A stretch of DNA of 64,000 bases from Paenimyroides ummariense. GTDB lineage: Bacteria; Bacteroidota; Bacteroidia; Flavobacteriales; Flavobacteriaceae. Location: NCBI GenBank assembly GCA_040391585.1, contig JBEBXO010000002.1, positions 26,051 through 90,050 on the forward strand, in the 5' to 3' direction. Numbering within the stretch: position 1 is the first letter of the stretch; every line of letters begins with the position of its first letter. Position numbers and translations under genes: made by a program. Shown in pieces: positions 1 through 64,000 of this stretch. Below the pieces are notes generated by a model, which worked only from the letters and a program-made list of their open reading frames with translations, was not told the origin of the DNA and did not search any database.

Positions 1-29
1 TTGTATTATAAAACATATTTACAAAACTT

Positions 30-482
30 ATGAAAACAAAAATTGCATATTTGCTAATTGTGTTGGGATCGTTCGCTGCAACCGCACAAACAACAGCAGA
101 TGAAAAAAAAGTAACAGTGCGCGAAATTCCTGTTTATCGTGATGTAGATGTTATGGCAACTTACCGTGGTGGTTATGCGGTAATTCTTAAACAAATAGAA
201 AACGCTACAAAAAACTGTAAAAGAGGGTCTTTAAAAGGTAAAGATACTACTATAATTATCGATGTTTTAATAACTGATAAAGGTAAAGTAGCACAAGTAG
301 ATTTTGTTAAAGCCGATGTTACGGTGTGTAATAATGATATAAAATCAGCCATTGAAAAATCTACACAATGGGTACCTGCACTTATAAACAACAAACCGGT
401 AAATTCTTATTTGCAACTAACGGTAAACTTGCAAAATAGTTACACAAGCAACGATAAGAATGTTATTAGACGTATGAATTAA
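30..482 (+). CDS. secreted protein with TonB C-terminal-like domain
   Basis: Signal peptide MKTKIAYLLIVLGSFAATAQ. The C-terminal motif W-x-PA-x-x-N/G-K-PV-x-S is shared with 938..2515 (C-terminus), 14878..15501 and 15498..16145. Confidence 0.5.
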   Translation: MKTKIAYLLIVLGSFAATAQTTADEKKVTVREIPVYRDVDVMATYRGGYAVILKQIENATKNCKRGSLKGKDTTIIIDVLITDKGKVAQVDFVKADVTVCNNDIKSAIEKSTQWVPALINNKPVNSYLQLTVNLQNSYTSNDKNVIRRMN

Positions 483-493
483 TATTGAAAGAA

Positions 494-519
494 TAAAAAA
501 ACAGCTCGACTGTTTTTTT
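494..519 (+). terminator. rho-independent terminator
   Basis: aaaaaacag / ctgtttttt stem with a short loop and a T-run, directly after the stop at 482. Confidence 0.6.
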
Positions 520-569
520 ATTTAAAATATTGTTCTATATTTATAGAACTAATTCTAATAATGTAGAAT

Positions 570-935
570 ATGAAATTAACCAATGCCGAAGAACAGTTAA
601 TGCAATATGTTTGGAAACATAAAAAAATTGTTCTTAAAGATTTAATTGATAGTTACCAAGATCCTAAACCTGCAAAAACAACAGTAGCAACCACTATTAA
701 AAAATTAATTGATAAAGGTTTTGTTGGATACGACGAAATTGGTAATACACGTTTGTATTATGCAATTATAAAGAAGGAAAACTATTTTTCTAAACAAATG
801 AAAAATATGATTAAACAGTTTTTTGATAATTCTACCTCACAGTTTGCATCGTTTTTTGCAAAAGATGCCAAACTAACAAAAGACGAATTACAAAAACTCC
901 GTGATTTAATTGATGACGAACTTAAAAATAAGTAG
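570..935 (+). CDS. BlaI/MecI/CopY family transcriptional repressor
   Basis: 121 aa winged-helix protein with typical family size and N-terminal pattern (EEQLMQYVW...TTVATTIKKLIDKGFV). Immediately precedes an M56 peptidase gene. Confidence 0.8.
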   Translation: MKLTNAEEQLMQYVWKHKKIVLKDLIDSYQDPKPAKTTVATTIKKLIDKGFVGYDEIGNTRLYYAIIKKENYFSKQMKNMIKQFFDNSTSQFASFFAKDAKLTKDELQKLRDLIDDELKNK

Positions 936-937
936 TT

Positions 938-2515
938 ATGGTGCTTTATTTTATAAAATCGACCTTTTTATTATTGATATTTTATGTCATTTATAAAATT
1001 AGTTTAGAGCGTAACACATCATTACACTTTAAACGCTATTTTTTGTTGATTAGTTTAGGTTTTGCGTTGTTGTTTCCATTAGTGAACTTTCAGTTTCAGG
1101 TTGATAACAACCCTATTTTACAAACAAAAGAAACTGTTTTAGAACAAATGCCTTTTTTTGTAATTGATGCCGTTAAAAAAGAATCTTCGTTAGATTTCAA
1201 CTATCTAAAAATTTTATACGCTATTATTACAAGCTTTTTTGTTGTAAAATTTAGTAGCAATCTATTTTATTTATGGAATTTAAAACGAAAATCAACTAGT
1301 TTAAAAACTTCTTTTGGAGTTATAACATTAAATGATAAAGTAAAATCGCCTTTTACATTTATTGATACCATTTTTGTAAATGCTACTAATTGGCAGCATA
1401 AAAAAATTGAACAAGCGATCTTATATCACGAACAAGGTCATGTTGTGCAAAAACATACATTCGATGTTTTGTTTGTTGAATTAATTAAAATCTTTCTGTG
1501 GTTTCAACCCTTTTTGTACATCTACAAACGATTAATTCAAGAAAATCACGAATATTTAGCCGACGCTTATTCATTATCTAAACATAAAAACATTAATCAT
1601 TATCAGCATTTAATACTGAACTATTATACTACAACCGAGAATGTTGTGGCATTAAGTAGTTCAATTCACTTTAATAATTTAAAAAAACGATTTATTATGA
1701 TGAAAAACACAAAAAAAGGAAAAGTTTGGAGTAGTATTTTTTTTACTTCGGCAGCAATAATTACCTACTTTGGTTTTGTAGGAATTGAAGCAAAAGCAAC
1801 TGAAATTGAAAAAATAGGAAATTTAATAGAAGAAAAGATTCAGAACACTTCGTTTCAAACTGATGAAAAAATTGTGAATCAACCTACTACTGATAATCAA
1901 GTTGTAACAAGAAGTGAATTAAAAAATGATCCGATCATATTAACTTATATAAAAGGAGAAAAAAGCAGTGGATCTTTTAAAGATAAGAAAGATAATAATG
2001 TCTATTTTTATATGGTAGATGAAAACTTGAGAGTATCTATTTACAACAGATATGGAATACTGCAAAACGAAAAAGAATTTGAATATGAACTTAAAGCGGT
2101 ATCAAAAGCAGAGAAAGAAAAATTGTATCGTAATGAGTTGAACGAAAATTCATCTTTTCAAACAGATTATAAAGATAGAAAAGAGTTCGAAAAATATGCT
2201 GAAGCATACAGTTTTGTAGAAAAAAAGGCAAGACCCAAAGAAGGTATAACAGAGTTTTATAATACTTTTATAAGTGCATTTAATGAAAAAGGTATAACTA
2301 CAAAAGACACTTTGGTTTCAACCAGATTAAAATTCATTGTAGAAAAAGATGGAAGTTTTTCTAATATTTTCGCAGTGGGCAGTAATGATGAAAATGCATC
2401 TAATGAAGCAATTCGTGTGTTGAAAACAATGCCTAAATGGATACCTGCCGAAAACGAAGGTGAAATTGTACGATCAACTTTTACTATGCCTATTAAAATT
2501 AAATTGAATCAATGA
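938..2515 (+). CDS. M56 (BlaR1-like) peptidase family membrane sensor with C-terminal TonB-like domain
   Basis: Multiple N-terminal TM segments and an HEQGH zinc motif (HExxH). The C-terminus carries the TonB_C-like motif KWIPAENEGEIVRS. Separated by 2 nt from the BlaI-like gene. Confidence 0.75.
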   Translation: MVLYFIKSTFLLLIFYVIYKISLERNTSLHFKRYFLLISLGFALLFPLVNFQFQVDNNPILQTKETVLEQMPFFVIDAVKKESSLDFNYLKILYAIITSFFVVKFSSNLFYLWNLKRKSTSLKTSFGVITLNDKVKSPFTFIDTIFVNATNWQHKKIEQAILYHEQGHVVQKHTFDVLFVELIKIFLWFQPFLYIYKRLIQENHEYLADAYSLSKHKNINHYQHLILNYYTTTENVVALSSSIHFNNLKKRFIMMKNTKKGKVWSSIFFTSAAIITYFGFVGIEAKATEIEKIGNLIEEKIQNTSFQTDEKIVNQPTTDNQVVTRSELKNDPIILTYIKGEKSSGSFKDKKDNNVYFYMVDENLRVSIYNRYGILQNEKEFEYELKAVSKAEKEKLYRNELNENSSFQTDYKDRKEFEKYAEAYSFVEKKARPKEGITEFYNTFISAFNEKGITTKDTLVSTRLKFIVEKDGSFSNIFAVGSNDENASNEAIRVLKTMPKWIPAENEGEIVRSTFTMPIKIKLNQ

Positions 2516-2904
2516 AAATAAAATGTTTTTGTTTCTTTTTATTGTGTTTAACAGTTTCCTGTAAAATCAACCAGAAAAAAAATGGTGTAGAAGTAGGTAA
2601 ATGGAAATATATATCGGGTACAAAAACAGAAAAAACGGTTGTAAAAGGTAAATATGATAAGTATGGGAGAGAGAAAGGTGTTTGGAACTATTACAACAAC
2701 GATACGCTTTTTAGATCAGAAAAATATTTTTATCCGTATGCAGTAAATGTTTTGTATCATAAAAATGGCAAAATAAATGAAGTAGGTAAAAGCTACACAA
2801 CTCATAAAACATGGACAAAAATAGGAACTTGGTATTATTTTAACGAAAACGAAAAACTAACCGATTCTGTCACTTTTGAAAACGATAAAACACCTCTGAA
2901 TTGA
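2512..2904 (+). CDS. lipoprotein with MORN-variant (YwqK-like) repeats
   Basis: Lipobox LTVSC. Repeated G-x-W-x-YY / G-x-W-x-Y-F patterns. 4-nt ATGA overlap with the upstream gene. Confidence 0.4.
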   Translation: MKIKCFCFFLLCLTVSCKINQKKNGVEVGKWKYISGTKTEKTVVKGKYDKYGREKGVWNYYNNDTLFRSEKYFYPYAVNVLYHKNGKINEVGKSYTTHKTWTKIGTWYYFNENEKLTDSVTFENDKTPLN

Positions 2905-2915
2905 GGTGTTTTTTT
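2887..2915. terminator. bidirectional hairpin terminator between convergent genes
   Basis: acacctc (2890-2896) / gaggtgt (2903-2909) stem flanked by an A-run and a T-run. Confidence 0.6.
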
Positions 2916-3501
2916 ATCCGTGAACGGTTTCTTTTGTACCGTAATTCTGAATTAACCGACCTTCAAAATCCAACCATTCTTTCCAACGTTTGTCAACATT
3001 TACTTTTTCGGTATATTTTTTGGCAAACTTTAAAAAAGTAGTGTAATGTCCGGCTTCCGAAATCATTAAATCGCGGTAAAACTTCGCCAGTTCTTCATCT
3101 TTAATGTTTTCTGAAAGCACACGAAAACGCTCGCAACTTCTAGCTTCTATCATGGCTGCAAACAACAATCGGTCAATAAAGGCATCATTACGCGACCCGT
3201 CTTTTTTCATAAACTTAAAAAGCTGGTTTACATAATCGTCTTTGCGTTCGCGCCCCAAAGTGTAACCGCGTTGCTTAATAATATCGTGAACCATTTTAAA
3301 ATGTTCCATTTCTTCAATAGCAATTTCTGTCATAGCAGTTACCAAATCTTCAAATTCAGAATTATAGGTAATAACTGTAATGGCATTGGTTGCTGCTTTT
3401 TGTTCGCACCAAGCATGATCGGTTAAAATTTCTTCCAAATTACTTTCGGCAATATTTGCCCAACGCGGATCGGTTAACAATTTAAGTCCTAACATAAACA
3501 T
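2914..3501 (-). CDS. miaE: tRNA-(ms2io6A37)-hydroxylase MiaE (ferritin-like di-iron)
   Basis: 195 aa with paired E...EExH-type di-iron motifs (EIAIEEMEHF, MISEAGH) and a conserved LLTDPRW N-terminus typical of MiaE. Confidence 0.75.
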   Translation of the reverse strand: MFMLGLKLLTDPRWANIAESNLEEILTDHAWCEQKAATNAITVITYNSEFEDLVTAMTEIAIEEMEHFKMVHDIIKQRGYTLGRERKDDYVNQLFKFMKKDGSRNDAFIDRLLFAAMIEARSCERFRVLSENIKDEELAKFYRDLMISEAGHYTTFLKFAKKYTEKVNVDKRWKEWLDFEGRLIQNYGTKETVHG

Positions 3502-3571
3502 TCATTTTTGCAAAGTTAAAAATTAAATACAACAGTTTATATCTTCCAAAAAATACTTCCATCTTTGTAGT

Positions 3572-4789
3572 ATGAATTTACGTGTTTTAATAATTGGTTT
3601 GGTTTGGCCCGAACCTACATCATCTGCAGCTTGTTGGCGCATGTTACAGTTAATAGAACAATTGCAACAAATAAGTTGTGATGTTCATTTTGCTTGTGCG
3701 GCTCAAAAATCGGTTTCATCACATTCGTTAAGTTCAATGAGTGTTAAAGAACATGAAATTTTGCTAAACCATGCTTCGTTTGATGCTTTTATTGAAGAAT
3801 TAAATCCGGATATTGTTGTTTACGATCGCTTTATGATTGAAGAACAGTTTGGTTGGCGTGTAAAGCAAATATGTCCCAATGCCGTGACTGTTTTAGATAC
3901 CGAAGATTTACATTTTGTGCGTAAAGCCCGTACAACCGCTTTTAAATTGAATAGCGAAATAAATTACGATACAGTTGATTGTTATAGAGAGTTGTCTGCC
4001 ATTTACCGTTGCGATCTTTCATTAATTATTTCAAAGTGGGAACACGATTTGTTGGTGAATCATTTTAATATTCCGCCTAAACAATTAATGTATCTGCCGT
4101 TTGTTGAAAAAGAAATTAGTGACGATATTAAAAATGAATTACCCGGTTTTAATCAACGGAAAGATTTAATGTTTATAGGCAATTTTATTCACGATCCAAA
4201 CTATCAAACTGTTCTAGAACTAAAAAAAATGTGGAGCGTTGTCCGTAAAAAACTTCCAAAAATTCAATTACACGTTTACGGCGCCTATCCAACACAAAAA
4301 GTACTACAGCTTCATAACGAAAAAGAAGGTTTTATTGTTAAAGGTAAAGCAGCCAATGTAAACAAAACCATGCAAAAATACCGTTTGTTAGTTGCGCCTA
4401 TACCTTATGGTGCGGGGTTGAAAGGAAAGTTTATCGATGGTTTTAAGAATGCTTTGCCAAATATAACTACGCCCGTTGGTGCAGAAAGTATGTTAGAAAA
4501 TGAATGGGGTGGAAGCATCGTAAAAAACGATAATGATTTTATAGAAGCTTTAATGACACTATATAGCAATCAAGAAAAGTGGCAGCAAGCTACCGCACAA
4601 GGATTTAGAATAATTAACGACCAATTTTCTTGTAAAATTTGGGGAAACATATTTTCAAAAGCTGTTGCAACCATATATTTAGACATAAAAAAGCACCGCA
4701 ACGAATTATTTGTGCAAAAAATTTTATGGCAAAATTCACTGCAAGCCACGAAATATATGAGTTTATGGATAGAACAAAAAAACAAATAG
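3572..4789 (+). CDS. glycosyltransferase (GT-B fold, family 1/4-like)
   Basis: 405 aa. The C-terminal half has a GT1-like nucleotide-sugar binding pattern (YRLLVAPIPYGAGLKGKFIDGF). Confidence 0.5.
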   Translation: MNLRVLIIGLVWPEPTSSAACWRMLQLIEQLQQISCDVHFACAAQKSVSSHSLSSMSVKEHEILLNHASFDAFIEELNPDIVVYDRFMIEEQFGWRVKQICPNAVTVLDTEDLHFVRKARTTAFKLNSEINYDTVDCYRELSAIYRCDLSLIISKWEHDLLVNHFNIPPKQLMYLPFVEKEISDDIKNELPGFNQRKDLMFIGNFIHDPNYQTVLELKKMWSVVRKKLPKIQLHVYGAYPTQKVLQLHNEKEGFIVKGKAANVNKTMQKYRLLVAPIPYGAGLKGKFIDGFKNALPNITTPVGAESMLENEWGGSIVKNDNDFIEALMTLYSNQEKWQQATAQGFRIINDQFSCKIWGNIFSKAVATIYLDIKKHRNELFVQKILWQNSLQATKYMSLWIEQKNK

Positions 4790-4859
4790 AATTTTTGTTA
4801 ATTTTTTGAAAATTACAGAATTAAATGTATCTTTAATTATATAAAAAAAAATTAATGAT

Positions 4860-6197
4860 ATGGAGAATTCTTTATTAAATCAAATTCAGAAGTATATTAC
4901 ACCTGAATTACTTTCAAAATTATCGGCACAAACGGGCGAATCAGAAGCTGCAATTTCAAAAGGAATTGGTATTTCAATTCCTACAATTTTAGGTGGATTG
5001 TTAGGGAAATCGCAACAAGGCGGTTTAGGATCTGTCTTGTCTAAAGTAACCGATTTAATTGGCGGAACTACAACAGATGCAGTTAACCATGAAAATTCAT
5101 TAATAGATGTTGTAAAAGATTTATTCGGCGGAAATTGGAATGCTGTGCTATCGGCAATTGCATCGTACGCAGGTTTAAGTTCTTCATCTGTAAACAGCTT
5201 GTTTGGTGCATCGGCATTTGGTATTTTCGATCATTTTAAACAAACATCAGGTTTAGAAGAAAGTTCAATAAACAGTTTGTTGCAAACAAATAAAAGTGCT
5301 ATTTCGGCAGCATTGCCATCTGGTTTAAGCTGGTCTGCACTTGGTTTGGGCAGCCTTGGTTTAGGTTTGGGTGATTCATTAGATGGTATTGGCGAAAATA
5401 TTAAAGAAACTTTTAACGATGTTAAAGAAACAGTATCAGAAAAATGGGAACAAACCAAAGACGCTATTGAAAATACATACGACGATGTTAAAGATACGGT
5501 ATCAAATACATACGACAGTACAAAAAACCGTGTAGAAAATTATTCAAACAACAATAACAACGAAGGTGGCGGTGGCTGGTTAAAATATTTATTGATACCA
5601 TTGTTGCTTGGTATTGTATTAATATTCTTTTTATACCGTGGTTGTGATAAAAAAACAGAAAATCAAGAAACAGTTACAACTACCGATACGCTTAACGGCA
5701 GTACAACAACCACAACTACTACACGTGTAACAAAAGAAGTTGTAATTAACGATCAGGTTAAGTTGAATGCCTATACAGACGGTATTGAAGACAAATTAGT
5801 GACGTTTTTAAATAAAGGTGATTATAAAACAATGACCGAAGAACAGTTGAAAGAAACTTGGTTTGATTTTGATAACTTAAATTTTGAACACGGTACGGCA
5901 AACGTATTACCAGAATCACAGCAACAACTAGATAATATTGCACAGATTTTAAGCGCTTTTCCAAACGTGAAAATTAAAATTGGCGGATATACTGATAAAA
6001 CCGGTGATGAGGCAGTGAATAAAAAGATATCTAAAGATCGTGCAGAGGCTGTTAAAAAATTCTTGACTGATAAAGGTCTAGGAAATCAAGTGGTTGATGC
6101 CGAAGGATATGGATCTGAATTTGCAGTTCACCCGGCAGATGCATCAGAAGAATTAAGAGTTACCGATAGAAAAGTAGCAGTAAGCGTTAGAAATTAA
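4860..6197 (+). CDS. DUF937-like N-terminus / OmpA-family C-terminal domain protein
   Basis: C-terminal OmpA-like peptidoglycan-binding motif (IKIGGYTDKTGDEAVNKKISKDRAEAVKKFL). Central TM segment and a Thr-rich linker. Confidence 0.7.
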   Translation: MENSLLNQIQKYITPELLSKLSAQTGESEAAISKGIGISIPTILGGLLGKSQQGGLGSVLSKVTDLIGGTTTDAVNHENSLIDVVKDLFGGNWNAVLSAIASYAGLSSSSVNSLFGASAFGIFDHFKQTSGLEESSINSLLQTNKSAISAALPSGLSWSALGLGSLGLGLGDSLDGIGENIKETFNDVKETVSEKWEQTKDAIENTYDDVKDTVSNTYDSTKNRVENYSNNNNNEGGGGWLKYLLIPLLLGIVLIFFLYRGCDKKTENQETVTTTDTLNGSTTTTTTTRVTKEVVINDQVKLNAYTDGIEDKLVTFLNKGDYKTMTEEQLKETWFDFDNLNFEHGTANVLPESQQQLDNIAQILSAFPNVKIKIGGYTDKTGDEAVNKKISKDRAEAVKKFLTDKGLGNQVVDAEGYGSEFAVHPADASEELRVTDRKVAVSVRN

Positions 6198-6220
6198 ACA
6201 ACAAATAATATTTTATTAGT

Positions 6221-6249
6221 AAAGCAGTGTGTAAGCACTGCTTTTTTTA
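6221..6249 (+). terminator. rho-independent terminator
   Basis: aaagcagtg / cactgcttt stem followed by a T-run. Confidence 0.65.
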
Positions 6250-6352
6250 TTAATTTAAATATTGAAATTTTAGAGATAAGAAATGTTTATGATGAAAAAA
6301 GATAGTATATTTGCAAAGTTTTATAAAGTAGATAATTAAAAGTATAGATATC

Positions 6353-6634
6353 ATGAGCCATAACGGTAAAGACGCAAGTGGAAATTCATTTAAATTTAGT
6401 TTAATTCCTTTAATGTTAGGAATTGTAGTAATTTTCTTTTTATACAGAAGTTGTGGGAATTCAGCTTTTCAGCCAGAACCATCAAAAGGAACAAATACAG
6501 TTGTTTTAGAAGAAGAAGTATTATCTCCAGAACAACCAATAGTTAAACAAGATACAGCAAGTACAGCTGTTACTACAGTTGCAGAACCTGTTGCAGAAAC
6601 AGTAGCACAAGATACTTTACAAGCTGCAAAATAA
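6353..6634 (+). CDS. small single-pass membrane protein
   Basis: 93 aa. The TM segment LIPLMLGIVVIFFLYRSCG is near-identical in pattern to LIPLLLGIVLIFFLYRGCD of the upstream OmpA-family protein. A TATATTTG -7-like box lies at 6306-6313. Confidence 0.5.
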   Translation: MSHNGKDASGNSFKFSLIPLMLGIVVIFFLYRSCGNSAFQPEPSKGTNTVVLEEEVLSPEQPIVKQDTASTAVTTVAEPVAETVAQDTLQAAK

Positions 6635-6653
6635 TTAAAGCTTACATTTTATA

Positions 6654-6688
6654 AAAATCCACTTCAAAAGCCGAAGTGGATTTTTTTT
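6654..6688 (+). terminator. rho-independent terminator
   Basis: aaatccacttc / gaagtggattt stem followed by T8. Confidence 0.7.
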
Positions 6689-6797
6689 GCTCTAAAGTGT
6701 TTTAATTCACAATTGCTTTATTAATTGAAAATCTGAATGTTAAGCTTGTTTTATTGTTAATATAGTGTTATTTTTATATAAATTAAATAAACTATTT

Positions 6798-8486
6798 ATG
6801 AAACATTATTACCTATTGTTAATAATTATTTTTATTAACTCATTCCAAATGCGGGCGCAAATACATTCGCATATTACAATACCTCAATCTTCAATAATTA
6901 ATACTGACCTAACTACTAATAATAGTATTTATTCTATTGTAAATTTTAATTCACCAACTTATACCATTCAAAATCAAACTTTCACTAATGCTAGTGGTCC
7001 TGTAGGTAATGGTTTAGGGCATGATACTGCTATTTTAAAATTTAATACCAACTTTGTTTTGCAAAATTATTGGCACTTTGGCGGAGCGCGATCAGATTAT
7101 GGTATAGTTGTGCATGAAGATAATAACAATAATTTATATGTTGCACTAGCATCAAATGGATCCTTAACAATTAATAATGTTACTTATACTTTACCGGCTT
7201 CTGGTCAACAAACTTTAATTATTAAAATAGATAGTACAGGACAAGTTTCTTGGGTAAAAAAAGTGGATCAAAGTATAGGGGCATTAAAAATAAAAACATA
7301 TAATAATGATGTGTTTATTGGTGGAGGTTATAATGGTGGTAATTTAAAAATTGAAAATACTACTGTGTCTGGGAATCAAATGCACCCTCAATTGTCAGAA
7401 ACCTTTGTAGTAAAACTTAATGCAACAAATGGAGCATTACAATGGCTAAAAACTTCTGTAACCACTAGTGGTACCAATGATAACATGATTGGAGTGCAGT
7501 TTGTTGATATGGAGTTGGATAGTAGCGGAAATCCAGTGATAATTGCTAGTTTATTTTCGCCATCTACTAGATTTGACTCAGTTAATGTGTTTTTTGGAAC
7601 TAGTAATGCAGTTACAAACAATGCGGTTACAGTTATAGCAAAATATACAAATACTGGTAATGTTTCTTGGGCAAAAGCCCCAACTGTAAATAACAACCGA
7701 TTGCTTTTGGCTGAAGATTTAGATATTGATGGAACAGGGAATATTTATATATCGGCGAATGCAACAGGTGGTGTTAATTATTGGGGAACAGCAGTAAATC
7801 CTACTTTTACAACTATGGGAATGTATGGGCACTTATTTAAATTAAATGCATCAGGTAGTTTTCAATGGGCAAAAGCAAATACAAATATACTAGGTGGTTT
7901 AACAATTTATGGTATAAAATGCGTTCAAAATGATGTTATAGTTATGTATCGAGCGTTAAATTCTCAAATTATAGATAACCAATCAATAAATATACCTTCA
8001 ACCTCTGCAATGATAGGTGTGTTCGGAAATAATGGAACTTTAAAAAGTTATAATTTACATGTACCTAGTAATCCTGATCCAAATCGATTTTTTATTTCAA
8101 ATATTCTACATTATAATTCCGCAGGATTTATATTATCTGGTCATCAGTCTGATAATATAATTTTAGATAATTCTTACTCAATGCCTTTGCCTGATCCAAC
8201 GAATTTTAATAATAAATTTATTATAAAATCAGGTGAATTTTTATCTACAAAAGAAATTGTTGTTGATAAATGGAAAGTATATCCTAATCCTGCTAAAGAT
8301 GAAATTTTTGTTGAAGGAGAAGCGGTTTCCTTAAAATATAAAATTTATGATTTAAGTGGAAGAATAGTTGATGAAAACTTGCTAAATAATTCAAGAATAA
8401 ATGTTTCCAATTTATCAAACGGAATTTATGTAGTAGAATTAACAAATGATGAATTCATACAAAAGATAAAGATAATTAAAGAGTAA
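6798..8486 (+). CDS. secreted protein with T9SS C-terminal sorting domain
   Basis: Signal peptide after ATG 6798; the ORF-track start at 6765 is GTG. The C-terminus (VYPNPAKDEIFVEG...YDLSGRIV...LSNGIYVVEL) matches the Por/T9SS CTD type A pattern. Confidence 0.75.
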   Translation: MKHYYLLLIIIFINSFQMRAQIHSHITIPQSSIINTDLTTNNSIYSIVNFNSPTYTIQNQTFTNASGPVGNGLGHDTAILKFNTNFVLQNYWHFGGARSDYGIVVHEDNNNNLYVALASNGSLTINNVTYTLPASGQQTLIIKIDSTGQVSWVKKVDQSIGALKIKTYNNDVFIGGGYNGGNLKIENTTVSGNQMHPQLSETFVVKLNATNGALQWLKTSVTTSGTNDNMIGVQFVDMELDSSGNPVIIASLFSPSTRFDSVNVFFGTSNAVTNNAVTVIAKYTNTGNVSWAKAPTVNNNRLLLAEDLDIDGTGNIYISANATGGVNYWGTAVNPTFTTMGMYGHLFKLNASGSFQWAKANTNILGGLTIYGIKCVQNDVIVMYRALNSQIIDNQSINIPSTSAMIGVFGNNGTLKSYNLHVPSNPDPNRFFISNILHYNSAGFILSGHQSDNIILDNSYSMPLPDPTNFNNKFIIKSGEFLSTKEIVVDKWKVYPNPAKDEIFVEGEAVSLKYKIYDLSGRIVDENLLNNSRINVSNLSNGIYVVELTNDEFIQKIKIIKE

Positions 8487-8525
8487 AAAATAAGTCCCTA
8501 AATTTTCTAGGGACTTATTTTTTTA
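8486..8525. terminator. bidirectional terminator between convergent genes
   Basis: 13-bp stem aaataagtcccta / tagggacttattt. Confidence 0.7.
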
Positions 8526-9911
8526 TTTAGACATTTCTGTAAAATACTTATAAAACAACGGAATGGTTTCAATACCTTTTAAATAATTGAAAATACCGTA
8601 ATGTTCGTTTGGTGAGTGAATCGCGTCAGAATCTAAACCAAAGCCCATCATAATTGTTTTAGATTTTAGTTCTTTTTCAAATAAAGCTACAATTGGAATT
8701 GATCCGCCTGAACGTACTGGAATTGGAGTTACCCCGAATGATTCGCTGTAAGCTTTTGCTGCAGCCTGATAGCCAATAGAATCAATAGGTGTTACATAAC
8801 CTTGTCCGCCATGATGTGGTTTTACAACCACTTTAACCGATGCAGGTGCAATACTTTCAAAATGTTTCTTAAACAATTCGGTAATTTCTTCCCAATCTTG
8901 GTTAGGAACCAAGCGCATCGAAATTTTTGCATAAGCTTTAGAGGCAATTACAGTTTTAGCACCTTCGCCAGTGTATCCGCCCCAAATTCCGTTTACATCC
9001 AATGTAGGTCGAATAGAGTTACGTTCATTAGTGGTATATCCGGCTTCGCCATGAATTTCGTTAATATCCAACGCTTTTTTATAATCATCTAACGAAAAAG
9101 GACGTTTGCCCATTTCATCGCGCTCTTCTTTTGATAATTCTTCAACTTTATCGTAAAAACCAGGAATAGTAATGTAGTTATTTTCATCGTGTAACGAAGC
9201 AATCATTTGTGCCAAAATGTTTATTGGATTTGCAACTGCACCGCCGTATAAGCCCGAATGTAAATCACGATTTGGTCCGGTAACTTCTACTTCAACATAA
9301 CTTAATCCACGTAAGCCAGTAGTTATAGAAGGTTGGGTGTTAGATATCATTCCGGTATCAGAAATTAAAATAACATCGTTCTTTAATTTTTCCTGATTTC
9401 TTTCAACAAACCAAGCCAACGATGCCGATCCAACTTCTTCTTCACCTTCAATCATAAACTTAACGTTGCAAGGTAACGTATTTGTTTGCATCATTAACTC
9501 TAAAGCTTTCACGTGCATAAACATCTGCCCTTTATCATCACAAGCGCCACGAGCAAAAATAGCGCCGTCTGGGTGTAGCTCTGTTTTTTTAATTACGGGC
9601 TCAAAAGGTGGCGAATCCCATAATTCAATAGGGTCTGCAGGTTGTACATCGTAATGTCCGTAAACCAAAACAGTTGGCAGGCTGTCGTTAATGTGTTTTT
9701 CACCGTAAACAATAGGGTAACCTGGTGTTTCGCAAATTTCAACTTTATCGCATCCGGCTTTTTCTAAAAAATCTTTTACCTTATCGGCAGTGTTTAAAAC
9801 GTCTTGAGAGTAGGCGCTATCGGCACTAACCGAAGGGATTTTTAACAAGTCAATTAGTTCATTTATAAAACGTTCCTTGTTTTGTTGAACGTAATTCTTT
9901 ATTGTTTCCAT
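8523..9911 (-). CDS. M20 family dipeptidase
   Basis: 462 aa with M20 motifs (HYDVQP, ARGACDDKG, EGEEEVGS) and the typical length of M20 dipeptidases. Confidence 0.8.
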   Translation of the reverse strand: METIKNYVQQNKERFINELIDLLKIPSVSADSAYSQDVLNTADKVKDFLEKAGCDKVEICETPGYPIVYGEKHINDSLPTVLVYGHYDVQPADPIELWDSPPFEPVIKKTELHPDGAIFARGACDDKGQMFMHVKALELMMQTNTLPCNVKFMIEGEEEVGSASLAWFVERNQEKLKNDVILISDTGMISNTQPSITTGLRGLSYVEVEVTGPNRDLHSGLYGGAVANPINILAQMIASLHDENNYITIPGFYDKVEELSKEERDEMGKRPFSLDDYKKALDINEIHGEAGYTTNERNSIRPTLDVNGIWGGYTGEGAKTVIASKAYAKISMRLVPNQDWEEITELFKKHFESIAPASVKVVVKPHHGGQGYVTPIDSIGYQAAAKAYSESFGVTPIPVRSGGSIPIVALFEKELKSKTIMMGFGLDSDAIHSPNEHYGIFNYLKGIETIPLFYKYFTEMSK

Positions 9912-9976
9912 TGTATGATTTGAATAATTTCAATTGTTTACAACAAATATAATGATAAAAAATTAATGAAATTTTG

Positions 9977-10006
9977 TTGCAGAATAAAAAAGCATTTGTA
10001 TATTTG
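9977..10006 (+). promoter_or_regulatory. Bacteroidota sigma-A type promoter for tRNA-Leu
   Basis: TTG (9977-9979), exactly 19 nt, then TATATTTG (9999-10006). This matches the TTG-N19-TAnnTTTG consensus and lies 40 nt upstream of the tRNA. Confidence 0.6.
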
Positions 10007-10045
10007 CAACGTCTTAAAAGAACAATAGTTCTTATCAAAAACGCC

Positions 10046-10127
10046 GCGGGTATGGTGAAATTGGTAGACACGCCAGACTTAGGATCTGGTGCCGCAAGGT
10101 GTGAAGGTTCGAGTCCTTTTACCCGCA
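10046..10127 (+). tRNA. tRNA-Leu (anticodon TAG), type II with long variable arm
   Basis: Hand-folded. Acceptor GCGGGTA/TACCCGC. Anticodon stem CCAGA/TCTGG with loop CTTAGGA. 13-nt variable arm. T-arm GAAGG-TTCGAGT-CCTTT. Discriminator A, no encoded CCA. Confidence 0.9.
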
Positions 10128-10130
10128 CAA

Positions 10131-10166
10131 AAACCTCTGATTCATTTGAGTTGGAGGTTTTTTTAT
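10131..10166 (+). terminator. rho-independent terminator after tRNA-Leu
   Basis: aaacctc / gaggttt stem followed by a T-run. Confidence 0.6.
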
Positions 10167-10240
10167 TTTAATCTTTTTAATGTAATTACTTCTTACTATA
10201 CTAAAATAAAATTCTAAACGTTAATGTAAAAAATACTTAT

Positions 10241-11008
10241 ATGCGTTTATTTCTAGTGCTGTTTTGCTTTATAACTTTCAAAGGATTTTCACAGCTAAAA
10301 CAAAGTTTTTATTTTAATTATAACGAAAGCGAATTTACTGATACCGAAAAACAAAAAATCGATGATTGGATAAAGCTTCATCCAAACATGACTGTTTTAA
10401 AGGTTGAAGGTTTTTGTGATTGGGTAGGAACTAGTCAGTACAATAATGAACTTTCCGACAAAAGAATTCGTACTATTATAAACTATTTAAAAGGTAAAGT
10501 TGCAATTGATCAGGCAATTAATACAAAATCTTTTGGAAATGAATTCAAGCAAAACGAAATCCAAGATATAAATAGAAGGGTTGATATTTATTTTGCTAAT
10601 TTGGTAAAAGAAGATAGTGCATCAAAAAAGCTTGATGAAGAACTTTATTCTGCTAAAGCTGGGGAGAAAATAAATTTAAGAAACTTGAATTTTAATGGTG
10701 GGACTGCAATTTTTAAGTCTCATTCATATCCGGTTTTAAAAGAATTGGTACAAACAATGAGATCCAACCCTAATTTAAAGATTGAAATTCAGGGTCATAT
10801 TTGTTGCTATGCTGAATCAGATAGTAAAGATGTTTCAGCAAAAAGAGCTTTAGCAGTTTATAACTATCTTATTAAAAGCGGAATTGATAGAAAACGTTTA
10901 AAATATAAAAGTTTTGGCGGTTCGCAACCTATTTATGCAATTCCAGAACAAAACGAAGAACAACGGGAAGCTAATCGAAGAGTTGAAATTTTAATTTTAG
11001 AGAAATAA
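10241..11008 (+). CDS. OmpA family protein (two OmpA-like modules)
   Basis: Signal peptide. The C-terminal motif LKIEIQGHICC...SAKRALAVYNYLIKSGI...NRRVEILI is OmpA_C-like. An N-terminal weaker copy ends in NRRVDIYF. Confidence 0.7.
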   Translation: MRLFLVLFCFITFKGFSQLKQSFYFNYNESEFTDTEKQKIDDWIKLHPNMTVLKVEGFCDWVGTSQYNNELSDKRIRTIINYLKGKVAIDQAINTKSFGNEFKQNEIQDINRRVDIYFANLVKEDSASKKLDEELYSAKAGEKINLRNLNFNGGTAIFKSHSYPVLKELVQTMRSNPNLKIEIQGHICCYAESDSKDVSAKRALAVYNYLIKSGIDRKRLKYKSFGGSQPIYAIPEQNEEQREANRRVEILILEK

Positions 11009-11081
11009 TAGATTTTCAAATAAAATCATTGAGTAGCTTTTCTAGATACTTTTTAGTTACTTCGTATTTTAATTTTTTAGA

Positions 11082-11360
11082 ATGAAATTTACTTCAAACG
11101 AATACAATCTATTTAAAAGCATAATTGCTACAGTGCTACAACAAAATCATGCGCTTGCAGATAATGAAAGTAAAGTAAAATTACTATCGGATTTATATGA
11201 ACGGTTAAATCTTGAAAAAATAATAATGGGTGTATATCTACACGAACTAAATATGCAGATTAGAGTATATGTGAGTCAAAATGAACTTTCTGATGATGTA
11301 AAAATAAAATTAGAAAATCTGTTGGTGAAAATGAAACGAAAATCACACGCTACCCGATAA
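11082..11360 (+). CDS. hypothetical protein
   Basis: 92-aa ORF with no recognisable motif. Confidence 0.3.
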   Translation: MKFTSNEYNLFKSIIATVLQQNHALADNESKVKLLSDLYERLNLEKIIMGVYLHELNMQIRVYVSQNELSDDVKIKLENLLVKMKRKSHATR

Positions 11361-11390
11361 GTTTAGTAAACCGAAGTGATAGTAATGTAA

Positions 11391-11678
11391 ACCCGTAGTG
11401 CATTATCTTTTTATGCATAATGAATTGAAAAACGAATAGTTGTTTTTTTTTACCACATAGATTCTATATTTATTGTTGAACAAATTTTTAGGTTACATAG
11501 TTTTTGTATTTTACAAAATAAACATAGCTTAACTATGTGTTTTATCAATGATAAAAACTATGACCTCTTTTGTTGTCTATAATTTTCTAATAAATCAGTG
11601 AATAACTATGTTTTCTAATGTGGTTTAAAAAATATATAAATCTGTGCATCTGTGGATATTTTATAATACCCTACGGGT
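11391..11678 (+). mobile_element. MITE-like non-autonomous element, copy 1 (288 bp)
   Basis: TIRs ACCCGTAGTGCATTAT (11391-11406) and ATAATACCCTACGGGT (11663-11678), 14/16 complementary. 8-bp direct duplication TAATGTAA at 11383-11390 and 11679-11686. No ORF. CATAG x3 in the left half is mirrored by CTATG x3 in the right half. Confidence 0.8.
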
Positions 11679-11740
11679 TAATGTAAATATTTTTAAACAT
11701 TTCTCACAACTACAGTATATTTGCACAAAATTGCCGAAAA

Positions 11741-14700
11741 GTGAAAAGGAAGTATAAAAAAATTGCGTTATATGGTTTATTAACAATTATTGTTTTAATT
11801 GGACTAATTTTAGTTGCGCCACAATTATTTAAAAAACAAATTGAAACTGCTGTAAAAGAAGTTACCAAAGAGTTTATTATAACTCCGGTAAATTTCACCG
11901 ATTTAAATGTATCGTTTTTTAAAAACTTTCCGCAATTAAGTGTTTCGTTAAATAATTTAAGTGTCGATGCGCCTAAAGAATTTCATAATTTAAAAACAGT
12001 AGAAACCAATTCTGTTGATTTAGGAATCGATGTTTTTAGTCTTTTTTCTGATCAAATTACTTTTACGGAACTTTTTGTAAACGAAGGTAAATTCAATGTA
12101 ATTACCGATAGTTTGGGTCATTTTTCATTTGCAGTTTTTAAAACATCTACCGAACCTTCAAGCGATAGTTCGTTTCAACTTGCATTGAATAAAATCAATA
12201 TTAAAAATACTACTGTACTGTATCAAGACGATCAATCTAAAATTAAAATTAAAACAGATCGTACCAATATTGCCGGTGATGTGCAGGTTACCGATAAATT
12301 TATCAATTTTGAAACGAATGCCGATATAAAATCGTTGTTTTTTGAATTGGATAAAAATGTTTTGGTCGATCACAAACCATTGAAAGGAACCATTCATACA
12401 AAAGTAAATTTAGATCCAATTTCGATCGAGTTCAATAAAAACGAACTTTTGTTAGCAAATTTGCCTTTAAATGTTCAGGGAAAAGTAGCGGTTCTTGATA
12501 AAGGAATTGATTTTGATTTAAACGTAAAATCACAAAACGCATCGTTAGAAAATTTGTTTTCTTTGGTTCCAGAAACATATCAAAAATGGTACGAGGGAAT
12601 GTATTTTACCGGAAATTCAACTTTGCAGTTACTTTTAAAAGGTGTTATGCAAGACAGCGTTTCTAATCCCGATTTAAATATTCAATTAGGTATTACCAAC
12701 GGTAGCGTAGCCGCAAAGCAGTTTAAAGATATTCCTGTAAAAAATTTAACAACAAATGCCCAACTAAACTTACCTCAATTAAACCCAGATTCCTTACTTG
12801 TGAATGTTTCTAATTTTGCTTTTAATTTAGGCGATGGCTATGCAAAAGGTAATGCCCAATATAAATTTCCAATGTATGTTGATGCTCTTGTTGATGCTAA
12901 TTTAAATGTATCGCAACTATGGCAAACGCTTGCAATTTCGGGAATGGATCTTAAAGGTAATGCCACAATTAAAGGTGCTGTTAAAGGGAATTATTTAACT
13001 AAAACAACTAAAAACAAGCAAGGTGTAGAAGTTGCCGAAATTAAAGAAATTCCGACTTTTAATGTGAAAGCGAATTGGGAAAAAGGTTATTTTAAATGGA
13101 TAGAGATGCCCTTGGCAATTAACGATCTGAATTTTAATTTAGATGCTGTAAATACCGACGGAAATTATAAAAATACGCTTGTAGATATTCAAAATATCGA
13201 TGCAAAAGCAGGAGCTAATTATGTAAAAGGACGATTAAAGGTTACTAATTTAACCAATTTTAATACCGATACCGATTTAAAGGCGTATGTTGAATTAGCC
13301 GATGTGAAAAATATTTTTCCGATTAAAGAGGTCGATTTTGGCGGACAGTTAACTGTTGATACCAAAGCAAAAGGCAGTCTGGATTTAGATCGAAACAAAA
13401 TTCCTGTAACCTCTTCTATTGTAAAGCTTAAAAATGGTTTTCTGCGTTATAACAGTCTGCCAGAACTACCTTTAGAAAAAATAAATCTTGAAACGCACAT
13501 TACATCGCCTCGTGGTTCGTTAAACGATTTGCGTGTAAACGTACTGCCAATTTCGTTTGTGCTGGCTAACGAACCTTTTAAAATAGATGCTAATTTGTTT
13601 AATTTTAATAATTTAACTTTTGATATTGGTACTAAAGGAAAATTAAATCTGGGGAATCTTTACAAAGTTTTTGCTATTGCTGGTTTAGATGTTTCTGGAC
13701 AGTTAGAAACCGATTTAAAACTGAAAGGAAAAGGTGGGGCAGACGATCCGTCGTCGTTAAACAATCGTGGATTTGTATTGTTGAAAGATATTCATATTAA
13801 ATCGGAATTTTTTCCACACGATTTTGTTTTCACCGAAGGCAAGTTTAAATTCTATCGTAAAAAAATGCGTTTAGAAAACATAAAAATGAACTACGCAAAA
13901 CAAACATTTGTGTTAAATGGCGATTTAGAAAATTACATTAATTATTTCTTAACGCCCAATGCCACGTTGCAAGGAACTTTAAATGTAACATCGAAATTTA
14001 TAGATGTTAATTCGTTTATGTTTAGCGGTTCTACAGCAAATACAACAACTACCAATACTACTACGGCAGCAAGTAATGTAGTTTTAATTCCCGATTTAAT
14101 AAATTTTGAATTAACTGCAAATGCCCAAAAAGTGAAGTTTAACGATATGGTTTTAAACAATTTGTCGGGTATTTTAAAAGTGTACGATAAAAAACTGGAA
14201 CTGCACGAAGCAAAATTCGGATTAATTGATGCCGATTTTTTAATGAATGCCACTTACGAACCAGTAAGTAATAAACGAGCAAAATTTGGTTTTGATATTA
14301 ATGCACAACAGTTCGATATTCAAAAAGCCTACAAACAATTAACGTTGTTTAGAGAAATGGTTTCGGCAGCAGAAAATGCATCGGGGCAGGTATCATTAAA
14401 ATATCAGTTGCAAGGAATGTTAAATCAAGAAATGTATCCTATCATGCATTCTGTAAAAGGTTCGGGTGATTTAATTTTAGAGAACATACAATTTATGGGC
14501 TTTAAACTGTTTAATTCGGTTGCTAAAGAAACAAAAACCGATGCTTTACACGATGCCAATGTTCAAAATGTGGTGGTAAAAACATCTATCGAAAATAATG
14601 TCATGAATATAGAGCGTACCAAGTTTAAAATTGCAGGTTTCCGTCCGCGCGTGGAAGGGCAGGTTACATTAGACGGAAAAATGAATATTGGTATGCGTTT

Positions 14701-14869
14701 GGGCTTGCCACCTTTTGGAATTATCGGAATTCCTATAACCGTGAAAGGCGATAGTGATAATTTTGATATTAAAGTAGGGAAATACAAACAAGAAGATTTA
14801 TCTGAAGACGACGAAGATTACGAAGCTTATAAAAAATCTATTGATACCTTGCAGCCACAATTAAATTAA
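11741..14869 (+). CDS. AsmA-like / TamB-like large envelope protein
   Basis: 1042 aa. N-terminal TM anchor, then a long beta-rich, repeat-poor sequence typical of the AsmA family. GTG start. A TATATTTG box lies at 11716-11723. Confidence 0.65.
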   Translation: MKRKYKKIALYGLLTIIVLIGLILVAPQLFKKQIETAVKEVTKEFIITPVNFTDLNVSFFKNFPQLSVSLNNLSVDAPKEFHNLKTVETNSVDLGIDVFSLFSDQITFTELFVNEGKFNVITDSLGHFSFAVFKTSTEPSSDSSFQLALNKINIKNTTVLYQDDQSKIKIKTDRTNIAGDVQVTDKFINFETNADIKSLFFELDKNVLVDHKPLKGTIHTKVNLDPISIEFNKNELLLANLPLNVQGKVAVLDKGIDFDLNVKSQNASLENLFSLVPETYQKWYEGMYFTGNSTLQLLLKGVMQDSVSNPDLNIQLGITNGSVAAKQFKDIPVKNLTTNAQLNLPQLNPDSLLVNVSNFAFNLGDGYAKGNAQYKFPMYVDALVDANLNVSQLWQTLAISGMDLKGNATIKGAVKGNYLTKTTKNKQGVEVAEIKEIPTFNVKANWEKGYFKWIEMPLAINDLNFNLDAVNTDGNYKNTLVDIQNIDAKAGANYVKGRLKVTNLTNFNTDTDLKAYVELADVKNIFPIKEVDFGGQLTVDTKAKGSLDLDRNKIPVTSSIVKLKNGFLRYNSLPELPLEKINLETHITSPRGSLNDLRVNVLPISFVLANEPFKIDANLFNFNNLTFDIGTKGKLNLGNLYKVFAIAGLDVSGQLETDLKLKGKGGADDPSSLNNRGFVLLKDIHIKSEFFPHDFVFTEGKFKFYRKKMRLENIKMNYAKQTFVLNGDLENYINYFLTPNATLQGTLNVTSKFIDVNSFMFSGSTANTTTTNTTTAASNVVLIPDLINFELTANAQKVKFNDMVLNNLSGILKVYDKKLELHEAKFGLIDADFLMNATYEPVSNKRAKFGFDINAQQFDIQKAYKQLTLFREMVSAAENASGQVSLKYQLQGMLNQEMYPIMHSVKGSGDLILENIQFMGFKLFNSVAKETKTDALHDANVQNVVVKTSIENNVMNIERTKFKIAGFRPRVEGQVTLDGKMNIGMRLGLPPFGIIGIPITVKGDSDNFDIKVGKYKQEDLSEDDEDYEAYKKSIDTLQPQLN

Positions 14870-14877
14870 TAGAACCA

Positions 14878-15501
14878 ATGAAAAATTTTTTCCTGTTAAT
14901 ATTTAGTGTGTCTACTTTTATTGCTAAAGCACAGCATACAGCACCTGTAGAAGGTTATAATGTTTTTGTAGATCGACTTTTTTCTGAAGTGGTTATACCA
15001 GACGAAGTGTATGCAAACAAAGAAACCATTTTAAAAATTTCTGTTGACAGTCTGGCAAATGCCCGATTGTTACTTGTAAAACCTTACAATAAAGAATTGT
15101 TTGTAGAACTTAAAAAGTTTGTTGCAGAAACAAAATGGATTGCTGCTATAGAAAATGACATTGCTAAAAGTAGTATCATTCAAATTCCGTTGGTTTTTAA
15201 AAGTGAAGACGATTTCCAAAATGCAGAAGCAACTCCTCAAATCTCTATGATGGAGTTTTACAAATACTTTGGAAAACGTTTGAATATAAAATCGTACAAA
15301 CAAAAAAAAATAATTTGCGACGCAAAGTTTAAAGTAAAAGAAGACGGTAGTTTAGAATTGATTTCTATTACAGAAAACAATGCAGAACTATATAATGAAT
15401 TAAAAAAACTATTTGCAGAAGCCGATAAATGGAATCCGGCTGTAAAAAACGGAAAACCCGTTAGTTCGGTTAAAAACTTTAAACTAACCATTAATCAATG
15501 A
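14878..15501 (+). CDS. secreted protein with duplicated TonB C-terminal-like modules
   Basis: Signal peptide and C-terminal KWNPAVKNGKPVSS motif. Paralog of the next gene. Confidence 0.5.
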   Translation: MKNFFLLIFSVSTFIAKAQHTAPVEGYNVFVDRLFSEVVIPDEVYANKETILKISVDSLANARLLLVKPYNKELFVELKKFVAETKWIAAIENDIAKSSIIQIPLVFKSEDDFQNAEATPQISMMEFYKYFGKRLNIKSYKQKKIICDAKFKVKEDGSLELISITENNAELYNELKKLFAEADKWNPAVKNGKPVSSVKNFKLTINQ

Positions 15502-16145
15502 AAATAATAATTGCAAGTCTTGTGTTTTTTTATTCGATAGTTATGTGCGCGCAAGAAAATCAAGCACCATCTCCAAAAAACGGCATGGAGTTGTTTCTAA
15601 ACAACCTTGAGCAAAAAGTTTCTATACCTTTTAGTTATTACGAAAGAGAAGGTTTTACCATGCACATAAGCGTAGACAGCTTGGCAACGGTTAAATTAAC
15701 ATCGTTAGATCCGTTTACATCTTCATTTTATAAAGAATTAAAAGCGTATGTAGAACAAACCAGTTGGGTAGTAGAGAAAACAAGTTCAACAGAATTGCCA
15801 AAAACCTTTATAGTTCCTGTTAAATTAGATAAACAGAAAATTGCAAACATGCAGAAAGCGTATCCTAAAGAAGGTTTACCTGCGTTTTACGAAGCTTTTG
15901 TGAAATATATTTTTACAACTTACTACAGAAATTTCAAGTTCTCATCGTACAAAGTGGTTTTTGAAGTTGATGAAAAGGGCAAACTCAGGATTAACGAAAT
16001 TAAACCTGATGATGGAGCTTTTCGTTTTGAAGCCACTCGTTTTTTAGAACGAAAAACCGATTTATGGACACCAGCAATGATAGATGGTAAACCCGTAAAA
16101 TCAACCTTTACCTTACCAATTAAATTTCAGCAAAGTAGTCATTAA
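15498..16145 (+). CDS. secreted protein with duplicated TonB C-terminal-like modules (tandem paralog)
   Basis: 4-nt ATGA overlap with the upstream paralog. C-terminal LWTPAMIDGKPVKS motif. Confidence 0.5.
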   Translation: MKIIIASLVFFYSIVMCAQENQAPSPKNGMELFLNNLEQKVSIPFSYYEREGFTMHISVDSLATVKLTSLDPFTSSFYKELKAYVEQTSWVVEKTSSTELPKTFIVPVKLDKQKIANMQKAYPKEGLPAFYEAFVKYIFTTYYRNFKFSSYKVVFEVDEKGKLRINEIKPDDGAFRFEATRFLERKTDLWTPAMIDGKPVKSTFTLPIKFQQSSH

Positions 16146-16189
16146 TTTCAAATTTATAATATCTTTGTAACATACTAAATGCTTTAAAA

Positions 16190-16756
16190 ATGAAAACATT
16201 AAAAGGAATTTCTTTATTATTTATGGCTGCTGCAATGTTGGTAAGCTGTAAGCAAAATTCTAACAAACAAGAAGAAACTACAACCACAACGGTAACCGAT
16301 ACTACAAATGTTGCAGAAGACAACACAGCAAGCGACGGAATTAGCGGTGTGATGCAGAAAGCTACTTTTCAGGTAGAAGGAATGTCTTGTGCAATTGGAT
16401 GTGCAAAAGTTATTGAAGGCAAATTAGCTAAAATGGAAGGTATGAAAAGTGCGAAAGTTGATTTTGATACTAAAACAGCTACAATTGAATTCGATGATGC
16501 CAAACAAAACACCGAATCAATTAAAAAAATGGTAGAAGAAATTGCAGATGGTGCTTACAAAGTGCAAAACATCAGCGTTTCTAAAGAAATGGCAATGCTT
16601 TTTCAAGATGATAAAACCGAACAAAAAAAATGTTGTTCATCTCACAAAGACGGTAAATCTTGCGGTGATAAAAAAGGTACAGATAAGAAAAAAGACGGTT
16701 GTTGTAAAGACAAAAAAGATAAAAAAGCTACAACTAACAAACTAAATATAATTTAA
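16190..16756 (+). CDS. heavy-metal-associated (HMA) domain lipoprotein with Cys/Lys-rich tail
   Basis: Lipobox LVSC. HMA motif GMSCAIGC (GMxCxxC). C-terminal KKCCSSHKDGKSCGDKK...DGCCKDKK. Confidence 0.7.
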   Translation: MKTLKGISLLFMAAAMLVSCKQNSNKQEETTTTTVTDTTNVAEDNTASDGISGVMQKATFQVEGMSCAIGCAKVIEGKLAKMEGMKSAKVDFDTKTATIEFDDAKQNTESIKKMVEEIADGAYKVQNISVSKEMAMLFQDDKTEQKKCCSSHKDGKSCGDKKGTDKKKDGCCKDKKDKKATTNKLNII

Positions 16757-16759
16757 ACT

Positions 16760-16789
16760 AAAAACTCTTGAGAAATCAAGAGTTTTTTA
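16760..16789. terminator. bidirectional terminator
   Basis: aaaactcttg / caagagtttt 10-bp stem between convergent genes. Confidence 0.65.
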
Positions 16790-17350
16790 TTTATTAGTCC
16801 ATTCTAAAGATTCCATTAAGGCTTTCATATCATCTTCAATGTACTTTGTAGCCGGATAAATTGAATCAAAATTAGGCTTTGAATAAAAGTACAAGGTACC
16901 TACCACAAAGTTTTTGGTACTGTCTGTAGCATAAAATTGCACGTTGGTAGCAGCATCACCAATTACCTTGTAAAACATGCCGTACACTTTTTTCTCGGGA
17001 TGCTCATAAACCGATTCCTGAATGCCATCTGCTTTTATGGTATGGTTATATGTTAATTTTTGTGCGTCTTTCAACAATAAATTAAGGTTGTTGTTAACCG
17101 GGCGGTAGTTCATGTAAATACTCGCTTTCATTTTTGGATAATCAATTTTAAACGAAAAATTCTCATCGGGTTTTACAACAGCATAGTTATTCTTGTTAAA
17201 CTTAAATCTTCCTGCAGGTTCTGTATATGTTTTATAAGCCGCTTCTGGATATTCTAAACTTAAATAACCATCGGGTTTTGGTATTGCATCTTCTTTACAA
17301 CTTGCTAAAAAAAATGCGGTTATAGCGGGTACTAAAAATTTAATTTTCAT
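16787..17350 (-). CDS. gldD: gliding motility lipoprotein GldD
   Basis: 187-aa lipoprotein (LASC) with conserved GldD stretches (HTIKADGIQE, KKVYGMFY, FYATDSTKNF). Sits in the known gldD-gldE-ssb-mutY arrangement. Confidence 0.8.
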   Translation of the reverse strand: MKIKFLVPAITAFFLASCKEDAIPKPDGYLSLEYPEAAYKTYTEPAGRFKFNKNNYAVVKPDENFSFKIDYPKMKASIYMNYRPVNNNLNLLLKDAQKLTYNHTIKADGIQESVYEHPEKKVYGMFYKVIGDAATNVQFYATDSTKNFVVGTLYFYSKPNFDSIYPATKYIEDDMKALMESLEWTNK

Positions 17351-18620
17351 TAATGGTTACTTTAATTTTCTCTAATCTGCGTTTGTGAATGCTTATTACT
17401 TTAAATAGATAGTTTTCAAAGGTAATTACATCGTCTGTTTTTGGGAAATCTTCAAACTGTTCCAATAAAAATCCACCTAACGATTCGGCATCCAGTCTGC
17501 TTTCTTCAAACGGTTCTTCGTCAATATCTAAAATTCTGCAAAAATCAAGAATCGATATTTTCCCATCAAAGATATAAACATTTGCATTTAATTTTTGATA
17601 CAATTTATCGTCTTCATCTAATTCGTCGGCAATTTCACCTACAATTTCTTCAATAATATCTTCTAACGAAATAATGCCAACGGTTTCGCCAAATTCATCA
17701 ACAACAACAGCCAAATGGTTTTTGTTGGCTTGAAAATCGGTCAGTAAATCGTCTAACTTTTTACTTTCGGGTATAAAATAAGGTTCGCGTAAAAGAGTGG
17801 TCCATTGAAAAACCTTTTTATCTAAAAACGGAATCAGATCTTTAATGTATAAAATTCCTGTAATATTATCGATACTGTCTTTGTAAATCGGAATGCGCGA
17901 ATAACCTTTCTCTATAATTTGTGGTAAAATTTCATGAAAAAGTTCTTCATCGCTTAATGCAAAAAGATCAATACGAGGCGTCATTACCTGTGTAACTTCG
18001 GTTGATCCAAAAGAGGCAATTCCTTCTAAAATACGCTGTTCGTCTTCGTTTGCCGGGTTGTAATCTGTCATTTCTAGTGCTTGTGAAAGCTGCTCCATAG
18101 AAAACGAATCATCTTTTTTATCGATTTTCCCTAAAATAAAGCGGTTGGTTTTTCTAAAAACCCAGGTAACAGGCGTTAAAACGGTACAAAAAAAGTAAAT
18201 AGGTTTAATAGTTTTTACCACTACTTTGTTTAATCTGCGCGAGCTGTAAATTCTTGGATAAATTTCGCCAAATAATGCCAGTATAAAACTAGCTATTACC
18301 ACTACAATTACAATTCCCAAGAAATGTATAAAAAAGAAGTGACTGTAAAGTACAAACAAACTCCATAAAAACAGCACTTTAAAAATAGTATTGCTTAAAT
18401 TAATGGTTGCCTGAAGTTTAATGGGTTTGTCTAATAATTTTTGATACAGTTCTGCCTTGCGGGGGAATGTTGTTAAAAGCTGGTCAAAGCGGTTTTTTGA
18501 TGTTGAAAAGTACGCAACTTCTACAGCTGCAAACAAAGCAACAAAAAACAGCGATACAATTAAGCACAAGCTTGTGAAAGCTATAAAAAGTATTTGTAGT
18601 GTGACGGGGTCGGGATCCAA
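17340..18620 (-). CDS. gldE: gliding motility-associated protein GldE (DUF21-CBS-CorC/HlyC)
   Basis: N-terminal TM DUF21 region, a CBS pair and a CorC_HlyC-like C-terminus. Overlaps gldD by 11 nt. Confidence 0.8.
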   Translation of the reverse strand: MDPDPVTLQILFIAFTSLCLIVSLFFVALFAAVEVAYFSTSKNRFDQLLTTFPRKAELYQKLLDKPIKLQATINLSNTIFKVLFLWSLFVLYSHFFFIHFLGIVIVVVIASFILALFGEIYPRIYSSRRLNKVVVKTIKPIYFFCTVLTPVTWVFRKTNRFILGKIDKKDDSFSMEQLSQALEMTDYNPANEDEQRILEGIASFGSTEVTQVMTPRIDLFALSDEELFHEILPQIIEKGYSRIPIYKDSIDNITGILYIKDLIPFLDKKVFQWTTLLREPYFIPESKKLDDLLTDFQANKNHLAVVVDEFGETVGIISLEDIIEEIVGEIADELDEDDKLYQKLNANVYIFDGKISILDFCRILDIDEEPFEESRLDAESLGGFLLEQFEDFPKTDDVITFENYLFKVISIHKRRLEKIKVTINEN

Positions 18621-18645
18621 ATGCGAAAAATTTAATTATTAAATA

Positions 18646-19095
18646 TTAAAAAGGAATATCGTTTAGTTTATCGTAATCAGAAATTTTTGGAACTTCAAAA
18701 TTATTCAGTTTATCTTCTTCGGCGTGTTTCATTGCCTTGGTTTTAGAATCAATTTCTTTTTTTACATTCAAAAAAATAAATTCGGTAACCTGAATCTCTG
18801 TGGTGTGTTTGGTAGTGCCGTCTTCGGTTTGCCAATTGCGGGTGCGAATTTTTCCTTCTATGTAAATTTTATCGCCTTTGCTTAAATATTTTTCACACAA
18901 TTCGGCTGCTTTGTTCCTAAAAACCAGATTGTGCCATTCGGTAGAAGTAATTTTTTCGTTAGTACTTTTGTTAATATAAACCTCGTTGGTAGCAATAGAA
19001 AACCGTGCAATAGAATTACCGCCTTCAAAATAATGCATTTTTACATCGTCGCCCAAATGGCCTATCAAAGTTACTTTGTTTAAAGTTCCGTACAT
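18646..19095 (-). CDS. ssb: single-stranded DNA-binding protein
   Basis: OB-fold N-terminus (LNKVTLIGHLGDDV...TEWHNLVFRNKAAE) and an acidic C-terminal tip ending DIPF. Confidence 0.9.
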   Translation of the reverse strand: MYGTLNKVTLIGHLGDDVKMHYFEGGNSIARFSIATNEVYINKSTNEKITSTEWHNLVFRNKAAELCEKYLSKGDKIYIEGKIRTRNWQTEDGTTKHTTEIQVTEFIFLNVKKEIDSKTKAMKHAEEDKLNNFEVPKISDYDKLNDIPF

Positions 19096-19123
19096 ATAAT
19101 ATGATCGTTATACATCAAAAATA

Positions 19124-20164
19124 CTAAAATTTTTCAAGCATGAAAAAATCTTTTAAAAAATTCCATATAACAATTGGATAAGCATAATTATACAAATTGT
19201 TAATTGTTGATGTTTGTTGGTTTGAAGTGAATTCAGATACGCTGATTTCGTAAAAATTAATATGCAGTTGTTGGTGCGATAATTTATGTTTAATGGTATT
19301 TGCCGTTACTTTTTTTATATTGTTGTTTGGATACAGTTGTGATAAATGCAGAAACAATTCTTCTTCGTTAGCTGTTGTGGTTTCTATAAGCGGAAGTTCA
19401 AACAATTGCTGCCAAATATCTTTTTCTGTTCGTTGCTGAATAGCAATTTCATTTTGATTTCTTAAAATAAGGTAATTTAAGTGTCGGTTTTTTACGCTGA
19501 TTTTTTTGTTTTTTACTGGTAATTGTGCTATTTTATTTTTCAGGAATGCATAGCAGTTTTCGTTAAAAATACAGGTGTTACATTGTGGGTTTGCAGGTAA
19601 ACAAACGGTTGCGCCAAAATCCATAATGGCATGGTTAAATAAATCGGGATCTTTTTTTGATATTAGTTCGTTTGCCAGATTTTGAAATATATTTCTGGTT
19701 TTTGTAATCGCGATATCATCATAAATGCCAAAAAATCGAGCCAGAACTCTAAATACATTTCCATCAACCACAGCAACCGGTTCTTTATATGCAAATGATG
19801 CTATTGCAGCTGCCGTGTATGGTCCAATGCCTTTTAGTTTAATAATTTCGTTATACGATTTCGGGAAATTACCATTGAGTTCATTATAAATGAATTGCGC
19901 TGTAAAATGTAAATTCCGTGCACGAGAATAGTAACCCAAACCCTGCCAAAGTTTTAAAACAGCATCTTCATTTGCAGTTGCTAAATCTTTTAATGTAGGA
20001 AATTCGTTTGTAAAAGATAGATAGTAAGGCAACCCTTGTTCAATACGAGTTTGTTGCAAAATAATTTCAGAAAGCCAAATATAGTAAGGGTTCACGGTGT
20101 TTCGCCACGGTAAACTTCGCTTATGTTTTTTATACCAATTAAGCAGTTGGTCGGTAAAGTTCAT
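19124..20164 (-). CDS. mutY: A/G-specific adenine glycosylase MutY
   Basis: HhH-GPD motif (LKGIGPYTAAAI). 4Fe-4S cluster loop C-x6-C-x2-C-x5-C (CLPANPQCNTCIFNENC). Start at 20164 (MNFTDQLL) is preferred over the track start at 20191. Confidence 0.85.
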   Translation of the reverse strand: MNFTDQLLNWYKKHKRSLPWRNTVNPYYIWLSEIILQQTRIEQGLPYYLSFTNEFPTLKDLATANEDAVLKLWQGLGYYSRARNLHFTAQFIYNELNGNFPKSYNEIIKLKGIGPYTAAAIASFAYKEPVAVVDGNVFRVLARFFGIYDDIAITKTRNIFQNLANELISKKDPDLFNHAIMDFGATVCLPANPQCNTCIFNENCYAFLKNKIAQLPVKNKKISVKNRHLNYLILRNQNEIAIQQRTEKDIWQQLFELPLIETTTANEEELFLHLSQLYPNNNIKKVTANTIKHKLSHQQLHINFYEISVSEFTSNQQTSTINNLYNYAYPIVIWNFLKDFFMLEKF

Positions 20165-20268
20165 CGGTAAATTTTGGTTACAAAGATACACGATAAAAGC
20201 CTGAATATTACCGTTAAAAAAGGGTTTAATTTAAAATATGTAACTTTGTAATAGTAGAAATTAAAAAA

Positions 20269-20715
20269 ATGAATATGTTAAAAATCAAGACGTACAGTCA
20301 AGAAAACAAACCTAATCAAAATGAAAAAGAAACAATTTTAAACTTTCTATTTAAAAATTTAGAGCAATACGGTGATCCAAAACAGGATATCGAAAAGTGC
20401 ATGAATTATGCGTTAAAAGAAACTCCGTCTTTCGGTGGTTTCATCGTTAGTGCATCATTAGAAAACAACGTTGTAGGAGCTGTAATTGTTAATGAAACTG
20501 GCATGAAAGATTATATTCCCGAGAATATTTTGGTTTACATTGCTACCGATGCCAACCAACGCGGAAAAGGTATTGGTAAAGCATTAATGCAACAGGCAAT
20601 TGATAAGGCTAAAGGAAATATTGCCCTGCATGTAGAACCAGACAACCCAGCAATAAAACTTTACGAAAAATTAGGTTTTACCAACAAGTATTTAGAAATG
20701 CGCTTAAACAAGTAA
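20269..20715 (+). CDS. GNAT family N-acetyltransferase
   Basis: Acetyl-CoA binding motif QRGKGIGKALM. Confidence 0.7.
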   Translation: MNMLKIKTYSQENKPNQNEKETILNFLFKNLEQYGDPKQDIEKCMNYALKETPSFGGFIVSASLENNVVGAVIVNETGMKDYIPENILVYIATDANQRGKGIGKALMQQAIDKAKGNIALHVEPDNPAIKLYEKLGFTNKYLEMRLNK

Positions 20716-20720
20716 TTGTT

Positions 20721-21791
20721 ATGGCGGTTATAACATTACATAAAGAACGGTTAAAATATAATTTTGAACGTTTAGACTATTTTTTTAAGCTAAATGAAAT
20801 TCAATGGTCGGTAGTTACTAAAATACTTTGCGGTAACGAACTATTCTTAAAAGAAGTTTTACGTTTAAAGCCCAATCAGGTGTGCGATTCTCGTGTGAGC
20901 AATTTAAAAGCTATCAAGAAAATTGATCCCAAAGTAGAGACTATTTACATAAAACCTACGCCCAAACGGTCGGTTGCTTCGGTGGTAAAATATGCCGATA
21001 TAAGCATGAATACCGATATTGAAACAATTAAACTGCTTTCTCACGAGGCACAAAAACAAAACAAAACTCACAAGATTATTATTATGATTGAACTGGGCGA
21101 GTTAAGAGAAGGTGTAATGCGTGAAGATGTAATATCGTTTTACGACCAAGTTTTTCAACTTAAAAATATAGAGGTTTTAGGTATTGGAACCAATCTTTCC
21201 TGTTTGTACGGAGTGCTTCCTAATACCGATAAATTAATTCAACTTTCACTTTACAAACAGTTAATCGAAGCGAAGTTCAACAAAAAAATACCTTGTGTTT
21301 CCGGAGGATCTTCCGTAACTATTCCGTTAATATTTCAAAACAAATTACCTGCCGGTGTAAATCATTTCAGGGTAGGGGAAACCCTTTATCAGGGAACCGA
21401 TGTTTATAAAGATGCACCCAGTAATTTGCTGAAACAAGATGTTTTTACACTAAAAGCAGAGATTATAGAACTTATAGAAAAACCTAAAGTTCCCGAAGGC
21501 GATTTTGGAACTAATTTAGAAGGAAAATCGTTTACGTTTGATGAGAAAGAAATCGGAAAAACATCATTCAGAGCCATTTTAGATTTGGGAATTTTAGATG
21601 TAGATCAGGCAAATATCTTTCCAAAAGATCAAAATATACGTTTTTTTGGCGCTAGTTCTGATATGATTATTGTTGATTTGCAAACAAACGATAAAAATTA
21701 TAAAGTTGGCGATTATTTAGAATTTACTTTAAATTATATGGGTGCTTTGCGCGCTATGAACTCATCATATATAGAAAAAGTAGTAGATTAA
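20721..21791 (+). CDS. alanine/ornithine racemase family PLP-dependent enzyme
   Basis: 356 aa. N-terminal PLP-lysine context (SVVTKILCGN) and a TIM-barrel plus beta-domain length typical of the Ala_racemase_N family. Confidence 0.6.
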   Translation: MAVITLHKERLKYNFERLDYFFKLNEIQWSVVTKILCGNELFLKEVLRLKPNQVCDSRVSNLKAIKKIDPKVETIYIKPTPKRSVASVVKYADISMNTDIETIKLLSHEAQKQNKTHKIIIMIELGELREGVMREDVISFYDQVFQLKNIEVLGIGTNLSCLYGVLPNTDKLIQLSLYKQLIEAKFNKKIPCVSGGSSVTIPLIFQNKLPAGVNHFRVGETLYQGTDVYKDAPSNLLKQDVFTLKAEIIELIEKPKVPEGDFGTNLEGKSFTFDEKEIGKTSFRAILDLGILDVDQANIFPKDQNIRFFGASSDMIIVDLQTNDKNYKVGDYLEFTLNYMGALRAMNSSYIEKVVD

Positions 21792-21928
21792 TCAATTAAT
21801 TTTGGTGTGTTGAACAAAAAGGATTTGTTATTTCATTAAAATTTAATGTTTTGAAATGTAGATATTATAATAAAATTAATATATTTGCAAACTCAAAAAC
21901 AGACAACAAATTAATTTATAAACAGATA

Positions 21929-22219
21929 ATGACTAAAGCAGACATTGTAGCTAAAATTTCAGAGAAATTAGGGCTTGAGAAAGGTGACGTGCAGGCAACT
22001 GTTGAATCTTTCATGGAGGAAGTAAAATCTTCTTTAGAAAGTGGAGATAACGTATATTTAAGAGGTTTTGGTAGTTTTATTATTAAAACTAGAGCAGAAA
22101 AAACAGGAAGAAACATCTCTAAAAATACAACAATTAAAATCCCTGCTCACAACATTCCGGCTTTTAAACCAGCTAAAGTGTTCGTAGAAGGTGTTAAAAC
22201 AAACACAGACGTAAAATAA
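21929..22219 (+). CDS. HU/IHF family DNA-binding protein
   Basis: 96 aa from ATG 21929. Signature RGFGSF...R..R.GRN..T......IPA....FKP. A TATATTTG box lies at 21890-21897. The track start at 21851 is an unlikely TTG extension. Confidence 0.85.
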   Translation: MTKADIVAKISEKLGLEKGDVQATVESFMEEVKSSLESGDNVYLRGFGSFIIKTRAEKTGRNISKNTTIKIPAHNIPAFKPAKVFVEGVKTNTDVK

Positions 22220-22248
22220 ATAATTACTAACTTAAAAACTACAAGATT

Positions 22249-22341
22249 ATGCCAAGTGGTAAAAAAAGAAAAAGACATAAGGTAGCTACGCACAAACGTA
22301 AAAAAAGAGCGAGAGCTAACCGTCACAAAAAGAAAAAGTAG
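22249..22341 (+). CDS. 30-aa Lys/Arg-rich peptide, bS22 (AURKAIP1/COX24-like) ribosomal protein candidate
   Basis: ATG 22249 to TAG 22341 encodes MPSGKKRKRHKVATHKRKKRARANRHKKKK. Followed at once by the hairpin agtagttt/aaactact plus a T-run. Too short for the ORF track. Confidence 0.6.
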   Translation: MPSGKKRKRHKVATHKRKKRARANRHKKKK

Positions 22342-22470
22342 TTTAAAACTACTTTTTCTTTTATTACAAATTAAAAAGTTCTTTGAAAAATCTTTTAAAT
22401 ACACTTTAAAAGATCGGGTAATACCTGTTTAATGTTTAATCCATCTGTTCGCTTTGGCGAATGGATAAAA

Positions 22471-24027
22471 ATGTACCAAGTGAACAAAGAGTTAATTATT
22501 AGGTCTGGTTCCAATACAGTAGATTTTGCCTTATTAAAAGATGGAAAATTAATAGAACTGCACAGAGATAGGGAAGACGAAAAAGGTTTTTCGGTGGGCG
22601 ATATTTTTATAGCAAAAATTCGCAAACCTGTTCCTGGCTTAAACGCGGCTTTTGTAAATGTTGGTTTCGATAAAGATGCCTTTTTACATTACCACGATTT
22701 GGGTCCAAACCTACCTACCTTAATGAAGTTCACAAAACTTGTAACTGCAGGTAAATTAAATGATTTCACTCTTAAGAAATTTCCTTTTGAAACTGAAATA
22801 GACAAAAACGGCGTAATAAACGATGTGTTAAGCGCCAACCAGTCGGTTTTAGTACAAATAGTTAAAGAACCTATATCAACCAAAGGTCCGCGTATCAGTT
22901 CAGAACTGTCGTTGGCAGGTAGGTATCTGGTGTTGGTTCCTTTTTCTGAACGCGTTTCGATCTCACAAAAAATCGATTCAAAACAAGAAAAAGAGCGTCT
23001 TAAAAAAATGATGTTAACTATTAAACCAAAAGGTTTCGGAGTTATTGTACGAACAGTAGCCGAAGGCAAAAACGTTACAGAATTAGAAAAAGACTTGCAA
23101 GGTTTAATGGACAAATGGATCCTGCTTTGCAAACGTTTAACTACAGCACATCATCCTTCAAAAGTTTTTGGCGAAGTAAACAGAGCATCAAGTATTTTAC
23201 GCGATGTTTTTAACGATACTTTTACCGGAATTCATATCGATGATGAAGAACTGTACTACCAAACGAAGGACTATCTGCAAGAAATAGCCCCTTCAAAAGT
23301 TTCCATTGTAAAGCATTATAACAACAAAGAAGTACCGTTGTTTGAAAAATACCATATTGAACGACAAATTAAAACTTCATTCGGTAAAACCGTATCTATG
23401 AGCAAAGGAGCCTACTTAATCATAGAACATACCGAAGCTTTGCATGTTATCGATGTAAACAGCGGAAACCGCTCTAACAAAGCTCAATCTCAAGAGGACA
23501 CAGCTCTTGAAGTAAATATGATCGCCGCATCAGAAATTGCACGCCAGTTAAGATTGCGCGATATGGGCGGAATTATTGTTGTTGATTTTATAGACATGAG
23601 TAATCCCGAAAATCGTAAAGTTTTATACGATTTCCTAAAAGAAGAAATGAGCGATGATAAAGCAAAACACAAAATCTTGCCTCCTAGTAAATTTGGATTA
23701 ATTCAAATTACTAGACAAAGAGTTAGACCTGAAGTTTCTATCAAAACAAAAGAAGAAAACCCTGACCATAACGGTGAAGGAGAAATAGAGGCTCCGATTT
23801 TAGTTATTGATAAAATATCAGCTGACCTAGAACGAATTATTAAAGACCATAAAAGTTTGGTTTTAAATGCGCATCCTTTTATAGCTGCGTATCTCACAAA
23901 AGGTTTTCCGTCGGTACGTGCCAAGTGGTTTTTAGAACACAAACGCTGGATTAAAATTGTACCCCGTGATGCCTACACGTATTTAGAATACCATTTCTTT
24001 GACAAACAAGGAAACCAGATTGAATAG
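22471..24027 (+). CDS. rng: ribonuclease G/E family (Rne/Rng)
   Basis: S1-like N-terminus. Catalytic region VIDVNSG and IIVVDFIDM. Start at ATG 22471 (MYQVNKELII) is preferred over 22432. Confidence 0.85.
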   Translation: MYQVNKELIIRSGSNTVDFALLKDGKLIELHRDREDEKGFSVGDIFIAKIRKPVPGLNAAFVNVGFDKDAFLHYHDLGPNLPTLMKFTKLVTAGKLNDFTLKKFPFETEIDKNGVINDVLSANQSVLVQIVKEPISTKGPRISSELSLAGRYLVLVPFSERVSISQKIDSKQEKERLKKMMLTIKPKGFGVIVRTVAEGKNVTELEKDLQGLMDKWILLCKRLTTAHHPSKVFGEVNRASSILRDVFNDTFTGIHIDDEELYYQTKDYLQEIAPSKVSIVKHYNNKEVPLFEKYHIERQIKTSFGKTVSMSKGAYLIIEHTEALHVIDVNSGNRSNKAQSQEDTALEVNMIAASEIARQLRLRDMGGIIVVDFIDMSNPENRKVLYDFLKEEMSDDKAKHKILPPSKFGLIQITRQRVRPEVSIKTKEENPDHNGEGEIEAPILVIDKISADLERIIKDHKSLVLNAHPFIAAYLTKGFPSVRAKWFLEHKRWIKIVPRDAYTYLEYHFFDKQGNQIE

Positions 24028-24031
24028 CAAC

Positions 24032-24061
24032 AAGCCGAACATAATTGTTCGGCTTTTTTTA
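24032..24061 (+). terminator. rho-independent terminator
   Basis: aagccgaac / gttcggctt stem followed by T7. Confidence 0.7.
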
Positions 24062-24170
24062 TGGGCTGTTTTTTAAACGCTTACTATAACTTACTTTTTT
24101 AGTTAATAATTTTGTAAAATGAAATAAATGGTTAAATTTGTTTAAACAGTTATAAAAAAATAAATATTTT

Positions 24171-24779
24171 ATGAAAAAAATTACCTTAACCTTATTAGGT
24201 TTGGTTGCGTTCTCTACAAGTGCATTGGCGCAACAAGAAGTGAAGTTTGGTCCAAAAGCAGGGGTTAACTTTGCTAATTTATCTGGAGTAGATGATAGTG
24301 AAATGAAAATAGGTTTTCATGTGGGGGCTGTTGCAGAAATTAAATTTAATGACAAGTTTTCTATTCAGCCTGAAATTATTTATTCGTCTCAAGGAGCAAA
24401 ATATACCACCGCATTAATACCAAATGGGACAGTAGAATCAAAAATCAATAACGATTATGTAAATGTGCCAATTATGGCTAAGTATTATATTGTTGAGGGT
24501 TTTTCTGCTGAATTGGGACCGTATGTTGGTTTCTTAGTAAAATCGGAAGGGAAAATTGGCGATAACACTATAGACTTAAAAGATGGGTATAAATCAGTTG
24601 ATTTTGGTTTAGGTGTTGGTTTAACTTACGATTTACCTATGGGAGTTTTTGTTGGGGCACGTTTGAATGCAGGTTTGTCAAAAATTAATGAGGATATATC
24701 TGTAGGAAACGTTGCAATTGAAACAGATGATGTTAAAAATATGCCTGTAATCCAAGTTTCTGTTGGTTACAAATTTTAA
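24171..24779 (+). CDS. outer membrane beta-barrel (porin family, OMP_b-brl_2-like) protein
   Basis: Signal peptide, alternating beta-strand pattern, C-terminal ...VSVGYKF. Confidence 0.7.
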   Translation: MKKITLTLLGLVAFSTSALAQQEVKFGPKAGVNFANLSGVDDSEMKIGFHVGAVAEIKFNDKFSIQPEIIYSSQGAKYTTALIPNGTVESKINNDYVNVPIMAKYYIVEGFSAELGPYVGFLVKSEGKIGDNTIDLKDGYKSVDFGLGVGLTYDLPMGVFVGARLNAGLSKINEDISVGNVAIETDDVKNMPVIQVSVGYKF

Positions 24780-24955
24780 TTAAAATAATACTATATATTT
24801 TAACCCTGCTTAAGTTTAACTTTTGCAGGGTTTTTTATTAAAAATGTAGAAAAAAGTAACACTTTAAAAACTTCGCTACTAGCGTTTTTATGTTATTTTT
24901 AAGTAACTTCGGGCTTGGTTTAAAATTTGATAATTCTTCATAAAAGCCCAATAAT

Positions 24956-25549
24956 ATGAAAAAATTCCCTAAAATGATCGTTGCCTTATTTACAGTGTTT
25001 CTAGCAGCAAATACCGTACAGGCACAAGAGTTTTCGGTTGGACCCAAAGTAGGGTACAACAATGCAAAACTAGAAGGTAAAAGTTTTTCTGCATTCCACG
25101 ATAATAATTCCATTAACGGATACCACGTAGGTTTGTTTACCGAAATTCGTTTTAATAAATTCGCAATTCAACCCGAAGTGTACTACTCAAGCGAAGGTGG
25201 TAAGTGGAAAGCTTCATTAGATAATGCTACCATTGAGCACGATTTTAATTTAGATTACGTGAATGTGCCGTTAATGCTTAAGTATTACCTTACTAATAGT
25301 TTAGCAATAGAAGCAGGTCCGCAAGCCGGATTTTTAACCGCTTCTAAAATGAGCTTTTCTGATTTAGATCCCGATAGCCCTAAATTTAACGATTTTAATT
25401 TTTCTGTAAATGTAGGTTTAAGTCTTAATTTGCCACTAAACTTAATGCTTTCGGCGAGATATAATGCTGGTTTAACCGATGTTACGGATCATCCTGAAGT
25501 TGATTGGAAAAACCGTGTTATGCAGCTTTCGTTAGGCTACAAGTTTTAA
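24956..25549 (+). CDS. outer membrane beta-barrel protein (tandem paralog)
   Basis: Collinear similarity to 24171..24779 (GPKxGxNxA, QPExxYSSxG, DYVNVPxMxKYY, C-terminal SLGYKF). Confidence 0.7.
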   Translation: MKKFPKMIVALFTVFLAANTVQAQEFSVGPKVGYNNAKLEGKSFSAFHDNNSINGYHVGLFTEIRFNKFAIQPEVYYSSEGGKWKASLDNATIEHDFNLDYVNVPLMLKYYLTNSLAIEAGPQAGFLTASKMSFSDLDPDSPKFNDFNFSVNVGLSLNLPLNLMLSARYNAGLTDVTDHPEVDWKNRVMQLSLGYKF

Positions 25550-25566
25550 ATAAAATTTATAACTGT

Positions 25567-25616
25567 CATTCTGAACGAAGTGAAGAATCTTTGAGGTTTT
25601 TACTTCGTTCAGAATG
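25567..25616. repeat. perfect 15-bp-stem palindromic hairpin element
   Basis: cattctgaacgaagt (25567-25581) pairs with acttcgttcagaatg (25602-25616) around a 20-nt loop. Shares the core gtcattc.ga..gaa.tgaa...gaagaatct with the element at 45729..45806. Confidence 0.7.
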
Positions 25617-25873
25617 GTAATTTTTACAATTTTTGTGTTTGAAAACCTAGTTCGATTATGAATTTTTAAGAACATCAAAATAAAAAATCTGTATAAAGAA
25701 CTAAATGATTAGTTTTTTAGAGTTCATTTTGTCAAGCTTAACTTGATTAAGCTTTTTATAAATATTTTAAATTAAAGTAAATGAGATTAGCTTGTTCGCA
25801 AGTTATACGACATTTTAATGCCAAAACTTCGTTTCAACGATAAATAAGTTTTAAATTTGATAAAAGGTTTAAA

Positions 25874-26110
25874 ATGAATACGGAATTACAAATACAAAAT
25901 AAGAAACTTGAATTAATCCAATTATTATCAACGATTGAAGATTTAAGTTTTTTGGAGAAAATATCAGATTTAATTTCTCATGAAAGAAAAAAAGATTGGT
26001 GGAATGAAATTTCTGATGCAGAAAAAGAATCTATTGAAAAAGGGATTGCCCAAGCTGATTCAGGAAAATTAAATCCACATTCAAAAGCTAGAGAAATCTA
26101 TGGAAAATGA
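25874..26110 (+). CDS. type II antitoxin (addiction-module component, partner of RelE/ParE)
   Basis: 78 aa. Collinear similarity to the antitoxin at 39045..39284 (N-terminal LxLIxxLxxxxDxSFxEKI). Overlaps the downstream toxin frame by 11 nt. Confidence 0.6.
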   Translation: MNTELQIQNKKLELIQLLSTIEDLSFLEKISDLISHERKKDWWNEISDAEKESIEKGIAQADSGKLNPHSKAREIYGK

Positions 26111-26399
26111 TTATGAAATTATTTGGACTGATTTAGCTTTAGAAGAACTTCAAGAAACAGTTGAATATCTTGAAGTAAAATTTACAAATAAGGAAAAAGA
26201 AAAGTTGGGCGATTAAATTGAAAGAATATTATCAATTATAATTCACAACCCAAATATTTTTCCATTATCGGACACGAAAAAAGTTAGAAAAGCTATAATT
26301 CTTAAATATAATGCCATGTATTACAGAATTATTGAAAACGAAATTCAAATTCTATCATTCTTTTCCAATAGACAAAATCCTACCAAAAGGAAAATATAA
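26100..26399 (+). pseudogene. RelE/ParE family toxin interrupted by one in-frame TAA
   Basis: The frame from ATG 26100 reads MENDYEIIWTDLALEEL...KLGD, then TAA (26214-26216), then continues in the same frame as IERILSIIIHNP...SNRQNPTKRKI to 26399. Both halves align collinearly with the intact toxin at 38726..39043. Confidence 0.75.
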
Positions 26400-26457
26400 A
26401 AACGTCGCATAGTATTGGCTAAATGTTCGGGGGAAGGCAGGATTATATTACGATGTT

Positions 26458-26892
26458 TTATCTCTTTTTCTGAAACAAATCGACCATTAAGTTTTTACAA
26501 TCTTCTTCTAAAACACCGTAAATTATTTCAGTTTTCGGGTGTAATTGTCCACCCATGGTTTCAAAACCACGTTTATTATCACGCGCGCCTACCACAATTT
26601 TAGAAATCTGACTCCAATACAACGCACCTGCACACATTTGGCAAGGCTCAACAGTTAAATATAAGGTACAGTTTTTTAAATATTTGCCACCAATGGCATT
26701 TGCAGCGGCTGTAATAGCCTGCATTTCGGCATGTGCTGTTACATCGTTCAAATTTTCGGTTAAATTGTGTGTTTTAGCAATAATAGAATTGTTTGCAACA
26801 ATAACCGCTCCAATAGGAATTTCGTCTTTTAAAAGTGCTTCCCTGGCTTCATTTAAAGCAATCCGCATAAAGTATTCGTCATTCAAAACCAT
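26458..26892 (-). CDS. tadA: tRNA adenosine(34) deaminase TadA
   Basis: CDA zinc motifs HAEMQAI and PCQMCAGAL in a 144-aa protein. Confidence 0.85.
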   Translation of the reverse strand: MVLNDEYFMRIALNEAREALLKDEIPIGAVIVANNSIIAKTHNLTENLNDVTAHAEMQAITAAANAIGGKYLKNCTLYLTVEPCQMCAGALYWSQISKIVVGARDNKRGFETMGGQLHPKTEIIYGVLEEDCKNLMVDLFQKKR

Positions 26893-26960
26893 TTCAATCC
26901 GTAAATTATTCGTTCAAAAATAAGATATTATTGTAAATTTGTTTCAAAATTTAAAGTTTA

Positions 26961-28724
26961 ATGCCTGCAATTTTACCAACCATTCAATTTCCTGCCGATT
27001 TAAAATCGAAAACCTTGGAACAGCTACAGCAGCTAGCAAGTGAAATTCGTGGGTTCATTGTTGATGTGGTTTCGGTAAATGGTGGTCATTTAGGTGCAAG
27101 TCTGGGTGTTGTAGAATTAACCATTGCCTTACATTATGTGTTTGATACACCTATTGATAAACTGGTTTGGGATGTGGGACATCAGGCGTATGTGCACAAA
27201 ATTTTAACGGGCCGTAAAGCCGATTTTGAAACCAACCGAAAAAAAGACGGTATAAGCGGATTTCCTAAAATTAATGAAAGTGCATACGATGCTTTTGGCG
27301 TAGGGCATTCGTCTACTTCTATATCGGCAGCTTTAGGTATGGCTATTGCAGATAAGCTTAAAGGTAAAAATAATCAGCATATTGCTGTAATTGGTGATGC
27401 TTCCATTGCTTCGGGAATGGCGTTTGAAGCTTTAAATCATGCAGGAGTTACAGAAGCCAATTTAATTGTTGTGTTAAACGATAATGCTATTGGTATCGAT
27501 CCAAGCGTAGGGGCATTGAAAACTTATTTAATGCAGGTAAAGCAAGGCGAAAATCACAAGAGCAACAACATGATTAAGTCGTTAAATTTTAATTACGTTG
27601 GACCAATTGACGGACATGATTTAAAATCATTGATTCATGAGTTACAACGATTAAAAACCAAAAATGGTCCGCAGTTTTTGCATATTATAACAACCAAAGG
27701 TAAAGGTTTAAAGCAAGCCGAAGAAAATCAAGTATTGTATCACGCGCCAGGAAAATTTGATAAAGTTACAGGCGATTTGCTTCAAAATGACACACAAAAG
27801 TTTACAAAATACCAAGATGTTTTTGGGTTGACCTTATTGGAGTTAGCTCAACAAAATCCCAGAATATTTGCCATAACACCAGCCATGCCTACTGGTAGTT
27901 CATTAAAATACATGATGGACGCATTTCCTGAACGCGCTATAGACGTTGGTATTGCCGAACAACATGCGGTTACTTTGGCGGCGGGTATTTCGTTAAGTAG
28001 CTTTACTGTTTTTTGTGCCATTTATTCTACCTTTTTACAACGCGCTTACGACCAATTAATTCACGATGTAGCTTTACAACACATTCCTGTTGTTTTCTGT
28101 ATAGATCGTGCAGGACTTGTAGGTGAAGATGGGGCAACGCATCAAGGAGTTTTTGATATTGCTTATTTAAACCTTGTACCGAATCTTACTATTTTAGCTC
28201 CAAAAGATGCCGTAGAATTGCGTCAAACATTGTTTACGTTGCAAAATAATACGTCAACACCTGTTGCAGTTCGTTATCCACGTGGATACTCATCTGTAGA
28301 AAATTGGAAAGTCCCTTTTGTAAAGATCGATTTTTCAAAAATTCAACCAATAAAAAAAGGAAAAAAAGCAGCTGTTTTTTCAACAGGAACCATTTTAGAA
28401 AATGTTTTAAAGGCTTTGAATTTTGACACAGATTATTTTGCAGCTTATCATTTCTTACAGATAAAACCTTTAAACGAAACAGAAATTCTGAATATTATTA
28501 AAGATTTTGAAACCATAGTTACTGTTGAAGAAGGCGTTATTAATGGTGGTTTTGGCAGTCTTATTAATCAGATTATCCTAGCGAACAATATAAAAGTGAA
28601 AGTTATAAATTTAGGCGTTCCCGATGTTTTTATTGAGCATGCAACTGTTAATGAACAATTGAAAAAGTGTGGATTAGATGTGGAATCTATGCAACGCCTA
28701 TTTAAAAAAATACGTAATGTTTAA
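26961..28724 (+). CDS. dxs: 1-deoxy-D-xylulose-5-phosphate synthase
   Basis: 587 aa. TPP-binding GDASIASGMAFEALNHAG...NDN and DXS-specific GGHLGASLGVVELT. Confidence 0.9.
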   Translation: MPAILPTIQFPADLKSKTLEQLQQLASEIRGFIVDVVSVNGGHLGASLGVVELTIALHYVFDTPIDKLVWDVGHQAYVHKILTGRKADFETNRKKDGISGFPKINESAYDAFGVGHSSTSISAALGMAIADKLKGKNNQHIAVIGDASIASGMAFEALNHAGVTEANLIVVLNDNAIGIDPSVGALKTYLMQVKQGENHKSNNMIKSLNFNYVGPIDGHDLKSLIHELQRLKTKNGPQFLHIITTKGKGLKQAEENQVLYHAPGKFDKVTGDLLQNDTQKFTKYQDVFGLTLLELAQQNPRIFAITPAMPTGSSLKYMMDAFPERAIDVGIAEQHAVTLAAGISLSSFTVFCAIYSTFLQRAYDQLIHDVALQHIPVVFCIDRAGLVGEDGATHQGVFDIAYLNLVPNLTILAPKDAVELRQTLFTLQNNTSTPVAVRYPRGYSSVENWKVPFVKIDFSKIQPIKKGKKAAVFSTGTILENVLKALNFDTDYFAAYHFLQIKPLNETEILNIIKDFETIVTVEEGVINGGFGSLINQIILANNIKVKVINLGVPDVFIEHATVNEQLKKCGLDVESMQRLFKKIRNV

Positions 28725-29967
28725 ATATAAGATAGTTGTTTTTTTTATGTTATTGTCTGCCGCTGGTTTTTCGCAACCGTTAGATTCTTTGCAGATAAAA
28801 AGAACAAGTACCGATGTGAATACTTTTTACCGAACACAGTTTTCTATATTTGATACGCTGGTAAAAAGAAACGATACTCTTTTTTTACGACCAATTACTG
28901 TAGAACAAAAGATGGTTTTACAAGATTCGGTACTTATGAATTTAAAAGCAGATAATGTGCAGCAGGTGGTTGTTTCAACGTTCGAGGTAACCAAACGCAA
29001 TAAAAATACCGATCTTGCTTACTTTTTAATATCAAAACCAACTGGATTTGTGTACGATAGAATGCCGCGTGCAAATCATCAGATTTTATACGATGCCTTG
29101 TCGCCCATTCGGTCACATATCAGTTTTTGGAAAAAAACAAACAGTTTGGGTTTAGATATTAATCAAGGAACGTTCTCTAATTGGAATGCCGGCGGATTTA
29201 GTTCTGTGTCGGGTATCGTTAAAGGCGATTTTACCAGAAAATACGAAAAAGGGCGCACTGTTTGGCTAAACGAATTAAAAGTTCGATACGGCTTAAATAA
29301 ACAAGAAAATTTAGAATTGCGCAAAACCGATGATGTTTTTAATCTTAATTCTTCGTTCGGATATAAAACATCTGTAAAATCTAATTGGTATTATTCGGCA
29401 AAAATGACCTTGAATACCCAAATGGCAAACGGTTATGCCTATCCAAATGTAGAAGATCCTATATCGCGCGCATTTGCACCTGCGTACTTGTTTGTGGGTA
29501 TTGGTTCAGAATTTTTTAAAAACAACTTTAAAGCGTATATTTCACCCGTAACATTAAAATCTACATTGGTTTTAGACGATACTTTGGCGAACAAAGGCGA
29601 GTTTGGTTTGCCGGGAGGAATTTATAACGAAGACGGAACTTTACTTAAAGCCGGAAAAAAATCGAGAAACGAATTGGGGTTTTTGTTTACCAGCGAATGG
29701 AATAAATCGATCATGAAAAACGTTAACCTTAAAAACAACCTAACGGTTTATACCGATTATTTGAATAATTTTGGAAATGTAGATGTAGATTGGCAACTTC
29801 AACTTGAAATGAAGGTAAACAGTTTGTTAAAAGCTACATTAGGAGGACATTTGATTTATGATGATGATATAAAAAATAAACGAGATGTAAACGGAACCCA
29901 AATTACCGAAGGTCCTCGCGTGCAGTTTAAACAGTTGTTAAGTGTTGGTTTGGTTTATAATTTTTAA
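28717..29967 (+). CDS. DUF3078-like outer membrane protein
   Basis: Signal peptide after ATG 28717 (MFKYKIVVFFMLLSAAGFSQ), overlapping the dxs stop by 8 nt. Beta-rich with NWNAGGFSS motif and aromatic C-terminus VYNF. Confidence 0.5.
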   Translation: MFKYKIVVFFMLLSAAGFSQPLDSLQIKRTSTDVNTFYRTQFSIFDTLVKRNDTLFLRPITVEQKMVLQDSVLMNLKADNVQQVVVSTFEVTKRNKNTDLAYFLISKPTGFVYDRMPRANHQILYDALSPIRSHISFWKKTNSLGLDINQGTFSNWNAGGFSSVSGIVKGDFTRKYEKGRTVWLNELKVRYGLNKQENLELRKTDDVFNLNSSFGYKTSVKSNWYYSAKMTLNTQMANGYAYPNVEDPISRAFAPAYLFVGIGSEFFKNNFKAYISPVTLKSTLVLDDTLANKGEFGLPGGIYNEDGTLLKAGKKSRNELGFLFTSEWNKSIMKNVNLKNNLTVYTDYLNNFGNVDVDWQLQLEMKVNSLLKATLGGHLIYDDDIKNKRDVNGTQITEGPRVQFKQLLSVGLVYNF

Positions 29968-29970
29968 AAT

Positions 29971-30663
29971 ATGAAAGTTTTTTTTAGCATATTGATCTTT
30001 TTGACTTCTGTAAAAATGTTTTCGCAGGCTACAGATAGTTTGCCAGTTTTAGACAGAACCATAAAGGTAACCGATCCGTTTTACCGTGAAGACCAGTTTT
30101 ATATGGGTGTTACGCATAGTTTAATGCTTAAACAGCCCGAAAATTTTACAACCAATTCTATTTCAATAGGAACCAATTTTGGTTTTTTACGCGATTTTCC
30201 TATCAACAAACAACGAACAGTGGCAATTGCGCCGGGATTTGGTTTTGCTTTGTACAATTTACGTCATAATTTGGCATTGATTGATAAGGAGGCTGTACAT
30301 TTTGAGATAGACAACAATCAAGATAAAAATGTACAAAAGCTTTCATATATCGAAGTACCCATTGAATTTCGCTGGCGTAATTCAAAAGTACATTCGCATA
30401 AATTCTGGCGAATATATACTGGCATTAAATACAGTTATTTGTTAAATGCTACGTCAAAATATGAAGGATCTTTTGGTAAACATAGCTTTAAGAATGCCGA
30501 TTTGCTGTCAAGATCAAATTTAGGTGTTTATATTTCGGCAGGTTTCAATACTTGGAATTTATACGGATACTACGGTTTTAAACCTTTATATAATAAAAAC
30601 GTGATTAATAATGAAAGCCATATAAACATGTTGAATGTTGGGTTGATGTTTTATATTTTGTAA
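29971..30663 (+). CDS. outer membrane beta-barrel protein (PorT/OMP_b-brl_2-like)
   Basis: Signal peptide, alternating strands, aromatic-rich C-terminus. Confidence 0.55.
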   Translation: MKVFFSILIFLTSVKMFSQATDSLPVLDRTIKVTDPFYREDQFYMGVTHSLMLKQPENFTTNSISIGTNFGFLRDFPINKQRTVAIAPGFGFALYNLRHNLALIDKEAVHFEIDNNQDKNVQKLSYIEVPIEFRWRNSKVHSHKFWRIYTGIKYSYLLNATSKYEGSFGKHSFKNADLLSRSNLGVYISAGFNTWNLYGYYGFKPLYNKNVINNESHINMLNVGLMFYIL

Positions 30664-30705
30664 GAAGATATTTTATCTGTTTGAAAAATAGTAATTAGTA
30701 AACTA

Positions 30706-31311
30706 TTACATTTTATAAAACAAAATAAACGATGGTACAAAACCAATCAACGCACCAACAATAATTTCTACATTGGTATGCGCTTTTAAATACAAACGAG
30801 AAGAAGCTACCAAACCTATAATAAGCAATAATGCTGGTAATATGTAAAACGGATTTAGATAATAGGTTGTAGTTTGGTTTACAAAAAGTGGAATGGCACT
30901 GCAAACGCTTGCAACGTGTACACTGTATTTACGCTTTAACAATATCCCGAAAAATAAAATGCTGTACGAAATACAATAGCCTATAAAAAATACTTTCAAA
31001 GAGGAATTGGCTGCGTTTTCCCAAATTTTAAAAATAAGAATGTTTATTATTACAATATTTAAAAACATGGGCGCACTGCGTTCGCGCAGGTTTTGAATCA
31101 TTACAGATGATTTTAACAAACCTAACGATTTCATAAAGAAATAAATACATACGGGTAACAAGAAGGTCATTAAAAAAGCCTGACCTGTTGCCAGATATTG
31201 TTCTAAAGGAATAAAAAATTCGGCATTTAATAAGTAAAAACATCCTGTGATTATGGTTGGGATAAAAACAGGATGGAATAAATAAGATATTATTTTTGCC
31301 GCATATTTCAT
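30706..31311 (-). CDS. integral membrane protein, PAP2-like phosphatase fold
   Basis: Six predicted TM segments. The C-terminal SRLYLKAHTNVEIIVGALIG resembles PAP2 motif C3 (SRxxxxxHxxxD/E). Confidence 0.4.
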   Translation of the reverse strand: MKYAAKIISYLFHPVFIPTIITGCFYLLNAEFFIPLEQYLATGQAFLMTFLLPVCIYFFMKSLGLLKSSVMIQNLRERSAPMFLNIVIINILIFKIWENAANSSLKVFFIGYCISYSILFFGILLKRKYSVHVASVCSAIPLFVNQTTTYYLNPFYILPALLLIIGLVASSRLYLKAHTNVEIIVGALIGFVPSFILFYKM

Positions 31312-32774
31312 TAAATTTTTCTACGCATTCTGGCTACTGGTATGTCTAATTGTTCGCGGTATTTTGCAACGGTTCGGCGGGCAATAGGGTAGCCTTTTTC
31401 TTTAAGCATTTCTGCCAGCTTATCGTCTGGCAATGGTTTTTGCTTGTCTTCATCTGCAATAATGTTCTGAAGAATTTTTTTAATTTCAATAGTTGAAACT
31501 TCTTCTCCCTGATCGTTTACCATCGCTTCAGAGAAAAATTCTTTAATTAGTTTGGTACCGTAAGGCGTATCAACATATTTGCTGTTTGCAACACGCGAAA
31601 TAGTAGAAATATCCAAACCAACCATATCGGCAATATCCTTTAAAATCATTGGTCGGATTTTTGTTTCGTCGCCGTCTAAAAAATATTCTTTTTGGTATTC
31701 AATAATAGCGCTCATGGTTACAAACAAGGTTTCTTGGCGTTGTTTAATGGCATCTATAAACCATTTGGCACCATCTAACTTTTGTTTAATGAACTGTACC
31801 GCATCTTTTTGTGCCGATGATTTTTCGTTGGTTTCTTTATAAGTTTGCAACATTTCCTGATAATCTTTAGAAACGTGCAACTCTGGAGCGTTACGGCTGT
31901 TTAAATGCAGTTCTATTTCTCCATCGTCTACCTTTACTGTAAAATCAGGGATAATATGTTCTATAGCTCTTGAATTTCCTGAAAAACTACCCCCTGGTTT
32001 AGGATTTAATTTTTCAATTTCATCGATGCCCTTTCTTAATTGCGATTGCGAAACGCCGTATTTTTGTAATAATTTGTCGTAATGCTTTTTGGTAAAGGCA
32101 TCAAATTGATTTTCTACAATGTCTTTTGCCAAATCAATAGATTCGTTTGGTGTTTTGTTTCGCAATTGTAACAGCAGGCACTCTTGTAAATCGCGCGCGC
32201 CCACACCACTTGGTTCCAATTCGTGTATTACATTTTCTAGAACTGCGTGTACTTGTTCTTCGCTGGCATAAATACCTTGCGTAAAAGCCATGTCGTCTAC
32301 AATATCCTGAACATCGCGGCGGATATATCCCATGTCGTCCATACTACCAATTAAAAATTCGGCAATATTGCGTTCTTCATCGGTTAAAATAAACGTGTTC
32401 AGCTGTTCAATTAAACTTTGGTGAAAGCTAATTTGTGCTTCAATAGGCGAAAATGTTTCCTCGTCGTCGTCGCTGTAATTATTACTTTTTAATTTGTAAT
32501 CGGGTATTTCGTCATCGCTTAAATAATCATCGATGTTGATATCTTCTGCGTCGATTTGTTCATTGTCGTAATCATCATATTCATCATTGTTATCCTGAAA
32601 TTCATCGGTTTCATTTAGCTCATCTTTTCCCGATTCCAACGCAGGATTTTCAACCAATTCTTCTTTCAATCGTTGTTCAAAAGCTAACGTAGGCAATTGA
32701 ATCAATTTCATTAATTGAATTTGCTGAGGCGATAATTTCTGAGATAATTTTAACTGTAAATTTTGTTTTAACAT
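31311..32774 (-). CDS. rpoN: RNA polymerase sigma-54 factor
   Basis: Region I (LKQNLQLKLSQKLSPQQIQLMKL), an acidic region II, and the C-terminal RpoN box ARRTVAKYR. Start at 32774 is preferred over 32822. Confidence 0.9.
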   Translation of the reverse strand: MLKQNLQLKLSQKLSPQQIQLMKLIQLPTLAFEQRLKEELVENPALESGKDELNETDEFQDNNDEYDDYDNEQIDAEDINIDDYLSDDEIPDYKLKSNNYSDDDEETFSPIEAQISFHQSLIEQLNTFILTDEERNIAEFLIGSMDDMGYIRRDVQDIVDDMAFTQGIYASEEQVHAVLENVIHELEPSGVGARDLQECLLLQLRNKTPNESIDLAKDIVENQFDAFTKKHYDKLLQKYGVSQSQLRKGIDEIEKLNPKPGGSFSGNSRAIEHIIPDFTVKVDDGEIELHLNSRNAPELHVSKDYQEMLQTYKETNEKSSAQKDAVQFIKQKLDGAKWFIDAIKQRQETLFVTMSAIIEYQKEYFLDGDETKIRPMILKDIADMVGLDISTISRVANSKYVDTPYGTKLIKEFFSEAMVNDQGEEVSTIEIKKILQNIIADEDKQKPLPDDKLAEMLKEKGYPIARRTVAKYREQLDIPVARMRRKI

Positions 32775-32898
32775 GTTATGTTGATCCTTTGGACTTTTGT
32801 TAATTAAAAAAGTTTGATACAAACTTAATTATTCAAAAATAACAAATAATTAGCGTTGTATCAAACTTAATATGTGATAAAAATCTGTGAAAGATTTT

Positions 32899-34335
32899 TT
32901 AAAATTCTGCGTTTTGTGGTGTTCTTGGGAACGGGATTACGTCGCGAATGTTGGTCATGCCGGTTACGAATAGCACCAAACGTTCAAAACCTAAGCCAAA
33001 CCCAGAGTGTACTGCGGTACCAAATTTACGTGTATCTAAATACCACCATAATTCTTCTTCAGGAATGTTTAGAGCTTTCATTTTTTCGACTAAAACTTCG
33101 TAACGTTCTTCACGTTGAGATCCGCCGACAATTTCTCCAATGCCTGGAAATAAAATATCCATTGCACGCACTGTTTTTTCATCCTCGTTTAAACGCATAT
33201 AGAATGATTTAATGTTTGCGGGATAATCAAAAACAATTACCGGAGATTTAAAGTGTTTTTCAACCAAGAAACGTTCGTGTTCACTTTGTAAATCGGCTCC
33301 CCATTCTTCAATTAGGTAGTTGAATTGTTTCTTTTTATTTGGTTTAGAATCTTTTAAAATATCAATAGCTTCGGTGTACGAAACACGTTTGAAATTGTTT
33401 TCTAAAACAAAACGTAATTTTTCAATTAAGCTCATTTCAGAACGTTCTGCCTGTGGTTTCGATTTTTCTTCATCTAACAAACGTGTTTCCAATTGTTTTA
33501 AATCGTCTTCACATTTTTCTAACGTATATTTAATGACGTATTTAATGAAATCTTCAGCCAAATCCATATTGCCGTCTAAATCTAAAAAAGCAACCTCTGG
33601 TTCAATCATCCAAAATTCTGCTAAGTGACGTGAAGTGTTTGAATTTTCGGCACGAAATGTTGGTCCAAAAGTATAAATTGATCCCAATGCCATAGCATAC
33701 GCTTCGCCTTCTAACTGACCCGAAACGGTTAAATTAGTATGTTTACCAAAAAAATCTTCTTTGTAATTAATACTTCCGTCTTCGTTGCGAGGTGCAGAAC
33801 CATCTAACGGAAAGGAAGTTACTTGAAACATTTCGCCAGCTCCTTCAGCATCAGATCCAGTAATAATTGGCGTGTTTACATAGAAAAAACCATTGTCTTG
33901 AAAGTACTTGTGTACCGCGTAAGCTAACGTGCTGCGCACACGCATAATAGCACCAAACATATTGGTACGAATGCGTAAATGAGCATTTTCACGTAAAAAC
34001 TCTAACGAGTGTTTTTTAGGCTGCATTGGGTATTTTTCAGGATCAGAATCTCCTAAAATTTCTAAAGCAGTTGCCTGAATTTCATATTTCTGTCCTTTTC
34101 CTTGGCTTTCAACCAACGTACCTTTTACGCTAACAGCAGCACCCGTTGTAATACGTTTTACAATTTCTTCAGGAAAAGCATCTAATTCTAAAACGCACTG
34201 AATGTTGTGTATGGTAGAACCGTCGTTTAACGCAATAAACTGATTGTTTCTAAAAGTACGAACCCAACCTTTAGCCGTTACTTCTTGTAATAGATGCGAT
34301 CCAGCTAAAAGATCTTTAATCTTGATATGTTTCAT
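32899..34335 (-). CDS. asnS: asparagine--tRNA ligase
   Basis: Class IIb aaRS motifs ([34 protein letters not shown]) in a 478-aa protein. Confidence 0.9.
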
Positions 34336-34429
34336 TATATGTGCTATAATAATATGTCGAATAATATAATTTGCAAAGTTATGATTTTTTGAGATTTAAA
34401 CAGCATAATTTTAACGAAAGTAAACTATA

Positions 34430-34711
34430 ACCCGTAGTGCATTATAAAATATCCTCGGATACACAGATTTATATGTTTTTTAAACCACAATAGAAAATAT
34501 AGTTATATACTGATTTATTAGTAAGTTATAGAGAACCAAAGGGTATATATAGTTTTTATCAATGATAAAACACATAGTCAAGCTATGTTTATTTTGTAAA
34601 ATACAAAAACTATGTAGCCTAAAATTTTTTCAACAGTAAATACAGAATCTATGTGGTGAAAAACGATTTGTTTTTAGTTTATTACATGTAAAAGGATAAT
34701 CCACTACAGGT
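34430..34711 (-). mobile_element. MITE-like non-autonomous element, copy 2 (282 bp, inverted relative to copy 1)
   Basis: TIRs ACCCGTAGTGCATTAT (34430-34445) and ATAATCCACTACAGGT (34696-34711). 8-bp duplication AAACTATA at 34422-34429 and 34712-34719. The sequence is the reverse complement of copy 1 with high identity along the full length. Confidence 0.8.
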
Positions 34712-34757
34712 AAACTATAGCGTTTTTTTATATCTTTGATGTTAAAAGTGAATAAAA

Positions 34758-35087
34758 ATGAATTGGATTTTATTGATTATTGGCGGCTTGTTTGAAGTTG
34801 CTTTTACTTATTGCATTGGACGAGCGAACGAGGCTACTGGAAACGAAAAATATTTGTGGTATGTAGGGTTTTTAATCAGCGTTTCTATAAGTATGGGCTT
34901 GTTGATAAAAGCTAGTAAAACACTGACTTTAGGTACGGCGTATGCCGTTTGGAGTGGGATAGGAGCTGTAGGGTCGGTAACAATGGGTATTTTATTCTTT
35001 AAAGAACCAGCTGATTTTTGGCGTATGTTTTTTATATTTACGTTAATTGGCTCTATTGTAGGTTTAAAAATGGTTTCGGCGAGTTAA
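34758..35087 (+). CDS. sugE: SMR family transporter (SugE/Gdx-like)
   Basis: 109 aa with 4 TM segments and the conserved Glu in TM1 (GGLFEVAF). A TATCTTTG -7-like box lies at 34731-34738. Confidence 0.8.
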   Translation: MNWILLIIGGLFEVAFTYCIGRANEATGNEKYLWYVGFLISVSISMGLLIKASKTLTLGTAYAVWSGIGAVGSVTMGILFFKEPADFWRMFFIFTLIGSIVGLKMVSAS

Positions 35088-35169
35088 TATTTATACTGAT
35101 TTTGTTCGCAGATATCACATAGCTACTTTAGTCATCACTAAATAACGATATTAACTTTATACTGAAACA

Positions 35170-35664
35170 ATGAGCATTAAAAAAGCATTATTAATTGAAC
35201 TAGAGCGCGAAAAAGAAAACACCAAGCGTGTTATTAGCAGGTTGTCAGATAATCAGTTTGGTTACAAACCACATGAAAAGTCAATGACATTGGGCGAATT
35301 AGCAAACCATATTGTAGAATTGCACAATTGGGTAGATTTTGTGATTAACAAAGACGTTTTCGACTTTCATAAAGATTATAAACCATCAACCCTAACTACA
35401 ACCGAAGAATTGTTGAAAGTTCTTGACGAAGGTTTTGAAAAAAATAAAGCAGTGATTGAACAAATGGACGAGCAGGTGGTTTTTGAAAAATGGTCGTTGC
35501 AAGCAGGTGATCATGTTATTGCAAGTATGCCAAAAACGGCTGCGTTACGATTCATAGTTACTAATCATTTAATTCACCATCGCGGACAGCTAACTGTTTA
35601 TATGCGTTTGTTAGATATTCCTGTGCCGGGCGTTTACGGTCCATCGGCAGATGATGTAGCTTAA
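35170..35664 (+). CDS. DinB family protein
   Basis: 164 aa. DinB_2-like His triad context (ANHIVELHNW...HLIHHRGQL). Confidence 0.65.
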   Translation: MSIKKALLIELEREKENTKRVISRLSDNQFGYKPHEKSMTLGELANHIVELHNWVDFVINKDVFDFHKDYKPSTLTTTEELLKVLDEGFEKNKAVIEQMDEQVVFEKWSLQAGDHVIASMPKTAALRFIVTNHLIHHRGQLTVYMRLLDIPVPGVYGPSADDVA

Positions 35665-35793
35665 CAGAAATGAGTCGGAAGAAATTTCGACTTTTTTTTA
35701 TTTTTTGCTTAACAGTATTTCGTTTTTATTTAAATTACTTTTATAAGTTCATGATTACAAAAAATGAAATATGATCTTTATTAATAATTACTT

Positions 35794-36465
35794 ATGAAAA
35801 TTCTAGTAATAGAAGACGAAATTCAGTTGCAGAAAACTATTGTAGAATTTTTGAACAACGAGAAAATTTTAGCAGAATCGGCAACTACATTTAAAGATGC
35901 TTTAGATAAAATTATTTCGTTTGATTACGATTGTATACTCTTAGATATTATGTTGCCCGATGGCAGCGGAATGGATATTTTAAAAGAATTAAAAAAGTTA
36001 AAGTCAAAAGCATCTGTGATTATTCTTTCGGCTAAAGACAGTGTAGATGATAAGGTAGAAGGACTGCTTGTAGGTGCCGATGATTATTTGGCAAAACCCT
36101 TTCATTTTGCCGAATTGTTGGCTCGAATAAAAGTGGCTTTGCGAAAAAATCAACAGAGCGGAAACGCATTGCTGCAATACAAAAACATTGTGGTAAATCC
36201 CGAAGATCGCATAGTTACAGTCGCTAGCGAAGAATTAAAACTAAATAGAAAAGAATACGATTTGTTGTATTATTTTATGCTTCGTCCGGAAAAAGTAATG
36301 CAGAAAACCACGTTAGCAGAAACTGTTTGGGGCGATCATATTGAATTTGCCGACAATTTAGATTTTATCTATTCGCAAATAAAAAATCTTCGTAAAAAAC
36401 TAAAAACAGCAAATGCTCAGGCAGATATTCATGCGGTTTATGGTGTAGGATATAAATTACAATAA
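35794..36465 (+). CDS. OmpR/PhoB-type response regulator
   Basis: Receiver domain (DxxxLDIMLPDGSG, phospho-acceptor Asp) plus a winged-helix C-terminus (VYGVGYKL). Confidence 0.85.
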   Translation: MKILVIEDEIQLQKTIVEFLNNEKILAESATTFKDALDKIISFDYDCILLDIMLPDGSGMDILKELKKLKSKASVIILSAKDSVDDKVEGLLVGADDYLAKPFHFAELLARIKVALRKNQQSGNALLQYKNIVVNPEDRIVTVASEELKLNRKEYDLLYYFMLRPEKVMQKTTLAETVWGDHIEFADNLDFIYSQIKNLRKKLKTANAQADIHAVYGVGYKLQ

Positions 36466-36467
36466 GA

Positions 36468-37745
36468 ATGAAGGTATCTTTAAAAAATTATTCGTTCCGT
36501 TATTTGGTACCACTTCTTTTTTTGGTTATGGGTATTTGGGCATTTTTGTTTTATAAAACCATTGTTGACGAGGTTTATGACAATATTGATGATGGATTAA
36601 AAAATCAGAAAATAGAAATTATCAGAGAAGCTTATGTAGATCCAAACATAACAAAAGTAACCGAATTTGGCGTAAATCAGTTTCGTATCTTAAAGGTTTC
36701 AGATGTCGATTACGATGAAAGCAACCGCTTAACAACCGAAATGGTTTTTATGCCTTACGATGGCGAAAACGAACCTTATAGGGTGTTGCGTACTGGTTTT
36801 CATGGCATAGATAAAGAAAAATACCTCTTGGAAATTAGAACTTCTATGATGGAAGAAGATGATATGATTTTTAATTTATCAATTTCATTAATAGTTCTAT
36901 ATGTATTGATCTTGCTTAGTGCCTTGGTCATTCATCAAGTGGTTATTCGCAAGGCATTAAAGCCTTTTTATGCCATTTTAGATCAAATTAAACAATACCG
37001 TTTAGGTAAAAACACCAAAATACAATCGGTTAAAAGCAATGTGATTGAATTTGCGACTTTAGAAGAAGAAGTTATTGAAATGATCTACCGCAACGAGGAA
37101 ATGTATCAACAGCAAAAATTATTCATAGAAAATGCTTCGCACGAACTGCAAACGCCTTTAGCAGTAACGATAAACGAATTGGATTTGGTTTTGGAAAATA
37201 CCGATATTCCCGAAAAAGATTATGTAAAAATTGCCGATGCCAAAGATGCCTTGTGGCGAATGGTGCATTTAAATAAATCGCTGTTGATGCTATCGCGTAT
37301 TGACAATCACCAATATAAAATGACCGACGAGGTTAATTTTTCCGAAGTGATTCAGTACGAATTAGATGCTTTAAATTTAATTATAGAAGAAAAACAACTT
37401 GATGTACAATTTGAAAAGAAAGGTGATTTTATAGTGAAATTTCATGCTGAAATGGCTTGTGTGTTACTTTCAAATTTGTTACGAAATGCCATAAAACACA
37501 ATAACGGCAAAAAAGAAATATCTATTTATATCGATAAAAACGAAGTGAAAATTGCCAACAGCGGAAATCATATTCCGTTAAATCCAAAATTAATTTATGA
37601 GCGTTTTTATAAACAGGGAACAGCTCAAAACAGTAATGGTTTGGGGCTTTCAATTGTTAAAAGTATTATAGATAAACAAAATGCTATTGCTCTTTCATAT
37701 GCTTTTTTTAATGAGAAACATCAATTTAAAATCACAAAAAAATAA
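36468..37745 (+). CDS. sensor histidine kinase (HisKA/HATPase_c)
   Basis: Two TM segments. H-box ENASHELQTPL, N-box LLRNAIKHN, G-box GLGLSIV. Separated by 2 nt from the regulator. Confidence 0.85.
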   Translation: MKVSLKNYSFRYLVPLLFLVMGIWAFLFYKTIVDEVYDNIDDGLKNQKIEIIREAYVDPNITKVTEFGVNQFRILKVSDVDYDESNRLTTEMVFMPYDGENEPYRVLRTGFHGIDKEKYLLEIRTSMMEEDDMIFNLSISLIVLYVLILLSALVIHQVVIRKALKPFYAILDQIKQYRLGKNTKIQSVKSNVIEFATLEEEVIEMIYRNEEMYQQQKLFIENASHELQTPLAVTINELDLVLENTDIPEKDYVKIADAKDALWRMVHLNKSLLMLSRIDNHQYKMTDEVNFSEVIQYELDALNLIIEEKQLDVQFEKKGDFIVKFHAEMACVLLSNLLRNAIKHNNGKKEISIYIDKNEVKIANSGNHIPLNPKLIYERFYKQGTAQNSNGLGLSIVKSIIDKQNAIALSYAFFNEKHQFKITKK

Positions 37746-37807
37746 ATTCCTAATTCTTTCCCAATTTAGTTCTGAACTTTGCTTAGTAATATTAAATAAA
37801 CAAAAAG

Positions 37808-38236
37808 ATGAAAAAAATAGTTGTAGCAATTACATTATTAATTGGGAGTGTAACTTTTGCACAAGACCGCGTAATTACTTTTAACGAATTACCAAAAGCA
37901 GGTAAAGATTTTGTAACAAAATATTTTGATGCCAAAAAAGTGAGCGTAGTAACTTTAGATGACGATTTTTTTTCTAAAGATTACGAATTGGTTTTAACCA
38001 ACGGAACAAAAATTGAATTGAATGGAAACGGCGAATGGAAAGAAATTAACGGTAAAAGAAACAATATACCTACCGGATTTATTCCAAAAAACATTATTTC
38101 GTATGTGAAAAAAAGTTTTCCAAATACCGAAATTATAAAAATTGAAAAAGAACGTTCTGGTTACAGCGTAGAATTAACCAATGGTTTAGATTTAGATTTT
38201 AATAGTAAAGGTGAGTTTTTACGTATAGATGATTAA
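37808..38236 (+). CDS. PepSY-like (DUF2874-type) periplasmic protein
   Basis: Signal peptide and two repeated beta-lactamase-inhibitor-like halves (ELxLTNGTKIELNGNGEW / VELTNGLDLDFNSKGEF). Confidence 0.55.
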   Translation: MKKIVVAITLLIGSVTFAQDRVITFNELPKAGKDFVTKYFDAKKVSVVTLDDDFFSKDYELVLTNGTKIELNGNGEWKEINGKRNNIPTGFIPKNIISYVKKSFPNTEIIKIEKERSGYSVELTNGLDLDFNSKGEFLRIDD

Positions 38237-38254
38237 TAAAGAGTTTGTAGATAC

Positions 38255-38291
38255 AACGCTGTGAGTATAAGAGTTCACAGCGTTTTTTTTT
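38255..38291. terminator. bidirectional terminator
   Basis: aacgctgtga / tcacagcgtt 10-bp stem followed by T9. Confidence 0.7.
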
Positions 38292-38297
38292 ATAAAT

Positions 38298-38606
38298 TTA
38301 CAAAACAGCTTGGGTAGAACCAACATAATTTAAAACCTGAACGGTATGCGAATTATTTAGTCCGCTTGCATCTCTTTTCTTTTGAAAATCTAAAAAAGAC
38401 GGTACGTTTAAAACTTCTGTTTGAATTTTTTCGTCTTTGTAATTAGATATATGAGTAAAAGTAACGCCATCATCCTTTACAAAAACTGTATAATTAAACA
38501 ACGATTGATCTAATTGTTTAAAATCTTGCAGGAAAACAGCAATGTTTTCTTTGTTTTTGCTAACAAAATCAGGGTTTACAGTGTAACTTACTATAACGTG
38601 TATCAT
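38298..38606 (-). CDS. small ABM/dimeric alpha-beta-barrel-like protein
   Basis: 102 aa. Size and beta-alpha-beta pattern only. Confidence 0.3.
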   Translation of the reverse strand: MIHVIVSYTVNPDFVSKNKENIAVFLQDFKQLDQSLFNYTVFVKDDGVTFTHISNYKDEKIQTEVLNVPSFLDFQKKRDASGLNNSHTVQVLNYVGSTQAVL

Positions 38607-38704
38607 ATCTTTTTAATTGAGAAGTTACTGATTAATTCTGTAAATAAAGTGCTTTCCAAATTGCTTAACGTATGGTTCCAATTGCCTTAATCCGTTCTGT
38701 TGCA
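38604..38704. repeat. direct repeat A: orphan duplicate of the 3' end of the esterase gene
   Basis: 38604-38674 matches 39363-39433 with one substitution, and similarity then decays. On the minus strand it reads GNWNHTLSNLESTLFTELISNFSIKKI* preceded by a stop codon. Confidence 0.8.
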
Positions 38705-38725
38705 AAATGTAAGCAGAAGTGCTTT

Positions 38726-39043
38726 TTACTTTGATTTCCTATTATCATCATTCATTTTTATAGGATTTTGTCTTCCATCAAAAATGTCGTTGATGATTAT
38801 ATTATTATTATCAATTTTGTAGATTACTTTATAATTTTCACAAACAATATACCTATGATTTTGATTTAGTTTTTCAAGATTTAATTCAATTTGACCGGAT
38901 TCTGGATTACTCATCAATTGTTTTGTCGAATCTAAGATTTGTTTACGAATTTTATGGGCAACTTTTTTACTTGCTTTATTGGAATAATAGTCGAAAATAT
39001 CTTTAAGATTGTCTATTGCAAAATCAGTCCATATAATTTTCAT
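38726..39043 (-). CDS. type II toxin, RelE/ParE family
   Basis: 105 aa. N-terminal IIWTDFA and C-terminal DGRQNP pattern. Lies 1 nt downstream of its antitoxin. Confidence 0.7.
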   Translation of the reverse strand: MKIIWTDFAIDNLKDIFDYYSNKASKKVAHKIRKQILDSTKQLMSNPESGQIELNLEKLNQNHRYIVCENYKVIYKIDNNNIIINDIFDGRQNPIKMNDDNRKSK

Positions 39044-39044
39044 G

Positions 39045-39284
39045 TTACCAATTTGCTGATAATTTTTCTAAATCTTCTTGAGATTTATAGTTTCCGTCTT
39101 TAAAATCTTGTTCAGATTTTTCAATTCTATTTATTAGTTCCTTACTCGTAAAGGGGCTAAATTCAGAATGATCTTCTTTCTCGAACTTTCTTAAAATATA
39201 ATTTTCAATTTTTTCAAAAAAACTCTCATCTTGTAACTGTGCAAGATATGTTATTAAGTTCAATTTTCTAGTTTCTAAATCCAT
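39045..39284 (-). CDS. type II antitoxin (addiction-module component)
   Basis: 79 aa, upstream of and adjacent to the toxin. Paralog of 25874..26110. Confidence 0.65.
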   Translation of the reverse strand: MDLETRKLNLITYLAQLQDESFFEKIENYILRKFEKEDHSEFSPFTSKELINRIEKSEQDFKDGNYKSQEDLEKLSANW

Positions 39285-39358
39285 TGTAAATTATTTTAGT
39301 CAAATTTAGTGAATTGTTTTTGATTTTGAATTGGTTGACGGTTTTTATAACATTTCTG

Positions 39359-39907
39359 CTAACATATTTTTTTAATTGAGAAGTTACTGATTAATTCTGT
39401 AAATAAAGTGCTTTCCAAATTGCTTAACGTATGATTCCAATCGCCTGTAACAATTTTGTTTGCTGATTGTAAACGGTCGTACGTGTATTGATAATCTAAA
39501 ACCTCATCATTTTTTCCTAAAATAACTAATCCATTTGAAAGGTTTTCCTGCGGATTTTTTAATTGTTCGGCTAATGCCAAAGGGAAATTAAGGTTTTCTA
39601 TTTTGCGTTGTTCCACATTTAATAACGGGTTTATCAATACAAAAAATAGTTTTTTATCAGCAAACTTTTCTAAAAGCTGGTAAGTGAAATTGCCTCCGGT
39701 TGATGAGCCAATCAAACATATTGGTTCATGCCATTGTACAGATTGTTCTAATTGTTTGGTTAGTTGCTCTAGAATATCTTCTTTAAACTCATTCCATTCC
39801 AAAGCAATGGCTTTGTCATTATTCTGTTCGGCAAAATCTTTAATCAATCTAAATTTGTTACTACCTGCGCCTGTTGTTCCAAAGCCGTGAATGTAAACGT
39901 ACTGCAT
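39359..39907 (-). CDS. YqiA-like alpha/beta-hydrolase esterase
   Basis: N-terminal YIHGFG oxyanion region and nucleophile elbow GSSTGG (GxSxG) in a 182-aa protein. Confidence 0.6.
   Translation of the reverse strand: MQYVYIHGFGTTGAGSNKFRLIKDFAEQNNDKAIALEWNEFKEDILEQLTKQLEQSVQWHEPICLIGSSTGGNFTYQLLEKFADKKLFFVLINPLLNVEQRKIENLNFPLALAEQLKNPQENLSNGLVILGKNDEVLDYQYTYDRLQSANKIVTGDWNHTLSNLESTLFTELISNFSIKKIC
39363..39464. repeat. direct repeat B: functional 3' end of the esterase gene
   Basis: Partner of 38604..38704, offset by 759 bp. Confidence 0.8.
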
Positions 39908-40653
39908 TATTTTTTAGTAAAAAGTTTTATGGTGAAATCTAATAATTGTTGGTTACCTACAGTGCCATGACCGGGAATAATGGTTTTAATATCGGGATAA
40001 GTATCTTTTATAAGTTGTACTGTTTGTGCCCAGTCTTGCTCATTTGCATCTTCTAAATTACCTTTACCGGCATTTAATTCTTTTATCAAGCAACCTCCGA
40101 ATAATACTTTTTTAGAAGGTACGTATGCCACTATGTTATCTTTTGTATGACCTTCGCCAAAGAAATCAAGTAAAATTTTTTCATTACCAACTGTCAATTT
40201 TAAAGACTTATCGAAACTCTTTTGCGGCACGGGAAGTTGTTTTTCTTTTGTAATAGCAATTGTTTTAAAATTGGCAACCGACGGAATGTTGTGTTTGTGA
40301 AATGCATTCAATCCGCCTAGGCAATCATCATGAAAATGGGTAGAAACAACCGTTGTTATTTTACTTTTTAAATGGTTCTGAATCCATTGTATTAATTCCT
40401 CTGATGTTTCATCGTTAACAGGCGTATCAATTACAGCTGTTTTGTTGTTGCTTTGAACAATCATTCCGTTGCAGGGAACGTTTCCAAAACTTTCGGTTTG
40501 CAAATAGGAAGTATGTTGGTAAATACCCGGCGAAATTTGTGTGATTACTAAACTTTCGGACTGATAAACGGTTTTAGTAGTTTTCTTTTGTGTGGAACAA
40601 CTACAGCTTAATATCAAACAAACAGAAAGTAAAACTAATTGAAAAATTTTCAT
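39907..40653 (-). CDS. subclass B1 metallo-beta-lactamase (lipoprotein)
   Basis: Zinc ligand motifs in B1 order and spacing: HFHDD, GEGHTKDN, GGCLIK and PGHG. Lipobox LSCSC after ATG 40653. Confidence 0.8.
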   Translation of the reverse strand: MKIFQLVLLSVCLILSCSCSTQKKTTKTVYQSESLVITQISPGIYQHTSYLQTESFGNVPCNGMIVQSNNKTAVIDTPVNDETSEELIQWIQNHLKSKITTVVSTHFHDDCLGGLNAFHKHNIPSVANFKTIAITKEKQLPVPQKSFDKSLKLTVGNEKILLDFFGEGHTKDNIVAYVPSKKVLFGGCLIKELNAGKGNLEDANEQDWAQTVQLIKDTYPDIKTIIPGHGTVGNQQLLDFTIKLFTKK

Positions 40654-40719
40654 AGTTAACAGATTTGTTTTTAAAGTACAAAACAAAAAATCCCCTTTAA
40701 ATTAAAACGGATTAATAGC

Positions 40720-41097
40720 TTATATTTTAGTAATCTTATTGTTTACACCAGCAACCGCAGTTATTACTTTTCCATCGGCAGCCGATGATTTCTTGTAATT
40801 TACCTTATTTCCGGTTCCTTCAATACTAATTGATTTTACATCGTCAACCGTAACAACATTGTCTACACCTTCAACTTTAACCGCATTGCAGGCGCCTATA
40901 ATTGTTATTTTGTTGTTGGTGCCTTCAATTCTTATTGTTTCATCGCCTGTAGCTTCTATTTTTTTTGTGATACCTACACCTTCTACAACAATTTCTTTTT
41001 GTTGTTGCACAGAATTTTCAGTTGTAAATTGAGCTGCAACAGCAACAGATGCCGCACCTAAACATAAAATGGCAAGTGCTATAATTCTTTTTTTCAT
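40720..41097 (-). CDS. DUF3060-like secreted repeat protein
   Basis: Signal peptide and repeated (V/I)EG-x-xN-x-(V/I)-x-(V/I) units. Confidence 0.5.
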   Translation of the reverse strand: MKKRIIALAILCLGAASVAVAAQFTTENSVQQQKEIVVEGVGITKKIEATGDETIRIEGTNNKITIIGACNAVKVEGVDNVVTVDDVKSISIEGTGNKVNYKKSSAADGKVITAVAGVNNKITKI

Positions 41098-41159
41098 AAT
41101 CTTTCTTTTTTATAAATATACAATTATAATACCAATTTCTTCTATTGACTATTTAAAAA

Positions 41160-41756
41160 TTAATAATACAGATGAAACCCTAAATTGGTACAAAGGGCAT
41201 AATGTTTTTGGAATAATTCTTCAACTACATCGGTAACATCTTCAAAGTTAGCGTATAAACTAAAAAAATGATAATCTAATAACATACTGCTTGTAAAACT
41301 TTTATCTTGATAGCCCGAAATAGCTTTTGCGCCCGTTACATCTAAAAAATATTGAGCGGTTTCACTATCAAGGTTTAATGTCTTAGAATTGGCAAAATGC
41401 AGTATTTTACCTTTTAATTTTCCTTCAAAAAGTTCGGCAATTTCTTCTAAAGTGTACAGATAATCGTTTACAATGATTTCGTTTTCTGTTCCGCCACAAA
41501 TAAAATACAACAGATCATAATCTTTAAAATTACGATCTTCATAAAGTAATGTGTTTAAGCTGTTTTCGAAATCTTCTATCGAGTCGACAGCTTTGTAAAC
41601 ATTCACAATGCTGTGTTGTCTTACCAACTGTTCTAAAAGCGGAAAAATTGAACTTTCTGCAGATTCATCGACACTTTTAACGCATTCCAAACAGAATAAT
41701 TTCAGTTGTTCGTTAGATAAATACATCGGTTTGTTTTTTATAAAGATACGTTTCAT
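41160..41756 (-). CDS. hypothetical protein
   Basis: 198-aa ORF with no confident motif. Confidence 0.3.
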   Translation of the reverse strand: MKRIFIKNKPMYLSNEQLKLFCLECVKSVDESAESSIFPLLEQLVRQHSIVNVYKAVDSIEDFENSLNTLLYEDRNFKDYDLLYFICGGTENEIIVNDYLYTLEEIAELFEGKLKGKILHFANSKTLNLDSETAQYFLDVTGAKAISGYQDKSFTSSMLLDYHFFSLYANFEDVTDVVEELFQKHYALCTNLGFHLYY

Positions 41757-41862
41757 TTATGAAATGAAACCGACAGATGATCTGCTTTTGATATTTTTTG
41801 TAATATTTAATATACTATTTAAATTTCTTTAACGTTTTAACAATTAGGTTTGCAATAACCAA

Positions 41863-42768
41863 ATGTTATTTATGAAACAACTGTTACTTTTTCTTTTATT
41901 ATCGATACCAGTCGTTGCACAAAAATCTTTTTTAGTGAAAGATGCATCAACCAATGAACCTATTGCATACACCGCTGTTTTTACTGAAAATGGAGCGTTT
42001 AAAATAAATACCGAGCTCGACGGCAGTTTTATAATTCCCAATGAATTTTTGCATGAAGTTTTTGTTTTTGATGCAGTTGGATACGAAACTAAACAACAAA
42101 CTTTAACCGAAATTGTTTTATTAGAACCCAAAAGCGAACTTTTAGATGAAGTTGTGATTGTTCCAAGGTTAGGAACAAAGGAGATTAAGGTTGGGTCGGT
42201 AAAAAGATCAGAACAAAAAACAGGATTTAGCACTGGTGTTATTGAAAACACATGGAGTTTTGGTAGATTTTTTCATTATGATAGACAAATAGAAAAGCAT
42301 CCATTTATAAAAGATGTAACTTTTAGATTAAACGCTAGACAAAAGGCGGCTACTTATGCTGTGAAAATATATGAAGCAGATGAAAAAGGTTTTCCTGCAG
42401 AACTTTTACATGATGAATTGATAGTTGGTAAAATTGAAAATCGAAAAAAAATATCAAAAATTGATTTATTGCCATATAAGATTATAATTCCCAAGAATGG
42501 TATTGTAGTAGTTTTTGAATGGCTTACTATTGAAAGCAATTATTATGAATTTGAGTATTATTCTGAAAAAGATAAAAAAGTAAAAATAGGTAAAGGATAT
42601 AATCCAACGATTCGAGCAACTACAACAACCGATAAAAAGCAATCTTTAATTAAATACCATGTTATAACTAAGAATAATTGGGAAAATATAACTCATGATT
42701 TTTTGTTAGAACATATTGAAAAAGGAGCGTATCCTTTGATAATGTGCGAACTTACTCTTACAAACTAG
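41863..42768 (+). CDS. secreted protein with carboxypeptidase-regulatory-like N-terminal domain
   Basis: Signal peptide and FLVKDASTNEPIAYTAV...DGSFIIP, a CarboxypepD_reg-like beta-sandwich pattern. Confidence 0.45.
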   Translation: MLFMKQLLLFLLLSIPVVAQKSFLVKDASTNEPIAYTAVFTENGAFKINTELDGSFIIPNEFLHEVFVFDAVGYETKQQTLTEIVLLEPKSELLDEVVIVPRLGTKEIKVGSVKRSEQKTGFSTGVIENTWSFGRFFHYDRQIEKHPFIKDVTFRLNARQKAATYAVKIYEADEKGFPAELLHDELIVGKIENRKKISKIDLLPYKIIIPKNGIVVVFEWLTIESNYYEFEYYSEKDKKVKIGKGYNPTIRATTTTDKKQSLIKYHVITKNNWENITHDFLLEHIEKGAYPLIMCELTLTN

Positions 42769-42807
42769 AACCAATACAAACATTTTTGATAGCTGTTTAT
42801 TCAGCAG

Positions 42808-42836
42808 AAAAGCCACTCAAATCAAGTGGCTTTTTA
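42808..42836. terminator. bidirectional terminator
   Basis: aaagccact / agtggcttt stem. Confidence 0.6.
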
Positions 42837-42837
42837 A

Positions 42838-43401
42838 TTATACTTTCATGATCTCTGCTTCTTTTTCAGCGTAGATCTCATCTATTTTCTTAATATAATT
42901 GTCGGTTAGTTTTTGTATACGGTCTTCGGCATCTTTACAAACATCTTCAGAAGTTCCTTCTTTTTCTTGTTTTTTAATATCGGTATTGGCATCTTTACGA
43001 GCATTACGGATCGATATTTTAGCATCTTCGGCTTCTGTTTTTGCCTGTTTAGATAAGTCTTTTCTTCGTTCTTCTGTTAACGCAGGAATGTTAATAATAA
43101 TCATGTCGCCATTGTTCATAGGGTTTAATCCTAAATTGGCTATCATAATTGCTTTTTCAATAGGCTGTAACATATTTTTTTCCCAAGGAGTAACCGTTAA
43201 GGTACGCGGATCGGGAACATTGATGTTTGCTACCTGTGACAAAGCAGTTGCCGAACCGTAGTAATCTACAAATACAGCACCTAACATTTGTGGGTTTGCT
43301 TTACCTGCACGAATGTTTAACAAAGCTTTGTTTAAATGTTCAATAGAACCGTTCATTGATTCTTTTGCCTCATCGATGATAAAATTAATTTCTTCTGTCA
43401 T
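42838..43401 (-). CDS. frr: ribosome recycling factor
   Basis: 187 aa with conserved IRAGKANPQML and PALTEERRKDL. Confidence 0.9.
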   Translation of the reverse strand: MTEEINFIIDEAKESMNGSIEHLNKALLNIRAGKANPQMLGAVFVDYYGSATALSQVANINVPDPRTLTVTPWEKNMLQPIEKAIMIANLGLNPMNNGDMIIINIPALTEERRKDLSKQAKTEAEDAKISIRNARKDANTDIKKQEKEGTSEDVCKDAEDRIQKLTDNYIKKIDEIYAEKEAEIMKV

Positions 43402-43416
43402 GGCTTTATTTTATGA

Positions 43417-44121
43417 TTAGTTTACGGTAGTACCAATATTTTCGCCTTGGCACACTTTTAATAAATTACTTTCTTTATTCATATCAAAAACAACAATAGG
43501 GAAGTTGTTTTCCTGACTTAAAGTAAAGGCAGTTGTATCCATTACGTTTAATCCTTTTTCCAATACATCGTTAAAGGTAATGTTTTCGTATTTTGTTGCT
43601 GTTGGATCTTTTTCAGGATCGGCTGTGTAAATGCCATCTACGCGTGTTCCTTTTAAAATTACATCAGCGTTTACTTCAATTCCACGTAAAACGGCAGCAG
43701 TATCGGTTGTAAAATAAGGGTTTCCTGTACCTGCACCAAAAATTACAATTCTACCTTTTTCTAAATGGCGTGTTGCTCTGCGTTTAATATAAGGCTCTGC
43801 AATTGCTTCAATTTTTAAAGCAGTTTGCAAACGAGTTAACATACCTGCGTCTTCTAAAGCACCTTGTAATGCCATACCGTTAATTACGGTTGCTAACATA
43901 CCCATATAATCGCCTTGAACGCGATCCATACCTTTGCTTGCGCCGGCAACACCTCTAAAAATGTTTCCTCCACCAATAACAATGGCTACTTCAACACCTA
44001 AATCAACTACTTTTTTTATTTCTTGTGCGTATTCGGCCAAACGATTTGGATCGATACCATATTGGTTATCACCCATTAACGCCTCGCCACTTAATTTTAG
44101 AAGTATTCTTTTGTATTTCAT
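43417..44121 (-). CDS. pyrH: UMP kinase
   Basis: [13 protein letters not shown] and GGGNIFRG motifs. Start at 44121 is preferred over 44199. Confidence 0.9.
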
Positions 44122-44255
44122 ACCGATGGAAAATTTATTTGCAAATATACCATTTTTGCTATTGTTTGAAAATGTATGTTGAGAATTATTTATAAGCATT
44201 AAAGTTTACTGTTTTATGCGGATACGTTTAACTTTATAACTTACGCATTTTCTAC

Positions 44256-45047
44256 TCAAGGTGTTATTTTATCTTTAATTTTTTCAAAGTTCACTTTTGC
44301 TTCGTTGTAACCTATATCGAAAATCTCGTCCATACGTTTTTTTGATGTTTCAAAGGTGCTGTAATTCGCCAAAGCTTCGGGTTGAATATGCCAGTCGCAC
44401 AATTCATTCTGTGGAAAAGTGTTCTGCATCATCATAATTTCAAATGCACGCAATGCCACCGATTTTATAGAACTGAATTTTGACGGCTGTTGTGTTAAAT
44501 ACGGATTCACATTGCTGCCAATTAAAAAATCGCATCGACCCTGAATGGTGTTTACCGGATAATTGTTTAAAATACCGCCATCGCTATACACCTTATTGTT
44601 AATGATTACAGGTGAAAATACACCCGGGAAAGCACTAGAAGCTAATATTGCTTGTACAATTTGCGTGTTTTTATGAAATATTTTCAGTTTGCCTCGTTCA
44701 ATTTCGGTTGCCGAAATATATAGTTCTATATCTAATTCACGAATGGTTTTTTTACCAAATTCTTTTTCCAAATAGCGTGCAAACTGATCGGCATCTAAAA
44801 AACCGGCTTTCCTAAACGAAAGGTGGCTCCAGCTAAATAAATTCACCGATTTAAAAAAACTTAATATTTCTTTAGGTTTTTTGCCGTTCGCATACAGGCC
44901 GCCAACAATTGATCCGGCGCTGGTTCCCGAAATTATTTCAGGAAAAATACCTTGTTCGTTCAAAAATTGCAGAACTCCTGCGTGGGCAATACCTTTGTGA
45001 CCGCCACCCGACAAAGCCAAGCCAAAAACGGTTGTTTTAATACTCAT
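44256..45047 (-). CDS. patatin-like phospholipase
   Basis: GGGxxG oxyanion motif (SGGGHKG), GTSAG nucleophile and a DGG catalytic Asp motif. Start at 45047. Confidence 0.8.
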   Translation of the reverse strand: MSIKTTVFGLALSGGGHKGIAHAGVLQFLNEQGIFPEIISGTSAGSIVGGLYANGKKPKEILSFFKSVNLFSWSHLSFRKAGFLDADQFARYLEKEFGKKTIRELDIELYISATEIERGKLKIFHKNTQIVQAILASSAFPGVFSPVIINNKVYSDGGILNNYPVNTIQGRCDFLIGSNVNPYLTQQPSKFSSIKSVALRAFEIMMMQNTFPQNELCDWHIQPEALANYSTFETSKKRMDEIFDIGYNEAKVNFEKIKDKITP

Positions 45048-45098
45048 AAACCTTTTAGTAACGTTAAAAATCGTTATTTTTGTATAAAAGTACAAATT

Positions 45099-45704
45099 AT
45101 GAAAACCATTTACCAGAATGCCCTGCAAAATTCAATGTCTTATGCAGAATATTTAAATTTAATTGATGAAAAAATAGCACAAAACAGTTCAACCGGACAC
45201 GAACAAAACGAAATGTTGAGCGATTTTACCAAATTGAACCGTGCACGTATGAAGCGTTTAGATAAAACACAGCAAATACTTCCGGAATTAGAAAAACTAA
45301 CAAGACAAATTTCTGAAAAACAGGTTTGGATTGTACTTACCGAAAGCTGGTGTGGTGATGCTGCGCAGAATGTTCCGGTATTGCAAAAACTTGCCGAAAT
45401 AAACCCAATGATTGATTTGCGTTTGGTTTTACGTGATGATAATGAGGAGTTGATGCAGCAGTATTTAACCAATGGCGGAAAATCAATCCCAAAATTAATT
45501 GCTGTTTCTGCCGATTTAGAAAAAGAATTGTTTACTTGGGGACCACGCCCAGCAACTGCACAAGTTGAAGTGAAACGACTTTTAGATGAAAACGGTGGTT
45601 TTAATGATATAGTGAAAGAAGGAATTCAAATTTGGTACAACAACGATAAAGGAATTTCTATGCAGAACGAATTAATAGAATTACTACAAAACGCAGCTAA
45701 TTAA
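45099..45704 (+). CDS. thioredoxin-fold family protein
   Basis: ESWCGDAAQ (WCxD-type motif). Start at ATG 45099; the track start at 44952 overlaps the divergent patatin gene. Confidence 0.6.
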   Translation: MKTIYQNALQNSMSYAEYLNLIDEKIAQNSSTGHEQNEMLSDFTKLNRARMKRLDKTQQILPELEKLTRQISEKQVWIVLTESWCGDAAQNVPVLQKLAEINPMIDLRLVLRDDNEELMQQYLTNGGKSIPKLIAVSADLEKELFTWGPRPATAQVEVKRLLDENGGFNDIVKEGIQIWYNNDKGISMQNELIELLQNAAN

Positions 45705-45728
45705 GCTGCGTTTTTTGAGTTCTATCTT

Positions 45729-45806
45729 GTCATTCAGAGTGAAATGAAATGTAACGAAGAATCTCATTCAATTGCTAATGAGATTCCTCTTTCGTAGGAA
45801 TGACAA
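45729..45806. repeat. 78-nt imperfect palindromic hairpin element
   Basis: Outer stem tgtcattc (45729-45736) / gaatgaca (45799-45806). Inner stem gaatctcatt (45759-45768) / aatgagattc (45777-45786). Confidence 0.65.
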
Positions 45807-45825
45807 AATTATTGACAAATTAAGT

Positions 45826-46689
45826 TTATTTCAACAAAGCATTTGTGCGTCTAATAGCTTCTGTATCTTTATAATCTAACCATTGTTGTCCTTTGCTTTT
45901 GCGCATGTAATTATCGTAATATCTGTTAAACACTACATTTTTTAAACCATTGAACAAGTTTTTGGGTCTGCCTGCTAACGATCGCAAGCTTAACGAAAAA
46001 CCTGGAGTTAAATATTTCATATAATGCCACCAACCTTCGGGCATATACAGCATTTCGCCGTGTTGTAAATTGGTAATATACGGATTAACTTTTCTTAAAG
46101 CAGGGAAACGGTCAAAATCGGGATTATCAAAATCTATTTCTTCATGGCAAATCCACGAATAGGGTAGGCGGTACATGTACTTTGTATCCTTTGGATCGAC
46201 CAAAACACACTGCTTTTTCCCAGAAAAATGAAAATGGAAAATATTTGGGAAATCAATATCGTAATGCATAAAAACCTTGGCATCTTCACCCCCAAAAAAC
46301 ACTAATGGTAAACTTTTTAATAAACGCAGTCCTAAATCGGGCCAGCGCATATCGTCTTTCATTTGTGGGGCATCTTTCATAAGATTGTACAGAAAAATAC
46401 GCAGATCGGTTGGTCCTTTTTCCAAAATATCAATGTATTCTGCCATGGTCATTTTAAAATCGGGTTCGTTTACTTTTTTAGTGTAATCGGTTTTTCTGCT
46501 GTCATAAAGTGGCACAATTTTATCGCCGGCTACTTCACGAATAAAATCTAAATTCCATTTGGTAAATGCAGGCCAGTCTTCTATTTGATTAGTTATAACC
46601 ACTGGTTTCTGCTTTTTATAGTAATTCTCAATGAACTCTTTTTTTGTAAGCTTTGTTACACGTTCAATCTCTATATAATTAAACCCCAT
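45826..46689 (-). CDS. cupin-like / JmjC domain protein
   Basis: 287 aa. HYD (Fe-binding H-x-D) within FMHYDIDFPN, plus a later WWHYMK pattern typical of JmjC-type cupins. Confidence 0.6.
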   Translation of the reverse strand: MGFNYIEIERVTKLTKKEFIENYYKKQKPVVITNQIEDWPAFTKWNLDFIREVAGDKIVPLYDSRKTDYTKKVNEPDFKMTMAEYIDILEKGPTDLRIFLYNLMKDAPQMKDDMRWPDLGLRLLKSLPLVFFGGEDAKVFMHYDIDFPNIFHFHFSGKKQCVLVDPKDTKYMYRLPYSWICHEEIDFDNPDFDRFPALRKVNPYITNLQHGEMLYMPEGWWHYMKYLTPGFSLSLRSLAGRPKNLFNGLKNVVFNRYYDNYMRKSKGQQWLDYKDTEAIRRTNALLK

Positions 46690-46832
46690 ACTAAATTACA
46701 CCTTAAATTATATGATGTATAAAATTACTGATTATTACTGTTTGTTTATCGTAATTAAATTAGTTTTAACAATAAATATATCTGCCTGTTGAATAGCAAT
46801 AAGTTGATGAAATCTGTGTATTTGTTGGTGTT

Positions 46833-47588
46833 TTACAAAGATTTTGTATTCATTAAGCCAGTAAAGGCTTTATTGGTAGCTTCGGTTATTTTTGCGTGAA
46901 TTCCGTTACCGTAACTAACTCTGTGTACACCCAAAGCTGCAAATTCATTGTAAGATTTTAAACCCTCTTTCATAAAAACATTTAATGGCAGTTTTGTGGT
47001 TTGTAAAACTGCTTTGATATCTTCATTGGTATTTATTAAGGGAATAAAAAATCCGTTGGCACCTGCTGCTTCGTAAGCTTTGATGCGTTTTAAGGTTTCG
47101 TTTAATGCATCAGGATGTTTGGTTGTGAAGGTATCAATACGGGCATTGATGTAAATATCTTTTCCTTTTGACTTAAGATGCGATTTTATTGCTTTGATTT
47201 TATCCGTCAAAATAGAAATATCTCCTAACGATCGGTTTTTCCCTTTGGTTAAACCATCTTCCAGATTGATTCCTAAAATATTGGCATCAACCAATTTTTC
47301 TACATTTTTGGCAACTTGTTGTGGATCATCAGAATATCCTGATTCAAAATCGGCTGAAACCAATAGGGAAGTAGATTTCGCAATTTTTTCTACCACAAAA
47401 AACATCTCCTCAAACGGAATAACCTCTCCATCTTCGTATCCTAACATATTTGCAATGGCATGGCTTGATGTTCCTATAACCTGAAAGCCTGCTTTTTCGG
47501 CAGCTTTACTGCTAATGGTATCCCAGGTATTGGCAATTAACAACGGTTGATTTTGGTTGTGTAACGATTTAAATTTGTCTAAACTCAT
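46833..47588 (-). CDS. isocitrate lyase/PEP mutase family protein
   Basis: 251 aa with LLIANTWD, GINLEDG and GANGFFIP patterns of the ICL/PEPM superfamily. Confidence 0.7.
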   Translation of the reverse strand: MSLDKFKSLHNQNQPLLIANTWDTISSKAAEKAGFQVIGTSSHAIANMLGYEDGEVIPFEEMFFVVEKIAKSTSLLVSADFESGYSDDPQQVAKNVEKLVDANILGINLEDGLTKGKNRSLGDISILTDKIKAIKSHLKSKGKDIYINARIDTFTTKHPDALNETLKRIKAYEAAGANGFFIPLINTNEDIKAVLQTTKLPLNVFMKEGLKSYNEFAALGVHRVSYGNGIHAKITEATNKAFTGLMNTKSL

Positions 47589-47703
47589 AGCTTTATAATT
47601 TTTCTTGTTCCTTATAAAATTACGGTTTTTTCAATCGATAAAAAAGCTGTTTATAAAACAAAAGTGGTTTTAACGTTTGATATTTTATATTATAGTTTTA
47701 ATA

Positions 47704-48324
47704 TTAATTATAAATCTTCAAAGTTATTTTTTCATCAAGACTCATTCCGCCTGGATTGCAACCAGGTTTTCCTTCGGGGATTTCTATGCCTTGTTTTGCA
47801 AAGTGTTCTACCCAAACAGGAAAAAAATTTTCAGACTCAGGTTCTTTATACGTCATTGGGAACAATTGAAAAAATGGTTGGTTGTCATTGGCAAATAAAA
47901 AGGCATCGTATAACAATTCAGAACAATAATATTTACCGTTATCGTATAAAAAGTCGTCATCGTACGGTGTGCCTAATTGCTCTTCACAGAACGTTGCTGC
48001 CAACGGAATTAAATGTTGATATGGTTTTTTAAGAGATCCTTTGTAAACAATATCGGTACGTTTTAAAAAATCGTTTAAAGGTGTTTTTACCACTCCTTTG
48101 CTTATGGCTTCGTACACAAAAAAATCTTTGTTGTTGTGCGAATACACCATGCCCACATGATTGAAATCGTTACCTTGAAAACCTTCGGTTACGGCATTTA
48201 TGGCATCGCACATGGCGCCACAATTTAAGTTGATAAAAAGTAAATCGCCGTTTTTTAATTCCGTTTTTTGAGCAAAAGTTGATAGGGTAAAGAGTAAAAA
48301 GAATAGAATGTTTTTCATAAGCAA
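47704..48324 (-). CDS. YiiX/YaeF-type permuted papain-like (C92) enzyme
   Basis: Signal peptide. NGDLLF...NHVGMV and YYCSELLYDAF (catalytic Cys context). Confidence 0.6.
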   Translation of the reverse strand: MLMKNILFFLLFTLSTFAQKTELKNGDLLFINLNCGAMCDAINAVTEGFQGNDFNHVGMVYSHNNKDFFVYEAISKGVVKTPLNDFLKRTDIVYKGSLKKPYQHLIPLAATFCEEQLGTPYDDDFLYDNGKYYCSELLYDAFLFANDNQPFFQLFPMTYKEPESENFFPVWVEHFAKQGIEIPEGKPGCNPGGMSLDEKITLKIYN

Positions 48325-48333
48325 AAAAGAAGC

Positions 48334-56103: not shown

Positions 56104-58221
56104 TTATTTAAACATTTTTCCGATGATTTGTCCAATTTCAGTATAATCACTAAAGTTGTTAATAGATCTTTTTTCCAATACATCTTCATCTTTTTCTGTA
56201 AAAGGATAAATAATCAGGTAATTAATGTCAGAAAACTGTTTGTTCAATGTATCCGGTAAGATATTTGTGAAACGCGAACGCCCAACTTCTCTGCGATCCA
56301 TCAACATAATTAAACCTTCGTTGTATTCAATATCTTTTGAAACACGTTCAATTTCTTTCCAACTATTTATTGTTTCAATTGTTGCTTCGATGTTTGCTTT
56401 TTGTAGAATTTTTTCCAACACTTTAACTGTTGATGCAAAAGCGTAAAACTCCATTACAGCACCACTGTTTCGGGCAATGTTCCAAACGCGTAACAAGGCA
56501 TAAAAGAAACCGGCTTGGGTTTCGGCATTGCGTGGAATAAATACCAAATGTCTTTTAATGGTAGATATAGGCTGTACTGCGTGGTATATTAGCAGGTTAC
56601 TTTGGGTATTGTGAACGTAACCGTTAAAAATGTTGTAGATAAGCGAGGGAGTAAACCCTTTTTCTGAATCAACCCCAATGATGAGGTCGGTAATGCGTTG
56701 CTCTTTAATTACATTTTTGATACCGTTTACTAAATCGCTGTCGTAACGTGTTATAGGCGTAAGTTTTACATCCATAGAGGCGGCGTTATTTACAGCAGCA
56801 TCAAGAAGTTTTTCGGCATTTTTAACTGATGATTCATTTTTTTCTTCGTTGATGATATTCAGTCCAAAGACGCCATCGGTATTCTGTTTACTTTTGATTA
56901 GCATGGAAAGGTTTACCATTTTTTCTACCATTTCCATATCATTCAAAGCCAGTAAGATGTTTTCTTCTTCGTGCGTGTCGCCGGAAACAGTATCTTCACT
57001 TTCAGCTTCGGCTATTTTCTTCGCATTTGCCATAGTTACAAACGATGAAATAGTACACGAAACCAAAATCAGCAAAATACTACCGTATAGCACGTGCTCA
57101 TTTAACAATCGGATTGGTTCTCCCAATTCATTTTCAGACAATACCACGTTGTATCCTACCATTACCGTTGCTAAAGTTGCAGCAGCAGAGGCAGAACTAA
57201 GTCCAAAAATAATTCCGCCTTCGGGTTTTGTAAACTTAAAGGTTTTTTGAGTAGCCATAGCAGCCAAGTATTTTCCACCGATCGAACAAGCGATCATTAC
57301 AAGTGCCACGATGATGGTATCCCAACTTTTAAAGAAGACAGAAAAATCGATAATCATTCCTACACTAATCAAGAAAAACGGAATGAATATAGCGTTACCT
57401 ACAAATTCGATTCGGTTCATTAACGAGGAGGTGTGCGGAATTAATCTGTTTAACGCTAATCCGGCAAGGAAGGCGCCAATAATAGCTTCAACCCCTGCTA
57501 ATTCAGCAAAGAGCGATGCCAAATAAATCATGACTAAAACAAAGATATACTGCGAAATTTTATCGTCGACCTTTTTAAAGAACCAACGCCCAATGATTGG
57601 GAAAATAAGCAAAACAACCAATCCAAAAACAACGACTGACACTCCTAATTTCAACCAAAATTCTTGTCCTACTTCACCCTGCGACATGCCCACTACCGCA
57701 GCTAAAACCAATAAAGCCAAAATATCGGTAATCATGGTTCCGCCTACTGTAACGTTGACCGATCTGTTTTTGGTGATACCGAATTTGCTCAATAACGGGT
57801 AAGCAATTAGCGTATGTGATGAAAACAAACTGGCAAATAATAACGAAGTTAATACATTGTAATTTAAAAGAAAATGCGCACAGACGTATCCCAAGATAAA
57901 TGGAAACAAGAAAGTGTATAAACCAAAGCCTAGACTTTTCCATTTGTTCTTTTTAAAATCGCCCATATCAATTTCTAAACCAGCCAAAAACATAATGTAC
58001 AGTAAACCGGTAGTGCCTGTAACTACTATATTGCTATCGCGCGCCAACACATTAAAACCATGCGGACCTATAACTGCACCTGCAATAATTAAACCTATTA
58101 AATGAGGTACTTTAATTTTGTTTAGCAACAGCGGTGCTGCCAAAATGATAATTAATAATATAAGGAATTTCAGTACCGGATCTTCAATCGGTAAACTGGT
58201 ATTTAAACTAAGTAACAACAT
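56104..58221 (-). CDS. cation:proton antiporter (CPA2) with C-terminal USP-like cytoplasmic domain
   Basis: About 12 TM Na_H_Exchanger region (GLIIAGAVIGP..., FLAGLEID) plus a ~280-aa soluble C-terminus. Paralog of 61519..63777. Confidence 0.75.
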   Translation of the reverse strand: MLLLSLNTSLPIEDPVLKFLILLIIILAAPLLLNKIKVPHLIGLIIAGAVIGPHGFNVLARDSNIVVTGTTGLLYIMFLAGLEIDMGDFKKNKWKSLGFGLYTFLFPFILGYVCAHFLLNYNVLTSLLFASLFSSHTLIAYPLLSKFGITKNRSVNVTVGGTMITDILALLVLAAVVGMSQGEVGQEFWLKLGVSVVVFGLVVLLIFPIIGRWFFKKVDDKISQYIFVLVMIYLASLFAELAGVEAIIGAFLAGLALNRLIPHTSSLMNRIEFVGNAIFIPFFLISVGMIIDFSVFFKSWDTIIVALVMIACSIGGKYLAAMATQKTFKFTKPEGGIIFGLSSASAAATLATVMVGYNVVLSENELGEPIRLLNEHVLYGSILLILVSCTISSFVTMANAKKIAEAESEDTVSGDTHEEENILLALNDMEMVEKMVNLSMLIKSKQNTDGVFGLNIINEEKNESSVKNAEKLLDAAVNNAASMDVKLTPITRYDSDLVNGIKNVIKEQRITDLIIGVDSEKGFTPSLIYNIFNGYVHNTQSNLLIYHAVQPISTIKRHLVFIPRNAETQAGFFYALLRVWNIARNSGAVMEFYAFASTVKVLEKILQKANIEATIETINSWKEIERVSKDIEYNEGLIMLMDRREVGRSRFTNILPDTLNKQFSDINYLIIYPFTEKDEDVLEKRSINNFSDYTEIGQIIGKMFK

Positions 58222-58228
58222 GGCTTTT

Positions 58229-58795
58229 CTATTGGTTTGTAATTTTGGTTAACTCTACCGTAAATTTCGCTGAGCATTTGCCATTTACGCTAACTGTTCG
58301 GTAACCATTCATTTTATTAGTCGATATTTCGTTTAAAGAAACATTCATATCAACAAATTTTTGAGCAGTGGTATCGGTTGCGAAGTGCAGCGTTATTTGG
58401 TTAGTATTGTATTTGCCTTTATACACCCTAATAGTATCTCTTTTGTTGTACACATTTACCAATAAATTCAACGAATCTTTAGTAAATTGCCATTGATCGG
58501 TACGAACATCGCCAATAACGTAATCGCTACAATTACTTTCAATACAAACTATACGGCTGTTCCAATTACCAGTTACTTCATTGGGCCAAACTGTTGTTTT
58601 TACTATACTGTCTTGGATTTTTAAGCTGTCTCTCATTTTTAGTAATGAAAGGTATTCGGCTTCTTTTGCCTGAAACATTTGTTCTCTACGATTCAAATCG
58701 GCTTCGCGTTGCATTAAATCCTTTTCCTTCGGATTTTCACAAGCATACAGCAACGATAAAACAGCGACAACAAATAATGTATTCTTTTTAAACAT
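58229..58795 (-). CDS. lipoprotein, unknown function
   Basis: Lipobox LLYAC and an N-terminal coiled-coil segment. Confidence 0.4.
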   Translation of the reverse strand: MFKKNTLFVVAVLSLLYACENPKEKDLMQREADLNRREQMFQAKEAEYLSLLKMRDSLKIQDSIVKTTVWPNEVTGNWNSRIVCIESNCSDYVIGDVRTDQWQFTKDSLNLLVNVYNKRDTIRVYKGKYNTNQITLHFATDTTAQKFVDMNVSLNEISTNKMNGYRTVSVNGKCSAKFTVELTKITNQ

Positions 58796-58932
58796 ATATT
58801 TATAACAATTTTTACGTAAATATATAAAATTAAAAATAAAAATGTAAGTATATGTGTTGTAAAGTACCTTCAGATAAGCTTTCTGATGTATTTTGGCTTA
58901 CTTTTTGTATTGGCAAAAGAAAATATAACATT

Positions 58933-59571
58933 ATGAGAAACATACTACTTTTAGCTACTTTTTTATTTGCGCAAATTACTTTGGCTCAATCACAACAAAA
59001 TGATTTAGCTTTTACAGCTAAAGCTATTGTTTTACCGCTTTTTAGCGATAACCGATTGGGTGCCGAAGTTGGTTTAAGATATTATATTACCGACGGTTTT
59101 TCTGTAGGAAACAACTATTTGTACACAAACAATAGTTTTAAACATGGTTTTGGATATGATACAAACAGAACATTAATGCATTATTTAGGCATAAACATTC
59201 CTTTGCAGTACGACGTGGTTAATAAAGATAAGTTTCAAGTAGGAATGGGTGTTTCACCAGGACTTGCCATAAGTACTTTGCGCGATAAAACCCGAATGAA
59301 AGAAGAAGAATATTACGATGAAGAAACGGGTGTTACTACTGTTATAAGCACGCCTGTTCGGTTAAATCGTGATGCTTATTTTACATTGACACCAAATATA
59401 GATTTTTCGGTAAAAATAGCAAATCTAGAAACCAAAAGTAATACCAATTTATATGTTACCGGCAATGCAGGTTATCAGTTTGCTTTTGGCAAAGGCGATT
59501 TTACAAAACCAAGCGATTTTAGAAATTATGTTATATCTTTAGGCTTTACAATAAAAGGAGCATTAGATTAA
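58933..59571 (+). CDS. outer membrane beta-barrel protein
   Basis: Signal peptide after ATG 58933 (MRNILLLATFLFAQITLAQ) and alternating beta pattern. Confidence 0.45.
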   Translation: MRNILLLATFLFAQITLAQSQQNDLAFTAKAIVLPLFSDNRLGAEVGLRYYITDGFSVGNNYLYTNNSFKHGFGYDTNRTLMHYLGINIPLQYDVVNKDKFQVGMGVSPGLAISTLRDKTRMKEEEYYDEETGVTTVISTPVRLNRDAYFTLTPNIDFSVKIANLETKSNTNLYVTGNAGYQFAFGKGDFTKPSDFRNYVISLGFTIKGALD

Positions 59572-59573
59572 TT

Positions 59574-59993
59574 ATGAAAAATTCAAAATCATTAGTAATT
59601 GTATTTGCAGCCATTGCAATTTTGGTTGTGGTGTTAATGGTTGGTTTGCCGGTTTATAATGTTTGGCAACAAGAAATGGCTGGTAAGGCAGAAATGGCAA
59701 AGGCAGAACAAAACCGTAAAATTTTAATAGAAGAAGCAAAGGCTCGCTTGGAAGCCGAAAAATTAAACGCACAAGCCGAAGTGGAGCGTGCACGAGGAAT
59801 GGCAGAAGCTATGAAGTTAGAAAACGGAACTTTGAATACAACTTATAATCAGTATTTGTTTATTAGAACGTTAGAAAAATTGGCTGATAAAGGCGATTTA
59901 CCGCAAATTATCTATATGCCTTCAGAAGGCTTGGTTCCGGTAATGGATGCAAGCACAAAAGCACCTGCTAAACCAATTGTTGTAAATAACTAA
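59574..59993 (+). CDS. single-pass membrane protein with coiled-coil (SPFH/prohibitin-tail-like)
   Basis: N-terminal TM and an EAKARLEAEKLNAQAEVERARG coiled coil. Separated by 2 nt from the upstream gene and overlaps the downstream one. Confidence 0.35.
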   Translation: MKNSKSLVIVFAAIAILVVVLMVGLPVYNVWQQEMAGKAEMAKAEQNRKILIEEAKARLEAEKLNAQAEVERARGMAEAMKLENGTLNTTYNQYLFIRTLEKLADKGDLPQIIYMPSEGLVPVMDASTKAPAKPIVVNN

Positions 59994-60703
59994 TGGGTTT
60001 TAAAGATTATATTATTTTATTGCTGATTGTTGCTGTGGCATATTTCTGGTTCAGAATGCGTAAGTATCAACAAATGATTGATGATTTTCATAAATCAACC
60101 GGTTATATGGAGCGCAAATATGAAAATATTGAGTTAGAAAATATCGATACCCGCTTAAATCAGCATCTTTTTAAAAATGTACTTAATTCTATACAATCAC
60201 ATGTGTATCAATCGTACTATACCATTGAAAAATTATCAAATGTGTTAGATTATGTGTTGTATAAAACCCCGAAACAGCTGGTGTCACCGCGAGATGAAAT
60301 TGATTTTATTAAAAATTTAATCGAAATAAATAAAATAAAGTTAAGTCCGCTTTTTGATTTGCGAACCAAGATTTTAATAGATGAGCGCGATACGTTTTTA
60401 GAACGAAAAGTAATAGCACCGTTGGTAGCGATCGATCTAATTGAAAACGCCTTTAAACATGCCGATACACAAAACAGCGATTCTTTTATTTCTATTGTTG
60501 TAGAACTTAATAATGGGTATTTTACACTGTCGGTATCCAACAAAATATCAGTAAAAACACCCTTACCTAAAGAAAGTAGTGGTATTGGTGTAAGTAGTTT
60601 AGAAAAAAGATTAAAGCATCTTTATAAAGATCGCTATAAATTACATAAAGGGATACATGATAATGTTTACTCTGTATCGCTAAAAATTAAATTAGAAGAA
60701 TAA
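59993..60703 (+). CDS. LytS/YehU-type sensor histidine kinase (His_kinase family)
   Basis: One TM. The NQHLFKNVLNSIQS motif (HxLFNxLN type phospho-acceptor box) and an HATPase-like C-terminus (ENAFKH...SGIGV). Confidence 0.7.
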   Translation: MGFKDYIILLLIVAVAYFWFRMRKYQQMIDDFHKSTGYMERKYENIELENIDTRLNQHLFKNVLNSIQSHVYQSYYTIEKLSNVLDYVLYKTPKQLVSPRDEIDFIKNLIEINKIKLSPLFDLRTKILIDERDTFLERKVIAPLVAIDLIENAFKHADTQNSDSFISIVVELNNGYFTLSVSNKISVKTPLPKESSGIGVSSLEKRLKHLYKDRYKLHKGIHDNVYSVSLKIKLEE

Positions 60704-61404
60704 TGCTGCGCTGTATATTATTAGATGACGAACTACTGGCATTGCAATATTTAAAGTTGCTTTGTGAACAGATTAGTGGGGTAGAAGTTGTGAAAGCGTA
60801 CAATGATGCCGAAAAATTTATACGGGAAAAAGACCAACTTGATTTTGATGTTTGTGTTTCCGATATCGAGATGCCATCTATAAACGGTTTGCAGATTGCT
60901 AATTTATTATCAGATAAGCATATTGTTTTTACCACAGCCTATCGCGATTTTGCTGTAGAGGCTTTTGATTTAGATGCGGTTGATTATATAACAAAACCAG
61001 TTCAGAAAGATCGGTTAGAAAAAGCTTTTCGCAAAATTGAAAAGTTATCGAAAGATATCAAACCAGTTTCAGATTTTGTTACGTTGAATTCCGATAAGGG
61101 CAAAAGCATTATTAATACCAACGATGTTTTTTACATAACGGTTTCTGATGTTGACAGTCGTGATAAAATCATTCATTTTAAAGATGAAACCACACTTTTA
61201 ATTAAAAACAATTCGTTTGAAAGACTGAAAAAAATGTTGCCAACAGGAAAATTTTCTCGTATAAATAAACGTGAAGTTATTGCTATGAACTGCGTAAACT
61301 ATTATTCGCACGATGAAATTGTTTCTAAAATTTTAATCGACAATAAACCCAAAACTTTTACCATAGGTATTAATTTCAGGAATGAATTTTTAATGTTGCT
61401 GTAA
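60703..61404 (+). CDS. LytTR family response regulator
   Basis: Receiver domain (LLDDE..., D at SDIEMP) plus a LytTR DNA-binding C-terminus (FSRINKREVIAMN). 1-nt overlap with the kinase. Confidence 0.8.
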   Translation: MLRCILLDDELLALQYLKLLCEQISGVEVVKAYNDAEKFIREKDQLDFDVCVSDIEMPSINGLQIANLLSDKHIVFTTAYRDFAVEAFDLDAVDYITKPVQKDRLEKAFRKIEKLSKDIKPVSDFVTLNSDKGKSIINTNDVFYITVSDVDSRDKIIHFKDETTLLIKNNSFERLKKMLPTGKFSRINKREVIAMNCVNYYSHDEIVSKILIDNKPKTFTIGINFRNEFLMLL

Positions 61405-61518
61405 AATCTTTATTACAGTTTTTTTTTAGTTTGTTACATTAAACATAGGTTATTTTACACAACTGTTTTACAGTTGCGCAAGGTTTTACATTTTTGTGTA
61501 AAATTTAAATAACACATA

Positions 61519-63777
61519 ATGCGCAAGTACAAAAATTCTATTTTTTATATAGCTGTAATGGTTGTTTTTTCTTTTATCATGTATATTACAGTGAACAAGG
61601 GAAAATACCTTGAAGTAGATGTTGTAAGTGTGGCTTCGGACAAAAACGATTGGCAGGAATTTTTAAGTTCTTTTATGAACAATCTGCATCATCCGTTGGC
61701 ATTACTCCTTATGCAGATTATAGCCATAGTAATTGCGGCTCGTTTCTTTGGTTGGTTATTCAATAAAATAGGTCAGCCCGCAGTAATTGGTGAAATCATT
61801 GCAGGTATTGTATTAGGTCCTTCTTTATTTGGAATGTATTTTCCGGAAGCTTCAGCTATATTATTTCCGGTAGAATCATTAGGTAATTTACAACTTTTAA
61901 GTCAGGTTGGATTGATTCTCTTTATGTTTGTGATCGGGATGGAGCTCGATCTGAAAGTTCTTAAAACAAAGGCACACGAAGCAGTTGTAATCAGTCATGC
62001 AAGTATCATTATTCCGTTTGCTTTGGGAATGGTTTTCGCTTATTATACCTACACACAATACGCCCCAGACGGAATCAACTTTTTATCGTTTGCCCTTTTT
62101 ATGGGAATTGCTATGAGTATTACGGCGTTTCCAGTGTTGGCACGTATTGTTCAAGAGCGGGGAATACAAAAAACAAAACTGGGAACGGTGGTATTAACAG
62201 CCGCAGCTGCAGACGATATTACAGCTTGGTGTATATTGGCAGTTGTAATTGCTATTGTAAAAGCAGGTTCGTTTGTAAGTGCTTTATATGTAATTGCGTT
62301 GTCGGTACTGTATGTGCTGGTAATGTTAAGATTGGTTCGTCCTTTTTTACGTCACATAGGTAATTTAAATTCAAACAACAAAACATTAAGTAAGCCTGTT
62401 GTTGCAATATTTTTAGTAGTTTTAATTTTATCATCATATCTTACCGAAATTATTGGGATTCATGCTTTGTTTGGTGCGTTTATGGCAGGAGCAATTATGC
62501 CAGATAATCATAAATTCCGTCACATATTTGTAGAAAAGGTAGAAGACGTAGCCGTTATTTTATTCTTGCCGTTGTTTTTTGTGTTTACAGGTTTGCGAAC
62601 AGAAATTGGTTTGTTGAACGATATTGAATTATGGAAAATGACCGGAATTATTATTCTTGTTGCCGTAACAGGAAAATTTATTGGTAGTGCTGCCGCAGCC
62701 AAATACGTAGGTCAAAGTTCGAAAGACAGTTTAACCATTGGCGCTTTAATGAACACTCGCGGATTAATGGAACTGGTTGCCTTGAATATTGGTTACGAAT
62801 TAGGTGTTTTAACGCCCGAAGTTTTCGCAATGATGGTAATTATGGCATTGTTAACTACTTTTATGACTGGGCCAATTCTAGATTTCCTAAATAAGGTTTT
62901 TAAGGATAAAAACCCAAATGCCGAAGAAATTTTAAATGAAACCAAGTTTAAAATCCTTTTTTATTTTGAACGAATTACCACCGGAAAAAATTTATTAAAA
63001 ATTGCCAATACCTTTACCAAGAATCAGCAAGAACATTCGGTGGTTACTGCGCTACATTTGGTAAACAGTAGTGATGTTGATTTAATGGATAAAAAGTACG
63101 AAGAAAAAGTATTTACACCAATAGAAGAAGAAGCGCATAAAATCAACCAGAAATTAATTAATCTTTATAAAGTTTCTTACGATGTAAATTCAGAAATTGT
63201 TGATGTTGCCCACAAGGGCAATTACGATTTAATTTTAATGGAACTGGGTTCGTCTATTTACGATGGAACTATTCTTGGAAGATTGTTAGGATTTACAACA
63301 CGTATTGTGAATCCCGAAATTATTGTTGATAAAGTAACGGGTAAAGAAAAATTCTTTGATTATTCTCCGTTCGATGACCAAACGCGTTACGTAATCACTA
63401 ATTCTAAAATTCCGGTCGGGATTTTTATCGACAAAAATCTAGAGGAGGTTAACAAGATCTTTGTTCCTTTTTTTCATGAAAGCGATAAAAAATTAATTCC
63501 CTTTATATTAAAGTTTATTCAGAACAATAATTCGCAAATTGTGATAATGGATATAAAAGGACATTTAAAAACCAATACCTTTATTAAAGAAGAAATTAGA
63601 TTGATAGAGCAAGCAAAGCCACATCATATTTCAGTATTGTCTGATACAGAAATCGATTTGAATTTAATCCAACAGCAGGATCTTATTCTTACAACTGTAA
63701 AATCGTGGCGTAACATGATCGATAAAAAATACAACTGGTTAAAAAATACCACATCGTTATTATTAATCAAGCCTTGA
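61519..63777 (+). CDS. cation:proton antiporter (CPA2) with C-terminal USP-like domain
   Basis: Na_H_Exchanger core (GEIIAGIVLGPS..., FVIGMELD) and a long cytoplasmic C-terminus. Confidence 0.75.
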   Translation: MRKYKNSIFYIAVMVVFSFIMYITVNKGKYLEVDVVSVASDKNDWQEFLSSFMNNLHHPLALLLMQIIAIVIAARFFGWLFNKIGQPAVIGEIIAGIVLGPSLFGMYFPEASAILFPVESLGNLQLLSQVGLILFMFVIGMELDLKVLKTKAHEAVVISHASIIIPFALGMVFAYYTYTQYAPDGINFLSFALFMGIAMSITAFPVLARIVQERGIQKTKLGTVVLTAAAADDITAWCILAVVIAIVKAGSFVSALYVIALSVLYVLVMLRLVRPFLRHIGNLNSNNKTLSKPVVAIFLVVLILSSYLTEIIGIHALFGAFMAGAIMPDNHKFRHIFVEKVEDVAVILFLPLFFVFTGLRTEIGLLNDIELWKMTGIIILVAVTGKFIGSAAAAKYVGQSSKDSLTIGALMNTRGLMELVALNIGYELGVLTPEVFAMMVIMALLTTFMTGPILDFLNKVFKDKNPNAEEILNETKFKILFYFERITTGKNLLKIANTFTKNQQEHSVVTALHLVNSSDVDLMDKKYEEKVFTPIEEEAHKINQKLINLYKVSYDVNSEIVDVAHKGNYDLILMELGSSIYDGTILGRLLGFTTRIVNPEIIVDKVTGKEKFFDYSPFDDQTRYVITNSKIPVGIFIDKNLEEVNKIFVPFFHESDKKLIPFILKFIQNNNSQIVIMDIKGHLKTNTFIKEEIRLIEQAKPHHISVLSDTEIDLNLIQQQDLILTTVKSWRNMIDKKYNWLKNTTSLLLIKP

Positions 63778-63810
63778 AATAATACAACCAATCAATACTA
63801 TTAAAATAAC

Positions 63811-63839
63811 GAAGCAGCACATAAGTGCTGCTTTTTTTA
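63811..63839. terminator. bidirectional terminator
   Basis: aagcagcac / gtgctgctt stem with flanking A and T runs, between convergent genes. Confidence 0.7.
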
Positions 63840-64000
63840 TTTTTTAAGTTTTACAACAAATGCATCAGGATATTTTGCTGCAACTTTCTTAAGCAAGTGT
63901 TCAGCTTCTATTTTATTTTTATAATTACCAACTACTAATTTAAATTTTGGGTTCGCAAAAATAATAGTAGCGTCAATTTCGGGATGTTGTGTTGTAAAAT
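63837..64000 (-). CDS. SPOR-like domain protein, C-terminal fragment (runs off the window)
   Basis: The minus-strand frame reads ...ATIIFANPKFKLVVGNYKNKIEAEHLLKKVAAKYPDAFVVKLKK*. This is a SPOR-like beta-alpha-beta pattern. Confidence 0.45.
   Translation of the reverse strand, partial: FTTQHPEIDATIIFANPKFKLVVGNYKNKIEAEHLLKKVAAKYPDAFVVKLKK

Follow-up and report, generated by a model that had tools for sequence, protein, structure and literature searches.

A 288-bp insertion in Paenimyroides ummariense, very probably a MITE of the IS982 family

We report that a 288-bp element in a 64-kb stretch of Paenimyroides ummariense DNA (64,000 nucleotides, here called the window) very probably belongs to the IS982 family, within the ISRa1-like group, as a non-autonomous DNA transposon (MITE). 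The element, referred to as copy 1 (positions 11391..11678, + strand), is short and has no transposase gene. It is bounded by terminal inverted repeats (TIRs) and flanked by a target site duplication (TSD), which in the family has a fixed length and a varying sequence; for copy 1 an empty site is present in related genomes, copies of the element are dispersed over several loci and genera, and an autonomous element with the same terminus exists.

Copy 1, its ends and its empty site

Copy 1 starts with ACCCGTAGTGCATTAT (left TIR, 11391..11406, + strand), which is identical to the terminus of IS elements of the IS982/ISRa1 group, and ends with ATAATACCCTACGGGT. The right TIR (11663..11678, - strand), ACCCGTAGGGTATTAT when read as the reverse complement, is complementary to the left TIR at 14 of 16 positions. 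The TSD is perfect, with the 8-bp sequence TAATGTAA directly abutting both ends (11383..11390 and 11679..11686). The longest internal ORF is 32 aa and no transposase similarity was detected inside copy 1. The original prediction, which was made from the sequence, had described a 288-bp ORF-less element with 14/16 TIRs and a perfect 8-bp TSD, and all these features could be located as described.

By itself, the 8-mer TAATGTAA is no rarity: it occurs 10 times in the window, where 8.4 occurrences are expected. An 8-bp direct repeat abutting TIRs that match at 14/16 positions or better was found twice in the window, at copy 1 and at a second copy (copy 2, see below), and not once in 20 shuffled windows. 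We note that TAATGTAA is also present at 10178 and 10222, near a tRNA gene (10046-10127; Rfam RF00005, 60.4 bits) just upstream of an OmpA-family gene, and that these occurrences are unrelated to the MITE. The OmpA-family gene (10241-11008) has its best matches in Myroides/Paenimyroides, with 78-83% protein identity.

Comparison with the relatives L004, L005 and L007 showed that both genes flanking copy 1 align, while the element together with one TSD copy (about 296-304 bp) is missing. At this empty site the 8-mer is single in the three relatives and reads CACTGTAA, CACTTTAA or CACTATAA; where the window has ATAG-TAATGTAA-element-TAATGTAA-ATATTTTTAAACA, a relative has, e.g., ATAG-CACTGTAA-ATTTTCTTAAACA. 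Given the empty site with a single 8-mer in L004, L005 and L007, copy 1 is an insertion that duplicated its target, i.e. mobile DNA. In the original prediction a site filled also in relatives was named as an observation that would speak against insertion; the relatives are empty and carry one target 8-mer, which favours a MITE. In a Logan contig of the same species (L003) the site is filled, with 100% identity.

Further copies and spread of the family

BLAST within the window identified copy 2 (34430..34711, - strand, 282 bp), which is inverted relative to copy 1 and 84.5% identical to it. It is flanked by the 8-bp TSD AAACTATA (34422..34429 and 34712..34719), and its TIRs match at 14/16 positions as in copy 1; the TIRs are kept also in the copies from other genomes. 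One of these, L001, is an internally deleted copy in a Flavobacterium MAG (TSD AATAAGTT), and another, L002, is present in a Myroides MAG and is 86% identical (TSD TATTACAT). The metagenome contigs L202-L206 represent two further loci in three metagenomes, with the TSD ATAAATGA at L205. Hence, copies expected of a mobile family were found in the window, in a Flavobacterium MAG, in a Myroides MAG and in metagenomes, and each of five independent insertions has a perfect AT-rich 8-bp TSD of its own, different from the others. The empty orthologous site, the second copy in the window and the copies elsewhere with different 8-bp TSDs bear out the proposed MITE, with its TIRs of 16 bp and its TSD of 8 bp.

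The window has two full copies and one relic (see below) in 64 kb. Three scans of sequence collections gave only 7 further copies, and the family looks low-copy. Scanning genome contigs with a 25-mer from the right end and with a 22-mer from the core gave one locus each, and we therefore concluded that the family is rare or diverged among species representatives. No match was obtained when viral contigs were scanned with the core pattern, or when the element was subjected to BLAST against plasmid and phage collections. The divergence between copies 1 and 2 (approximately 15%) together with their imperfect TIRs suggests that the copies in the window are old insertions.

Genes around the two copies

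Copy 1 is inserted between two genes that are conserved in Myroides/Paenimyroides, and both are left intact. These are a 92-aa ORF (11082-11360) and a 1042-aa ORF (11741-14869), for which no Pfam match was detected at E up to 0.001. Copy 1 starts 31 bp past the stop of the 92-aa ORF. On its other side, about 30-37 bp downstream of the element and upstream of the 1042-aa ORF, there is a TAnnTTTG box, TATATTTG (11716-11723), which is conserved in all relatives. The core promoter of the 1042-aa ORF is accordingly placed outside the element and is probably intact, with the sequence further upstream displaced by 296 bp.

Copy 2 is located in the intergenic region between the divergent asnS (32899-34335, - strand) and an SMR-family gene (34758-35087, + strand); exact-protein look-ups of these two genes gave no match. 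A TATCTTTG box (34729-34736) follows 18 bp past its end, so the terminus of copy 2 would occupy the position of the upstream element of the SMR-side promoter. A scan for sigma-70-type promoters and terminators gave no excess over shuffled sequences, with a model that is not applicable to Bacteroidota promoters. IS982-family members have been documented to supply outward or hybrid promoters (PMC9330008). Since the copies lie directly upstream of genes and IS982 members alter the expression of their neighbours, both insertions in the window may be regarded as candidates for strain-specific regulatory differences.

IS982 elements sharing the terminus

According to the original prediction the TIR could not be assigned to a known IS family. 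It is assignable: judged by sequence identity, the TIR is the terminus found on ISRa1-like elements of the IS982 family. The exact 16-mer ACCCGTAGTGCATTAT was scanned in genome contigs, using one genome per species, and was found in at least 118 stretches, nearly all from Bacteroidota. Among the matches listed the genera are Flavobacterium, Epilithonimonas, Chryseobacterium, Pedobacter, Cloacibacterium, Kaistella, Cruoricaptor, Paenimyroides, Myroides and Aquimarina, and many of the matches listed are positioned a few hundred bases from contig ends and point outwards, as expected of a multicopy repeat. At no less than seven loci (a lower bound) two inverted termini are 969-976 bp apart and enclose one ORF each, and perfect 8-bp TSDs were identified at three full-length elements (L099, L102 and L171, with TCATTTAC, TATGAAAT and ATTACTAT). 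The 291-293-aa product matches the NCBIfam model NF033520, "IS982 family transposase", with 238-248 bits (cut-off 130 bits), and also Pfam DDE_Tnp_1 and DDE_Tnp_1_3. Thus, the longer transposase-encoding element with the same termini, which the original prediction suggested looking for, was found in the form of these ~975-bp IS982 elements. Among the matches listed, an IS982 transposase coding sequence is present behind 39 of 123 termini, and no other transposase type was seen behind any of the 123; most of the remaining termini are too near a contig end to judge, and there the same subterminal IS sequence was seen.

The identical 16-mer is present in an element annotated as "IS982 family transposase" on the Empedobacter stercoris plasmid pLPY03, while the terminus of ISRa1 of Riemerella, ACCCGTTGTGCATTAT, differs from ACCCGTAGTGCATTAT by one base. 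The Myroides MAG MB2.029, which is a binned assembly, contains the MITE copy L002 together with the left end of an IS982 element (L100) that has the same terminus. IS982 elements are characterised by one DDE transposase of ~270-300 aa in ~1 kb and by TIRs of ~18-20 bp that start with AC/ACCC, and the MITE TIR begins with ACCCG. The Lactococcus member ISLll1 (999 bp, 296-aa protein) likewise starts with ACCCG and has the terminus ACCCGAATTGC (PMC13339394), and the size of the partner elements (291-293 aa, 969-976 bp) agrees with that of ISLll1 and of ISCaa5, another IS982 member (932 bp, 274-aa protein; PMC3196728).

The MITE and IS982 termini are identical over 16 of 16 positions, and over 20 of 20 for copy 2 and L001. 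Beyond the first 16-20 bp (30 bp with L099) the MITE no longer resembles the sampled IS982 elements, and since the interior is unrelated to them the MITE would be a simple internal-deletion derivative of none of the sampled IS elements. No IS982 transposase was detected in the 64-kb window by tblastn, in agreement with the earlier statement that the window has no transposase with matching ends, and mobilisation would consequently have to be in trans. We propose that the MITE carries 16-20-bp termini that would be recognised by an IS982 DDE transposase, in an element without a transposase gene, and that it would be moved, and could still be moved, by an IS982 element at some other genomic site or on a plasmid entering the cell. 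Staggered cuts of 8 bp in AT-rich DNA followed by gap repair would then generate the 8-bp duplication, and copy 1 would have inserted after the lineage had split from the sequenced Myroides/Paenimyroides relatives.

Among the matches listed we also noted the ACCCGTAGTGCATTAT termini in a further ten short elements of 183-465 bp from Pedobacter, Chryseobacterium and other Bacteroidota (L087, L114, L121, L129, L152, L169, L174, L189, L195 and L197), the interiors of which are unrelated. Their TSDs are mostly 7 bp (L087, L169, L174 and L195), and 8 bp at L189. It appears that the ISRa1-group terminus serves several MITE lineages. The loci L120 and L165 have the subterminal motif CCACAGATGCACAGAT in common with the MITE family of the window. 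The IS982 element of pLPY03 (L223, NZ_CP104212.1 8493-9766) ends ~130 bp upstream of the extended-spectrum beta-lactamase gene blaRAA-1, a placement that resembles known IS982-driven expression of resistance genes. Finally, the flavobacterial IS982 terminus is present on contigs of a MAG labelled Variovorax paradoxus (CALRRY02; L056, L085, L091, L092, L096 and L133) and of a MAG labelled Burkholderiales (CAZOZL01; L112, L127 and L142). A Flavobacterium-like OmpA-family gene is present on the same contig as L056, and the bins labelled Variovorax and Burkholderiales are probably mislabelled or contaminated.

Internal palindromes, the conserved core and alternative explanations

The original prediction also included dyad symmetry throughout the element, with the possibility of a long hairpin. 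Three CATAG motifs (starting at 11456, 11496 and 11523) are indeed mirrored by three CTATG motifs (starting at 11533, 11558 and 11606), an arrangement of three to the left and three to the right that was obtained in 0 of 20,000 shuffles; the window-wide expectation is ~0.3 such pentamers per 288 bp. The subterminal mirror pair is likewise present, with TTTTTTTTACCACAT (11444-11458) and ATGTGGTTTAAAAAA (11618-11632) mirroring each other at 87%. In total, copy 1 has four nested arm pairs and three small core hairpins. Comparing the element with its own reverse complement gave arms of only 15-23 nt, and the symmetry therefore holds as nested arm pairs and core hairpins but not as one global mirror image. 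The CATAG/CTATG motifs constitute stems of the core and arm palindromes. The suggestion that they are transposase-binding sites is unsupported, as the IS982 ends with the same TIR lack these motifs.

An alignment of nine copies retains the arms TTTTT-ACCACAT/ATGTGGT-AAAAA and TAGG..ACATAGT/ACTATGT..CTA as well as three adjacent core hairpins, and copy 1 folds better than shuffled sequences (z = -3.9 as DNA and -3.8 as RNA). The palindromic architecture that the hairpin proposal relied on is thus conserved; selection for the fold itself was not apparent as covariation. RNAalifold gave a covariation term of +0.4 with compensatory change in just 2 of 56 pairs, and because the paired columns are almost invariant, structure is inseparable from sequence conservation.

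The most conserved part is a 68-bp core (11489..11556, + strand; ~34553-34620 in copy 2), in which three small palindromes, TTTTGTA-TTT-TACAAAA, CATAG-CTTAA-CTATG and TTTTATC-AAT-GATAAAA, are located inside an ACATAGTTTTT/AAAAACTATG stem. Over six independent insertions the mean pairwise identity of the core is 92%, compared with 73-83% for the TIRs and subterminal DNA (78-83% for the TIRs alone), and an excess of this kind was obtained in 0 of 20,000 permutations. Several copies were found by means of core patterns, which partly inflates the core identity by ascertainment; the excess holds, however, also for copy 1 versus copy 2, with 3 differences in 68 positions against ~15% overall, and for L001, which was found through its end. 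A core that is more conserved than the ends is the reverse of the neutral expectation, and the way in which copies were identified accounts for just a part of it.

These data raise the possibility that the element is a MITE by origin and that its three-palindrome core is selected cargo that might, for example, bind protein, encode a small RNA or act as a promoter/insulator. The copies would then persist through effects on neighbouring genes, and this would be compatible with an IS982-type MITE. In addition to the excess conservation of the core, it fits with such a role that both copies in the window are just upstream of genes and near TAnnTTTG boxes, and that IS982 members can provide promoters as discussed above. 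We nevertheless consider selected cargo unlikely, given the effect of the core-based search patterns on core identity and the lack of both covariation and an Rfam match; uneven decay could, moreover, reflect structural needs of mobilisation.

It is considerably less probable that the MITE is moved by another family that generates 8-bp TSDs (e.g. IS1595, ISL3, IS66, IS6 or IS256) and that its resemblance to IS982 is coincidental. TSDs of 8 bp are made by other families as well, no IS982 element lies in the window and the core of the MITE is unrelated to IS982, but the termini match those of many IS982 elements that make 8-bp TSDs over their full 16 bp (20 bp for copy 2 and L001), and only IS982 transposases were identified behind the 123 termini among the matches listed. 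The suggestion that the element is a conserved locus with a regulatory role or for a non-coding RNA, native to the intergenic region and never inserted, would be in keeping with the fold (z about -3.9) and with a core highly conserved between copies, but is scarcely credible given that the site is empty in three relatives with conserved flanking genes, that copies occupy unrelated loci with different TSDs, that the predicted pairs are without covariation, and that neither at the gathering score nor at E up to 1 does the element match Rfam, so that both a curated family match and covariation, by which a structured RNA is recognised, are lacking. An IS982-type MITE therefore remains our preferred explanation.

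Relation to known systems

The element is of a known kind, as IS982-derived MITEs, presumed to be moved by a known IS family, have already been published for Bacteroidota: MITECca01 and MITECca02 of Cardinium derive from ISCca4, which belongs to the IS982 family (PMC9769881). The original prediction considered the family to be uncharacterised; this stands insofar as we found no paper on this particular MITE family in the literature, but not for the kind of element. The MITECca elements (~240 bp) and the family in the window have in common a Bacteroidota host, absence of a transposase, TIRs of the parental IS982 type, a mostly intergenic location and presumed mobilisation in trans. They differ in sequence and in distribution, since MITECca01 is present in 169 copies in one genome and in one lineage only (PMC9769881), whereas the window family is low-copy and is present at least in Myroides, Flavobacterium and the organism of the window. 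Furthermore, the MITECca elements retain subterminal ISCca4 sequence, while no similarity to the sampled parental IS elements could be detected in the core of the window family.

With ISRa1 and the IS982 element of pLPY03 the MITE has in common the terminal sequence and the AT-rich 8-bp TSDs of their full-length relatives. The ISRa1-type elements are autonomous (~975 bp, with a 291-293-aa DDE transposase), whereas the MITE is 288 bp and non-coding and has only the terminal 16-20 bp in common with them. The Correia elements of Neisseria, the pneumococcal RUP and BOX elements and the enterobacterial ERIC-type elements are also short, TIR-bounded and intergenic, form long imperfect hairpins and are often near promoters; their parental IS families and TSDs differ from those of the window MITE, and Correia elements duplicate TA.

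In automated surveys the number of MITEs listed is in the thousands for Flavobacterium and exceeds 81,000 for Bacteroidota (PMC11602168), and such catalogues hold thousands of elements of this type with the parent unnamed. The main value of the present analysis is for annotation: a repeat is assigned to the IS982/ISRa1 group, its ends, TSD and consensus are defined, and one 16-bp terminus is seen to bound IS982 elements as well as several unrelated short elements across Bacteroidota. The understanding of MITE, IS982 and IS110 systems is unchanged by the findings.

A relic of the family and its IS110 insertion

A third member of the family in the window is interrupted by an IS110-family element. 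Its left remnant (54590..54614, + strand) has lost the left TIR and ends with ...TTTTTTACCACAG at the IS110 junction, and its right part (55981..56103, + strand) has ATCTGTGAATCTGTGG at 56065-56080 and, as a degenerate right TIR, ATAATGCTCTAAGGGC, which ends at the stop codon of a Na+/H+ exchanger gene (56104-58221, - strand). BLAST within the window identified a 40-bp terminal MITE fragment here (56063-56102). As the left TIR is lost, the relic is a degenerate relative and not a third intact copy. A reading of 54590-54620 as MITE positions 40-77 split by the IS110 element was rejected, since part of the similarity, ACAGAATCT, belongs to the right end of the IS110 element.

The IS110 element (54615..55980, - strand, 1366 bp) has as its insertion site the CT core of the motif ATCTGTGTAT-CT-GTGG in the relic, and encodes a transposase (54676-55728, - strand) with Pfam PF01548 and PF02371. 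Its boundaries were set by relatives with 73-78% DNA identity at independent loci, and they are confirmed by L213, where just upstream the target of the L213 element is present in uninterrupted form. The ends, CCTATGTTTGCAAAG... and ...TTAACACAGAAT, are conserved in the relatives and have a CT core on each side and no TIRs. An exact-protein look-up of the TTG-start IS110 ORF gave no match, and the ATG-start protein was matched in three related samples, at this one locus and nowhere else.

Excising the IS110 element in silico restores ATCTGTGTAT-CT-GTGG, which is an exact instance of the subterminal family motif ATCTGTGNATCTGTGG. This motif is also present in copy 1 (ATCTGTGCATCTGTGG, 11640..11655, + strand) and at the right end of the relic (56065-56080). 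Within the non-coding left end of the IS110 element, CCACAGATA is the reverse complement of the target TATCTGTGG (core and right flank), and the equivalent segment in L210, L211 and L213 shifts in step with their targets; a second left-end segment tracks the left flank and core. Because these left-end segments match the target flanks and covary with them across four lineages, the left end looks like a predicted bridge-RNA guide specific for the MITE motif. Such a pattern is that described for the target-binding loop in bridge RNAs of IS110 elements (PMC11208160, PMC11208158). By its DEDD/IS110 transposase, the absence of TIRs, the dinucleotide core on both sides and these putative guide segments matching the flanks, the element would be classified as IS110.

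The IS110 elements IS621 and ISPpu10 target repeated intergenic sequences by means of a bridge RNA (PMC11208160, PMC11208158, bioRxiv 10.64898/2026.03.19.712850). The IS110 element of the window resembles them in the CT core on both sides, the absence of TIRs and the left-end segments that covary with the target; it differs in that it targets the subterminal motif of an IS982-type MITE and not a REP element, and its bridge RNA is inferred from the sequence. An IS110 element within the family motif and with a matching predicted guide may be a clear-cut case from nature in which a repeat carried by a MITE is targeted through a bridge RNA. A more far-reaching idea is that the core is functional cargo spread by the IS982 transposase and that ATCTGTGNATCTGTGG in addition is a landing pad for a bridge-RNA-guided IS110; we regard this as rather doubtful. 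If true, one MITE family would link two unrelated transposition systems and would seed new IS110 targets genome-wide. As to candidate targets (ATCTGTGYATCTGTGG), the site in copy 1 at 11640-11655 is a near-identical potential IS110 target.
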